This document shows positions 1-64,000 of a DNA stretch of 64,000 nt, piece by piece. This stretch comes from Octopus sinensis (Eukaryota): positions 101,804,001 through 101,868,000 of the forward strand of contig NC_043002.1 in assembly GCF_006345805.1 (NCBI RefSeq), in the 5' to 3' direction. The notes under the pieces are model-generated. The model was not told the DNA's origin, ran no database searches, and saw only the letters and a program-made list of their open reading frames with translations. Each line of letters opens with the position of its first letter. Position 1 is the first letter of the stretch. The position numbers were made by a program, and so were the translations under genes.

Positions 1-1232
1 CTTGAACGCACTACCGTCGTCTTGTTTTGTTCGGAGTTTTGATGGCCAGCTCTTTAAGCTTTATGCTGATCAGGATCTTTTGATTTTGTAGGCTCATTCT
101 TTTCTTTTGTTGTAGGCCCTAACGCCATTAAGGGCACACGCTATGCTTAAGATAAAACCGTTTTAAAATGTCGTTTCTTCGCTGGTTCATAATCACGGAA
201 CTGTATAAACAGTGCTTTTTTTTTCGTATTGGTATGTTATAATGCGTTCTATATTTCCTTGTCTGCCAGGCTAGCCTTGCGATTAATACATTTTTAGTCT
301 CTAAAATGACTTCGTTTTCGTTCCTTATTTTCTTATGTGAATGAGAATGCATCTGGTGCGCACGTTTATTATCCAGAATTGTTTAGTTGAGAAATGAAAA
401 GAGTAGGAGTTGACTGCATTGGTGAAATTAATACTCTCAGCATCGTTGGTTGCAGGCATAAAAATCTAGTACGTTGTGTTGTTGATGGGGGTGGTGGTAG
501 TGGTGATAGTAGAAACAGGGATGATGCTGGTGGTGGTGCTGATGTTTGTAGCCATTACTATTTCCCCTCTCCGCTCAGACTTGACGTTGACGCTTTCGTT
601 GCTGTTCATATACAATTGATTTCATGTTAACACCGTTATAGAGCCATGATATTTTTCACAACTACTCAACACTAGATTCTCAGTTCCTTATAACTAAACA
701 ACGGTATATATATTGAGGACGATTACCTAATTAATAGATTTTATCATTCATTTAATACACACACACACGCATACGCATACATAATTGTATGTATGTGCGC
801 AAGTATGCGGGAACGTACAGACGTACAGAGGCAACAGAAACAATACAGAAAACATATGTAAAATGTTTAAATACACTCAGTATACAAATTTACGGTTGTA
901 TAAATATATGCATAGAAGAATGACATAGAATCATGATGTCTTTCACTAAAACATGATATATGACCCCTTGGTATCCCAATCCCTCCCTTCAAAAGCTTCA
1001 ACAAAATGTAATGTTGTTGAAGTGAATATCGAACGAAAATTGAATTTGTTTCCCGGTCTGAATTCCAGAGAGATGTAGCAATTTATTTCGCCCTAAACAC
1101 CTAAGGGTCTTCACAAAACTGTGAACATCCCGTAGTCACATATGCTCAATATTATTACTGGGCAAAGAGAGGGCCTGTTTGTAGGAAGGTGACTTTCTAG
1201 AAATAACGGTAATCTCATTCAAATGATATTTA

Positions 1233-1617
1233 TCTCTCTATATATAAACGGCAGTTTGTCTGTGTGTGTTTCTGTGTGTCTGTTAGGTTGTACCCTCACC
1301 CTGACCACGACTTTCAACCGATTCTGATGAAACTTAACACACACATAGCCCAATGTCATAATTCAAAACTAACGCAGAGAAAATTTTGAAAAGTTACCCC
1401 AGTTCTGAAAAAAATCGATAAATTCGACATGGGGTCGAGAATCAGAAACACAAACCACAGACTGTCTAGGGGACGCAACTCGACCGTTTTAACTCTCAAA
1501 AAAAATTTACCATAATTTTTTTCCCATTTTGTTTGCTATTTTTTGGCTATAACTCTCTAAAAATGCTTTATAGTTATTTCCCTTACAAACCCGAGCAACG
1601 CCGGGCGATACTGCTAG
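1233..1617 (+). mobile_element. Non-autonomous Helitron-type element
   Basis: Starts TC(TCTCTATATATAAA) after A1232. Has a subterminal hairpin CCCGAGCAACGCCGGG (1590-1605) and ends CTAG (1614-1617) before T1618. This is the canonical A|TC...CTRR|T structure with no TSD. Confidence 0.85.
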
Positions 1618-3519
1618 TCCATCATAAAAATGCAAATTAAATAATGTACAGCTGGAAAACACTGTCTATCATTAAATGTCCAACTCTCGTAAACGCGAAT
1701 AAATTTGGTTGAGAAAATGAACAGGAGATAATAGAGTCCTAGATATGCTATGATTCAGTAAGGAAAGACATGATTTTTCTGTGTTCTGGGCTTATTTCAT
1801 TGTAAGAGCTGCAGGGTCAGAGTTACACTGGAAAAATAACACGGATACATACAATGTGTAATGTAGTCTTAGATATATTTGGCATAACAAGTATATCTAA
1901 GCGGAATCACGGTAGGAATCTCTGCTGGATTAGGACTGATATAGAAAGAAACAACGACAGCAAATTAGAAGAGATTAAATACGTAATTCTTGTTATATTA
2001 TACATCTATCTTCGTTTATCACGGGTGTTTGGTTCTAATAAAACACCGTGTTAATTAAATTACGGATAAATGAATAACAGAACATATTGGGAAATTAGGT
2101 TGTTTCTGGAGAACTTATGTTGTCCAGAGCATTAAGGTTTTCGCTGATGGAGAGAAGCCCTTTTGAGACTCAAGCAGAATCTTTGAATGATCGCTGACCC
2201 GTTTAATCACAGATCAGTTCATGATGATAGAAACATGGTTCACAAGTAGCATACCGTGTTATCTTGGGTCAGTGATGAATGAATCAAAAGTAACAGAGGA
2301 GGGAATAGGTAGCTGAATATATCTGAGAAGGATCCTGGATGATAACATTTCATCTTATCTTCGACTGAACGGATTTGAGACGACAAACAATTATCATAGT
2401 ATGATATTGTAGAAAGATTAAACATAGGCGGAAGGGTCACTATTGGAATACAGTCGAGCATAGTACTATTTGATCGAGACTGACCTAGGGTAAACAAAAA
2501 GTATAACTACATGCTCATATGTGTGACTATCTCTCCGACTGCAAAACATAACAGCCAAATGACATCTTGTAGAAAACGTTGCATTCCACATGTAATCCTA
2601 GAAAATGTAATGACTTTGTAACATACATGCTGGTCACGGATGGAAAGGCTTTGATAATAGTGACTACTTGGGTATAAGCAACAAAGACATTGTACCGTGT
2701 GACCTATTACGATTTAAAAATGGATTAGGGAGTGATTAGAATTGATATTTCAGCTTTCATTCATAACCATTTACAAGAAAATTAACTCGCTGACTTAGGT
2801 TTCTAATAACTTTTAGCTTGTCTTTTGTTTATTTTGTTTCACTGTTTGTCATTCATTTCATTTGTCTGTTTTGTATAGTTAACATCTACAAAGATCTGAT
2901 TCCAATCAAAGCAAAGCTATCTGAAGGAGTGGCGGATATGAAACTTCAGAAATTATAATATTAAAACGATTACACATGATGTCTGGCCTATTTCTAAAAT
3001 AGAAGCCGGCGCTTCCAAACGAGAAATCAAATCAATTGCTTTAATTTTCTCGAACAAAAAAGAGAAATACAAAAAAGAGGAATATTGATGGCAGCAGCAG
3101 CAGTAGTAGTAGTAGTAGTAATAGTAACGTGGTGGTGGAAAAGTGGTAATATTGACAACGGTTGATGTGTTGGTGAAATATTTTGAAGTCGTGAATTGAA
3201 TCTGTGATGATTCAGTTGAAAATCCGTTCCATCCATCCATCCAGAATGACTTCTGAGACCCACTTGATCCCTGCTATTTCTAGCACACTAAATGACCACA
3301 TAATAGATGGTCTACTGTTGAGCTGGCTCAAGAAACAGATTAAGAATGCTATGGAATAATGAAAGAAATAAGGATTCAATGCTTAGTGTTGGGATTGTAG
3401 GTCAACAACAACAACATCATCATCACCACCATCATCATCATCCAGCCCTGGATATTTCTATCTGGAAGCCTAGGACTCAATGGACCATAACACCTCTCCT
3501 GACTAAGACACCAGACCAT

Positions 3520-3660
3520 CGCAGATTTTCTCATTTAATTCTGTGCGGAATAGAGCAACGTGAAATGAAGTGTTGTGCTCAAGAACATACTGCAGCTTCC
3601 TCTATGTTAGTTCTTGCGATCATGACCGCAGCATCCTAACCGCTTGGCCACGCGCCTTCA
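3520..3660 (-). mobile_element. Partial tRNA-derived SINE (family B head)
   Basis: The reverse complement resembles the head of 23830-24146 (GGCGCGTGGC..GCGGTTAGG..; TTGAGCA.AACACTT.ATTTCACGTTGCTC). Confidence 0.6.
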
Positions 3661-3948
3661 CTGGTATTCTACTTAGATTTCTATAAAGATTTCTCTCAGA
3701 CTTTTCGAGAAAGGTTGGAATAATCATCACGATTATTATTTTTAAGCATAATTCTAATCAACATCATCAAAACTTATGAGGAAACAAAGTAGACCAACGT
3801 TCGATACCGTCCCTCCGCTCAGGTTCTTATATTCAATTCTGGCATAATCTCAATCCATACCATCTGAAAGGCATTTGTTGAAACATTAAATAAAAAAAGA
3901 ATGAAGATTTATGACGAAACAAAGTCAGTCAGTGTTAGAAGTGTTCTA

Positions 3949-4362
3949 GGAACTTTTCGGTTTGAACGGCAGTTTTTAACATAATTTCTAGGTAACTAAA
4001 AAAATTTAAACTTCGTATACTGGTAGAATGTTTTTTATAAAACATCTTTTTCTCTTGGCTTAATTGAGAAAATTCTATAGTTTGTAAGATCTGTGTTGTT
4101 TTTTTCTGCAATTTCAACCAATCAAATACGTCTATCGAGGTAAAAAAAAAAAACATTCTGTGCTGTATGAATATGACCCTCGTTTAAGAAACAGATTGGG
4201 ATTATTTACATTTGTGAAGAAAAAAGATACCCTTCCCCCCACCGCTAACCCTAACCCTAAAACAGATTGAAATGCAATAGATCGATACTAGCGTCATAAT
4301 TATGGGTGACAATTTCATATGACACTGCTAGAAAAAAACAGCCGTTCAGACGGAAAAGATCC
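3949..4362. mobile_element. MITE with 29-bp TIRs and 8-bp TSD (Merlin-like)
   Basis: Left end GGAACTTTTCGGTTTGAACGGCAGTTTTT matches the reverse complement of the right end, GGATCTTTTCCGTCTGAACGGCTGTTTTT (4 mismatches). Flanks GTGTTCTA (3941-48) and GAGTTCTA (4363-70) match 7/8. GG termini plus an 8-bp TSD fit Merlin; hAT is not excluded. Confidence 0.75.
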
Positions 4363-5051
4363 GAGTTCTATAGTTATATTGAAGTATAGACACTAAGATA
4401 ACCAAGTGGCAGTTAATAGAAATCAGTCTTATGGTTCAATCGTGGAGTTGAAATATAAAAAGACGGAAAAGACTCACATTTTGATATCAACAATATCAAG
4501 ATTAGCATTTATATATATTTTCTGGACAGTGCAGACTTGCCTAACTGCTTTGTTTTGGCAAAAGTTATAAATTCCAAACTGATTAATAAGAAGCTAGCTT
4601 TGTTATAGTTTAAATGTAATCTCGTTTCTGAAATTTAGATATCCGTTCGAGTCCTTCGATTTTTGGAGAATATTTTCTGTCTGTTTTGGAAAGACTACAC
4701 TCATGTATGCTTACATGTAAGCTGGAAGTTTCTCAGTCATTCCATTCAATGCAGCAGACGATGTTCCCAACCTACATTTGTCAAACGCGTTTGGCTTATC
4801 TTGCAATCGGTTTTGTCAGCGTAGCGTATGAATGACTCATGGTTGCTAAGTAATTTTAGGGTAGGACGAATCCATTCGCAAAAATAATTCAACCACAACA
4901 CACAAAGCTCGTCTACAGACACGCGTATATAAATTTGTTTCAATACGTAAACATGAGTACAAGATACACACACTCACTCACACCTCCACTCACATACACA
5001 CATATATAAACACACACATTCATACATATCTTCATACATACATACGTACAT

Positions 5052-5121
<70 letters not shown>

Positions 5122-5689
5122 GCATTTATTTCGGAGATGCACTTTTATTGCATGAGGTTTGATCTGAGAGCTTTTATTGAAACAAAAACAATTAACACAC
5201 AAATATTAATCATTCAAAACAAAGGCAGCTTTCTTCGCCAAAACATTTGCCGAGAAAGATTTCGTCGCACCGATTGCGACCTGGTCCCTGACATGGTTTT
5301 ACTGCATACATATAAACACACACAGCTATATACATCTAGGCTCATACTTAAGAGAAGAAAGTAGAAATTGAATAACAGGTAGCTTGCGCACGCAATGTCA
5401 AGTAAAACTTTAAGAAAAAGCATTAAATTATCGTTAGCTGGTTTTTGTGTCTCTGTGATTACGGAGATCGTATCAGTGAAGCGGGATACACGGAAAGTGA
5501 GTAAAACGCCATTGGGATTAAAGTCTCAACAGTACCACCGTGTCACATGTTGTATTCTTGCTTCAGTGACTTTCTTTGAGAATGGTATTAAAATTATGAC
5601 TACGCAATATTCGCTTATGTACAAGAAGAGGTACTTCGGTTGAATGAATGACAGAAATTTCAATGTCGAGCGACGAATATCCAGCAAAT

Positions 5690-5893
<204 letters not shown>

Positions 5894-6383
5894 TCTATCT
5901 GTCAGTCAGACTGTCTCTCTCTCTGATATCAATCGCTCCCTTTCTCTGTTTACACATACACAATAAGAAACACACGCATACACATAGAAACACTCACGCA
6001 CGCACACACATATACAGACATATTTTTGTGCATTAGTGTGTGTGTTTCTCTGTGTGTATTCGTAAGTATATTTAAATGAACGAATACAGAGCAGATAATT
6101 GCAGACAATTACATTATTTTTGAATATGTATATTAATATGCGTTTGTGTGTGTATGTGTTTGTGTGCAAACACACGTGGACACACATAGTCGCGCGCGCA
6201 CACATGCACACACACACACGCACACACATTTACTCACACGCATACATACATTTATACCCTTTCACACACTTTAATCTGCTTAAAGAAAGCCGCTCCTTCT
6301 CCCAAGCACGCAGAAACGTGCCTACGCGTACAGTCACTGACACAAATGCTCACAAGCACCGTGATATACACACTGGCACATTG

Positions 6384-6428
<45 letters not shown>

Positions 6429-6588
6429 CATACATACATACATATCTATAATCCTACACTCGTTGTCAATGACTAATGGTTAATAAGCGTGAATCATAAA
6501 TTAGGCCAACCCAAAACACGCATGTACAATTCCGGCCTGAATTGGTCAGCAATAATTATTCTGTTAATCAAAAGCAAGATCCTTGTTC

Positions 6589-6620
<32 letters not shown>

Positions 6621-8409
6621 TGTGTGTGTGTCTGAGAGAGAGAGAGAGAGAGAGAGAGTACATGCATTTGTGTCTATACTCTTCGAGCTGTTTGCGTGAA
6701 CGTGTCTGTGTGTGTCTGTGCATGCGAATGCACGCTTGTGCTTGTATGTTCACGGCTGTTTCTGTCTATAAGAGTGCACGTTTGCCTGTATATGCATGTG
6801 GGTATATGTGTGCATATATGTAGCTGGACGAGTCTATGGATGCGAATTTGCGTCTGTGTCTGTGTGGACGTGTCTGATTTTTCCATGTATGTTCGAACGT
6901 GTACGTGCAAACATGTGTGTGTGTGTGTGTGTGTCTATACACTTTCAGTTGTTTTTCTTTTTGTTTGTTTGTTTGTATATACTTGTGCGAGTATGCGGAA
7001 GCATGTTTGTGCTTGTAAGACTGTATGCTCACCGTTGTTTCGGCCTATAAGTGTGAGCATGCGCGTCTGTGTGTGCGTGTCTGTGTGTGCATATCTGTGC
7101 TTAAGCACATGTTTGCTGTTGTATGTGTGTGTGTGTGTGTATGTGAATGTACATACACTCATGTAAATGTATGCGAGTGTGTTAGTCTGTCTGTGAGTGT
7201 GAGGATGTATGTATGAGCGTCGATGTAATTTAAGTGAGTTTCGTTTTGTGTACGCATGGATATCAATATGCATGCTGGTATACGCTAAAAAAACTTTGCA
7301 TGAATCACAGCTATTCAATATCTATCGGATGTAGTTGTTGCTGTTGTTGTCGTTTTTGTCGACGGTTTGGAAATCGGAATTGTTGTCCTGATATTGTCGT
7401 TGCTCCTCTCTTCCTCTTCTTTTTTTTTTCCTCATCATTGTTTTCATGTCGTCGTTCTTATTGTTGTTGTTTTGTAGTAATGTTTGTTTGTTTTTTTTTC
7501 TTTGGTTGCTGCTTACTTTGCGCTTCTAATTGTGGCTGTTGATGTTGTTGTTGATGATGATGATGATGATGATGATGATGTCGACAATTTTAGTGATTAA
7601 TGTTGATGCTGGCGATGGTGTTGCTGTTGTTCAAATTGTGGGGTCTGAGAAATAGTCACGTATGATATTCCTATGATTTTCTAAATGCCAATTTGCTTCC
7701 TTCGCAACAACGATAAAAACCACGGCCTTGTTGCTGTTGTTGTTGTTGTTATTGATGTTGCTTTTGCTGTTGTCTATGCCTCTATCTTTAATAAAAGACG
7801 TTCCAGATCTGTGCGCTGTATTTACGGGGCTGTGATGCAGACATCTCCATTAATTTACACGGCCATTGATGGAGCGCTGTTGAAGTGGGCTACATCGTAA
7901 TGGTGACCGCTTATAGCTAATTCTTCATGTTTATTTTTTTTATTTTTAATTACCATCGTTTGGATCTGTGCATGCTACACATTTACTGTTGAAGTGTTTA
8001 TTATCCTTTACATTGTGATATTTTTTGCTCCACCCTGTATTTGTTGATGGTCCTGTGTATCGCAGTTGGCGAACTAGTAGGGGGGTCGGACAGAAAGTAT
8101 TCCTTTATTGTTACCAGTTCTGAATTGGAATCAGTTCAAACCAACCAAAATTGCTTTTCGTCCTTCTGGGATCGATAAATAATATATTATCAGTCCAGAA
8201 CTGAAATCCATTCTTCCATCGTTCTCTTCCTTACTTTCAGTTGTTCTCTCCAGATCAAATCAGATGCGATCGAACCCTGTGACCAGCAGGCTGAGCTCTC
8301 AGTTTAAGATGCTCCAAATGCACAATACAGTATGACGGCGGCCCCTGTTATTTTATAAAGACCCCCCGCTAACACATTTTGTTCCTTGAACGAAAATGTT
8401 TAATGCTTT

Positions 8410-8441
<32 letters not shown>

Positions 8442-8910
8442 AGAGGGGTGTTGCTATCATTTAAGGGCGGTTTGGCTTCTTTCTTTAGCAGCCTTGCAAT
8501 TGTTGCTGTCATTGTCTTATGGTGTCGTCTGTTTAGCGTCTGGTCAGTTTGACTCTGTAGATTTACGATTAAATGAGTTGTCCCGTGACCATCTCGTCTT
8601 TTAATCACATGTTCATGACTGCATTATTTAACAGGCATTGTTTTTTTTCATAATTGTATAGGTAAATGGAGTAGATTAGGTTGCTATTTCTAGCAAATTA
8701 AACGAACACGAAGATGTTCTGGATAATAATAACTATTTGTGACTATAGTTCTTGTTGTTCTTTATACACAGGGCAATCTTCGTCCAGAAAACCAATGATG
8801 AAAGCCATTCATACTGAAGTTTTTCTGCCATTAATTCTGTCAGAAAATACAAAATGACAATATGTCCGTCACTTGTTAAAATAACAGGGCGCAATTTGAT
8901 GAACATTTGG

Positions 8911-9243
8911 CTGTGGCGCGCCAACAACTGGATTCTTCATCGAGCTTTTCTCGCTCGTGAGTTTCTCGCCCAAAACAACATGATATCATTTCTGTACCCG
9001 CTCTAATCACCAGATTTAGCACAGGTGGACTACCATCACCTCCCCAAAATGTAATTGCAGCTCAAACGTCGCCGTTTTTACATCGTTGTCAAGATCCAGA
9101 GCGAATTACAGAAGGTCCTCGATTCGCTTTAGGAAAAGGACTTCCAGGCCTGATTGCAAAAGTGGCAGGAAATCTGGGACCTTTGTAGTGCTGCACAAGG
9201 TGACTATTAACAAATCCGGGAACCTTTTGATAGCAGCTCTTAT
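8911..9243 (+). pseudogene. Decayed mariner transposase C-terminus plus probable right TIR
   Basis: Manual translation gives LWRANNWILH..REFLAQNNMI..*SPDLAQVDY..LK.RRF..IQSELQKVLD..QKWQEIWDLCSAAQGDY, matching the mariner YSPDLAPxD and C-terminal W..C...GDY motifs. It is followed by CCGGGAACCTTTTGATAGCAGCTCTTA, a mariner-TIR-like end. Confidence 0.8.
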
Positions 9244-9494
9244 ACTGTGATATGATATAACAATAGCATGATATGATATGGTGTAGAATATTAATACTAC
9301 ATTTTGCCGTAGCGTCTGTAAGCAATACTATATTGTACTCTTGTATTCTATAGTATGGTATTGTGTGCATTTTTGGTAGTATAGTATCGGCGTGTAATAC
9401 ATTTTCAAGGGCAGGCATGGCAGTGGGATGACGTTTACTCCAATTTACATTGTTTTGTTTCATAAATGGTAGGGTTTCGTTTCATGTGTCATCA

Positions 9495-9845
9495 ACCTGC
9501 GGCCATGCTGCAGCGTCGTCTTGAAGAATTTTTTCTGGAATGAATTAACTCCAGTAGTTTTTCAGGCTTGGTAGTAATTATATCGGTCACTATTGCCAAC
9601 CGCTAAGTTACGGCATATAAACATACCAATACCAGTTGTTAAGCGGGGAGCGAGCATACACTGACACGAAGACACACGCACAAATATACGACGACTTCTT
9701 TTAGTTTCTCTCCGCCAAATCTACTGATAAACCGTTGGTTGGCCCGAAGCTATTGTAGAAAACACTTGATCAGGGTGCTACACAGAGGGAATGAACCCGG
9801 ACCCAATAGCTGAGAAACAAACTTGTTACTACACAGCCGCTCCTT
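9495..9845 (-). mobile_element. Diverged tRNA-SINE family A copy
   Basis: Co-linear with 51395-51810 (TGCGGCCATGCTG; CCGCTAAGTTACGG; GGCCCGAAGCTAT; GAACCCGG; CACAGCC). Confidence 0.75.
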
Positions 9846-10950
9846 TTCATATTTATTTATATTATTGCTGAACAAAATTTTAGTCTTTAATGATGAAGAA
9901 AGTTCTAGTGTTGTAGTATAAAATTATTAAATAGTGTTATGAAATTCAAATTATGCATTATATTCTAATGATTATCAGAGGGAGGTATGTGTTGTCAAAG
10001 AAGGACAACGTCTGTAGTAAAAGTCATGAACCATTCCATGATATATGACCTTGTTTGGCATAGGATTCCCTTGGGGATTACCGTAACAACTTTGGAATTC
10101 AAACAGGTTAGCAACAGTGTGATGCTATGAAAGAAAAAGAAAAGTGTCATAACGATTGTCTTTAGCTTGAATTGTTGGGCAGGAGGGTAAGTTAGAACCT
10201 ACAGTGATTGTATGCTCTGCAAATACGAACTGATATTAATGCGGTTGACATCAAAAAGGGCTATATTCAGGAAGATTGAGAACAACGTTTGGAGACATAT
10301 TTCGTTGCCGATTGAATGCTAAGAAACACTGAAAGAGGAAATGCGATATTTCAGTTGCTGTAGAGGAGGAGCGGTGGTGGAGGGACAAGTCCAAACGGTC
10401 CCCAATATCCGGTGTGTTACGTTGTAAACCGCTGAGATACAGTTTAAGAGATATTTAGCAGCTGTTTCTAGCGGGTGAAACTGCTACAGAGAGCTGCGAT
10501 TCGCAAATATTTTAAACTATCAACCGTTATTCTTACTCACACTTTTTGAACGTCCCTTGATGTGATTCAATAAACTTCGATTTTCTAGATGTACCGGCGC
10601 ATATAGTCGTATGCATAGGTCAGTGTGATCCCTAAACCTACATGTATAGGAGCCGTCTTTATTGTATGAATGCAAATACGAGCAAATTTTGACACTACTT
10701 TTGAATTAATATTTTATTTATTGCTTATACTGGATCGGTAGAAAATCCGTTGCTTTAATTCTACTTGGCACTTCCCGAAGCAAACTTTATCAACAATAAG
10801 CAAAAGCTGTAGAGAATGAATAGAGCTACAAATGGTTTCGAAACACTACGAGAAATGCCTTTTCCATCTTCATTTAAATAAGATTGGATTTGATTAAAGT
10901 ATATAAATGAATAAATTAATATTCCGAGTTCGATTACAGGCACTGACCTA

Positions 10951-11011
<61 letters not shown>

Positions 11012-11061
11012 GCATCCAAAAATACCTTAGGGATGAGAACCCAGGTTCGAAATTTCCGTTA

Positions 11062-11107
11062 GACACCTGCTGAAGGCTGGAGGGTATATCAGCCGAAACG
11101 TTGTGTT
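11062..11107 (+). ncRNA. Minimal type I hammerhead ribozyme, degenerate core
   Basis: Stem I ACAC/GTGT; core CTGCTGA (one change from CUGAUGA); stem II GGCTG/CAGCC; GAAAC-GTT with palindromic AACGTT stem III. Lies in a repeat abutting an (AAT)n tract. Confidence 0.65.
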
Positions 11108-11214
11108 AACTACAAACAAGATGAGGACAAATATTCTTCAAATTTAAATAATGTAAATAATTCCTCATCTCTTAAATATACAACAATAAATTAATGAATA
11201 TATAAATTAATACG

Positions 11215-11585
11215 AAGATGAGGCTTTGTGGTAAAGGGTTTTCTTCCCAAACGCATAGTTCTGGGTTCAATTTCACTGTGAGGCACGTTGGGAAAATGTC
11301 TTCTACCATAGCCTTCTTAGTGGATTTGGTAGACGGAAACTGAATGCAGCCCGTCGTACATGTGTGTGTGTGTGTGTGTGTCTGTATTTGCTGAGCTCCC
11401 TCAACATTTGGCCACCGGTGTTGGTGCGTTTATATCCCCATAAACTAGCGGTTCGGCATCAGAGATCGATAGAATAAATACATGACTTTAAAAAATGCTA
11501 AGTATTGTTGTCGATTCGTTCGACTTACAATTTATCAAGACACTGCCCCTTGAATGGCCGCAGTTAAAGGACAGAAGTAAGCAGA
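11215..11585 (+). mobile_element. Diverged tRNA-SINE family A copy
   Basis: Co-linear with 19408-19825 (GTGGTAA..GGGTTCA; GTGGATTTGGTAGACGGAAACTGAA; AGCGGTTCGGCA; ATGGCCGCAG). Confidence 0.75.
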
Positions 11586-13204
11586 ACATTAAAGCTAAAC
11601 ACATAGCGAACGAATATATGCATGGATGATGTTCTGTTTTGTTCATTTACTCAAAGTAAAGTCTGTTATTATTGACAATATCGTTATTCTCGTTGTTGCT
11701 ATGATTGTGGGTAGCAAATAGTTTACCATAATAAATTACATTCAACAGTTTAGAAGTTCCTATTTAAATGAGTTCCGAAAACAAAGTAAGGCATCTATGA
11801 CTTCTATCGCTCTTCTTGCCACCAACATTGATATAACATGTCCCTAAACCTAACCCTTTGGGAACAGCTGCGACCACTTTCAAAAACTACATAAATGTTC
11901 TGTCGTTGGCTGTTAGAGCGAGCCATTGATTGTTGTTATTTAGCCACAGGCCACCAATACAGTAATGACCATTCCATCTTCCAGTGTGCAAGGAACCTAG
12001 ATAAACATGATCCAACATGTTCTATCTAAGACAATAATATTATATAAGCGATATTTGGATGCTACTTTTAGCATGTCGAGTGCCAACTTAGAGACTGGTC
12101 GATAACTTGCAGTTTATTGGGTGTTATTTAACCCAAGGTGAGCACTCACCTAATACTTCTTTTTTTGAAAGGCATCCCAGTCGTGACAATTACGATTTTT
12201 TCTGTATGTAGTGAACTCACCATTCTATTATCCAATCAGTCCTTCATTAAAAATAGCAGGTTTTGGAATGAAAGAGATTCATTCCTCTGCTGGGTCATGT
12301 TTCAGTGGTTGTTAGGAGTCACGAATTGTTTCCGATTGGATGCAGTCTAGGATATTGTGTGTGTGTGTGAGTGAGTGAGTGTGTGTGTGTGTGTGTGTGA
12401 GTGAGTGTGTGTGAATATGTGCATACGTGCATCTGTATGTAAAGTAGTAACATCGTCATAATTGGCACATCTAGTCTGGATATCTTATCCGAAACATCAC
12501 CTATAGGTCAACCATGTTTAACACACAGACAAAAGGGGTGGGGTCTTGATATTGTTACTCAATCTGCTAGAAATAACACCCTGCATGCATTAAATAATGG
12601 AAGGACATATTTGTTAATGTTGCCTTGGGTACAACACTATGTAAAAACACAAACCAAAATATTAAATAAAGGATGGTGAAGGGTGAAACACATTTGAACA
12701 TAGTTCATCTTGGAAACTGCTGACTGTGTCTTTACTACAATAATAACAGGTTATTTATCCCACATATCACCCTGACATCAAGATGTAATTCAAAATCAAT
12801 AAAGTCCACACTGTTAGCGTATTTGTGCATGTTTGCATTTAGCTAAGTTGCATTTCTTGGCAGTCTGTCCTCCAGTTGCTGCCTCTGAAAACAAAATTAT
12901 TTCCGGGTGCTGAGGCTTGTGTCGTCAGAGCCGTGAGGGCTTCTAAACTACTTCATATACACCAGACGCTTTGAGGGGACGTACATACATACATCTTCGT
13001 GTATATCACCACACACACATACATAGAAACTTACACACAGCATATATGTGTGGGATTGTGTGTATTATGTGTATTTGTAAGTGTGTATACAAGCATATAT
13101 ATGTGTGTATATATTCATGTATATATATACATGTATATACATGTATATATATATACATATATATGCATCTCTCTATCAATCTATCCCTCTGTCGATCTAT
13201 CTAA

Positions 13205-13306
13205 ATAATATATATATGTATATATAATATACATGTATATATATATAAGTATATATATATATATTATATATATATTATATATATATATATATAAGTATAT
13301 ATATAT

Positions 13307-13340
<34 letters not shown>

Positions 13341-13384
13341 AGTATATATATATTATATATATATATACATATACATGTATATAT

Positions 13385-13447
<63 letters not shown>

Positions 13448-13452
13448 CATGT

Positions 13453-13486
<34 letters not shown>

Positions 13487-13640
13487 ATATATATATATAA
13501 TATAAATGTATATATATATATATATTCATACACTCATATATACATATATATATCTATATACATATATACATTCACATACACGCATATATACATATGTGTA
13601 TACATCTATATCTATCTATCATCTATATATATATATATAT
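13205..13640. repeat. Long imperfect (TA)n tract
   Basis: Directly visible. Confidence 0.95.
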
Positions 13641-14677
13641 GTATGTATATGTATATTTATGCATGTATGTGTGTGTGTGTGTGGATATGGAGGGGTGGGT
13701 GTTCATGTGATGGTGCGTGTTGGAGAGTAATACCGTTTAAAATACAGGAACCGGCTGATCAATAAACCGGAACAATTTGCCATTGAGCCATCAGCAAATG
13801 TCTAAAAATAAATACGTAAAAACACCAAGAATTTTGGGAGCATTTCACTTTACGCTTCGCCGAAGTCGATTATTATTATCATTATTGTTCTTCTTTTTAT
13901 TTTCTTACTCTCCTTCTCCTTCGTCTTCATCACCTTGTTGTTGTTCTTGTTGTTGTTGTTCTTGTTGTTGTTGTTGTTGTTGTAGCTATGCTGAACATTG
14001 TTATTGTGTTCTTCTCCTACCCACTCTCCCTACACCCACCATTGACAATCTCTCCACCCGCCACAACCGAGACCTCTACATCACATCACATCACATCACC
14101 TACCTCCTCCCGCTTCCCCGCTCGTTTCTCCTCCTTCTCATCGCTGGTTTTTGCTTAACATTTGAAGAGATGTCAGTCACGCGTGGAACATTATATGATA
14201 AATCCAATCGACGCACACACACACACGCACTCCTCCTCCTTTCTCCCCCCTTCCTTTCACTTTCTGTCTCTCTCTCTCTCTCTCGCCCTTTTTATCTCTA
14301 TCACACGCGCACACACACACTCCTTCCGAAGCCACCCTCACTCCTCCCACTACACCCTCGCTACAGCTACGGTAAGTAAAAATAATGAAGACTCAAGTCC
14401 CGCTCTTTTTTTTTTACTTGATCGATTTATCATATTTTGTTTCGTAAGTCAAAGAACGTGAAGAGAAAACTTAGACTTACATTATGAGGCACTCTCTCAC
14501 TCTCTCTCTCTCTCTTTCTCTCTGTCTCTCCATCCTTCTCTCTCTCTCTCTCTCCCTGTATGTATGTATATATATATATATATAATGTGTGTGTAACAGT
14601 GTGAGTGCATAATATATATATATACATATGTATATATATGTGCATACAATGAATACAATCACACGTATATATATATA

Positions 14678-14715
<38 letters not shown>

Positions 14716-14941
14716 TTACACACATATATGCGTTGGATTGTATTCATTTAAGTTGTGCACTCCTTATCCATTCACATCACACATGCAAACAAACGCATGC
14801 CTATATGTATAAATGTGTGTGTGTGAGAGTAGACACACACACACATATATATATATACATTTCTCTCTAACGGTTTGTCTGTCTACCTACCTATCTATCT
14901 ACCTATCTGTCTATCTGTCTATATATCTATCTGTCTAACTG

Positions 14942-15023
<82 letters not shown>

Positions 15024-15480
15024 CCCATATCTGTGTGTGCGCGTGTATGTATGCATGCTTCTCACACACGTATAACACCACCACCACCACCACCACTAAC
15101 TCATTATTTCATGACATTACGATGACTAAAACAATAATACAATAAAATAGAGTAATTGTTGTTGTTGTTTCTATCCACAGAGAGAGAGGGAGAGAGCGAT
15201 GTAGGGAAATTGCGTGTGAGATGGAAGAGAGAAATATATAGAGTGAGGTCGAGGGGGAGGGAGAGAGAGAGAGATAGGGAGCAACGGAGAGTGACAGGGC
15301 GAAGAGAGAAAGAGCAGCGATTTTGCAAGCGCTGGGGAATTTTTATCGCAAAAACATTAATGGAAAGCAGCAAAGTGTGCAGCAGGAATCAGCATTTGAT
15401 CACAAATTGATGTTTGTAACTTTAGGTTTCAGTGCAAATATAGAATAAAACAATAACACCGCCTTCACTGCCACCAGCAA

Positions 15481-15861
15481 CAGCACCACCGAAAACCATC
15501 AACTCTGCCACCATCATTTCATCCAATACTATTAAAACTACCAACAACAACATAAAGCCAGCATTGACATCACGACGACCACCACCACCACCACCTCCAC
15601 CACCATAACTACTACTACTACTACTACTACAGCTATAATCATAAGCCATGCAACCACCATCACAACCAATACAAGCGCGACAGCAGCACCACCGAAACCA
15701 TCAACTCTGCCACCATCATTTCATCCAATACTATTAAAACTACCAACAACAACATAAAGCCAGCATTGACATCACGACGACGACGACCACCACCACCACT
15801 ACTACTACTACTACTACAATCATAAGCCATGCTACCACCATCACAACCAATACAAGCGCGA
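15481..15861. repeat. ~200-bp direct tandem duplication
   Basis: CAGCACCACCGAAA(A)CCATCAACTCTGCC...CAACCAATACAAGCGCGA occurs at 15481-15681 and 15685-15861, differing mainly in the internal triplet repeats. Confidence 0.9.
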
Positions 15862-16116
15862 AAGCCACTGCTGTAAACACCACCCTACTCAACACCAACA
15901 CCAACAACATTAACAGAACCAATGCTGCTACCATCACTACTACGAGAACAAATCCACCAGAACAAACACACAAACACTAACACTACTACGACAACCACCA
16001 TCACCACCACCACCACAACCACTATTATTCAGAGACAAGTCACTTGTCTGTATATGTACACTTGTGTGTGTGTGTGGGGGGGTAACTGGATATATTCTAT
16101 GAATGTATTATGTGAC

Positions 16117-16436
16117 GGACCTTGGCTTAGTGGTTACATATTCGTCTTACAATCGTAAGGTCGTGAGTTCAATTCTTGGTGAGGCGTTCTATCCTTGAGC
16201 AAGACACTTTATTTCCACGTTGCTCCAGTCCACTCAGCTGGCAAAAATGAGTGGTGCCTGTTTTTCAAAGGGCCAGCCGTGTCACACTCTGTGTCACGCT
16301 GAATCTCCCTGAGAACTCCGTTAAGGGTACCCGTGTCTTTGGAGTGCTCAACCACTTGTACGTTAATATCACGAGCAGGCTGTTCCGTTGATCGGATCAA
16401 CTGGAACCCACGTCGTCGTAACCGACGGAGAGCCAG
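16117..16436 (+). mobile_element. tRNA-derived SINE family B
   Basis: A box TGGCTTAGTGG and B box GAGTTCAATTC; body co-linear with 23830-24146. Confidence 0.85.
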
Positions 16437-18694
16437 TAATTGTGTTTGGATGGAGTTGGTTACGCATTTCTATGCTTACAGATACCTAAACAAGTGAATT
16501 GTGTAATCGTGAATTGGTTCACACATATATATAACGACTTTTGAATATCTCGCCTGTTATCATTTAAATTATCATTTTCTTTTCTCTTTTCCACCAATCG
16601 TTTACTACCCTTCCAGTATGCTCACGAAGATTCAGACCCTACTGTTTCACTTTGCAATAAGTTATAAAGATTTCAATTCTCTAAATTAGCATTATTCCTT
16701 GCATTTCACCAAACTCAAACACATCCACATACACACATTCCCACGTGCACATTCCTCTACAATCTTTCGCTTTGAAAACTACAACTTCAGTCTCATATTC
16801 TCAAAATCCATATCGCGAAAGAGGAAAATCAGTAATCTTACTGCTCTTGGCTGTATTAAGCTTGCAGTCATAACTGGGAACGTGTGTCTACTTATAGTCG
16901 TGACCTAGGGTCATTTGTCCCAAACCCGCCTCTGCTTATCAAGAGACAAACACAGACACATACATATGGATACAATGAAGCTTTCACGCATGCACATACA
17001 TACATTTATTATTTCGTTCTTTTGCGTTATAATTTGTACATTAAGGTTCTTTGAATATGTACGATTAGTTTAATGTTAAATAGTAATTCCGTTTACGTTT
17101 GTGTAACAGATATTTTGGTTGGATTATATAGTCATTGCTTTCTATATTCTGTAACTGTAACAATTCACTTTTCTGGGTTTGAAGTTTTTGTGGGGAGGGG
17201 TCCAGTTGATTAGATCGACCCCAGTACACAACTGATACTTAATTTATTGACCCGAAAGGACGAAAGACTTAGTCGTTCTCTGCAGAATTTGAACTCAGAA
17301 CGTAAAGACAGACGGTGATACTATTTAAAAACATTTCTCAAGGCACCACTACACTATTTACAGATGCTTATATTTTTTGTATTTTCCGTGAATTTTGCAT
17401 GGGTCCAGCTAGTTTTTTTTAATTAATATATGAAGAAAGATGTTAACTCTAGACCATTGATGAATGAATTTTACAAATTCAGCTCTCAAAATATACATTC
17501 TGACTCAATCATGTGTCAAGACTCATCATGAGAGAAAAAGTAAGAGTGAAGTTAGATTAGTATCAAAGGAATATCTAAAGCGAGAAGTCCTTAAAATTTA
17601 ATGGATGAATAACTGCATATATAGTATGGCAAAGAGAAAAAAGATACTTTTGTTTTCAACATTGACCTCATGCAGATATTCGGTGAAGATAAATTCCAGA
17701 ACTCCGGTTGGGTAATAAAAGCTTACATATAAACTGTTCGTAGCTCAATACTGTAAAATTTCGTAGTTCAGTTTCTTCATATTCTGCAAAACTATTTGAG
17801 AGACTTGTTGGGGCTGAAGTTGTCTCAGAGAGATTTCATTCTTTACGAAAGACCAGCATTAGACATATAGGTTACTCGTCGTCCTGAATTCTGTCAGTTT
17901 TCTGCCAATTCTGTCATTTTGCGAAAGTTTCAGTTTACACATACATACACAGACACACAGACACATGCATACACAAACACTCACACGCGCACGCATGCAC
18001 GCTCTTATATATCTCTCCCTTTAACTGCCAATTTAACATCTACACACATACATCTATCTGGGACAAAAGTAATTTCGATTCAAATTTAAAACGATTCATC
18101 TCATCCCCGGGGGAAATGTATTCTTCGACTTGCATGCGATTTTCCCAACATGTAACATATTTATTGATTCTGCTCAACGAAACTTCTCGTTCTCGGCCAG
18201 TGAATTCTTCGAAAGGGTTTCTGCTCTTTTTCGATTGTTTTGCACCCGTATTTTGTAGGAAGTTTCGAGGATACTGCAAAAAGTGGTACTTGCGCTGAGG
18301 TTACCGAACTATAAGCCATCTGGATTAGAAGTTCGTGGCTCCATTCAGTTTGAATGAATTTGATTCCCTCTTAATGTCACACAATGCCGAGTAGCTTTAA
18401 TTAGAAGAAATAGTTCTTTACAACTGACCAATGCTGGATGTTGTGTTGCAGTTACTTTTGCAGTTTCCCGATTTCCAGGTAACGCGTCTCTTCTGAGATC
18501 GTTTCAGGGTTAAATAAATACTAATGCCTAGTTTCACTTTTACACCATAGCTGCCTTTTCATGCTGCATCGGTTTGCCAAATCATTTTGCTCTTTAATTT
18601 TGGTCCAGCCACTTCGCGGTATGTTGTCGCTTCTCTTATACTAAGAAATGAATCAAATTTGTGAAAAACGGAAACGCGATGTAAGATGTATGAA

Positions 18695-19150
18695 GGTGCA
18701 GGTACGGTTGTGTGTTTGAGAAGCTCACTTGGCGATCATGTGTTTATGGATAAAATTCCACTACGCAGAACCTGAGCAAATGTCTTCTACTAATGCCTCA
18801 AGGCGACCAATTCTTTGATAGTGAATTTGGTAGACGGAAACTGAGAACTGCATGGACGCCTGTTATGTATGTGTGTGTGTGTGTGTGCGTGCGTGTGAGT
18901 GAGAAGGAGAAACAGACAGAGGGAAACAGAGACAGAGGGAGATAGAAAAAGAGAGAGAGTCTGTGTCTTTTGATCTGTGTTTGCCCCCACACACTGATTA
19001 CCGATTTTAGATTGTTTACTTTACCGCATCTTAGAGGTTAAAAATAATAGATAGACTATAAAATAAGTAACTAATTTTAAAAAGTTCAAGTAAAGTACTT
19101 CAATGAGTTGCCCCAGCATGGCCGCAATCCCATGACTGAAATAAGTAAAA
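18695..19150 (+). mobile_element. Diverged tRNA-SINE family A copy
   Basis: Contains GTGAATTTGGTAGACGGAAACTGA and CCAGCATGGCCGCA..ATGACTGAAATAAGTAAAAG, with an internal microsatellite. Confidence 0.7.
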
Positions 19151-19407
19151 GCTAAGCGAATGGTTAAGACATTCAGTTCAACTGATTCGGTTGAAGTCAT
19201 TTGTGTCGCTCTTTTGACCTGCTGAAATATGTATGGCAATAGACGAGGAGTTGAAACAATAGTCCAGTTACGGCCTCACACTTTGTCTCTGGTGGATCTG
19301 CTTAATAAATGGGAAAATGCTTAAACATTGACAAACGCAAAAGGACCTCCAGTAATTACTTTTTATTCAAAGCTCCCGCACTTAATAAGAAATGTTTCGA
19401 AATACTA

Positions 19408-19825
19408 GGCGCAGGAGTGGCTGTGTCGTAAGTAGCTTGCTAACCAACCACATGGTTCCGGGTTCAGTCCCACTGCGTGGCATCTTGGGCGAGTGTCTTC
19501 TGCTATAGCCCCGGGCCGACCAATGCCTTGTGAGTGGATTTGGTAGACGGAAACTGAAAGAAGCCTGTCTTATATATGTATGTGTGTGTGTGGTGTGTGT
19601 GTGTGTGTGTGTGTTTGTGTGTCTGTGTTTGTCTCCCTAGCATTGCTTGACATCCGATGCTGGTGTGTTTACGTCCCCGTCACTTAGCGGTTCGGCAAAA
19701 GAGACCGATAGAATAAGTACTGGGCTTACAAGGAGTGGAACCCGGGGGTCGATTTGCTCGACTGAAGGCGGTGCTCCAGCATGGCCGCAGTCAAATGACT
19801 GAAACAAGTAAAAGAGATAAAGAGA
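19408..19825 (+). mobile_element. Full-length tRNA-derived SINE family A (octopus-type)
   Basis: GGCGCAGGAGTGGCTGTG head, B-box-like GGTTCAGTCCC, central (TG)n and AAAGAG-repeat tail. Closely similar copies lie at 38972, 51395 and 63181. Confidence 0.9.
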
Positions 19826-20715
19826 CTATTAAACAGAGTGTTCGAACGTGTTCGCTTCTTAAGTCCAAGTGAGCATTAATCCGTTAAAATGTGTGTCATT
19901 TTGAACTTAGGGAATAGAGTCGTTCAAAATAACTTTGTTTATTCCATTTTTTTAAGGAGAGAATGCAAGCAAACATAAACAATGCAAGCAATATTATTTG
20001 CATAAATCAAATGCTATATTACATGAAAATAGATAAATAAAAGTTTATTCCCATATAAACAAAAGTTACTTCTGCAACATTCTGATACAGAAAATGAAAT
20101 AAATAAAGACACGCGTACGCGTTAGAGTGTGCCTTAATTGCTGAGGGCAAGGGAAAAGGATCACCTGAATACCTTCATTGGCTTGCAGTTGTTTCTGCTA
20201 CGGTAGTAGTGCTGTTAGAGTTGAGGCTTGTGAAATATCCTATTGCTTCCTCGAAGCCATTAAAATGAAGTGTGTGTTATATCGGAAAGAACCTGCGTAT
20301 ATTAATTACGCATGGGTCGAGTTTGTGTTTGCACATGCGCAGCTACGTACGTGTGTATATATTATATAATGCTTATATTCGTGCACATCAGTTATATGGC
20401 GCTGGTGGGACCTTGCCATTTTTATTAACGTCTCCGTAGGAAAGGCTATGCAAGGAAAGGAGTCTGCTGAACTGGATGTTGATGCAGGTAGAAGTATTAA
20501 TCGGTTGGTGCATTTATCACTGACGGAGGGAAGGTTCTTATGAATTAACTCTGAAATCGGGTCCCATATGGTAATAACGGAATTTTTTAGAAATTTCTGT
20601 CGACTTTCTTCGAGACACGTGTTTATAGTGATGAATTATATGGTTATGGACGATGTGTCTAGTTTCGGCATATTTGGCATTAGAATTTTTTTTTCTTTGG
20701 CCCTTGTTTATAAGT

Positions 20716-20781
<66 letters not shown>

Positions 20782-21198
20782 GTATATATCTATATACACG
20801 GCAGACTTCTTTCGGTTTCCGTCAATCAAATCTATTCACAAAGCCTTGGTCGGCCCGGAGCTATAGTGCAAAACACTTGTCAAAGGTGCGAACCACTGGG
20901 ACCGACCCCGGAACCATGGGGATGAGAATCAAGCTTCGTACCACACAGCCACACCTAAAACACATAGAAGCTTAACCGCTTCAGTATACACACAAACACA
21001 CATATGCACACATACACAAAGTCACACATATGTGTATATCCTTATAATAGTGATATACACGCATATTCTCGTCGAACAACATGTATATGTATGTTTGTAT
21101 TCACATGTGTAAATTGTATATAGCCTTATTATAGACACACACACACACATATTCAAATGCACATGTATATGTTAATATATATATATATATATATATAT

Positions 21199-21482
21199 CA
21201 GCGACAGTGGACGCTGGAAAAAGTATAAGTATTTGTGAAGGAAATCTAATTCTCGGCGACAACTATGATTGTCACACGCTGACGAGAGGTCAATACCTCG
21301 AAACTCGAGTCCGTGTGTATCATAAGTTGAAGACGGGAAGGATGACTTCCCTTTGCAAATACTGACAGGACACAGAAAGTGTGTCTATGGCCAGCTGGAG
21401 GAGTGTGTCCTCCTGGGGCTAAAAACTACAGTAGCATCCACCCTTAGGGGTTAGCCATATTGAAATGGCAAAAATACGTCAC
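21199..21482 (+). mobile_element. 284-bp ORF-less hammerhead-bearing element inserted in (TA)n (retrozyme/PLE pLTR-like)
   Basis: GC-richer island bounded by (TA)n on both sides. It holds a canonical HHR and long-range complementary arms (21228-21246 with 21344-21363; 21260-21269 with 21319-21329). Confidence 0.75.
21273..21317 (+). ncRNA. Canonical type I hammerhead ribozyme
   Basis: Stem I CACACG/CGTGTG; core CTGACGA (21279-85); stem II GAGGT-caat-ACCTC; GAAAC (21300-04); palindromic stem III AC-TCGA-GT; cleavage triplet GTC (21309-11). All conserved core positions are intact. Confidence 0.92.
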
Positions 21483-21866
21483 TATATATATATGAATATA
21501 TCCTGATAATGCACACACACACACGTGTCTGTCTGAATGTGTGTATGTAAACATGTATATATATTTATAAACATATTTCACTAAGAAATTATTTTCTCTT
21601 GAATAAGGACGCTACGTGAGTTTGATATGAAAGAAAGATGAGAACAGAATTTTTCATGGGCTGAGTATTTATGTTAAACGTTCTCTGTTTGGGATAATAA
21701 GTCATACGGATCGTTATTTATGAAAGCTGTCATACATTTATATTCTGACCAAACACAAACATATATACACATAAAACACACATATTCACAAACATTGAGA
21801 GACATATAGATGAACGTATGCACATAAAGCACTTGTACGTGCGCACATACGCACATGCACTTAAAC

Positions 21867-21960
<94 letters not shown>

Positions 21961-21965
<5 letters not shown>

Positions 21966-22560
21966 ACGCTGGGAAAGACAAGCCAATTTCTTTATAAACT
22001 ATGGGACACAGTTCAATATAGAAAACGCATCGGATAACCCTTACCTGATGAAAAATAAACCAAAAGCCAACACAGAAATGACCCCACATTCATCTAACAC
22101 AAACCACAGACAAACTAGAGTACACAACTGCACCGACCCAACCTCTCTTATACTCCAAAATAACTTTCAAACAACAATCAGGAATTCAGCCCACAAGGAA
22201 AGATCTGGACGTAATCCTCAAGGCATCCTACATACAAATCAAAGGTTCCATCGAAACCTCCAACTAACTTAAACTTTTGGGAACCAATACCTACCAATCT
22301 ACCGCCATTATCTGACAGTCAATGGAAACATTTACCTCCGAGACTTAACCCTCAACATGTTTACTTCTAGCATCTAACCAGACACACCGTAAGTAGACAA
22401 CATAACTTCTCCCTCCACCCACATTACGATATTAAAAATAAATTTAACCCAAATCACGTCAACCATAGACAACATAAAAACCCTCAGTACAATCATAATC
22501 TAGTCCGCTACACAATCACTCCACCACAAACATACTACCACAGGCACACTTTACACCCAT
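21961..22560 (+). mobile_element. Possible LINE fragment (A/C-rich strand-biased island)
   Basis: Strong A+C bias with partial open frames, bounded by (TA)n and (TTC)n. No diagnostic motif recognised. Confidence 0.3.
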
Positions 22561-22567
22561 TTGTTGA

Positions 22568-22703
22568 TTCTTCTTCTTCTTCTTCTTCTTCTTCTTCTTC
22601 TTCTTCTTCTTCTTCTTCTTCTTCTTCTTCTTCTTCTTCTTCTTCTTCTTCTTCTTCTTCTTCTTCTTCTTCTTCTTCTTCTTCTTCTTCTTCTTCTTCT
22701 TCT
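22568..22703. repeat. Perfect (TTC)n microsatellite, ~45 units
   Basis: Directly visible; source of the poly-E/R/L pseudo-ORFs. Confidence 0.97.
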
Positions 22704-23433
22704 TTCTCTCTCCATATATATATACATATACGCATCACAAGCATAGAAACAGAATATATACATATACACACACACATGTGGGGTGTGTGTGGAGTATGTA
22801 ATTTATACATCTCTATTAATATATATATATATATAATAGAGATGTGTATATATATATGCATACATGTGGTTATATAACTGTCCGATGCACCCTGAGTATA
22901 CGGAAATAGGATTTGTGCATTATTGAAGCTGTATTATACATTAAGTTCCATATACCGCCATATGGTATTCGAGGTTTTATAATTAATTAAACTCTCGTAC
23001 AAGGAAAGATTAATTATATCATTCGTCATGGCCGGCAGGAAATACAAGACGTGGATTCGTTCGCCGTGAATGTTCGATATAAAATATCCGGTTAACAAGA
23101 CGCATTCTCTCTGGTTTCTATATGAACCAGAACAAAAGTTGCAATCTGTACCGAAACTAAAATGCCAGTCCAGGGGTAGTCTTCCACAGTTATGTCCCTT
23201 ATGTTACCCTGTGAACTGCCATTTGCACGTTGTGGGCCAGGTTAATTTGCAGAGGGTCTTCTATGTACTTGAATGTAGTTGTGTGAATGGGGTAAGGGTG
23301 AAGATCTTCGGAAAAGCAGAGGAAAGGAGTTCGGGATGTGAGGTGGACGGGTAAGAATCCAGTTTGCGGAGGGATTTGATAAGTATGCTCGTAGGTACGC
23401 GTTATATTTGGTGGCAAATATTTTTATCATAAC

Positions 23434-23821
23434 CCAGCAGTATCGCCCGGCGTTGCTCGGGTTTGTAAGGGAAATACCTATATAAGCATTTTTAGAGATG
23501 TAAAGTATAATAGCCATCTCAATATGGCTAACCACAAGGGGTGTGTTACTGCAGCTTTTTACGTTCTGAGATTTAATAAATAATAAGAGTTACTTCCCTT
23601 ATATATGCCAAAAATGCATTAAAAATGGGAAAAATTGATGGTAATTTTTTTTTAAATCGTAGACTCATCGTAGATGCGCGCTAATACCCAGAAGGGCTCG
23701 ATATGAATCACGACTATAAGATACCCGGTTTTGGTTAAACTGCACCGCAAAATGTGGGAGTAGTTAGGAATCTAAATCGTAGGAGACAGACAACACACAA
23801 CCTCACTTTTATATATAAAGA
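23434..23821 (-). mobile_element. Non-autonomous Helitron-type element
   Basis: The minus strand starts A|TCTTTATATATAAAAG. Its 3' end CCCTTACAAACCCGAGCAACGCCGGGCGATACTGCTGG matches the 1233-1617 element except for the terminal CTGG. Confidence 0.8.
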
Positions 23822-23829
23822 TAGGTGAG

Positions 23830-24146
23830 GGCGCGTGGCTTAGTGGTTAGGGCATTCGGCTCATGATCGTAAGGTTGTGAGTTCGATTCCCGGCGACGCG
23901 TTGTGTCCTTGAGCAAGACACTTTATTTCACGTTGCTCCAGTCCACTCAGCTGGCAAAAATGAGTTGTACTTGTATTTCAAAGGGTCAGCCTTGTCACTC
24001 TCTGTGTCACGCTGATTATCCCCGAGAACTACGTTAAGGGTACACGTGTCTGTGGAATGCTCAGCCATTTGCACGTTAATTTCACGAGCAAGCTGTTCCG
24101 TTGATCGTATCAGCTGGGACCCTCGTCGTCGTAACCGGCGGAGTCA
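23830..24146 (+). mobile_element. tRNA-derived SINE family B
   Basis: GGCGCGTGGCTTAGTGGTTAGG A box, GAGTTCGATTCCC B box and A-rich tail; paralog at 16117. Confidence 0.9.
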
Positions 24147-24884
24147 GAAAAAAAAAAGATATAAAGATAGAGAACGCGAGGGAGAAAAGAAGAAAAAGAG
24201 TGAGAGAGAGAGGCATGTAACGTGACAAATGTAGGGAGAGATGTTTAAGGAATGGAGAAGTGTTAAATAAAGAGGAGGACGGAGGGGCAAAAAAATTAGC
24301 GCGCTCCTCACACCATTCCGCAACCCTTCTAAGTGCTGTCATTTATACATCCCTTCCTCAACTATGCATCCCTTTAGATTACTTTCCGTCTCTCCCTTTC
24401 CCATTCTCGCCTCCTGTGTCCCTTTTGCTCCTTCATTATCTTGCTTTTACTTGGAAACGGGAGACTAATTCTAGAAGGAAGAAGATCAAAACTCGGTTAC
24501 TGAGAATTACTGGTACTCTCCAAAGCGAAATATCGAGATGGTTCTAAGAGAAAAACCGCCTCCGAAGAAAAGGAAAACTATAAAGAATCACTTTATAAAA
24601 CCATTTGAAGAGGTCCTCAGATTCATGTCCGTTGATTGCATGTAGAATGGATTAGTTCACGGATGTTTAACATGGCCTGGTTTACGCTGGCAACGGAGTC
24701 AACTGTGATACGAGGTTCTCGACATACAAGAAAGCTCCTATATTCCTCTACATGCTATTTACATCCCCATATTTTATCCCTTCTCTAACCGTCTCCCTTC
24801 GACCCTCACCCTACCCAAATCACATGCAAACAGGAAGAAGATATACTCTTATATATATATATATATTATATATATATATATATA

Positions 24885-25067
24885 TACCACCATATGGCAT
24901 TCGAGGTTCTTTTTTTTCTCTCTCCTTGTTTTTTCTGTGTCCCTTTCTGTAGAAGAGCGTAGGCTCGAAACGTAAAATACTTTTTCTTTTCCTGAGCGTT
25001 ATACTAATACATATGTTTGTTTTGTACACCAGCTGTTTTCGTCTTTTGTTTTTTTTTCGTAAACTCT

Positions 25068-25070
<3 letters not shown>
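24885..25070 (+). mobile_element. (TA)n-flanked short repeat with variant minimal hammerhead (24944-24977)
   Basis: Reads TTT-CTGTAGA-A-GAGC-gtag-GCTC-GAAAC-GTA-AAA. A second copy lies on the minus strand at ~59952-60140. Confidence 0.6.
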
Positions 25071-25124
<54 letters not shown>

Positions 25125-26047
25125 AAAGAGAGGATATATATATAGGAATCCAAGTTATAGAATGTTCCAATGGGTAGCTGATCTGTGACAAATTTATTCA
25201 CCGACAGCTGAAATAAACTTTGTAGATTATTATGTTCTATCCCATAGAAACAACCGAATGTCTGCCGAAGTTGTGAACTCATGAGTTATATGCTGATATC
25301 AGTCTAATTTTAAAACTTGGCCTCTCAGATATATAATATATTTTGAATATTTTACTCTGTTGGTAAATAAACTATCGAGATTTTATCAAAATAGCTTGCA
25401 ATTCTTTCCAAAGGCATTAGATATCTGTAGAACGTCACACAGCATACATTGTTTTATTATTGTCAAGAATTTAGGAGAGAAAAGGAAATTATGAACCATT
25501 GTGTTCACTAATAGATTTGTTGCGTTTAAGAGCATTCCGTGATGTGATATTGGAACGAGAAATAATCTACTGCCGTTCTCAGTTGTGAATTATATTCAGA
25601 TCTTTATCAACCTCAGCGGGGTTACTCTTAGGCATATTAAACCGGAGATGTCAATTACGTCAGTTGGATTTCAAACGAAATTTAAGTTCGTAGTTTTGTT
25701 CGACTGTTTACAAACCAATTCTTGGTAAACAGATCCAGCAATAGAATATTATTTGCAAAATTTGTTTGTATGGAAATTGATGTTGCTGTTTCGATAATGT
25801 ACTGGAACACCAACCAGAGGTTCATGAAGTTGTATCGTGTCCCGGCAGTGGTGATATTTTGTCATTAAGAACAAGGGAAATACTAATCAATTTTTACCTA
25901 CCCAACCAAACAGTAAGCAATAGGAGTGCAACACAGTTGTTGAGTTGTTTGTCGGATTTCACTGTTTTGGTTAGGTGTAATATAAATGAAGCTTAGGGAG
26001 GAATAAACCTTCTTTTGTAGAGAGTCAACAAAAATCATCCTTATATA

Positions 26048-26212
26048 TATTTCTTTACTATCCACAAGGGGCTAAACACAGAGGGGACAAACAAGGACAG
26101 ACAAAGGGATTAAGTCGACTACATCGACCCCAGTGCGTAACTGGTACTTAATTTATCGACCCCGAAAGGATGAAAGGCAAAGTCGACCTCGGCAGAATTT
26201 GAACTCGGAACG
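26048..26212 (-). mobile_element. 5'-truncated SINE family C with 15-bp TSD
   Basis: Flanked by the perfect direct repeat AATCATCCTTATATA (26033-47 and 26213-27). The body CCCGAAAGGATGAAAGGCAAAGTCGACCTCGGC is shared with many copies. Confidence 0.9.
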
Positions 26213-29200
26213 AATCATCCTTATATAGCAACCAGAGACAGATTCACGCTCAAATTTTGAATGCCAAATTTAATGTGTTCAAAAATTCTGGAACATCTGA
26301 AGGGTTGGTAAAGAATTTCCCGTATTTGTTTTTTTGTACGTATTCTCTTACTGACACGGTGATGTATCATAAGTAAAAAAAAACATTCATCCCATTTATA
26401 AACAGAATCCGAAGTTGAGCTTTCAAATGCCATTGACGTTGCTGTAAATAATTAGCAATAAGTTCAATCGTTCCTTCAAATTCCAATAATGCTTTATCTT
26501 ATGGATTTAGTTAGCGACTTACGAGAAGGCAGCATTGTTTTTTAAAAAAAAAAATTCGTTAGAATTCGTATAGGTTCGAATAGCCAATACCTGATATGAG
26601 CTGCTCGATTCTAATTGCACGGCTGATACACTTGTCGAGTTGCAAAAAATGTCAGACGTGGTCAGCTGTTTACTGTGGCGTCTTTCTGACAGGACAGATG
26701 TAAACTGTCTGTTCTATATGGAACCTGAGTTTATTCCATTCTGCATGTCATTGGCTATTGTCATATACCCCTTGGATTGTGTATGGTATCTAAGCAGACA
26801 TCCTACTAAATGCAAAAGGAACGCAGCAGTACACAATTCCATGGAAAAAAAAAACGTGGTCTACACATCGCATCTATTAAGCAGTATTTTACAAGATGCA
26901 AAATATAAAAGATAGTCAACATTGGTATGTATCAAACTGTTTGAACCTATTATACTAGCGTTTGTGCAATTTCATGTTACAGTGTGGTTCCACTGTCGCT
27001 TCTGTTTACACGTGTAGGAAGATGCCGCTTTCTATACAGCTCATTAAAATCGAATAAACCATTCGGTGACTGTGGCGGTCAAAACTCTACTTCTATTGGT
27101 TTCTCAAATTGCTGCAACAATGAGTCAGTCGCAGACTCTCAGAAAGATACCACTTAACAATACCAATTTGCTATCATATGTACTGAGATAATGTGTGATA
27201 AGGGTATTGATAATGATCATAATCCGAGGGCAGGATACGAAGATTATAATCCCCTGATATTATTGCGACATAAAATTAAGTTAAAAGACAGGAAGAGTGT
27301 ATTAGAGCTATTGCAATAATTCGTTGTTACATTCTCGAGAGGAAACTAAATGCATTAGTAAAACTAGAAAGGAAAATAAGGACTGATTTAGAATATACCA
27401 TTGAAAGGCTGTTACAGAAACATTCTATTTACCATAAACACGAAAGACTTGATATCTTCAACTAGTAAATATAAAGTATCTGGTGTAGGATTTCAACGAA
27501 TAAACTTATACAAATTAACATGCACAACAAAAAAACTGCTTTCGGCCTTCAATGAAAATAATTTTGAGTGTGTATATGTATACACACGACTTCGGTGGAG
27601 GCGGGGTAAGTTAATTATATCGGTGCCAGTGTTCAGAAGGTACTTATCTCGTCGACCCTGAACGATTAAAGGCAAAATCGACCTCGACGAAATTTGAATT
27701 CAGAACGTAAAGGCGGACGACATTGCAATAAGCATTTCGCCCGTCGTGCTAACGGCTTTGCCGCTTTACAGAATAAATCATTAAAAACTAATAACTGAGA
27801 TGGAAATGTAATCATGAAACCTCATGCTAAAATGTTGACAAGAATAACTATAAACAGGCTGATATCTGAGAAGACAGTTTAAAAATGAAGTGCAATTCTG
27901 AAATATTTCCTATCAATAACTACTGAAATGGTATAAGCAAAGCAAAAGTTATAAAAGCAATATGAGATTCGTAATTACCAAATATGTGTAGGCGGGGATG
28001 AAGTAGCTGATAAGATCATTTTCTCTGGGTACCAGTTTTAAGCAAAACAGGATAGAAGAATTTGGGGGATTGTTTCAGGCACTGGAATTTATACATGTCT
28101 TCAGGGGAAAATGTTGAACGATCACACAGAATAAAAGGTGAGAGAAAATGTAGAAGCTGCTATACTTTAAGATATACTCATGATATAGATATGGAGATTG
28201 AGAAAAAGCCAAGATATGAAACCCATCAGAAAGTGAAATGTCTCCAACGCAATATAATTGTTCTAACTGAAGAAACTATATCTTAGCAAGAAATGGAAGA
28301 AGTATGCAATTTCAATGATCAGGAAATAGAGATATGCAGACTAGAAACGGAAACAATTTTCATTAAATATCTTCGCAAATGGTATAGAGAAATGCGAACA
28401 GATATTTTACTCTAGGATGTACATACAAATACAATATAGAGAAGACGGGAATAACACGTACTGAACATAGACTACACAGAATATCCAAAGAACTACGGAT
28501 ATATGCACTAATAAAAGTTGCATCGATGTGATGTTGAAAGTTTTCATTATTCATTGAAAATAACTAAATATTCTAAATAATATTCAAGAGAAAAATTGTT
28601 TATTTTGTAGAAATTACCTTCCCTTCGAAAGAAGAGCAAACAGAAATTCTGCTCAGCAGCGTTTCGCCCCTCTTTAAGTTCAAATTCCGCCGTGGCCGGT
28701 TTTGCCTTTCATTCTTTGGGGACCCGATAAAATAAGTACCAGCTGAAACCTGGGGTGGGGGAGGTGATGTAATCAATTATCCCCACCCCTCAGATTTCAG
28801 GGCTTCAGCCTAGATTTGAAATAACAACAACAACAACAACAATAATAATAATAATAATAATAATAATTATTATTATTATTTTTATTACGGTGGTAAATTA
28901 GTGCAATTGCTAGTGTCGGAAATATTACTTAGCCGTATTTCGCTTATTCTACTAATACTACTACTCGCCAAATAGAAATCTAAGCACACTCACTCCCCTG
29001 CACGAACTCACGCATGTACATATATAGCTGTGCGGTGGGCAACTGCCTTGCCAATCACATGGTTCCATGTTCAGTCCCACTGCGTGGCATTTTGGGTGAG
29101 TTCCTTCTACAATAGCCTCAGTTCAATCAAAACCATATGACTGGATTTGGTTGACGGAAACTGAAAAATGCCTGTCCTACACGCACACACACACACACAC

Positions 29201-29989
29201 ACACACGCAAAATCACACACATATACACAAACACCCACACATATAAATATAAATTTAAATATATATAGAGAGAGAGAGAATGAGATAGAGAGAGAGAGAC
29301 AGAGACAGACAGACATACTGACAAAGTAATAGATAGATCGATAGATAAATATTTATGTGTGTCTGGATTTGTGTCTCTGTGATGTACCTGTAGGTGGAGG
29401 AGCTTTATACTGTTCTCTACTACGTCCCTAACGGAATACAACATAACTATATATATACATATAGGTGAGAAAGTTGGAGTGTGAAAGCACGTGGTTGAAT
29501 ATATAGAAAATAGTAAAAAGTGAAAAAACTACAGAAGGCTTGTTTTAAAAGGATAAAAAATATATATTTGAGTCATTATGTCTGAAGAATGTTATAAATT
29601 TTTTCATACAATGACATAGTTTTTAATTTCACACCTCCAGTAGATTTCTCTCAACCTTTCATCATCAATGCTTGGGTGCACCTCAAGTGCCGGATCTATT
29701 CATTGGCAGTTATCTGGACACGGTCTCTCCACAACGAGTTTCATTCTATGTCTGTGTCTTTCTATTTATTGACTACATTAGTGTTTTAACTTCCAGATCT
29801 TGAAGTAAACTCTAGTTACTCAATCCTTTCACACCCTCACCTGCACAGCCTGAAATTCAGATACTTTTCTGCTTGGAATCATTGCCACAATGATATTAAG
29901 CCGCAACTTGTGACACATCAAACTCTCATATGTGATATGAAACGGATAGGTAAGAACTCTCTTTCTCATCGAAGACACAACAAAAGATT

Positions 29990-30395
29990 CAAATTTTAGC
30001 TCAAGGCCAGAAACTTCAAGGAAGTATTTTAGTCGGTTATACAGAACCCAGTTTTCATCGGGACTTATTATATTTAGCCCAAAACGGTGACACGCAATGT
30101 AAACCTCGGCGGAATTGGAATTAAGAACGTAAAGGCGGAAGAAATGGTGCAAAGCATTTTCTCCGACGCGCCAACGATTCTGCCTGGTTAGCCATGTAAT
30201 AAGGCCAGTAATTTCAAGGGACGTATAAATCAAATATATCGTTTCCTATTTGACTGCTACTCATTTTATTGATCCCGAATGAATGAAAAGTAAAATCGAC
30301 TTCGTCGAAATTTGATCTCGGAACGTAAAGACGGACGAAATGCCGCTAAGGATTTATGCTCGGCGTGCTATCGATTCTGCCAAGGTTGCTTCCTT
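29990..30395 (-). mobile_element. Two diverged SINE family C copies
   Basis: ACCTCGGCGGAATT..AGAACGTAAAG.CGGA.GAAATG..CGATTCTGCC occurs twice. Similar relics lie at ~17190-17315, 27630-27770 and 28660-28830. Confidence 0.7.
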
Positions 30396-31179
30396 TCAGA
30401 GAAATTTATAATAAGAACAATGACAACGCGTGAGAGCAGCTACAACAACAACAACATTAAAAAAAGCCAACTGCAACAACGAAAGCCACTTCAGCAACAG
30501 AAATAGCACCAATGACCATAACAAATGTTGAGTATGATCAGCATCAGCATCATCATCATCAGTAAGGATAACAACAACAACAACAGCAATAATAACAAAA
30601 ACAACCGAAGCAATTTTAGCAACAGAAGTAGCATTAGTAAGAACAACAAATGTGAAGTGGTAGCAGTCGCAGCAGCAGTAACAACAACAACAACAACAAC
30701 AAAAATAGCAACAACAGTAACGGGAATAGCAGCAGCAGCAGCGACACAGAAGAGCAACAGCAACAATAATGACACCAACTAGAACAACGAGCAGCATTCA
30801 ATTCCCAACTCAATTTACCATTTCTATTCATTAGAAATTAAATAGTTTAATAGACAGGTGCCATTTCTAAGAAACATTAATTTCAGTTCATCGGCTTTTC
30901 ATAAAATCACGTGACTGAGGTGTGGGGTTGTTCAGAAGTCGGCTGCAAGAGAGGAAATAATTCAAATTATGAAGACTATATTAGTGGACTGTGATGGCCT
31001 ATTGATTTCTTACTTTGGCATAATGCCGGCAGTTTCGAAAGATGCTTTGTTGTCGATTGAATCAATCCAGTATATCACTGGTACTGGTACTGGTACTGGT
31101 TTCTCCGTCATTGCAGTATGATAAATTAAGGGATCCTTGTTAAAACACGGATTTCGAGAACGTAAATTTCAGTAAATTG

Positions 31180-31530
31180 TTATTCCTCTGGACAAGGTTC
31201 AAAGCAATGGAAAAGAAGACTGATATCCCCCAGATATAGATCCTTCGAAGTTTGAAGAAAATAAAACCGGGTAAGAAAACTAGACGACTTGAAAGTCCAA
31301 AGAAGACTGTTGCTGAGAATGAAGTCTACAAGGTACTTTATTTTTGTAATGCCACGTTCCATGTGTTATTACACCAGGTCATCTTGAAAGGAAGTGTGGA
31401 GAAGAGAGCAAGAGGCTGTCAAAGACATTTGTGGATTGATGCCATGAAAAAATGGTCAGGAAACTAGAAACTTTTTAGAAACCACGCATGCAGCGCAACT
31501 CGGAGGGAAATTTAGAGACTTTGATAGTCG
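31180..31530 (+). pseudogene. Decayed RTE-type LINE ORF C-terminus
   Basis: HQVILKGSVEKRARGCQRHLWIDAMKKWSG resembles the RTE G.VEG.R.RGRPR..W.D.IK.W motif. Confidence 0.55.
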
Positions 31531-32249
31531 ACCCTTGATAAAAGAAGGTTTTGGCTAATGGCTGAACGAAAATTGGTTGCGTTCGGATACAAAAGCAAGT
31601 ATTTAGGAAATATCACTGAGATGATGGACAAACGACGACAAAGAGAGGAAGATAAAAAGTATAAATGAAAGGGAAGATACATACGTATGGATATCACTGA
31701 AACTAATTCGTCTAAAGTAATCAATACAAAATTAACAGATCCCGTGATACTTAATAGTCAGTCTCTAAATATCACAGGTCCTGACCACCCAGAGCCGTAC
31801 GTCTCCATTTAGTCTCCTATACTTGCACCATTGTCATCAACTGATGTTAGCAAGTCAACAGATCGAAGACACAACAGTAATTCTTTAGCATCACCCACTG
31901 CGAAAATTGGACAGATATCAAACACCAATTACATCCAATGTTACTACCAGGTTCGCCCTTGTTTACTAAAACTTGCACTTGTAAAATTCTATCTAATTTC
32001 CTTTTGAACAGAAACTGTCAGACTGAAAATATAAGATACTGTTGTTCAGTAATTACGACTGCAGCTGCAAGAGAATACATAGGCGCTACAATCAAGAATT
32101 TCCAGAGTCACATATATGCCTTCTTCAAAAACCTCAAGTTGTACCATTCAACTTAAACCATTACTCATTACAATGGAGCATACGAAAATATGCAACACTA
32201 TACCAGCCATTCCAGATGTCATTATATTAAACATTTGCGAAGAGTAACC

Positions 32250-33223
32250 ATGCCACGCACAAAAAATTCAGCAGAACTGTCAGATTTTCAAAGAGGTCGT
32301 ATTGATGGACAATCTGAGGGTGGTCTTAGCCAGCGAAAAGTTGGCGAAAGTCTTCAAATTCCTCTTGCTACTGTTACTAGAATTATAGTGCAATTCAAAA
32401 CCCAAGGAAAAGAATCAATAGATTCTCGTCCCAGCCGACGTGGGGCCCTCGGAAAGGAAGCTTCGCTGTTTGAAGAGAATTGTGGAAAACGAACCCCGTT
32501 CGAATGCTTCTGACATTGCAAAACAGCAAGAAGTTAGTCCAAGAACATGTGTTACATATCTGCATAACCTTGTGTATTATGGACGAGCAATTAGAAGAAA
32601 ACTTCTTCAACCAATTAATATCACGAAAAGAAAGAAATGGACGAAGATGTCAGAAAAATCCAATTCATTTTGGGATAGAGTGATTTTCACAGACGAATCC
32701 AGATTTGCATTATTTTCAGCAGCGTACGTGTTTGGGTTTCGGGTTTCTCAATCAAGAATTTAATTTGAAAAGAATCCAACCAACTGTATCTCTGTAATGT
32801 TATGGGGAGCTGTCACCAGCAATGGTCGTTCTGAGCTGATCGAATGTGTTGGAACCATAAACTCTGAAAAATACATCAAAATATTAAGCAAGCACTACTT
32901 CCGATGTATTCACATGATAACATAACTAAAAATGAGTTTTTACTCATGGAAGATAGGGCTCCATGCCACACAGCGAAAAGGAATCCACAACCGCTGACTG
33001 AAAATGGGCTCAAAAAGCTTTTTTTGGCCGAGCCAATCTCCTGACTTGAACCCAATTGAAAATCTTTGAAGCATACTAGAGGAAGCTATACGAAAAACTC
33101 GACAGAAATCTAAATCTAAAGTGGGCAGAAATTCCACAAGAGACAATGACAAAGCTCATCAGTTCAATGCCAAAAAGAGTTTCTGAATTAAACACTGCAA
33201 AGGGGAGGTCAACTAAATTCTAA
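32250..33223 (+). pseudogene. Tc1-family DDE transposase, frameshifted
   Basis: N-terminal HTH (LSDFQRGRI..LSQRKVG..LQIPLATVTRII), then [53 protein letters not shown] and SMPKRV...KGRSTKF*. Several frameshifts and stops. Confidence 0.92.
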
Positions 33224-33344
33224 AGTATGTAGTCCTACTTATCGATTACATTTCAATTGTTCGCTTTGCGTATTGAATAAAAGATTTTGAAAATTAAATA
33301 TGTCTCTTTACTTCCTGCATGTCTCTGTATGTATATATATATAT

Positions 33345-33645
33345 ATATGTGTGTGTGAATATATATACACATATACATGCATATATTTCAGTACATTTAC
33401 GTATTTGTATCTATGTACACACACACACACACACACACACATATGTGTGTGTGAATATACATATACATGCATATATTTGAGTTCATTTACGTATTTGTAT
33501 CTATACACACACACACACACACACACACATATATCTATATATTATATGTGTGTGTGACTATATATATACATATACATGCATATATTTGAGTACTTTTTCG
33601 TATTCGTATCTATACACCAACACACACACACACACACACATATAT
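33345..33645. repeat. ~90-100-bp minisatellite x3 built from microsatellite blocks
   Basis: CATATACATGCATATATTT.AGT.C.TTT.CGTATT.GTATCTAT..AC(AC)n occurs three times. Confidence 0.85.
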
Positions 33646-33734
33646 GTATCTTCTTTCTTTCTTTCCTTTCCTGAGCGTCCAATAACACTATACTTGTTCC
33701 ACATCCTCGCGTTGTTGTGTTTTCATGTTTGGAT

Positions 33735-33772
<38 letters not shown>

Positions 33773-33834
33773 GAGAAGTATGCATCTGAGCAAGTGTTCA
33801 TCTGTGTAAGCTTGTGACTATCTCTGTGTCTTTT

Positions 33835-33894
<60 letters not shown>

Positions 33895-34045
33895 AATTAA
33901 GGACTGAACACGAAAAGTGGACAGTCAACATGCTAGATATAGACGTCAAATCGCCATTCACCACAAAAGATTATGTTCTCAGATCAAACTCAACACAAAA
34001 CCATAGCAATAAACAAGTGAAAAATATACGAAATAAAATAATTAC

Positions 34046-34110
34046 CCATGTACTAAATTAGTTTCAGCTGTTATTTTCCGCAAGGAAAACTGCAGCCATC
34101 ATCAGCATGG
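34046..34110 (-). ncRNA. Type I hammerhead ribozyme (array copy 1)
   Basis: Reverse complement reads CCATG-CTGATGA-t-GGCTG..TTTTCC-ttgc-GGAAAA..CAGCT-GAAACTAA-t-TTAGTA-CATGG. Confidence 0.88.
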
Positions 34111-34448
34111 TCCGTTATAAATGTAATTTGCTGGACTAGATGCAAACACGATACCGAAATATCGCGTGCATGGAGTTCAGCCTATTACATTTGAATATAT
34201 CTTTCAAATGCCTTTACTTTGGCGCGTTGGAACTAATTTTATATAAATTAATTTTATATAAATAAATATGTTCTCTAACCGATAAATTAACTGCTGCTAA
34301 TTATTAGCTGCAGTCTAGTTTTCTCGGGTTCCAACGCGCCAAAGTAAAGGCATTTGAAAGATATATTCAAATGTAATAGGCTGAACTCCATGCACGCGAT
34401 ATTTCGGTATCGTGTTTGCATCTAGTCCAGCAATTCATTTATAACGGA

Positions 34449-34513
34449 CCATGCTGATGATGGCTGCAGTTTTCCTTGCGGAAAATAACAGCTGAAACTA
34501 ATTTAGTACATGG
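34449..34513 (+). ncRNA. Type I hammerhead ribozyme (array copy 2)
   Basis: Stem I CCATG/CATGG; CTGATGA (34454-60); extended stem II; GAAAC; stem III ACTAA-t-TTAGT; cleavage triplet GTA (34506-08). Confidence 0.88.
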
Positions 34514-34945
34514 GTATTATTTATTTCGTATATTTTTCACTTTTTATTGCTATGGTTTTGTGTTGAGTTTGATCTGAGAACATAATCTTTTGTGGTGAAT
34601 GGCGATTTGACGTCTATATCTAGCATGTTGACTGTCCACTTTTCGTGTTCAGTCCTTAATTGGTATATATAATATTTTAATCTTCGGATTCTTTTTAATA
34701 TGCTAGACCATGGTCTAATTGATAATATCAATTTCTACCCTTAATTAATTTTATATAAATAAATATGTTCTCTAACCTATAAATTAACTGCTGCTAATTA
34801 TTAGCTGCAGTCTAGTTTTCTCGGGTTCCAACGCGCCAAAGTAAAGGCATTTGAAAGATATATTCAAATGTAATAGGCTGAACTCCATGCACGCGATTTT
34901 CGGTATCGTGTTTGCATCTAGTCCAGCAAATTACATTATAACGGA

Positions 34946-35009
34946 CCATGCTGATGATGGCTGCAGTTTTCCTTGCGGAAAATAACAGCTGAAACTAATT
35001 AGTACATGG
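34946..35009 (+). ncRNA. Type I hammerhead ribozyme (array copy 3)
   Basis: As copy 2, but stem III is the perfect palindrome ACTAATTAGT; cleavage triplet GTA (35002-04). Confidence 0.88.
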
Positions 35010-35254
35010 GTAATTATTTTATTTCGTATATTTTTCACTTGTTTATTGCTATGGTTTTGTGTTGAGTTGTTTGATCTGAGAACATAATCTTTTGTGGTGA
35101 ATGATGGTTTGACGTCTATATCTAGCATGTTGACTGTCCACTTTTCGTGTTCAGTCCTTAATTGGTATATATAAATATTTTAATCTTCGGATTCTTTTTA
35201 ATATGCTAGACCACTGGTCTTAATGATAAATATCAATTTCTACCCTTAATTAAT

Positions 35255-35329
<75 letters not shown>

Positions 35330-35436
35330 TGTATTCGGGACGGTCATTTCCTTTTGTCAAATAAACACACGCACTATATATATTTTCTTCATTCGCTTAT
35401 TACTGTCCTTATTTTATTATTTTAACTCATGTCTAT

Positions 35437-35481
35437 TGCCCGAAACACTTTCGTCACACATCTGTGACCTCTTCAGTGGCA
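35437..35481 (-). ncRNA. Type I hammerhead ribozyme-like motif (separate family)
   Basis: Reverse complement reads TGCCa-CTGAAGA-g-GTCACA-gatg-TGTGAC-GAAAG-tgt-TTC-gGGCA. Core and 6-bp stem II are intact; stem III is weak and stem I has one mismatch. Confidence 0.7.
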
Positions 35482-36204
35482 CTTTTAATTTTTGTGTGTA
35501 TTCTTGCTCCTCTTAATCCATCCTGTTCTTCTAAGGTGTGTATCCTTATGTGCGCATGCGTGTGTGTCCTTGTGTGTGTGTGTGTGCGCGCGTTTGTGTA
35601 CGTCTGTAAATATGCTTGTGTGTGCTTCATGGGTTTTAGCAGCAGTGTGGCCTTCCCCTCTGCAACCCCATCCTCTCACACAATTGTGCTGCTGCTGCTG
35701 TCCTACCCCCCCCCCCAAATATGGTACCGTTCCTCTATTCTTCTCTGTATGTGTGTTCGCCCACGGTGAAGCCATCGCGGTAGTCGTTGTTGTTGCTACT
35801 CCATCGGTGTCCCCCAACAATACCACCACTGCTGCTGTCATTATTAATAGTGTTGTTGACATTGTTGTGGCCGCCCGTGTAAGTTCTTGTTTGTATGTTT
35901 GTGTATGGGTTCGCTTCCTATGTTGTGTGTATCTCTCTATATATATATAACGATGAATAGCCTTCGCGTAAACTACTGGTTCGTTTTGTTCTCTTACTTT
36001 GTTATCGTCTTATAATCATCTCATAATAATGACTTTTATAACTCATATTACTACCTCAGTCAATCTAAATGTATATATTTGTCGTTACCTGTCATAAATA
36101 GCCTTTTTCTATTTGCAATATGCATTTTCGTTGAATTTTCATATTTTACCCTTACATTTCCACGTGTATTTAATATTTTCTTTTCGCAACATATTTCTAC
36201 TATT

Positions 36205-36319
<115 letters not shown>

Positions 36320-36344
36320 CATATGCTACATTACTCGATAGTCA

Positions 36345-36407
36345 AGATAAAACTCTGAGTTTCAGATGCCGAAGTGGGAATCCACGACGCCATCTCTTCG
36401 GTTATCT
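36345..36407 (-). ncRNA. Hammerhead-like motif in PLE 3' UTR/pLTR (variant core)
   Basis: Reverse complement reads AGATAA-CCGAAGA-GATG..GTGG-attc-CCAC..CATC-t-GAAACTC-a-GAGTT-TTATCT. Stems I, II and III can be drawn; the core has C in place of U4. Confidence 0.55.
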
Positions 36408-36689
36408 GGCTATTTGAAAACGCTATGAAAAAATACCGTTATACAAAGGGAAATTACTGTGTTATAACTCTGCTTGCCTGCGTACTTATACATCGCTATG
36501 TAAACGTACACATCTTCACTCGCATTTTCCGCCATAAAAAATTATATAAAAATACATAAAAATATATATAAAAAAATATATAAAAAAATATATAAAAAAA
36601 TATATACATAAAATATATATAAAAAATATATGATAGAAGGTATGATGTGGTAGAAAAACCTTCTTGGGACATAACATAGGAAGCATGTT

Positions 36690-38804
36690 CTATCTGTTTA
36701 CTTTAGGGGACCAAAAACGTAACAGAAATTTAGTCACATAGGGGCATGATCCGAAAAGTTCTGTCCTTGAGTTTAGACATGTAGTAGGGTCTAAGCTGCT
36801 TTTCCAGATAAGCCATCTCTCCATGTCGCATAGACGGCACCTTCTGCTGCCGTTGGTATAGGGCTTACATTTGGCCAAAATCTTCCAATGTATGTTATAA
36901 TCGACACCTTTATCTCTTAAAGACTAAATATGATTAGATAATTGTGTCGCTTTTCTTTTGTTTCTGTGCCTAAAGCTCAAAGTGTGGTTATTGAACCTGG
37001 CCTTGAACTTACCCTCTGTAAGGCCCACGTATTTCTTCGTCGAAACGGTGTCTTTAGTGGTTATAGAGTCTACGGTAGCTTCATATATGATGGTCTTGGA
37101 CATGCAAGCTCCATTTAGCGGGCACAATTCTTTATTCCTGCATGAACAGCTGTTTTCTTATTGTGTTTTTCTATGTTATGTCTGATTATGTTTTTAAAAT
37201 TGGTAGTGGAACTAAAACTAATTTTTAAATTGTGTCTATTGAAGAGTTTCCTATAAGTATGGTTAACTGGAAAATGTCTATCTATCAGTGCGAGGAAATA
37301 TTTACCTATATTGAAGGCCACTTCGGGTGAGTAAGGGGGTGTAAACCAGATGACCTTCCTATTTCTATTATTCCTTTTCCTTACTGTTGAGCTAGTAACG
37401 GGTGTATATTTTATTTTTTCGCTAAAACCACTATCTTTTAAAGCCTTATTATAAACTGCGGCAACACTATTAAAGATGTCCTTATCAGAAGAGAGGTTAG
37501 AAATCCTCTTACTAATATTTTGAACTAAATTTTTGAATACTATAGGGGGATGGCATGAACCTACATTAATATAACTTAGTCTATCATTGGGCTTCCTATA
37601 AGGCTTATAAATATACTTATTAAGATCTAAGGAAAGGTCTAAGAAATTGACAACCGTCAGGTTAGTATCTATAGTTATACTAAGTCCGAAGTATTTCATT
37701 AACTGGATAATATCCTTCCTAAAACGATCTTGTGCTGGTCCATTTGTATTAGCTATTAAGGCGAGGGCATCATCTTTGTAGATGGCGAAATGTACGTCAG
37801 GGAATGTCTTACCTAAGGTATCTAGGAGAAAAAATCCAATAAGATCGCAAATGCCTGCCCCATCATATGACCCCATGCTCACATCGAAAGCGCCCTCTGT
37901 GTCGGTGTTTTTGACCCACTTTGCGTTCTCACTGAAAAGTAAGGTCTTTCTAGCATGGAAGATTATGTCCTTATCATTTGTACTAATTTCTATGATGTCG
38001 CGAGCGAAGACGAGGGCTTTATCTAGCAGTTCTTTAGAGATAGAGGCATAAAAATCAACAATATCGATTTGTGTAAACCTCGCTTTTTTCTTATTCCTAA
38101 TGGCTTTAAACCAGTCTACGACTTCTATACTATTGGACCATTGTACTAGCCTAGTATCGGTCTTAATTTTCACATTTATTTTATCTAAAATTTCTTTACT
38201 AATAATCCCAAGTTCTGACTTGGCTGGGTTGATAAGCCTACATTTAGGGTTGGAAAGGAAGTTCTCTTTGTGATCTTTTATAGTAATAAAGGCCTCTTTT
38301 TGGGGGAGGGCTTCTATTTTTTTATCTAATTTAAGTTTAGCGGCGATGACGCTAGCTTCTTTATTAATTTCGTTATATGTCTGTGCCCTAGCCTTAGTGT
38401 AATTATTAATGATGCTGTTGTGTGTATTTGCTGTTAACTACCAGGTATAAGTTCTTAGTTTTGTCCGAAAAAAGTGCTTTTTTCTTGGAGCTTTTAATAT
38501 GTTTAATATCATTTTTCAATTTATGTTGGAAATTGTTAAAAGACTTACGAAATTTTATTTTGTTCATAATTTTCAGCAGGTCCGCTTCGAAATCTTCCAA
38601 GCCTTTAATCCTGGGAGGGAATTTTTTGGATTTTATACGATAGAAAGTGTTTTCCGTGGTGTCCGCTTCTGTATCAAAAAAGAAAGCCTTCCATCTCATG
38701 CGCTTAATTAGATCAGTAATTTTCTGTAGAAGTTTCTTTGAGTAAAGTTCCTTTGATGGGATCGGTATATTTTTCATAGAATAATCTATGTAATATGCAT
38801 CCAT
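36690..38804 (-). pseudogene. PLE polyprotein: reverse transcriptase + Cys-rich linker + GIY-YIG endonuclease (2 frameshifts, 1 stop)
   Basis: N-terminus YSMKNIPIP..KRMRWKAFFF, then AFITIKDHKENF..CRLINPAKSELG (read manually, ~38205-38300). RT motifs QIDIVDFYASI, FDVSMGSYDGA, YKDDAL and VNFLDL; IWFTPPYS; linker CSCRNKELCPLNGAC; IIYEA..KYVGLTEGKFKARFNNH; CRLCDMER; LNSRTEL. Frameshifts at ~38420 and ~37150-37190; TAG at 36924 replaces an expected Trp. Confidence 0.92.
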
Positions 38805-38971
38805 ATTAAATTCTTCTGTGTGTAAGAGTCCTCAACCGATGTTACGCGATAATCGTAAAAGGCCATATTAGCTCTTAGTTAAGAATATATATATATATAT
38901 ATATTTATTTATTTATATATATATATTTATTTATTTCATCTATCTCTATATTTTATATTTATCCCAAGTAT

Positions 38972-39381
38972 ACTCTTTTACTCTTTTACTTCTTTCAGTC
39001 ATTTGACTGTGGCCATGCTGGAGTACCGCCTTTAGTCGAGCGAATCAACCCCAGGGCATATTCTTTGTAATCCTAGTACTTATTATATCGATCTCTTTTG
39101 CCTAACCACTAAGTTACGGGGACGTAAACACACCAGCATCGGTTGTCAAGCGATGTTGGGGGGAAAAACACAGACACACACACACACACATACATACATA
39201 TATATATACATACGTATACGACGGGCTTCTTTCAGTTTCCGTCTATTAAATCCACTCACAAGGCTTTGGTCGGCCCGAAGCTATAGTAGAAGACACTTGC
39301 CCAAGGTGCCATGCAGTGGGACTGAACCCAGAACCACGTGGTTGGTAAGCAAGCTACTTGCCACACAGCAACTCCTGCGCC
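38972..39381 (-). mobile_element. Full-length tRNA-SINE family A
   Basis: Reverse-complement copy of 19408-19825. Confidence 0.9.
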
Positions 39382-39574
39382 TATGTTAGAAATATGTTTA
39401 TATATTTGTTTATTTAGATATTTATGTTTTCTACATCTAATGCTATTTCTCATAAGTGTCACGTGGTTAGTGTGCCTATATGTCCATTGTGTATATATTA
39501 CCCTGTACGTTTCTGTGTATCACTTACGATTTCCCCCCTCTCTCTCTTCTCATCCCTTCTGTCTTAAATCATGT

Positions 39575-40040
39575 GGTGCGGAGTGGTGGTTGTTATTATT
39601 CCATTCGTGTTTGGTATTGAGGCTCAGTCTGTGTGTAGCCTCTGTCTAAGTGTCGTGTCATTTCTGTGTGTCGATAATATCTTAACCTCTGTGCTATTAA
39701 TCGAGCCTCCATGTTCTTCCTGGGCATATTGGGAGAGCACTGACGACCTTTTCCCTTGTGTGACCTCTCGCCAATGTTCACCTATACGCTTTCCTTTGGT
39801 GCATGCAGAGTCTCCAATGTAGGTAGTTGTCGCAAGAAGACACGCACGCACACACACACACGCACACATACACACACACACACACACATGCAAACGCACA
39901 CATACACACTTTTTAAGCTCACGCCAATTGTCACCTATATGCTCTCCTAAGCTGCGTGCAGTCTCTCCACCGTAGGTAGCTGTTACGTTTATCCACCGTC
40001 CCTCAGTATTGAGGGGCGCTGCCACACGGGCGAAGACACG
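39575..40040 (-). pseudogene. Two GIY-YIG endonuclease remnants of a second PLE lineage
   Basis: TYGGETARSLGEHIGDNWREL, then after a (TG)n tract TYIGDSACTKGKRIGEHWREV..SSVLSQYAQEEHGG..VKIL..TLRQ, and LNTKHEW in another frame. These match the PLE YIGET.R....R..EH and C-terminal LN...EW motifs. Confidence 0.75.
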
Positions 40041-40368
40041 CACACACACAAACACACACACATAAACGCTCACACACACTATCAATCACGCACGTGCAGA
40101 CACACACATGAATATATCGCTAGATTCAAAAATGCAAAATTTGAAGAACACGCATGTTTGTAATCAACGAAGTGCCAGCATAGATGAAATATTTGTAGAC
40201 ACATACACACCTGCGCATCCGGGTTCATAGGGAAAGTTATATAGATACATGCATATACATCTGTATTTCTAAATATATATATATATGCACACATGCACAC
40301 ACATATTAACACAATGCACTGCTGTGTGTGTATGCATGTCTATCAATCAATCGATCCATCTATCCATC

Positions 40369-40472
<104 letters not shown>

Positions 40473-41333
40473 CTCTCTCGCCCCTCTCTCTCTCTGTACA
40501 CACAAACACACACACATATATATATATATAATTTATATATCGTATATGTATATTTTTATATATGTACATATTTATGTATATATATATATAAATATATATA
40601 TACACATGAGTGCGTGTGTGTATGTGTGTGTATATTTGTATACATACGTATATATGTATGGGTGTATTTGTGAGTGTGTGTATCTGCGTGTGTTTATGTG
40701 TGTGTATATTTGTATACATACGTATATATGTATGGGTGTGTATGTGAGTGTGTGTGTCTGCGTGTGTGTGTGTGTATGTATGCGTGGTGGTTATATACTT
40801 ATTTGTGTATATAGATATGACTGTGGGAGAAGCAGGGAAAGCCTCTACTCTTTGCGAACACTTCGGTAATGCATGCAATGTGTGTTGCGATGCATTTTTA
40901 TGTGTTAAGAACGAGATTAAAATCGCAGTGAATTTATCGATTGCCAATCTGCGTTTCGTATGTGTAAACCCACGTAGGGTTTGCGGCTCTGGCATCTATA
41001 CGCAACTCCAGATACAAATAAAGATAGCTTAATAATAAAAATAGACGTTTTCATTTGCATGAAGCAATTCAGCTTTGCAAAGTTCACAGTCAAGGTTGAT
41101 GGAATATTGTCAGTTCTTAGCTATCTGTAGATTTAATATTAAAGTGAAAATCCTCTACAATAAAGCATACAATGTATAAGAAGCCATATCGATTTTTTTT
41201 AAAACAAAGCTGATAGAAAACTAAGAACAAACTCACTTTCTCTTCTTCCTTCTTTTGCCACCACCACCACCACTACTCCCACTGCCACCACTAATACTAC
41301 TACTACTGTTACTACTACCACCACTTAATGATA

Positions 41334-41370
<37 letters not shown>

Positions 41371-41399
41371 TAATAATTATAATAATGATAATAATAATA

Positions 41400-41605
41400 A
41401 TTCCTTATTGCCCACAAGGGACTAAACACAGAGGGGACAAACAAGGACAGACAAACGGATTAAGTCGATTACATTGACCCCAGTGCGTAACTAGTACTTA
41501 ATTTATCGATTCCGAAAGGATGTAAGGCAAAATCGACCTCGACGGAATTTGCACTCAGAACGTAACGACAGACGAAATACCGCTAAGCATTTTGTACGGC
41601 CTGCT
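41400..41605 (-). mobile_element. SINE family C copy in (AAT)n
   Basis: CCCACAAGGGACTAAACACAGAGGGGACAAACAAGGACAGAC...CAGAACGTAACGACAGACGAAATACCGCTAAGCATTT. Confidence 0.88.
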
Positions 41606-41629
41606 AATAATAATAATAATAATGTCGAT

Positions 41630-41970
41630 GTTAACATCATTAACTGGAATCCTACGGAATTCCAATACCTGGACAGGAAGACAAGAACAGTACTAACATG
41701 TAAGAACATGAACCACCCAAAAGCAGACGTTGATCGTCTGTACCTACCTAGAAATATTCGTGAAAGAGGAATGATGTAGTTAGAACTGTGCTATAAGACT
41801 TCCATAATAGCAATGAACTTATCTAGTACAGAGGACTGAATGCTACAGCTTATGTGCAAACACGGAAGCAGCAAAAAATCACATTCTATTGTTAAGGGTG
41901 CTTGCAAATTGGCAAGGGTAATCGGCATTGGTCCTGAATTATATGAAGGACCTGAAACCACTGCCACGAG
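41630..41970 (+). pseudogene. R4/Dong-like non-LTR RT C-terminal fragment
   Basis: IINWNPTEFQYLDRKTRTVLT..NHPKADVDRLYLPRNIRERGMM matches the HPxxxxxRLYLPRxxGGRGL motif of REL-endonuclease LINEs. Confidence 0.8.
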
Positions 41971-41974
41971 CACT

Positions 41975-42500
41975 TTAACTGGGCCGACAGTCTAGCCTTT
42001 AGACGCCGCAATCCGATGGCATCGTCCTGTCTCGCCAGGATCCCAACTGCAAACCAGCCGAATTCTTGGCGTTGATTTTAGCCACTACATTCGACTTATA
42101 TTCCTTTAGGATGATGCCGACCGTCTCCACTTCGGTGACATCGTCCGCGTGTGCTGACACTGCCCTTCCTTGTCCCTGTTCGAAAGGGATTCCACTGAGC
42201 TGATCCAACTTCCGCAACAGTAACTCGAATAACAATACGTATAGAAGAGGCGAACATGGGTAGCCCTGACAGATCGAGCGTGCGCTGCCATACTGCTCCG
42301 GTAGGTGGCCGTTTACTTTGACCCCTAATCAGGTGCCGCAGAGCATTGCTGAGATCCAGCCTCTGAAAACGGGTCTGCAATCGCCTGCTTTCATGTCAGA
42401 TTCCAAGTAATGATGGTTGATCCTATTGAATGCTTTTGGTTGATCCAAATTGATCATAGCACCCATGAAGCTAGCTGTGGTTCCAGCCAAATTTTCGCTA
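41975..42500 (-). pseudogene. Tx1/L1-like RT fragment, antisense between R4/Dong pieces
   Basis: INLDQPKAFNRINHHYL (LDxxKAFDRV), QGYPCSPLLY-like region and VSAHADDVT..KINAKNSAGL.LGSW. Confidence 0.8.
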
Positions 42501-42539
42501 ACACCTCTGTCAAGTATGGACTTGACAGAGCAAAAAGTT

Positions 42540-43033
42540 AGTACGACCACAAACCTGAAGGTATCGTCGAAAATAGAAATACAAAGGTCCTATGGGATTT
42601 TATGTTTCAATGCGACCATGAGATAGAGAATAGGAAGCCAGACATAGTCTTAATTGAGAAAGAAAGCAAATGATGCTGGATCATAGATATAGCATGCCCA
42701 GCTGACAACAAGGTATGTGACGAGGAAGAAAGAAAAGTCGAGAGATATGACAGGTTAGCTTGGGAATTTGAGCAGTTGTGATCGATGAAAAAGGTAGCAG
42801 TAGTACTAATAATTGTCGGAGACATGGGAAACAGTGAGCAAAAATCTCGAGAAGCATGTGGAACAAATAGCGGCTGCAATAAGGTTGGAGCACTTGCAGA
42901 TAACAGCACTGTTTGGAACCGCTCGAATACTCTGGAAGGTACTCGAAAAATAAGAGGTGTTACCTTAGTTCGCTGGTAGTGAACAGCTGACACTGTAGTA
43001 CATCTCCAGCATTAGAAGCTGTGCAAAGGCAGC

Positions 43034-43070
<37 letters not shown>
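42540..43070 (+). pseudogene. R4/Dong-like restriction-like endonuclease (REL) domain + 3' UTR + (AAT)n tail
   Basis: YDHKPEGIVEN..KVLWDF..DHEIENRKPDIVLIEK...IIDIACPAD..ERKVERYDRL..VLIIVG..LQITALFGTARIL is a PD-(D/E)xK REL signature. Ends in (AAT)n. Confidence 0.85.
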
Positions 43071-43737
43071 TTCAACATCATTAACTGGTCAATTACCGAA
43101 ATATGTAATCTTGGCAGAAAAATACGATAATTGTTGATAATGCATAGAATACACAGCACTGAGGCAGATGCAGAGCAACTCTGCCTGCTAAGAAAAGAGG
43201 GTTGCCGTGGACTTTTACAACTGAAATTAACAATGAAGGTTCCCACAATTTGCCTTGATACCTACCTGAAATAATTTGCCTTGATACCTACCTGAAATAA
43301 TTTGCCTTGATACCTACCTGAAATAATTTGCCTTGATACCTACCTGAAATAATTTGCCTTGATACCTACCTGAAAAGCTGATGACTGGATGTTAAAACTT
43401 GTCTTAAAGCATAAAAACAAGAAAGAATCATACTCAGTAACAAAACAGTCAAAGAAATATCTAAGTGAATTCCAAATACAACAAATTCTAGAATGAGACA
43501 TAGGGGAAACAAGCATAGTAAAATATAAGCGTATGAAAACCCGTGCAACACCTGCTACTTTAGATATTCTTATTGATAAATGGCAAGAGAAATCTCTGAA
43601 TGGCAAAATGAGAGCTAATAGTGCTTATGTTGACTAAGCACTTACCCATCAATTGTTAGTATCCTCTGGCTTAAAATCAGAAACAGAAGGGTTTATCATA
43701 GCAGCCCAAGATCAACGCCTAACTATAAGTAACTACC
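43071..43737 (+). pseudogene. Second R4/Dong-like RT C-terminal fragment
   Basis: IINWSITEI..RKEGCRGLLQL..DWMLKLV..KWQEKSLNG..LKSETEGFIIAAQDQ.L..SNY. Confidence 0.8.
43247..43375. repeat. 26-bp minisatellite x5
   Basis: AATTTGCCTTGATACCTACCTGAAAT starts at 43247, 43273, 43299, 43325 and 43351. Confidence 0.97.
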
Positions 43738-43738
43738 A

Positions 43739-43890
43739 TTCTTCTTCTTCTTAATCCTTTTTGCCCCTTGTGGAGCATAGGGCCTCAACAGTTGTTTTCC
43801 ACTTTTTGCGGTCATTGGCGTGTTTCTTGGCTGCTTCTTCCCATATCAGGCCGGTGGTCCTGAGCTCGTTCAAAATGCTCCGCTTCAGGG
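43739..43890 (-). mobile_element. 3' end of an RTE-like LINE with (GAA)n tail
   Basis: Minus frame ..LIWEEAAKKHANDRKKWKTTVEALCSTRGKKD* followed by GAAGAAGAA. Confidence 0.65.
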
Positions 43891-44903
43891 ATATACATAC
43901 AGGGATATATTTGATATTTAAAGAGAACTTGATTAAATTTTGAAAATTCCTGTTCTCTATTAAAGCCTTTAAGCAAATTTGAATTGGTATTAACAGAATT
44001 TTATTACTTTGCTAGGCTTTAAGGCGGCGAGAAAATAAAATCGTTATGGTATTTCGCTCGTTGCTACCTTCTAAGTTCAATTTCCGCCGAGGTCGACGTT
44101 GCAGTTCATCATATTGGGATCGATAAAATTAGTACCAATGAAACACCAGGGACGATTTAAGCGACTTGTCCCTTCACACCAAATTTCAAGCCTCTGGGCC
44201 TTTGGTAAATAGAATTATGTTTTACAAGGCTTGGTTCGGCCACTCTGGAAATTCAGCTCAAAAACCTTTCTTTTATTCACTCGCATCAAAAATATTTATA
44301 TTAACTGCATCGATGTTCCAATACTGAAAGATTTCCATTTCACTGAGGTCGACTTTGCTTCTCATCATTTTGGGGACGATAAATTAAGTACCAGTTGCAT
44401 ACTGGCGAAGATCTAATCGACTGGTTCCCTTCCCAAAAATGTTTGGGCCCTGTGCCTAGAGTAGAATAGAATACAGAAATATTTCCTCGATTTTGCGTAG
44501 GAATTTAATTCCTTCCGTCTGGCACCTGATGGAAGTAGGCATATTTGAAAAACACTTGACAGTGACTCATATATCTGTAACGTCTATTGTCTATTGTCGT
44601 TGGTTTTATTGCTTACTGCTATGGGAAGTCGTCATAAAACGGCTTTATGAAAGTAGAACGGCGAAGAAATGCAGCGTTAGGTTATTCCGTGAAATATGTA
44701 GGAGCTGTCTTTTTTTTTTTTTCAACCATCAAATTCTCTTCTCATCGTGAGTGGAACAAAGCCATACGTGTACGTACCAGATTCATGCGTACAAGTTCAT
44801 GCATATGTGTGTGTGTGTGGTGTGTGTGTGTGTATGTGTATATAAACATACTCAGATATACAGCTGTGAATGTAAATGTGTGCACTTGTGTGTGTGTGTG
44901 CGC

Positions 44904-44940
<37 letters not shown>

Positions 44941-45488
44941 TATGTACATTCACTCACAGGCACACATTGGAATATACGGGCACGGTGTCATGCCTGCCCA
45001 TTTGCACATATAGACACAAGCACACACACATGCATAACACATAAATTCATAAATATATATTCACATAAAAACACACATACACACACATGTGTGTGTGTGT
45101 GGTGTGTAAGGAAAGAGATACATACACCACACACACACACATACACAAACATGTATATAAAAACACAGATAGAAATAAATAGGTGCGCATACATATACGC
45201 CTGCTCGCATACATGTATGTATACAAACACACACGTCACATTTAGCCATGTACACATGCGCGCGCAGCTTCAGCATCATACACACATAAACACGTGCATA
45301 CAATTACACATGTTATTTGTATTTCATTCATTGTTCTGTGTGCGGTGGGTAGGGATGAGGTGGAGAGAAGAAAGTTGTATAGAAAGCGAACCAGCAGTTC
45401 TGAAAGAGCACAATCAGTTTGTAAATGTGAGTGAATAACATGCAATGAAAGGAAATGTGTGGTGCAGGAAGAAATCTTAAAGTCTTTG

Positions 45489-45651
45489 CATTATTCTGCA
45501 TTCTGCAATTGTTTTACATTGACTGTGCAGATGCTGGCTGATTGACTATTCCAGAATAAAGCTATCACATTATTCTGCATTACTGCAATTGTTTTACATT
45601 CATTCTGCAGATGGTTGTTGATTGACTATTTCAGAATAAAGCTATCACATC
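45489..45651. repeat. ~80-bp tandem duplication
   Basis: CATTATTCTGCATT(A)CTGCAATTGTTTTACATT...GATTGACTATT.CAGAATAAAGCTATCA occurs twice. Confidence 0.9.
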
Positions 45652-46138
45652 AATACCAATAATGGATACATCTAGAAACCATTAATTCTGCAGCCAATTT
45701 TCGAAGAATTCTGATCTTACTAGCATCAGATAAGATTTAGCCTTGATGTCAGTAGCGTGAGACTGCAGCTCTGCTAGAGAATACAAGCTTGTTGTTCGGA
45801 GATATGAAAAACCTGGTAGGATAGGAAGAAACAGATGGTTTATTGTCTGAATTCACTGAAGCACAAACATATTTAGTTATAAAATCGCGTAGAATTTAAA
45901 TGAAACTTATTGTCGCAAATTTATATTCTGTCTTTACGCGATAGTTATCAAAAGACAGGTGAAGATCAGCGATATCACTAGTAACTACAGCTTTGTCATG
46001 CTTCATTAAATCTCGTAACTCTCCTATTTGAAATAAGGAACGATTCACAATTAACTGAAAGAATATTACGGAGAAAACCGATTTTAGAAACGACTATATA
46101 CTCACATACACATTCACGCACATATATGCTCGTATGGA

Positions 46139-46180
<42 letters not shown>

Positions 46181-46602
46181 GGTATGGGAGTGTCTGTGTT
46201 TGCCTCTGTGTGTGTGTATGAAGGAATATTTGCTATTTCTTGACATATTCACTTGTTAGCATTTAGTTCAAACATATAACTTATTTTGAAAAGTGTTCGT
46301 TCACACGTGAACGTAGCCAATCACGGTTATCCAACGGAGCATAGAAGCGTATCAGTATGCCGCACAATTTACCACTTGATGCGAGTTGATATCAGATGTG
46401 AATCTAAAGCAAAAATTTTTCAGAGCCTAGCCAAATAATAATGTTCTAAATGATTTCAAGAGAAAGCATTCATTCAACAAACTCCCATCTTTAATTTTTT
46501 ATGTTTATATTATTATAACAGTATTATCTCACATTTGCCAAAAATCGAGTGTTAATAGAGAAAGGGAGTCTAAAGCTCCTTAAACAAACCAATAACAAAT
46601 AA

Positions 46603-46636
<34 letters not shown>

Positions 46637-46971
46637 GTAATAATAATAATAATAATAATAGATGGCTGTGATAATAATAATAATAATAGAATAATAACGC
46701 TGGCATTAAAATACATGCAGGGTTTCCACTGCAGGCTGTATGTGCTCTAATATAGCTCTCTGTTAATGGACTAATTAAATTTGCAGGCCTACACTATTAG
46801 ATTTCCCGTCAATTACAAATCCATACCACTTTAATTCGCATCAAATTCCCAAAGGCAGAAGGATCGTTCCATCACCGTCTGTTTAGGCATAAATTTGTAC
46901 TAATGCATTCAAGTGATACAAAAAATTCCGCTTTAAATATCTCTTGTCTTCGTCACTATCGTACATAATAA

Positions 46972-47034
<63 letters not shown>

Positions 47035-47375
47035 CATACATACATGCACACACACACACGCATGTATGCATTTATATATATATATATATATATGCATTAC
47101 ACATATTTGTTTTAGTAGAGAATTGCTCATCATATGAGAAGAGAGAGTGAGAGTGATGAGAGAGAGTGATGAGAGAGAGTGAGAGGAAGGGAGAATGAAA
47201 GAGGGAAGGTTGGAGAGATGTTATTGTGAGGGAGACAGCTGCCGAAAATTGCACCAAATATGTTGACTACAATGTTTTTTAATGCACAAGCCTTCCACTG
47301 TTTGCTTCTCTCTCTCTTTCTCTATTATCATCTGTAAGCGTTTATGAGTTCATGTACATACGTAAATGCATACAC

Positions 47376-47415
<40 letters not shown>

Positions 47416-47608
47416 GCACATATATATATATGCATATATATACTTATAAATATATACATATATGTATATATATATATGCATATATACATACATATATATA
47501 CACATATATATGCATATATACATGCATATATACACATATATATATATGCATATATACATACATATATACATATATATACAGATATATATATATATACATA
47601 TTTATACA

Positions 47609-47645
<37 letters not shown>

Positions 47646-48269
47646 GTGTGCATATATATATATATAAATTTCGTTCGTTTCCTCATTGAATTTTGAAAAC
47701 TTGCTGTTTCAATGTTTATGGTTTTTATTTTGAAGTTCCTTCACCTTTCCCTCTCTCTCCCTTCTTCTCTCTCTCTATCATAAACGATCACTGCCACTCT
47801 CTTTCCTACTTTTCTCTGTACAACACACTGTCTATCATTCCCTCTCTCTCTCTCTCTGTCTCCCTATTTCCTTCCTCTTATGTTTCGAGTGCCCTCAGCC
47901 TGATTCTTTTATTTTCTCGGAATATTTATTCTGCATTTTGAATTATAAAACACAATAGCATTCATTTCTTACGAAGACACAGATCAGGAAATTTGACGAC
48001 AGGAGAACACTCGACAACATCAACTCCATTACTTGGTGTTTAATTATTTTTTTTTTTGGAGTCAGAAAATCTGAAATCCAAAAGCTAACCTTGTTCTGAT
48101 TTGAGCATAGAATGCAAAGAGCTACCCAAATGTCGCAAGGTATTGCTTTCTACGCGCAAGCGATCTGGTCATTCTAAAATATTAATTCCTGAATTGAATG
48201 AAAGCTTGAAACTTATGTTACCAAGCAAGCAAAAGAATAAAACAAATGGCTTTAAATAACAGAGAAAAG

Positions 48270-48956
48270 ATCTCGAGCATCTCTGTCTGGGCAATATATC
48301 TTTCGATACCAAAATGCAGGTTGAAGAAGAAATGATTCATCAGTGGATGAGAATTTGAAGACTGAAAGAAGAGGCTTTCACATTGGCTGCACAATAGCAA
48401 AGTTTATTTACCAGAAATTACTATGTAAATATTGTTTATAAACGGTGCGAACGCAAACTGCAAATATTTCAACATATTTGATGAAACAATAGACCCTATT
48501 GTTTCGGGATGTTTTGTGTTAATACCAAACGAATACAAAAATCGCCTTAAATATATCTGTCAAGAAATATGACCGGTTCAGTAAACGTAACGATCTGGAA
48601 ATTGGATTATAAATGATGTGGTATCTTAAAGTGAAGAGTTTTCCTCTAATTGTAGGTTCTTTTGGTATGATAAAAAAAGGGTTGTCACAAAAATTTTGAT
48701 TACATCGCAGGAAACCCATCTCTCACAGAAATCGAAAAGATTGTTTTGATAATACTGTCCAGATCCTTAGGAAAACCCTCTCTATACAAGTTGAATGCGT
48801 TGTGTTCTGTCGTATCATAGTTACTTCTGTGCTGTTGTCCACACTTTCACTCTCCAGACGTTGAAGTACATCCAAGAGTCTCTTAATCTTCACTCGACCG
48901 AGGTCAGTGTGTGATCCGGAAAGTGTTTGTTTCAAACACACGGATTATAAGCAAGA
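48270..48956 (+). pseudogene. Heavily decayed R4/Dong-like 3' fragment
   Basis: HQWMR..LK.EAF.LAAQ.QSLFTRNY and DLEI...MWYLKV..FPLIVGSFGMIKK..GNPSLTEIEKIVL, followed by an (ACT)n/(AAT)n tail. Confidence 0.65.
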
Positions 48957-49010
<54 letters not shown>

Positions 49011-49052
49011 AACTACTATAGTACTACTATTACTACTACTACTACTATACCA

Positions 49053-49083
<31 letters not shown>

Positions 49084-49086
49084 TAG

Positions 49087-49120
<34 letters not shown>

Positions 49121-49122
49121 GT

Positions 49123-49162
<40 letters not shown>

Positions 49163-49282
49163 GCTGCTGCTACTGTTGCTGCTGCTACTGTTGCTGCTAC
49201 TACTACTGTTACTACAACTACTGGTGCTGCTACTGCTGCTACTTCTACTACTACTACTAATAATAATAATAATAATTATAAC
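48957..49282. repeat. (ACT)n/(GCT)n/(AAT)n triplet array
   Basis: Directly visible. Confidence 0.95.
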
Positions 49283-50819
49283 AATTTTGGTATGGGCATG
49301 CCTAAAATGCTGTACATGCCTAAAATGCTATTAAAGAAACGATGATTTTCTATCCTTGGATTGAGGTCTGTTGCATCAGGTCACGTTATGAAGATCAGGA
49401 GAGACCAAAAGAGTTAATCAAGTGAACTCCATGATACGTGAGAGAAAGTGTCAGTTATAGGAGTGTGAACTGTATTCCACATCCATTCAGCAGCTGTCTC
49501 CAACAGATTCATTAATCAACGTGAACGATGATGTTCTTCGTAAATGAGTACAAACTAATTTGTGTACGAATGTCTTCTGTGCATAAATACAGAGTATTTC
49601 TGTTAATGACTGACTAACATTTCTTTTGCTCTTGGAAAATAGCGGGTCTAATGTAGTTGTTTGGGCCTGGAACTATAACTAAGGACCAGCTCTATCGTTT
49701 GTATGAACCTGCGCTCTGGCAGAGTGATTAGCACATCGGAAAGAAAAGGCTGAGCTGTATTTCTTCCGACTCTTTACGCTGAACGTTGCCGTTCATACAC
49801 TAGGAGACGATAAAACAAAATATCAGTCAAGTACTGGAGTGAGGCGGGGTTTTGTGGGGCAATGTTATCAACTTCTCCCCTATACGCAAATTCCTGGCCT
49901 TGAACGATGCACATTGGTCAACGGCCCGTTTAGCAAGGAATATTCTGATGTCGGTCACCCGTACATCGTGATTATCGATTAGCCGGTCCCTTGGCGCTTT
50001 GTGGTCAAGGTAAAGAAAAAAATACACATTTCAGATTGGAAGAATTCACCGAGAATAAGAATATTTATGAAAAAATATTTCAAGGCATAAATCGTGTCTG
50101 CCATGGTTACCAATTCCCTTGTATAACTCTAAGTAAGCATTGGCCTGTTTAATTGTGAGACTTGAAGCCTAAAATATGATATGGAAACACTGAGGTTTGC
50201 AGACAAGGAAAGTGACCATCTAGCATACAACAGAAAATAATATTGGTAAGCTTAAAAATTTAACCACTGGGGCACTTACCTGGTGGTTTTGGAATATTGT
50301 TAGCAGAATTGTGAAACGACGTAAAACTATCTTAAATTTCACATTTAAATCTATTCTTAGCAGTTGTTATCTAAATTCCAGAGATAAAGCATTTTTCCAT
50401 GGTAGATAATAAGCTTTCTCTCTCTCTCTCTCTTTAGGACTCTCTCTGCCTTTCTCTCCCAATCTCCCCCTCTTTCCTTTTTCACTATCTCCCACTATCT
50501 TTCTTTTTCTCTCTTCCCTCTCTCACACACACAAACCCATAAACGCAATCCCCACACTCTCCAAGCATGTTCGTATCTCGTTCCAACTCAGGCTATTTAG
50601 TTGCTGTCGTCTTGTTATTGATGTCTTTGTTGTTGTTGTTGTTGTGATTGTTATTGTTGTTTTTTGACCGCTTTTGTTTTTATTGTTGTTGTCTCAACCC
50701 TAGTCATCTTTGATTAAACAGACCTATGATCAAAAGCATTGCCGCCGCTATTGTTGCTGTTTTTCATTGCTATTGCTGCTGCCGATTCGATTCTGGTTTC
50801 GCAATTATTATTATTATTA

Positions 50820-50875
<56 letters not shown>

Positions 50876-51394
50876 GTTGTTGTTGTTATCAATGTTGCTG
50901 TTACAGACTTTTTTTCTTCCTCTTTTAGCTGTTGTTTTGTATTTTTGAAAAACTATTGCTTCTATCCTTCTGCTTCTTTGTGTCTCATGGATGTTTGAGT
51001 CCTATAATAACACCGCCATTAAACTTTCATCATTAATACGGAAAATAAAACTCCCCCACTCGCCCCTCCCACCACTACTTCGTGTGTATAATCTACACTG
51101 CAACCACCACCAGGACCATAAAAAATCATCATCAGCGTCTCTAAATGTATACTCTTATAGTATCTCCGATCCAGAAAAAGCCATTTCACACTTCACCTTC
51201 AACAACCACATCCAAAACACACATTGCAAACAGTCTAAATAGCATGAGTATCATCGGTAACAATACTAACACCACCACCACCACTATCACCTCAACAACA
51301 ACAACATCAACAGCAACTTTACTTACAATGTCACCATTATTACTACTAACAGCCGTACCACTAACCTGCACAACAGTATAACCGCTAACCTGTA

Positions 51395-51810
51395 CTCTCT
51401 CTTTTTCTCTTTTACTTGTTTCAGTCATTTGACTGCGGCCATGCTGGAGCACCGCCTTTAATCGAGCAACTCGACCCCGGGCTTATTCTTTGTAAGCCCA
51501 GTACTTATTTTATCGGTCTCTTTTGCCGAACCGCTAAGTAACGGGGACATAAACACACCAGCATCGGTTGTCAAGCAATGCTCGGAGGACAAACACAGAC
51601 ACACAACCACACACATGCACACACATATATATGTATACACATATATACGACGGGCTTCTTTCAGTTTCCGTCTACCAAATCCACTCACAAGGCTTTGGTC
51701 GGCCCGAGGCTATAGTAGAAGACACTTGCCCAAGGTGCCACGCAGTGGGACTGAACCCGGAACCATGTGGTTGGTAAACAAGCTACTTACAACACAGCCA
51801 CTCCTGCGCC
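51395..51810 (-). mobile_element. Full-length tRNA-SINE family A
   Basis: Reverse-complement copy of 19408-19825; its 5'-terminal 20 bp is triplicated to 51850. Confidence 0.92.
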
Positions 51811-52156
51811 TGCAAAGCCACTCCTGCGCCTACACAGCCACTCCTGCGCCTAAGCACAAGTGCCACCTTACGCATTTTATCTACATTCCCTCCTCTATTC
51901 TAATCAGCCTGGCACCGCTGCAGCAACAACCTCTAACATGTTACTATTTTTACAATATAACAACACAAACGAACATTTATACAATCCTTTACGCATACGT
52001 TAGTGTACTTACGTCCAAATACAGCCTCCAAGAAATCAGTTCCTCATTCTCCTACTGAAACCACACTTGGCAAGACAAGCACAGCAACCCGAACGTCCGA
52101 TGTTTACTTCCCAACTTTGCTACGAAATACGGTGGGAATCTTCGAACTTAAATAAT

Positions 52157-52549
52157 CTTTTCTACTATAAGCACAACGCCTGAGGCTTTTGACGAAGTGG
52201 GCCAGTCGTTTAAATCGACCCCAGTACGCAACCGGTAGTTAATTTATCCACCACGAAAGGATGAAAGGCAAAGTCAACTTCGGAGGAATTTGAACTCAGA
52301 ACGTAACGGCAGACAAAATACATATTTCTTTACTACCCACAAGGGGCTACACACAGAGAGGACAAACAAGGACAGGCAAACGGATTAAGTCGATTTTATC
52401 GACCCCAGTGCGTAACTGGTACTTATTTAATCGACCCCGAAAGGATGAAAGGCAAAGTCGACCTCGGCGGAATTTGAACTCAGAACGTAGCGGCAGACGA
52501 AATACCGCAAAGCATTTCGCCCTGCGTCCTAACGATTCTGTTAGGCGGA
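52157..52549 (-). mobile_element. Dimeric/nested SINE family C with TSD-like flanks
   Basis: Two consecutive bodies (GAAAGGATGAAAGGCAAAGTC at ~52255 and ~52439), flanked by TTCGAACTTAA(AA)ATAAT at 52141 and 52550. Confidence 0.8.
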
Positions 52550-52984
52550 TTCGAACTTAAAAATAATGCCAAGAAGGTCGTTAGGGAGAGTCAGTGTGCG
52601 TACCGGAAATACTGTTCTTCGTCAAACACACGCTCCCCACCCCCAACAACAACACATACACACATACATGCAATCTGGTGCGGGATTAAATTTTTCCCAT
52701 ATTTATAATCTTTATGTGTGTGAGAGAGAAAGAGAGAGAGAGAGAGAAGTGGTGATGTTCTTATTGAAATTAAAACTCCAAGGTCACTAGCATGTAATAT
52801 ACGCTTTATTTGAGCAAATTTCTTACAAAGTGTCAAACTACTTTCTTGCAAAATCCATGTGTAGCAGACGACAATCGTCGGAAGAGGGCGGGGAGCAGGA
52901 GGAGGAGGGGGCCGGGGCAATGGTTATTTGGTACTTCTTACATCAAAACAAAACATACAAAACCAGGTAACCAGGATAACAATA

Positions 52985-53032
<48 letters not shown>

Positions 53033-53258
53033 GCTGCTACTACTACTACTGCTACTACTACTACTACTACTGCTGCTGTTACTACTACTACTTCTACTAC
53101 TACCATAACCACCACCACCATCACCACCACAACCACTACTACTACTGCCAAAACCAACGCCACCATCAACATCACTACCACAACCACTATTACTACTACT
53201 GATACTACTGCCACCACTACCATCAACTGCTACTACCACTACTACTACCACCACCACA

Positions 53259-53290
<32 letters not shown>

Positions 53291-53345
53291 CATCAACATC
53301 ACCACTACTTCTACTACTACTACTACTACTACTACTACTATATAC
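52985..53345. repeat. (ACT)n/(ACC)n triplet array
   Basis: Directly visible; source of the poly-T/Y/V/S pseudo-ORFs. Confidence 0.95.
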
Positions 53346-53419
53346 TGCTGCTGCTGTTGCTGATAAAAATGATTATTATGGACGAAGATGTTGAAGATGA
53401 TGACAATTAAAAGAACGCA

Positions 53420-53861
53420 TAATGCTTTCAAATTTTCACCCAGGGCCGGCAGTCTTTGAGGGGAAGTGAGAGTCGATGAAATCGATCACAATACTCAACT
53501 CTTACATATTTTAAGAACCCCGAGAGGATGAAGAACAAAGTCGAACCCGATGGAATTTGATCCCAGAAGATAAAAATGCACGAAATCTGTGCTAACGGCT
53601 CTCCTCGCTGCTCTAACAACAACAACAACAACAACAACAACAATAATAATAATAATAACAACAATAATGATTATAATCCTTTCTCAAATTGGCACAAGGC
53701 CAGAAATTGGGGGAGGGGGATAGTCGATTATATTCGACCCCAGTACGCAACTGGTTTTTAATTTATGGACCCCGAAAAGATGAAAGGCAAAGTCGACTTC
53801 GGCGGAATTTGATCTCAAAACGTAGCACCCGGCATGCTAACGATTCTGCCAGCTCATCGCC

Positions 53862-53901
<40 letters not shown>

Positions 53902-54125
53902 GTGGCTGGACCCGTGAAAATTCACAGAAAACATAAAAAATATAAGCATCTGTAAACAGCGTACTGTACCATGTGAAATATTTGTATATTTACGTTCTGA
54001 GTTCAAATTCTGTCGAGGTTGACTTTGACTTTCGTCCTGTCGGGATCAATAAATTAAGTACCAATTGTGTACTGGGATCGATCTAATTAACTGGCCCGCT
54101 CCCCACAAAAAATTTAGGCCTAGAA
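53420..54125. mobile_element. Cluster of three SINE family C copies separated by (AAC)n/(AAT)n
   Basis: Minus copies at ~53420-53615 and ~53676-53864; plus copy at ~53990-54125. Confidence 0.75.
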
Positions 54126-55690
54126 AATAGTATACTCACAGTTACAGAATATAGAAAGTAATGTAACACAAATGACGATATACTTAATCCAACCAAAATA
54201 CCTCAGTTACCCAAACGTAAACTATTTAACCTTAAAATACATCGTACATATTCAAAGAACCTGACATTATTATAGAAGTAGTACGGAAGAAGGAAAAGAA
54301 GTTTACAGATATTACCACACCTGGGGACGCATTCGTGTGTAACAAATAGCTGCTAAAGATGGACAGATACTAATTACTAAAAGATGAACTGGTGGGAAGT
54401 GAAGAGAGCAGATGTGATAACCACACGGATCAGCAAACAATTTATTTGTTGATGTTATAAATAAAAGCTCCGAATAACTTTAGATTCATTAGTTTCGGGA
54501 GCTTCTGTCTGAGGAGACACAATGACGGCGAAACGATGTTGTTCCAGCCTTCCGCTAAAACACATGTTCATTGCATCTAATTTGTTAGTGTGTGACGATT
54601 AGCGTACTCTACTTTCGAGCGGGTAGGAGGTCGATAGAGAAAAAGGAGGCGTTGGGAAAAAGGAGGCAGGGGATTGGGGATGCTATGAATTTATTGCAAT
54701 ATTATTATAGTATTGTATACGAATTATATAATATATTAAATATCAAATGATTCATAGTATACATAAATTAGTAAAATATAAAATATTTATTTATACAGAA
54801 AAGTAAGGGTGGGGACGCTGGTGGGGTATTATGCGGCCATGATTGGGCGGTGGCACAAATCGTTTCAGAACCTCTCATATAAAGTCATTGTAATGACGTG
54901 CTCGTCGTGGAAGAATGTGAATTAGAATTCTGTGTGATTTGAACAGTGAGAAAAATATTACTACTATAATATTGATTTAGATCTTTGCCACAAACAACAA
55001 AAATATTAGTGCAAACGTGATACATGACTGGTACTTAGAATTATCACTTCAATCTCAGAATAAGATTACTTACACCAGCTGTGTTTCTATCTGACATTTC
55101 AATCTGATACCGTTACGCTTTTCTTTTTTAGCTAAACATTCCACTCTTAGACTCCATCACACGAACAGCACCGACAACAACATAACAACAAAATGATTTA
55201 TAACAAATAAATACATAAATATAATCAATACCGGGCGAATATCTGTGAAATTACTATATGTTCAGCCTCAGTTGCTGTACAATTGGCTGCGCCAGTTATT
55301 ACTTCTAAAGTGGAACATTTCTTACCAAAGCTTTTTACTCTTTATTTATCATTATAGAATAATTAATGACAAGTTTCAGCTAACCACTACTCCTCTGTTT
55401 TTCCTTTTCAATGGCTGTCTTTCATCTCGTTTTATACTCGACGACTTCACGTCGATTACTTTATGATTGTTTTCTAGTGTATCTTTATCTATAAATAGTT
55501 TTCATTAGTAGTATTAATAATACTCATTAGATTTTGTTAATATTGATAAAAATCTGCCAAGTGTTATTTTATTTTCTGATTTCACATACGTACATACGTA
55601 CATACATACATACATATGTACATTTATGTCTCTGCTTAGTTGTGAAGAATCTGATGGAAACAGATAAATCGGCAAATCTGGAAGATCATT

Positions 55691-55722
<32 letters not shown>

Positions 55723-55728
55723 CGTTGC

Positions 55729-55761
<33 letters not shown>

Positions 55762-56923
55762 CATATCTAATGCGCAAGATTACTAGCCCGTGTGTGTGTT
55801 TTTGTGTATACACACACATACTCACACATGCACGTATGTACGTTTTTACACAGATAAATTCACATTTGATCATGCGTGTTTATATGCAAATACACATGAA
55901 CATATACATTAGTATACAGATCTATATACGTGTCATATATATATGTGTATATGCAGAGACATGTATAACACTTTAACGCATATATACACAAACAGATACG
56001 AGCATAGACCTGTTTATAAGTTAGCTTTCTTTGACAACTGCTAGAAAAACATATACGGAATACAATAAAACACACAATAATACAGGGTTGAATGCAACGA
56101 ACGTTATTTATGTGTTAATCAATTCTCCTTTTAACACAGACAAGTAATTCCTTGCATTAGACGAGTCCATTGTCAAAATCGCGCCTACCACATATGTTTC
56201 GCAAACGAAGGCAAGCAGTTTTCGACTCTGAGGTTGCTTGACCTAAATAGGTCCTTTGGTGCCTGCGACTGAAAGAACTGAGGATAGCCCCTTTCATTTC
56301 CGGTCAAGTTCACCGATTTTTGCTTTGTTTTTTTCTGTTCAATATTCACTCACACAAGGTAGCAAGACCTTACACCAAATTCAAGAAAACGATCAACACC
56401 TTAGTAATTGCGTTTATTCTCAGCAGCTGTCTGAAGGTTACAGGAATAAACAGCGGGTAGTGTGTACTCGGAGTAAGTATGGATGTTTGGGGCAACCGGA
56501 TTGGATCTGTATCATAGTCATCATCTCTGATGACTGCAGCATCTATTTCTAGATTGTGAGGCCTCTTTTCTCCTTTCCTTTAATTTCTTTTCATTCGTGA
56601 GATTGCAGTATAAACCAAAACCTTTTTTACTAAGGGGACCCCTGTTATGCTTTTGAGTTCAATAAATTATAGTACCTGTCAAGTATATAATTATGCAATC
56701 AGCTAATTCCCTTTCCTCAAATTTAACAGGTTTTGTGTCGAAATTAGAAAACATAAAACGGCGAGTAGGCAAGATTGTTATATTCATACATACACACTAC
56801 ATACATGCGTGCATATATACATGCTTGCAAACATACACGCATAAACACATACGAACGTACGTATGTGTGTGTATATATATATATATGTATATGTGCGTGT
56901 GTGTGTGTGTATCTATATATATA

Positions 56924-56966
<43 letters not shown>

Positions 56967-59891
56967 GTATGTGTGTGTGTGTGTGTGTGTATGTATGCAT
57001 GTATATTTGCCAGAATTCACTTCAGTACTTGCTTGGAGCGTTTGGTTTGTACCATAGAATTTACGTCATTATAGACCATCATTAACCGAAATTCAATATT
57101 GATGTAGTAACCTCGGTTCAAAGGTAAACCAGAGTGATCTGGTGAATACTCATCAAATTTAGTTGGTCTCAAGTCTGGAGAGTTCTGTGAGGCTGAGGTG
57201 GGGTTGGATGTAATCTATGTGTTCCTGGTGAACTTCAAACAGTTCATTAAAAAATGTGTAAAGTGAAAAGAAATACAAGAAAGCTGTAGGTCAATTACTA
57301 ATATATATCAACTCTTTCAGCAACATTCGTATGAATGTTCTAGACACGTTTCGGACGTATTTCATCTCTACGGTGAGGAACATATATATACACACATCAC
57401 CGTACCTTTTAAAGTGTTGATAGAAAAATCACTAAGTAAACATATAGTATCGGACACATACATATATATATGTGTGTGTCTATGTGCACGTATGTGTGTG
57501 TGTGCTTATGTGCATGTATGTATGCATGCATGCGTGCATGTATGTATGTATATTTGTGTACGATTCACGCTTAAATGTATAAATGTATTTGCTGTTATAT
57601 ATGTGTTAAACATTCATACACACATACAAAAAGGATTAAAAACTCTGGCAGATATCAATAAAGCATTCAGTATTTTTTAAAAAATTGGTTAAAAATGTTT
57701 AACAATCAGACATCAGTAAATGTAATGTATAATGCAAATGACAGGTAAATTCTCATGCATGACAGGTAAATCGAAATATCTTTAGAAAGAATTTCGAGAA
57801 TTTCAGAGTATTTAACAAGTGTATATGTGTATGTCTGTATGTATGCTCAACGAAGTTACTCTGCCATTCACAACACTTTGCAGAACCAATTATCAATTAC
57901 ACCGAAATACTCGTTGCTTCCATAACGAGAATAATCTCACAAAACATTTTAATATGTTCATGAGAGTATGACTTGTCGAGTGCATGTCGAGTGTCTAGGT
58001 TTAGGCTTTCCCGTTGACTTCTGATCCCACAATGATTGTTAGACTGTGGTTGAGCTTGATCTATAGTTCAGTTACGTATTATTAAACGAAGTTAGAGAAA
58101 ATGACTTACGAATTGTGAAGTTTGATGTTCTACCCAGGTAAGTCCTAATGATGTTGACCTATAACCAAAAGTGTTCAAGCCTTGGTTCTCCAGCATCCTC
58201 CTCTATCAAAATGCGCTGGTTATTGTGGGCATCGTTATTTTAAGAGCGGTTTGTGTTTGTTCGCAGTGTCAATTACTATTTCTAGCAGATTATGGGATTA
58301 CGTATCGGCTTCCTTGTTGACACGATATTGGTTTATGTGGGTGTATATGCATCAAAAATACATGTCATTTCGGTTCTAAAATGGCTGCTAAGATCTAAGA
58401 AGCCTTTCTAAAACGATGTAGTGAATAGTTGTTACGGTAGCATCATATAAGAAAGTGTTTTCTTCAAAGGGAAAGCAAATTCAAATATCACCTCAAGTCG
58501 GCCTCTCCTGTGCAGTGAAATAACGAAGCTGCTGTTAGAGAGTACGTGATAAGGATTGGCCAGAGGTGCAGAGGAAAACATTAAAGTCAACTGTTGCTAT
58601 CTACACTCCGTTGTCCTCTTGAAACCTCTTGGGGATACATCTATTATGATCACACCAAAGTCAACATGGAATCGTCGAAGTCTTTTATAGCTATCGATAA
58701 GCTATTGAAATTGATTTTAACTAAGTTTGTTTCTGTAATATGAAGTCTAAAGTCTTTTGACATAAACTTTTAGAAATAACGTGAAATATTAGCACAGGGT
58801 CATACACTCACAAACACACAGATGTCTGTACCTGTACTCACAGAAACACAGAAATATCCGTAAATATACAACACAGAAAAACACACAGATATTCACATAC
58901 ATATTTAATAAGAATCTAAAGCATTTTGGATACAGTTATGTTCGTGTTGTCGTTTATTCAAACGACTGGGGGAGTAAAGCGACGTGATAACAGACGAATG
59001 AAAATAATCCGAGGATAATGTGATAAGCCATTGAAATGTTAACGGTTATAAAATATACATTTATCTATTTGTCACAGGCAGATAAAATGATATATTCATC
59101 ACCTAAGTATAAAGATGTGTGATATCATTCTTTTCAAACTCATATTTCTAAAACACTCGAAAGCAGATAAGGTGCGTTTCATTAATGAAGCTTTAGTGTA
59201 AATGAATGACTCAACAGTTTTTGCTTAAGAGAGCAACTCTCAGAATATCTGACATCAACTATGTGGGAAATAATCCTTTTTCTAGTAGGGAATTGGAAAT
59301 ATCGGAATGAACATTCATGAATTTTTCTGCAAGAATTTAATCAATTGTTCAAAACTACCAAAGGCACTAATAGGATGTTATACTCCCTCTTGTGACAGTT
59401 GTTAATATTACTTTATTTAACATTATTCGAAGCAATCAGAAAAGAAAAGAAAAACATTGACCTGTACTTGGTGAAATTCTTAGACGAAAGCCAGGTAAAC
59501 GAAACTGGTTATTTCTCTAAAAACTATGTTACTATACGCAAAATTTTGTAACATTTTTCTAACATAAATATATTCTTTAAACATATAACACATGCCTTCT
59601 GTAGTTTTTCACTCTTTCTTGTCTTATATATATATATATATATATAGGGATATTTATATATTGGTATAAAAAACTGAAATGGTAGAACTCACTGAATCAC
59701 GATGCATCGGTTTTATATTTTAGAAGCGTAACTGAAGCATCGTCAGTTTTGTGAATGCAACAGAACAAACTTTAAGTCAATTTAATGTCTTGAACGAAAC
59801 TCTGGAATCTTGAGTCACTCTTTTAACTTACCGATGATTAACTATATATATATGTACGTATGCAAGTATGTATTCATGTATGTACGTATGC

Positions 59892-59951
<60 letters not shown>

Positions 59952-59954
<3 letters not shown>

Positions 59955-60140
59955 GAAGAATTCATAAAAAAGCGAAAGACGAAGACAGGTGGTATAGACA
60001 ACAAACAGATGTATTAGTATAATGCTCGGGAAGTGGAAAAAGTATTTAACGTTTCGAGCCTACGCTCTTCCACAGAAAGAAAAAAAGGAGAGAAAATGAT
60101 GTATAGTGGCTACCGATCTATCATGACGAATATTGAGTTT
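59952..60140 (-). mobile_element. Second copy of the variant-hammerhead repeat (motif 60045-60078)
   Basis: Reverse complement reads TTT-CTGTGGA-A-GAGC-gtag-GCTC-GAAAC-GTT-AAA, then ACTAATACATCTGTTTG..ACCACCTGTCTTCGTCTTT as at 24990-25050. Abuts (TA)n. Confidence 0.6.
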
Positions 60141-63004
60141 ATATATAATATAAACACAACACACACACACGTATACACATACTCACGCTCATATATATAT
60201 ATATATCCGTATATAGACAACCACACATAAATAGATATAAATAAAAATCTTGGCATTTGTGTGTGTAGCTGAGCATGGAAATTTTCTTCTATAAGCGTTT
60301 GTGAATATTAGTGCGTGTGTGCGTATGTCCATGTATATTAGTGTGCATATATTTGTATTGATAGCTGTGTGCGAAGCAAATTTAAGCTGGTACTGCTTTC
60401 GAATTACGTTTAATGGAAATAGTCTTTTCCGTTTGGCTTGTTTATAGATTGTATTGCCAATTGCGTATTGCCGCTATTCTACGAGTTTCTGCTGAACTTT
60501 GCTCCTCTATAAACGTCACCTTTTAAACTGAATTGATTCAAGAAACCCTATTTGGTAGGCACAACTAACTATGTTATTAAGTTGAAGATAACAACAACAA
60601 CAACGAAAGCTTTAAGAAAAATAACGAAATATAGCTCCGACCTGGATAAATGTAGAATTGTATAAAACCGTTGCGTTGCAGAATATATTTATTTCTTCTC
60701 TTTGAGATACGGGATACACTTGCTGTAAAAATATCTGTCCATTTTTGTAAAACGAAGCTGAAACATTAATGGATTAACACCCAACCCCTACACTCTCTCC
60801 TTCTTTCCTCCTGCAAAAACGAAATTGAGAAAACAGCAAAAAGATTGAAGTAAACAAGTACAACGTTAACGATAATATTAAAAACAAAATGGCGAACCAA
60901 TACATTACGGAGAAGCAATTTTCGGCCATTGTTATTCACATATTAGTGGAGAGCCTCTACGTTGTTGTTCAATCCGCTAAAAGTAGTAACCTAATCTCAC
61001 TTAAATCACCCACATTACCATAATAAAATAGGGAAGGACACACAAGATTGAATAGTCAGCGAATACTAAAAGTAAAATAGCAAAAAGAATATTCGGGGCT
61101 GGAATACATTTGATTACAAATCTACTGGAATTTAAACGACCTCGGGTTGAACAACAATAACAACGGCATGCTAGTGGATCGCCTAAAGTCTTGTTACTTT
61201 GCTTGTTTATTATTTTTGACTCAAGAGAATGAATAAAAGAAATTTGTTTCAGTTGTTTGCTGTTACAGAAGTAGATTGAAATCCAAAGTAGTTTTGTTTT
61301 TTTCTGTTTTTGGTTCAGGTTATAAATATACTAGCCTTGCTGATATCAATTTGTGTTCAGTATTACCTTTTAAGTATATTATCTTTTCGATAAAACCTGA
61401 AAATGCAGGGAAAAAGAAATTGTGCTGGACGAGTTCATTGTGGAGAAGGAAGGTGATGACATATCCTTGATAGTGATGTAGAAAATTACATTGAACCATG
61501 ATAAGGTTGGTGTTTCATTTGCCCTAAAGAAAATAAAAGGGAAAGTAAGAGTAGAGGGAGAGAGAAGCGAAGAGAGATAAGGAGACAGAGTGAAAAAAGG
61601 GCAAGGAAGACACGGTGAGAGAAGCAGCAAAAGGAGGACAAGAAAAGGTAAAAAGAGGCCAAAACGTAAGGAGAAATGAAACGAACGGAGAAGGAAAAGA
61701 AAGAGAGAAAGTTGGTGATGATAATAGTAATAATAATAATAAGAAGAAGAAGAAGAAGAAGAAGAACGTGAAGAAGAAGAAGGATGTGAAGAAGAAGAAG
61801 AAGGATGTGAAGAAGAAGAGGGAAAAGAATACGACGATGACGAAGAAGACTATGAAGAAGACAAAATATACAAGTAGGAAAAAAACGTAAAGAGTTAAAA
61901 GAAGGTAGACAGATAGAGAGATAGAAAGAAAGAAGGAGAGGGAGATAAATAGACAGATATAGTTGTCTACATTTGAAATAAAATAGTTGTAAAAGCGTCT
62001 TTGCGTGTTTTGGCATGAAGAAGATAAAAACGGTGAACACTAATTTTAATAACCTTATAAGAAATATTAACTCAGAGTTACTTATGCAGGAGTTAAAGGA
62101 CAGAAGCGATATTAATCATTCTGTTTTGAAATTTCCGTAAAACAATTGGAGGTCGAATTCGAACAGGTTTCATTCAGTGTCAGTTAATAGACGTTGCAAT
62201 ATTTGTCAAAAGTGTAATAAGGAAATGAGAAGGTAAACGTAACGATTGAAAACTCTTGTATGTGATCGGCATATCAACGGTTCTTTTTATCAACTTTCAG
62301 AGCAAGCATTGATGGAACGATGTGCTGAAGGGACCGTCTAATTCTTCGCTCTGGTGGCGAATTAGCTTGACAGTTGTGTTTTTTTTTTCCATACTCTCTG
62401 TGCTATTACGTTGCATATTTTGCCATTGAATCACTTTCAGAAAATTCCGTTACTTATGATTATGACTTCGATTTCAATCCAGACTCTGTCAGTCAATTAT
62501 TTCACAGAGACTTTCTAATTGGAGGCAAACATTATGCTAATAATGTTTTGAATGTAACAGGCGAGGATATCTTAAATTGTGGTGCAGTTGATTGGGACCG
62601 TGGGTTTAAAAGACATGGCTACTTTGAGTCCACGTGATCAAGAGACTTTCAAATCTCCGCATCGCATATTTTCGTTGCAAACAATGCCTCGGACATACTA
62701 CAATCCGTACGGCTTCTCAGCAAGGCCTACCTCACATAACTGCTTCTTCTTCTTCTTCTTGATCGCTTGAGCCAAAGAATGAGATTCTCTACATGTCTGG
62801 TCACTCGTCTTGCAAGAAATAAGCAGCGAAATATCCCTCAAATTACATCCAATAATTTTTATATATATAAAATAAAAAATAAACTGTTGAAAATATAAAT
62901 CTTTAACTACAAAACAAAAGGAAAGTCAGGTATATCTCAGAAGGGATAACTTGGAAATTAACAGGTATAGTCCATAGGCTGTTTTACTGTCAATTATATG
63001 GGTC

Positions 63005-63140
63005 AAGACAAAGGGATTAAGTCAATTACATCAACCCCAGTGTGTAACTGGTGCTTTATTTATCGACTCCGAAAGGATGAAAAGCAAAGTCGACCTCGGC
63101 GGAATTTGAACTCAGAACGTAATAACAGACGAAATACCTA
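63005..63140 (-). mobile_element. SINE family C fragment
   Basis: GGGATTAAGTC..CCCCAGTG..CCGAAAGGATGAAAAGCAAAGTCGACCTCGGCGGAATTTGAACTCAGAACGT. Confidence 0.85.
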
Positions 63141-63180
63141 GGCGAAATATATTTTTTTCCAACGTCCTCTTCCGCATATA

Positions 63181-63389
63181 CTCTTTTTTACTTGTTTCAG
63201 TCATTTGACTGCGGCCATGCTGGAGCACCGCCTTTAGCCGTACACCTCGACCACGGGACTTATTCTTTTTGTAAGCCCAGTACTTATTCTATCGGTCTCT
63301 TTTTGCCGAACCGCTAGGTGACGGGGACGTAAACGCACCAGCATCGGTTGTCAAGCAATGCTAGGGGAACAAACACAGACACACAAACA

Positions 63390-63452
<63 letters not shown>

Positions 63453-63617
63453 TACGACAGGCTTCTTTCAGTTTCCGTCTACCAAATCCACTCACAAGGC
63501 ATTGGTCGGCCCGAGGCTATAGAATAAGACAGTTGCCCAAGATGCCACGCAGTGGGATTGAACCCGGAACCATGTGGTTGGTTAGCAAGCTACTTAACAC
63601 ACAGCCTCTCCTGCGCC
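63181..63617 (-). mobile_element. Full-length tRNA-SINE family A
   Basis: Reverse-complement copy of 19408-19825 with an expanded internal (TA)n. Confidence 0.9.
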
Positions 63618-64000
63618 TATGGAAGCATGTAGATAGAATTTTCTCTATGAACTTCTTCAGTAAAACTATGGGAGTCTTATAAGTTTAAGTCGATTCCATC
63701 ACCAATGTATTCAAATCTGTGAAGGGAATGGGTGCAAACTTTGCTCCATCAATTTACCCCTTCACTACGTAGGAGGCTGCATTGTTCATCGGCTCTTAAC
63801 TCTCTCGATCAACAAAATAAAACAAATCAATTGCAAACTTCACACTTTAGGCTCGATTTTTTGCATTTCTGTTGTGATAGTGAAAACTTAAAAAAACCAA
63901 ATTCAATCTGAGTAAAATGGAAAATGTGACAAAAACAACAAATATAACAATAAAATAAAGCATCTACCCCCACCCTACCACCCACTAAAAGCCTCTACCC

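Follow-up and report, generated by a model that had tools for sequence, protein, structure and literature searches.

The window, that is, the whole 64,000-nucleotide stretch of Octopus sinensis DNA that was analysed, contains a 5′-truncated, 284-base copy of an animal non-LTR retrozyme, a non-coding repeat with a unit of 353 nt that carries a hammerhead motif. Positions in the repeat unit are numbered u1–u353. The features of the window copy, and of a miniature insertion nearby, are as follows.

21175–21198, no strand: (TA)n target upstream of the copy; the last 4 nt also fit u350–u353
21199–21482, plus strand: single-arm retrozyme copy (u1–u284) with one hammerhead, lacking the tail (u285–u333)
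21199–21216, plus strand: conserved 5′ hairpin, in which one pair is changed on both sides
21228–21363, plus strand: rod predicted by folding of single copies, in which stem I is prolonged by further helices
21273–21317, plus strand: type I hammerhead; core 21279–21285 and 21300–21303, palindromic stem III 21303–21310, predicted cut after C21311
21368–21413, plus strand: two 3′ hairpins (21368–21386 and 21397–21413) with compensatory pairs
21427–21435, plus strand: 5′ arm of a helix whose partner, u296–u304, lies in the tail missing from this copy
21454–21469, plus strand: conserved hairpin directly upstream of end site 1
21482, plus strand: fixed 3′ end site 1 (u284–u287), the putative reverse-transcription start
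21483–21493, no strand: (TA)n target downstream, joined to the 3′ end of the copy
23500–23579, minus strand: miniature two-armed insertion of an older subfamily, made of an 18-nt inverted tail piece and a 62-nt site-1 piece

When the 284 bases were used to search the 2.72-Gb genome, 1209 candidates emerged, and the 40 that were scored yielded 123 matches with a spacing of 353 nt; the unit consists of the 284 nt of the window copy and 69 more. The window copy lacks about 65–69 nt of this unit, and its 5′ edge at 21199 marks where it was truncated, not where the element ends; the edge could also be set at 21195, as ATAT is common to the unit and the TA run. The second fixed 3′ end, site 2 (u326–u333), is missing from it. 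A previous interpretation based on the letters of the window (the sequence-only reading) had taken the 284 bp for a complete element, either a solo monomer or a solo pLTR; the copy falls short of the 353-nt unit, and the Penelope-like element (PLE) loci read contained no autonomous pLTR homologue. Its description of a structured, non-autonomous mobile element that targets TA repeats was borne out, as the repeat is non-coding, multi-copy and hammerhead-bearing, TA runs lie on both sides of the window copy, and TA directly follows 72 of the 76 young arms that were mapped. No ORF of 90 aa overlaps the window copy, and two frames of 70–76 aa at this position gave no Pfam match.

The exact hammerhead 33-mer is present in 654 copies genome-wide, and a looser family motif pattern gave 1675 matches (0 for the reversed-pattern control). 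The copies form at least three age classes in arrays of 1–7 units, mostly in (TA)n. One older class is about 75–80% identical to the young unit, the copies of another are 80–85% identical to the query used for that class, and both have the same period and the same inverted layout. Each 353-nt tandem unit encodes one type I hammerhead, and its length lies within the 150–450 nt that define non-LTR retrozymes.

The hammerhead motif at 21273–21317 is, judged by its sequence, real. Stem I is predicted to form between CACACG (21273–21278) and CGTGTG (21312–21317); these enclose CTGACGA (21279–21285), stem II (21286–21299), GAAA (21300–21303) and stem III with its palindromic loop (21303–21310), followed by the GTC that ends at 21311. 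The window copy has all the marks of a type I hammerhead (CUGANGA, GAAA, NUH, three stems, stem I open), and it matched Rfam RF00163 (type I) over the full model with 32.2 bits (E 2.5e-6). An Rfam scan of the window at the gathering threshold returned no match, because this score is below the gathering score of 34. The intact core, three stems and GUC at 21311 that had been read from the letters agree with both the sequence and the full-model match. The hammerhead fold lies 6.8 kcal/mol above the minimum-energy fold of the window copy. The 3–8 core pair was changed from C3–G8 to U–A in one of 28 aligned copies and was U–A in 5 of 100 family motifs listed, while C was found at core position 4 in 24 of the 100 (both counted by hand). 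According to PMC3088659, U–A at this pair is a known active covariation and C at position 4 is said to weaken cleavage. Stem III is invariant across copies, only its palindromic loop swapping, and the core is mostly canonical even in the oldest age class. Eight of nine frog retrozymes are reported not to cleave in vitro (10.64898/2026.07.22.740005).

Folding of the window copy gave −100 kcal/mol for the plus strand (z −5.6; 0 of 200 shuffles as good). The minus strand was also well folded (z −5.4), and the whole unit folded as a circle gave −119.4 kcal/mol (z −6.7, 60 shuffles). The proposed extension of stem I into a rod of ~135 nt was recovered between 21228 and 21363, with pair probabilities near 1.0 at the sampled pairs, and a rod recurred in most of the single-copy folds of older units that were inspected. 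Three of four 3′ hairpins proposed with it (GACAC/GTGTC, GGAGGA/TCCTCC and CCAT/ATGG) likewise had pair probabilities near 1.0; the fourth, GCTAA/TTAGC, was rejected, its pair probability being 0.0 and most older copies reading GCTAC there. In the full unit the helix u229–u237/u296–u304 closes a junction, and site 1 sits in the loop of its last hairpin. A covariation check, as the sequence-only reading had suggested, revealed compensatory changes in the helices of the 28 aligned copies, whose kinship was ignored: 49 named pairs were 95.8% paired and 10 of the 49 were changed on both sides. Neither value was reached in 500 shuffles, and slid controls were 28–41% paired. Further pair types were unexceptional in this test (59 of 500 shuffles), and one rod pair failed in 22 of the 28 copies. 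The named pairs leave out the outer rod, which is misaligned between the copies and for that reason also escaped RNAalifold.

The ends of the repeat were mapped in a young sample of 49 loci with 76 arms (40 loci from the best unit matches and nine from position-ordered lists), arms of <94% identity or <56 nt having been dropped beforehand. The 3′ ends fell at u283–u289 (site 1) in 46 arms, at u326–u333 (site 2) in 28 and elsewhere in two; the 5′ ends were scattered. Two fixed 3′ end sites about 46 nt apart are the signature of a PLE ‘tail’, which lies between two internal reverse-transcription start sites (PMC11167929). Circular permutation of the copies, which the sequence-only reading had expected of reverse transcription from a circular RNA, was absent, as 74 of the 76 arms end at one of the two fixed sites. 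This is compatible with a circle, as PLEs begin reverse transcription from sites within the template (PMC11167929).

One arm per site was found in 24 of the 25 young loci with arms on both strands, and in 12 of 13 evaluable loci from a further 18 that were chosen for close hammerhead pairs (L183 was cut by the locus edge and L185 was counted once). In total, 36 of 38 young inverted insertions had one arm per site and none used the same site twice; the other two are inverted pieces that are short and internal. Single-arm young loci ended at site 1 in 21 of 24 cases. Older subfamilies, read by eye, paired site 1 with site 2 in 17 of 18 loci (site 2 being taken as u326–u346, with L056 and L094 left out); older locus L199 has site 1 on both arms. 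The junctions between arms (n = 23) showed an overlap of 1–10 nt in 13, a blunt join in one and inserts in nine. Target duplications of ≥8 nt other than pure TA were present at 15 of 53 older loci, compared with 98 of 2756 mismatched flank pairs, and those of older copies outside TA were 9–15 nt, including microhomology. The family has the layout of PLE insertions, with 5′ truncation, partial tandems, an inverted 5′ arm and a tail at one end, as described for Neptune PLEs (PMC8557442; PMC11167929).

Several other elements were found in the window. Between 33894 and 35252 there is a second hammerhead family, whose unit measures about 497 nt (the 34-kb array). As previously claimed, it is unrelated in sequence to the window copy (no blastn match at E<1), yet it is the same kind of element: an inverted arm and two tandem units lie in (TA)n, with hammerheads at 34105 (minus), 34454 (plus) and 34951 (plus), and the plus arm overshoots the end of the minus arm by roughly 75 nt, giving one end of each kind. 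The 80-nt two-armed piece at 23500–23579 lies inside a repeat at 23434–23821 (minus strand) with a TC start, a hairpin and a CTRG end, which we take to be Helitron-like. At five other loci of this repeat (L064, L066, L068–L070) the 80-nt piece is flanked by a direct repeat of about 12 nt, and the repeat probably accounts for many of the 6792 matches of a family search. At 36340–36401 (minus strand), next to a TA run, there is another hammerhead-like motif, whose stem II is long and whose core has C at position 4; tblastn weakly matched a frame at 37118–38437 (minus strand) with a PLE protein. Further unrelated hammerhead motifs occur near TA runs at L104, L105, L114, L133, L137–L139, L141 and L147, so the genome appears to encode many hammerhead families. 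Pfam analysis of 63 of the 100 window frames identified no host gene and gave only two weak Tc1-type matches, to the transposase helix-turn-helix at 32157–32760 (plus strand), both below the cut-off.

The same genome encodes candidate helpers, in the form of intact frames of 775–883 aa with RT and GIY-YIG domains and a CxxxxCxxC-type linker. By the description in PMC8557442 these would be of Neptune or Nematis type, and they are called Neptune here, a label given without a tree. Young families of Neptune type number at least three (A, B and C), each with a hammerhead and two ends before TA; intact frames are shown for two of them. In both inverted insertions of family B that were seen whole (L203 and L205), the tail arm pairs with a no-tail arm. 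Family B is also present as whole-element tandems (L206). The cores of the autonomous families (L131–L141, L201–L208, L247–L251) include non-canonical forms, with U3–A8 in families A and C and C at position 4 in young family B, where it occurs in intact PLEs too.

The possibility that the retrozyme is itself an autonomous PLE, or the solo pLTR of one, was rejected, as no continuity with an RT and GIY-YIG frame was seen in the family loci analysed and no shared pLTR sequence in the PLE loci compared. In 58 PLE loci compared by blastn, the matches were separate insertions, and family C was compared by eye; the genome contains 5029 GIY-YIG candidates. Analysis of 180 family loci by tblastn placed PLE pieces near four, of which only L186 was joined directly, in mid-frame. 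The copy beside the 775-aa frame at L133 was examined for such continuity and is a separate insertion. At L186/L239 (G000:C2:87635270–87639690), a family-C piece joins a 3.7-lap retrozyme arm via a 62-nt inverted piece. The family-C piece is 5′-truncated, about 3 kb long, 99% identical to other copies and in the same direction, and reading of the sequence by eye found the remainder of the PLE to be absent after the mid-frame junction. This single case fits a template switch, or a retrozyme insertion beside a family-C copy combined with a deletion. We are highly confident that the window element is a PLE-mobilised non-coding hammerhead repeat.

The arrays also bear on what was copied. At five polymorphic sites, 22/22, 32/32, 27/29, 29/31 and 19/20 arrays were uniform; 11–14 would be expected from independent draws. 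Twelve arrays (L023, L032, L036, L037, L181, L182, L185–L188, L194 and L198) carry a variant in every covered lap which is fixed in no other sampled array, and such variants are present in both arms of L023, L032, L036, L185, L188, L194 and L198, and of L187 for 138A. Variants alternate with a period of two in L047 and L186, and partly in L181, where lap 1 lacks 166A and breaks the period. The all-lap variants were judged private among 67 young loci and may be shared beyond this sample; 266G seemed rare in the first set and proved common in the further 18 loci. The simplest reading that fits these lap patterns is repeated copying of one monomer or dimer, and the template was probably an RNA circle. 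Counting against a circle, uniform linear source arrays would likewise give uniform arrays. In two runs of one study (among four examined of 24), a contig of 383 nt spans the unit and overlaps its own start (353 + 30); it supports neither side, because tandem DNA would give the same contig and the RNA status of the runs is a guess.

Some loci show local events of another kind. Laps 1 and 2 of L183 share four changes, and insertions are doubled in L048, L185 and L192. Laps 1 and 5 of L049 have five changes in common, among them a compensatory pair in stem I and an alteration of the conserved GAAA, a pattern which fits a four-unit template or a later duplication. Together these five loci show duplication at the DNA level or in the assembly. 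The idea that all arrays are minisatellites, grown from single PLE ends after insertion by amplification of the DNA (or in the assembly), is put forward in the discussion of 10.64898/2026.07.22.740005; it could draw on the local duplications in L183, L048, L185 and L192 and on numerous indels that suggest assembly noise. We nevertheless consider it extremely improbable, as tandem laps carry common variants in both inverted arms, starts are fixed while 5′ ends are scattered, and older arrays lie within single target duplications.

Template jumping is a property of non-LTR reverse transcriptases, and a self-cleaved linear monomer could be copied by an enzyme that, on reaching the 5′ end of the monomer, moves back to the 3′ end of the same molecule for the next lap. 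This would give the same all-lap variants and would require a working hammerhead, but it is very unlikely: the cut site was crossed in 101 passes with only one 5′ end within 5 nt, and with neither a pile-up of 5′ ends nor recurring indels, and the period-2 arrays would be left unexplained.

In a further alternative, the same PLE enzyme and the same two start sites would act on an uncut linear multimer from uniform source arrays, with the hammerhead as a passenger. Uncut RNA is the main in vitro substrate in PMC11167929, and the spread of position-4 variants and the whole-element tandems of family B fit this alternative. So do L047 and L095, the two arrays whose arms have unit-specific variants in common: the first lap of the site-1 arm corresponds to the second lap of the site-2 arm, and the arms begin on different units, an offset that the single-monomer picture does not predict. 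We think a linear multimer unlikely all the same. It needs source arrays that are uniform for new variants, whereas arrays in place carry 95 differences confined to single units, a sign that units are hardly homogenised after insertion. Unless re-amplified, arrays could only become shorter, yet seven-lap arrays occur, and the core is mostly canonical, or compensated, in the oldest class.

The preferred reading is that a Penelope-like enzyme of Neptune type probably placed the window copy in its (TA)n target, and that its template was likely a small RNA circle. A locus with at least two units would be transcribed, and two hammerheads would release a monomer, or sometimes a dimer, which a host ligase would close, as shown for mussel and axolotl retrozymes. 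The PLE protein would then nick an AT-rich target on each strand, with about 10 nt between the nicks, one nick priming at site 1 and the other at site 2. Each cDNA would circle for up to seven laps before stopping at a variable point, and the two 5′ ends would be joined by microhomology or short inserts; alternatively the site-1 arm alone would be fixed, as in the window copy. More tentatively, and with rather less than even confidence, the insertions may be a genomic record of rolling-circle reverse transcription, in which a pair of PLE enzymes works on one circle, each subunit at one fixed start site and primed from opposite target strands, both running several laps, so that all-lap and period-2 variants would mark monomer and dimer circles. 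If this is true, the L186 junction would have arisen by template switching and would identify Neptune family C as the helper.

At the level of sequence, the octopus family has the features of animal non-LTR retrozymes. Like the metazoan non-LTR retrozymes described in PMC7229834 and 10.64898/2026.07.22.740005, it has a type I hammerhead in each non-coding tandem unit (353 nt, compared with 350–390 nt in mussels), G+C <50%, thousands of motifs, duplications >4 nt and PLEs in the same genome. Unlike them as described there, it has no homologous pLTR among the PLE loci compared, and it is known here from DNA sequence. Mussel units occur as circles, and a return route has been proposed in which tandem cDNA is made from a primed circle with PLEs as likely helpers (PMC7229834); the 2026 preprint already ties retrozymes to PLEs, with a transposon match in 24 of 57 frog families, nearly all to PLEs (10.64898/2026.07.22.740005). 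Fixed paired ends and lap-wise variant patterns are features of the octopus family that do not figure in the retrozyme descriptions consulted. With the Neptune PLEs of PMC8557442 and PMC11167929 it further shares two 3′ ends downstream of the hammerhead and a microsatellite bias; by those accounts it differs in having no ORF, a tail of about 46 nt rather than 30–40 nt, and a full-size hammerhead in a long rod. The one-site-per-arm pairing is strict here, whereas these PLE papers describe the tail as ‘often at one end’. In the purified PLE system the hammerhead is reported to be dispensable for insertion, and the start sites to be used alike by both strands (PMC11167929); both points count against the preferred reading. 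Plant LTR retrozymes, as described in PMC4918200, are also non-coding and hammerhead-bearing with a highly paired predicted RNA, but have type III hammerheads in LTRs, a PBS and PPT, and 4-nt target duplications, whereas the octopus family has type I hammerheads, no LTR pair and longer duplications.

The literature covered, which included few subscription papers and set supplements aside, described neither the 353-nt family nor strict arm pairing nor variants that follow the laps; for the genomic reinsertion of animal retrozymes it gave a proposed mechanism and no demonstration. Supplements of the cited papers may already show retrozyme ends or tails. The window copy is by itself ordinary and would be a dead end, because it has one hammerhead and no tail. 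The family to which it belongs is young and numerous and lies beside Neptune-type PLEs. With a template of 353 nt, two ends already mapped and candidate enzymes, it lends itself to a direct test, and its genomic footprints open the proposed route from circle to DNA to experiment. Any account of the PLE mechanism must also accommodate the strict pairing of tail and no-tail arms, and if two enzymes do work as a pair on one rolling circle, the one-site-per-arm rule would be a general PLE mechanism.
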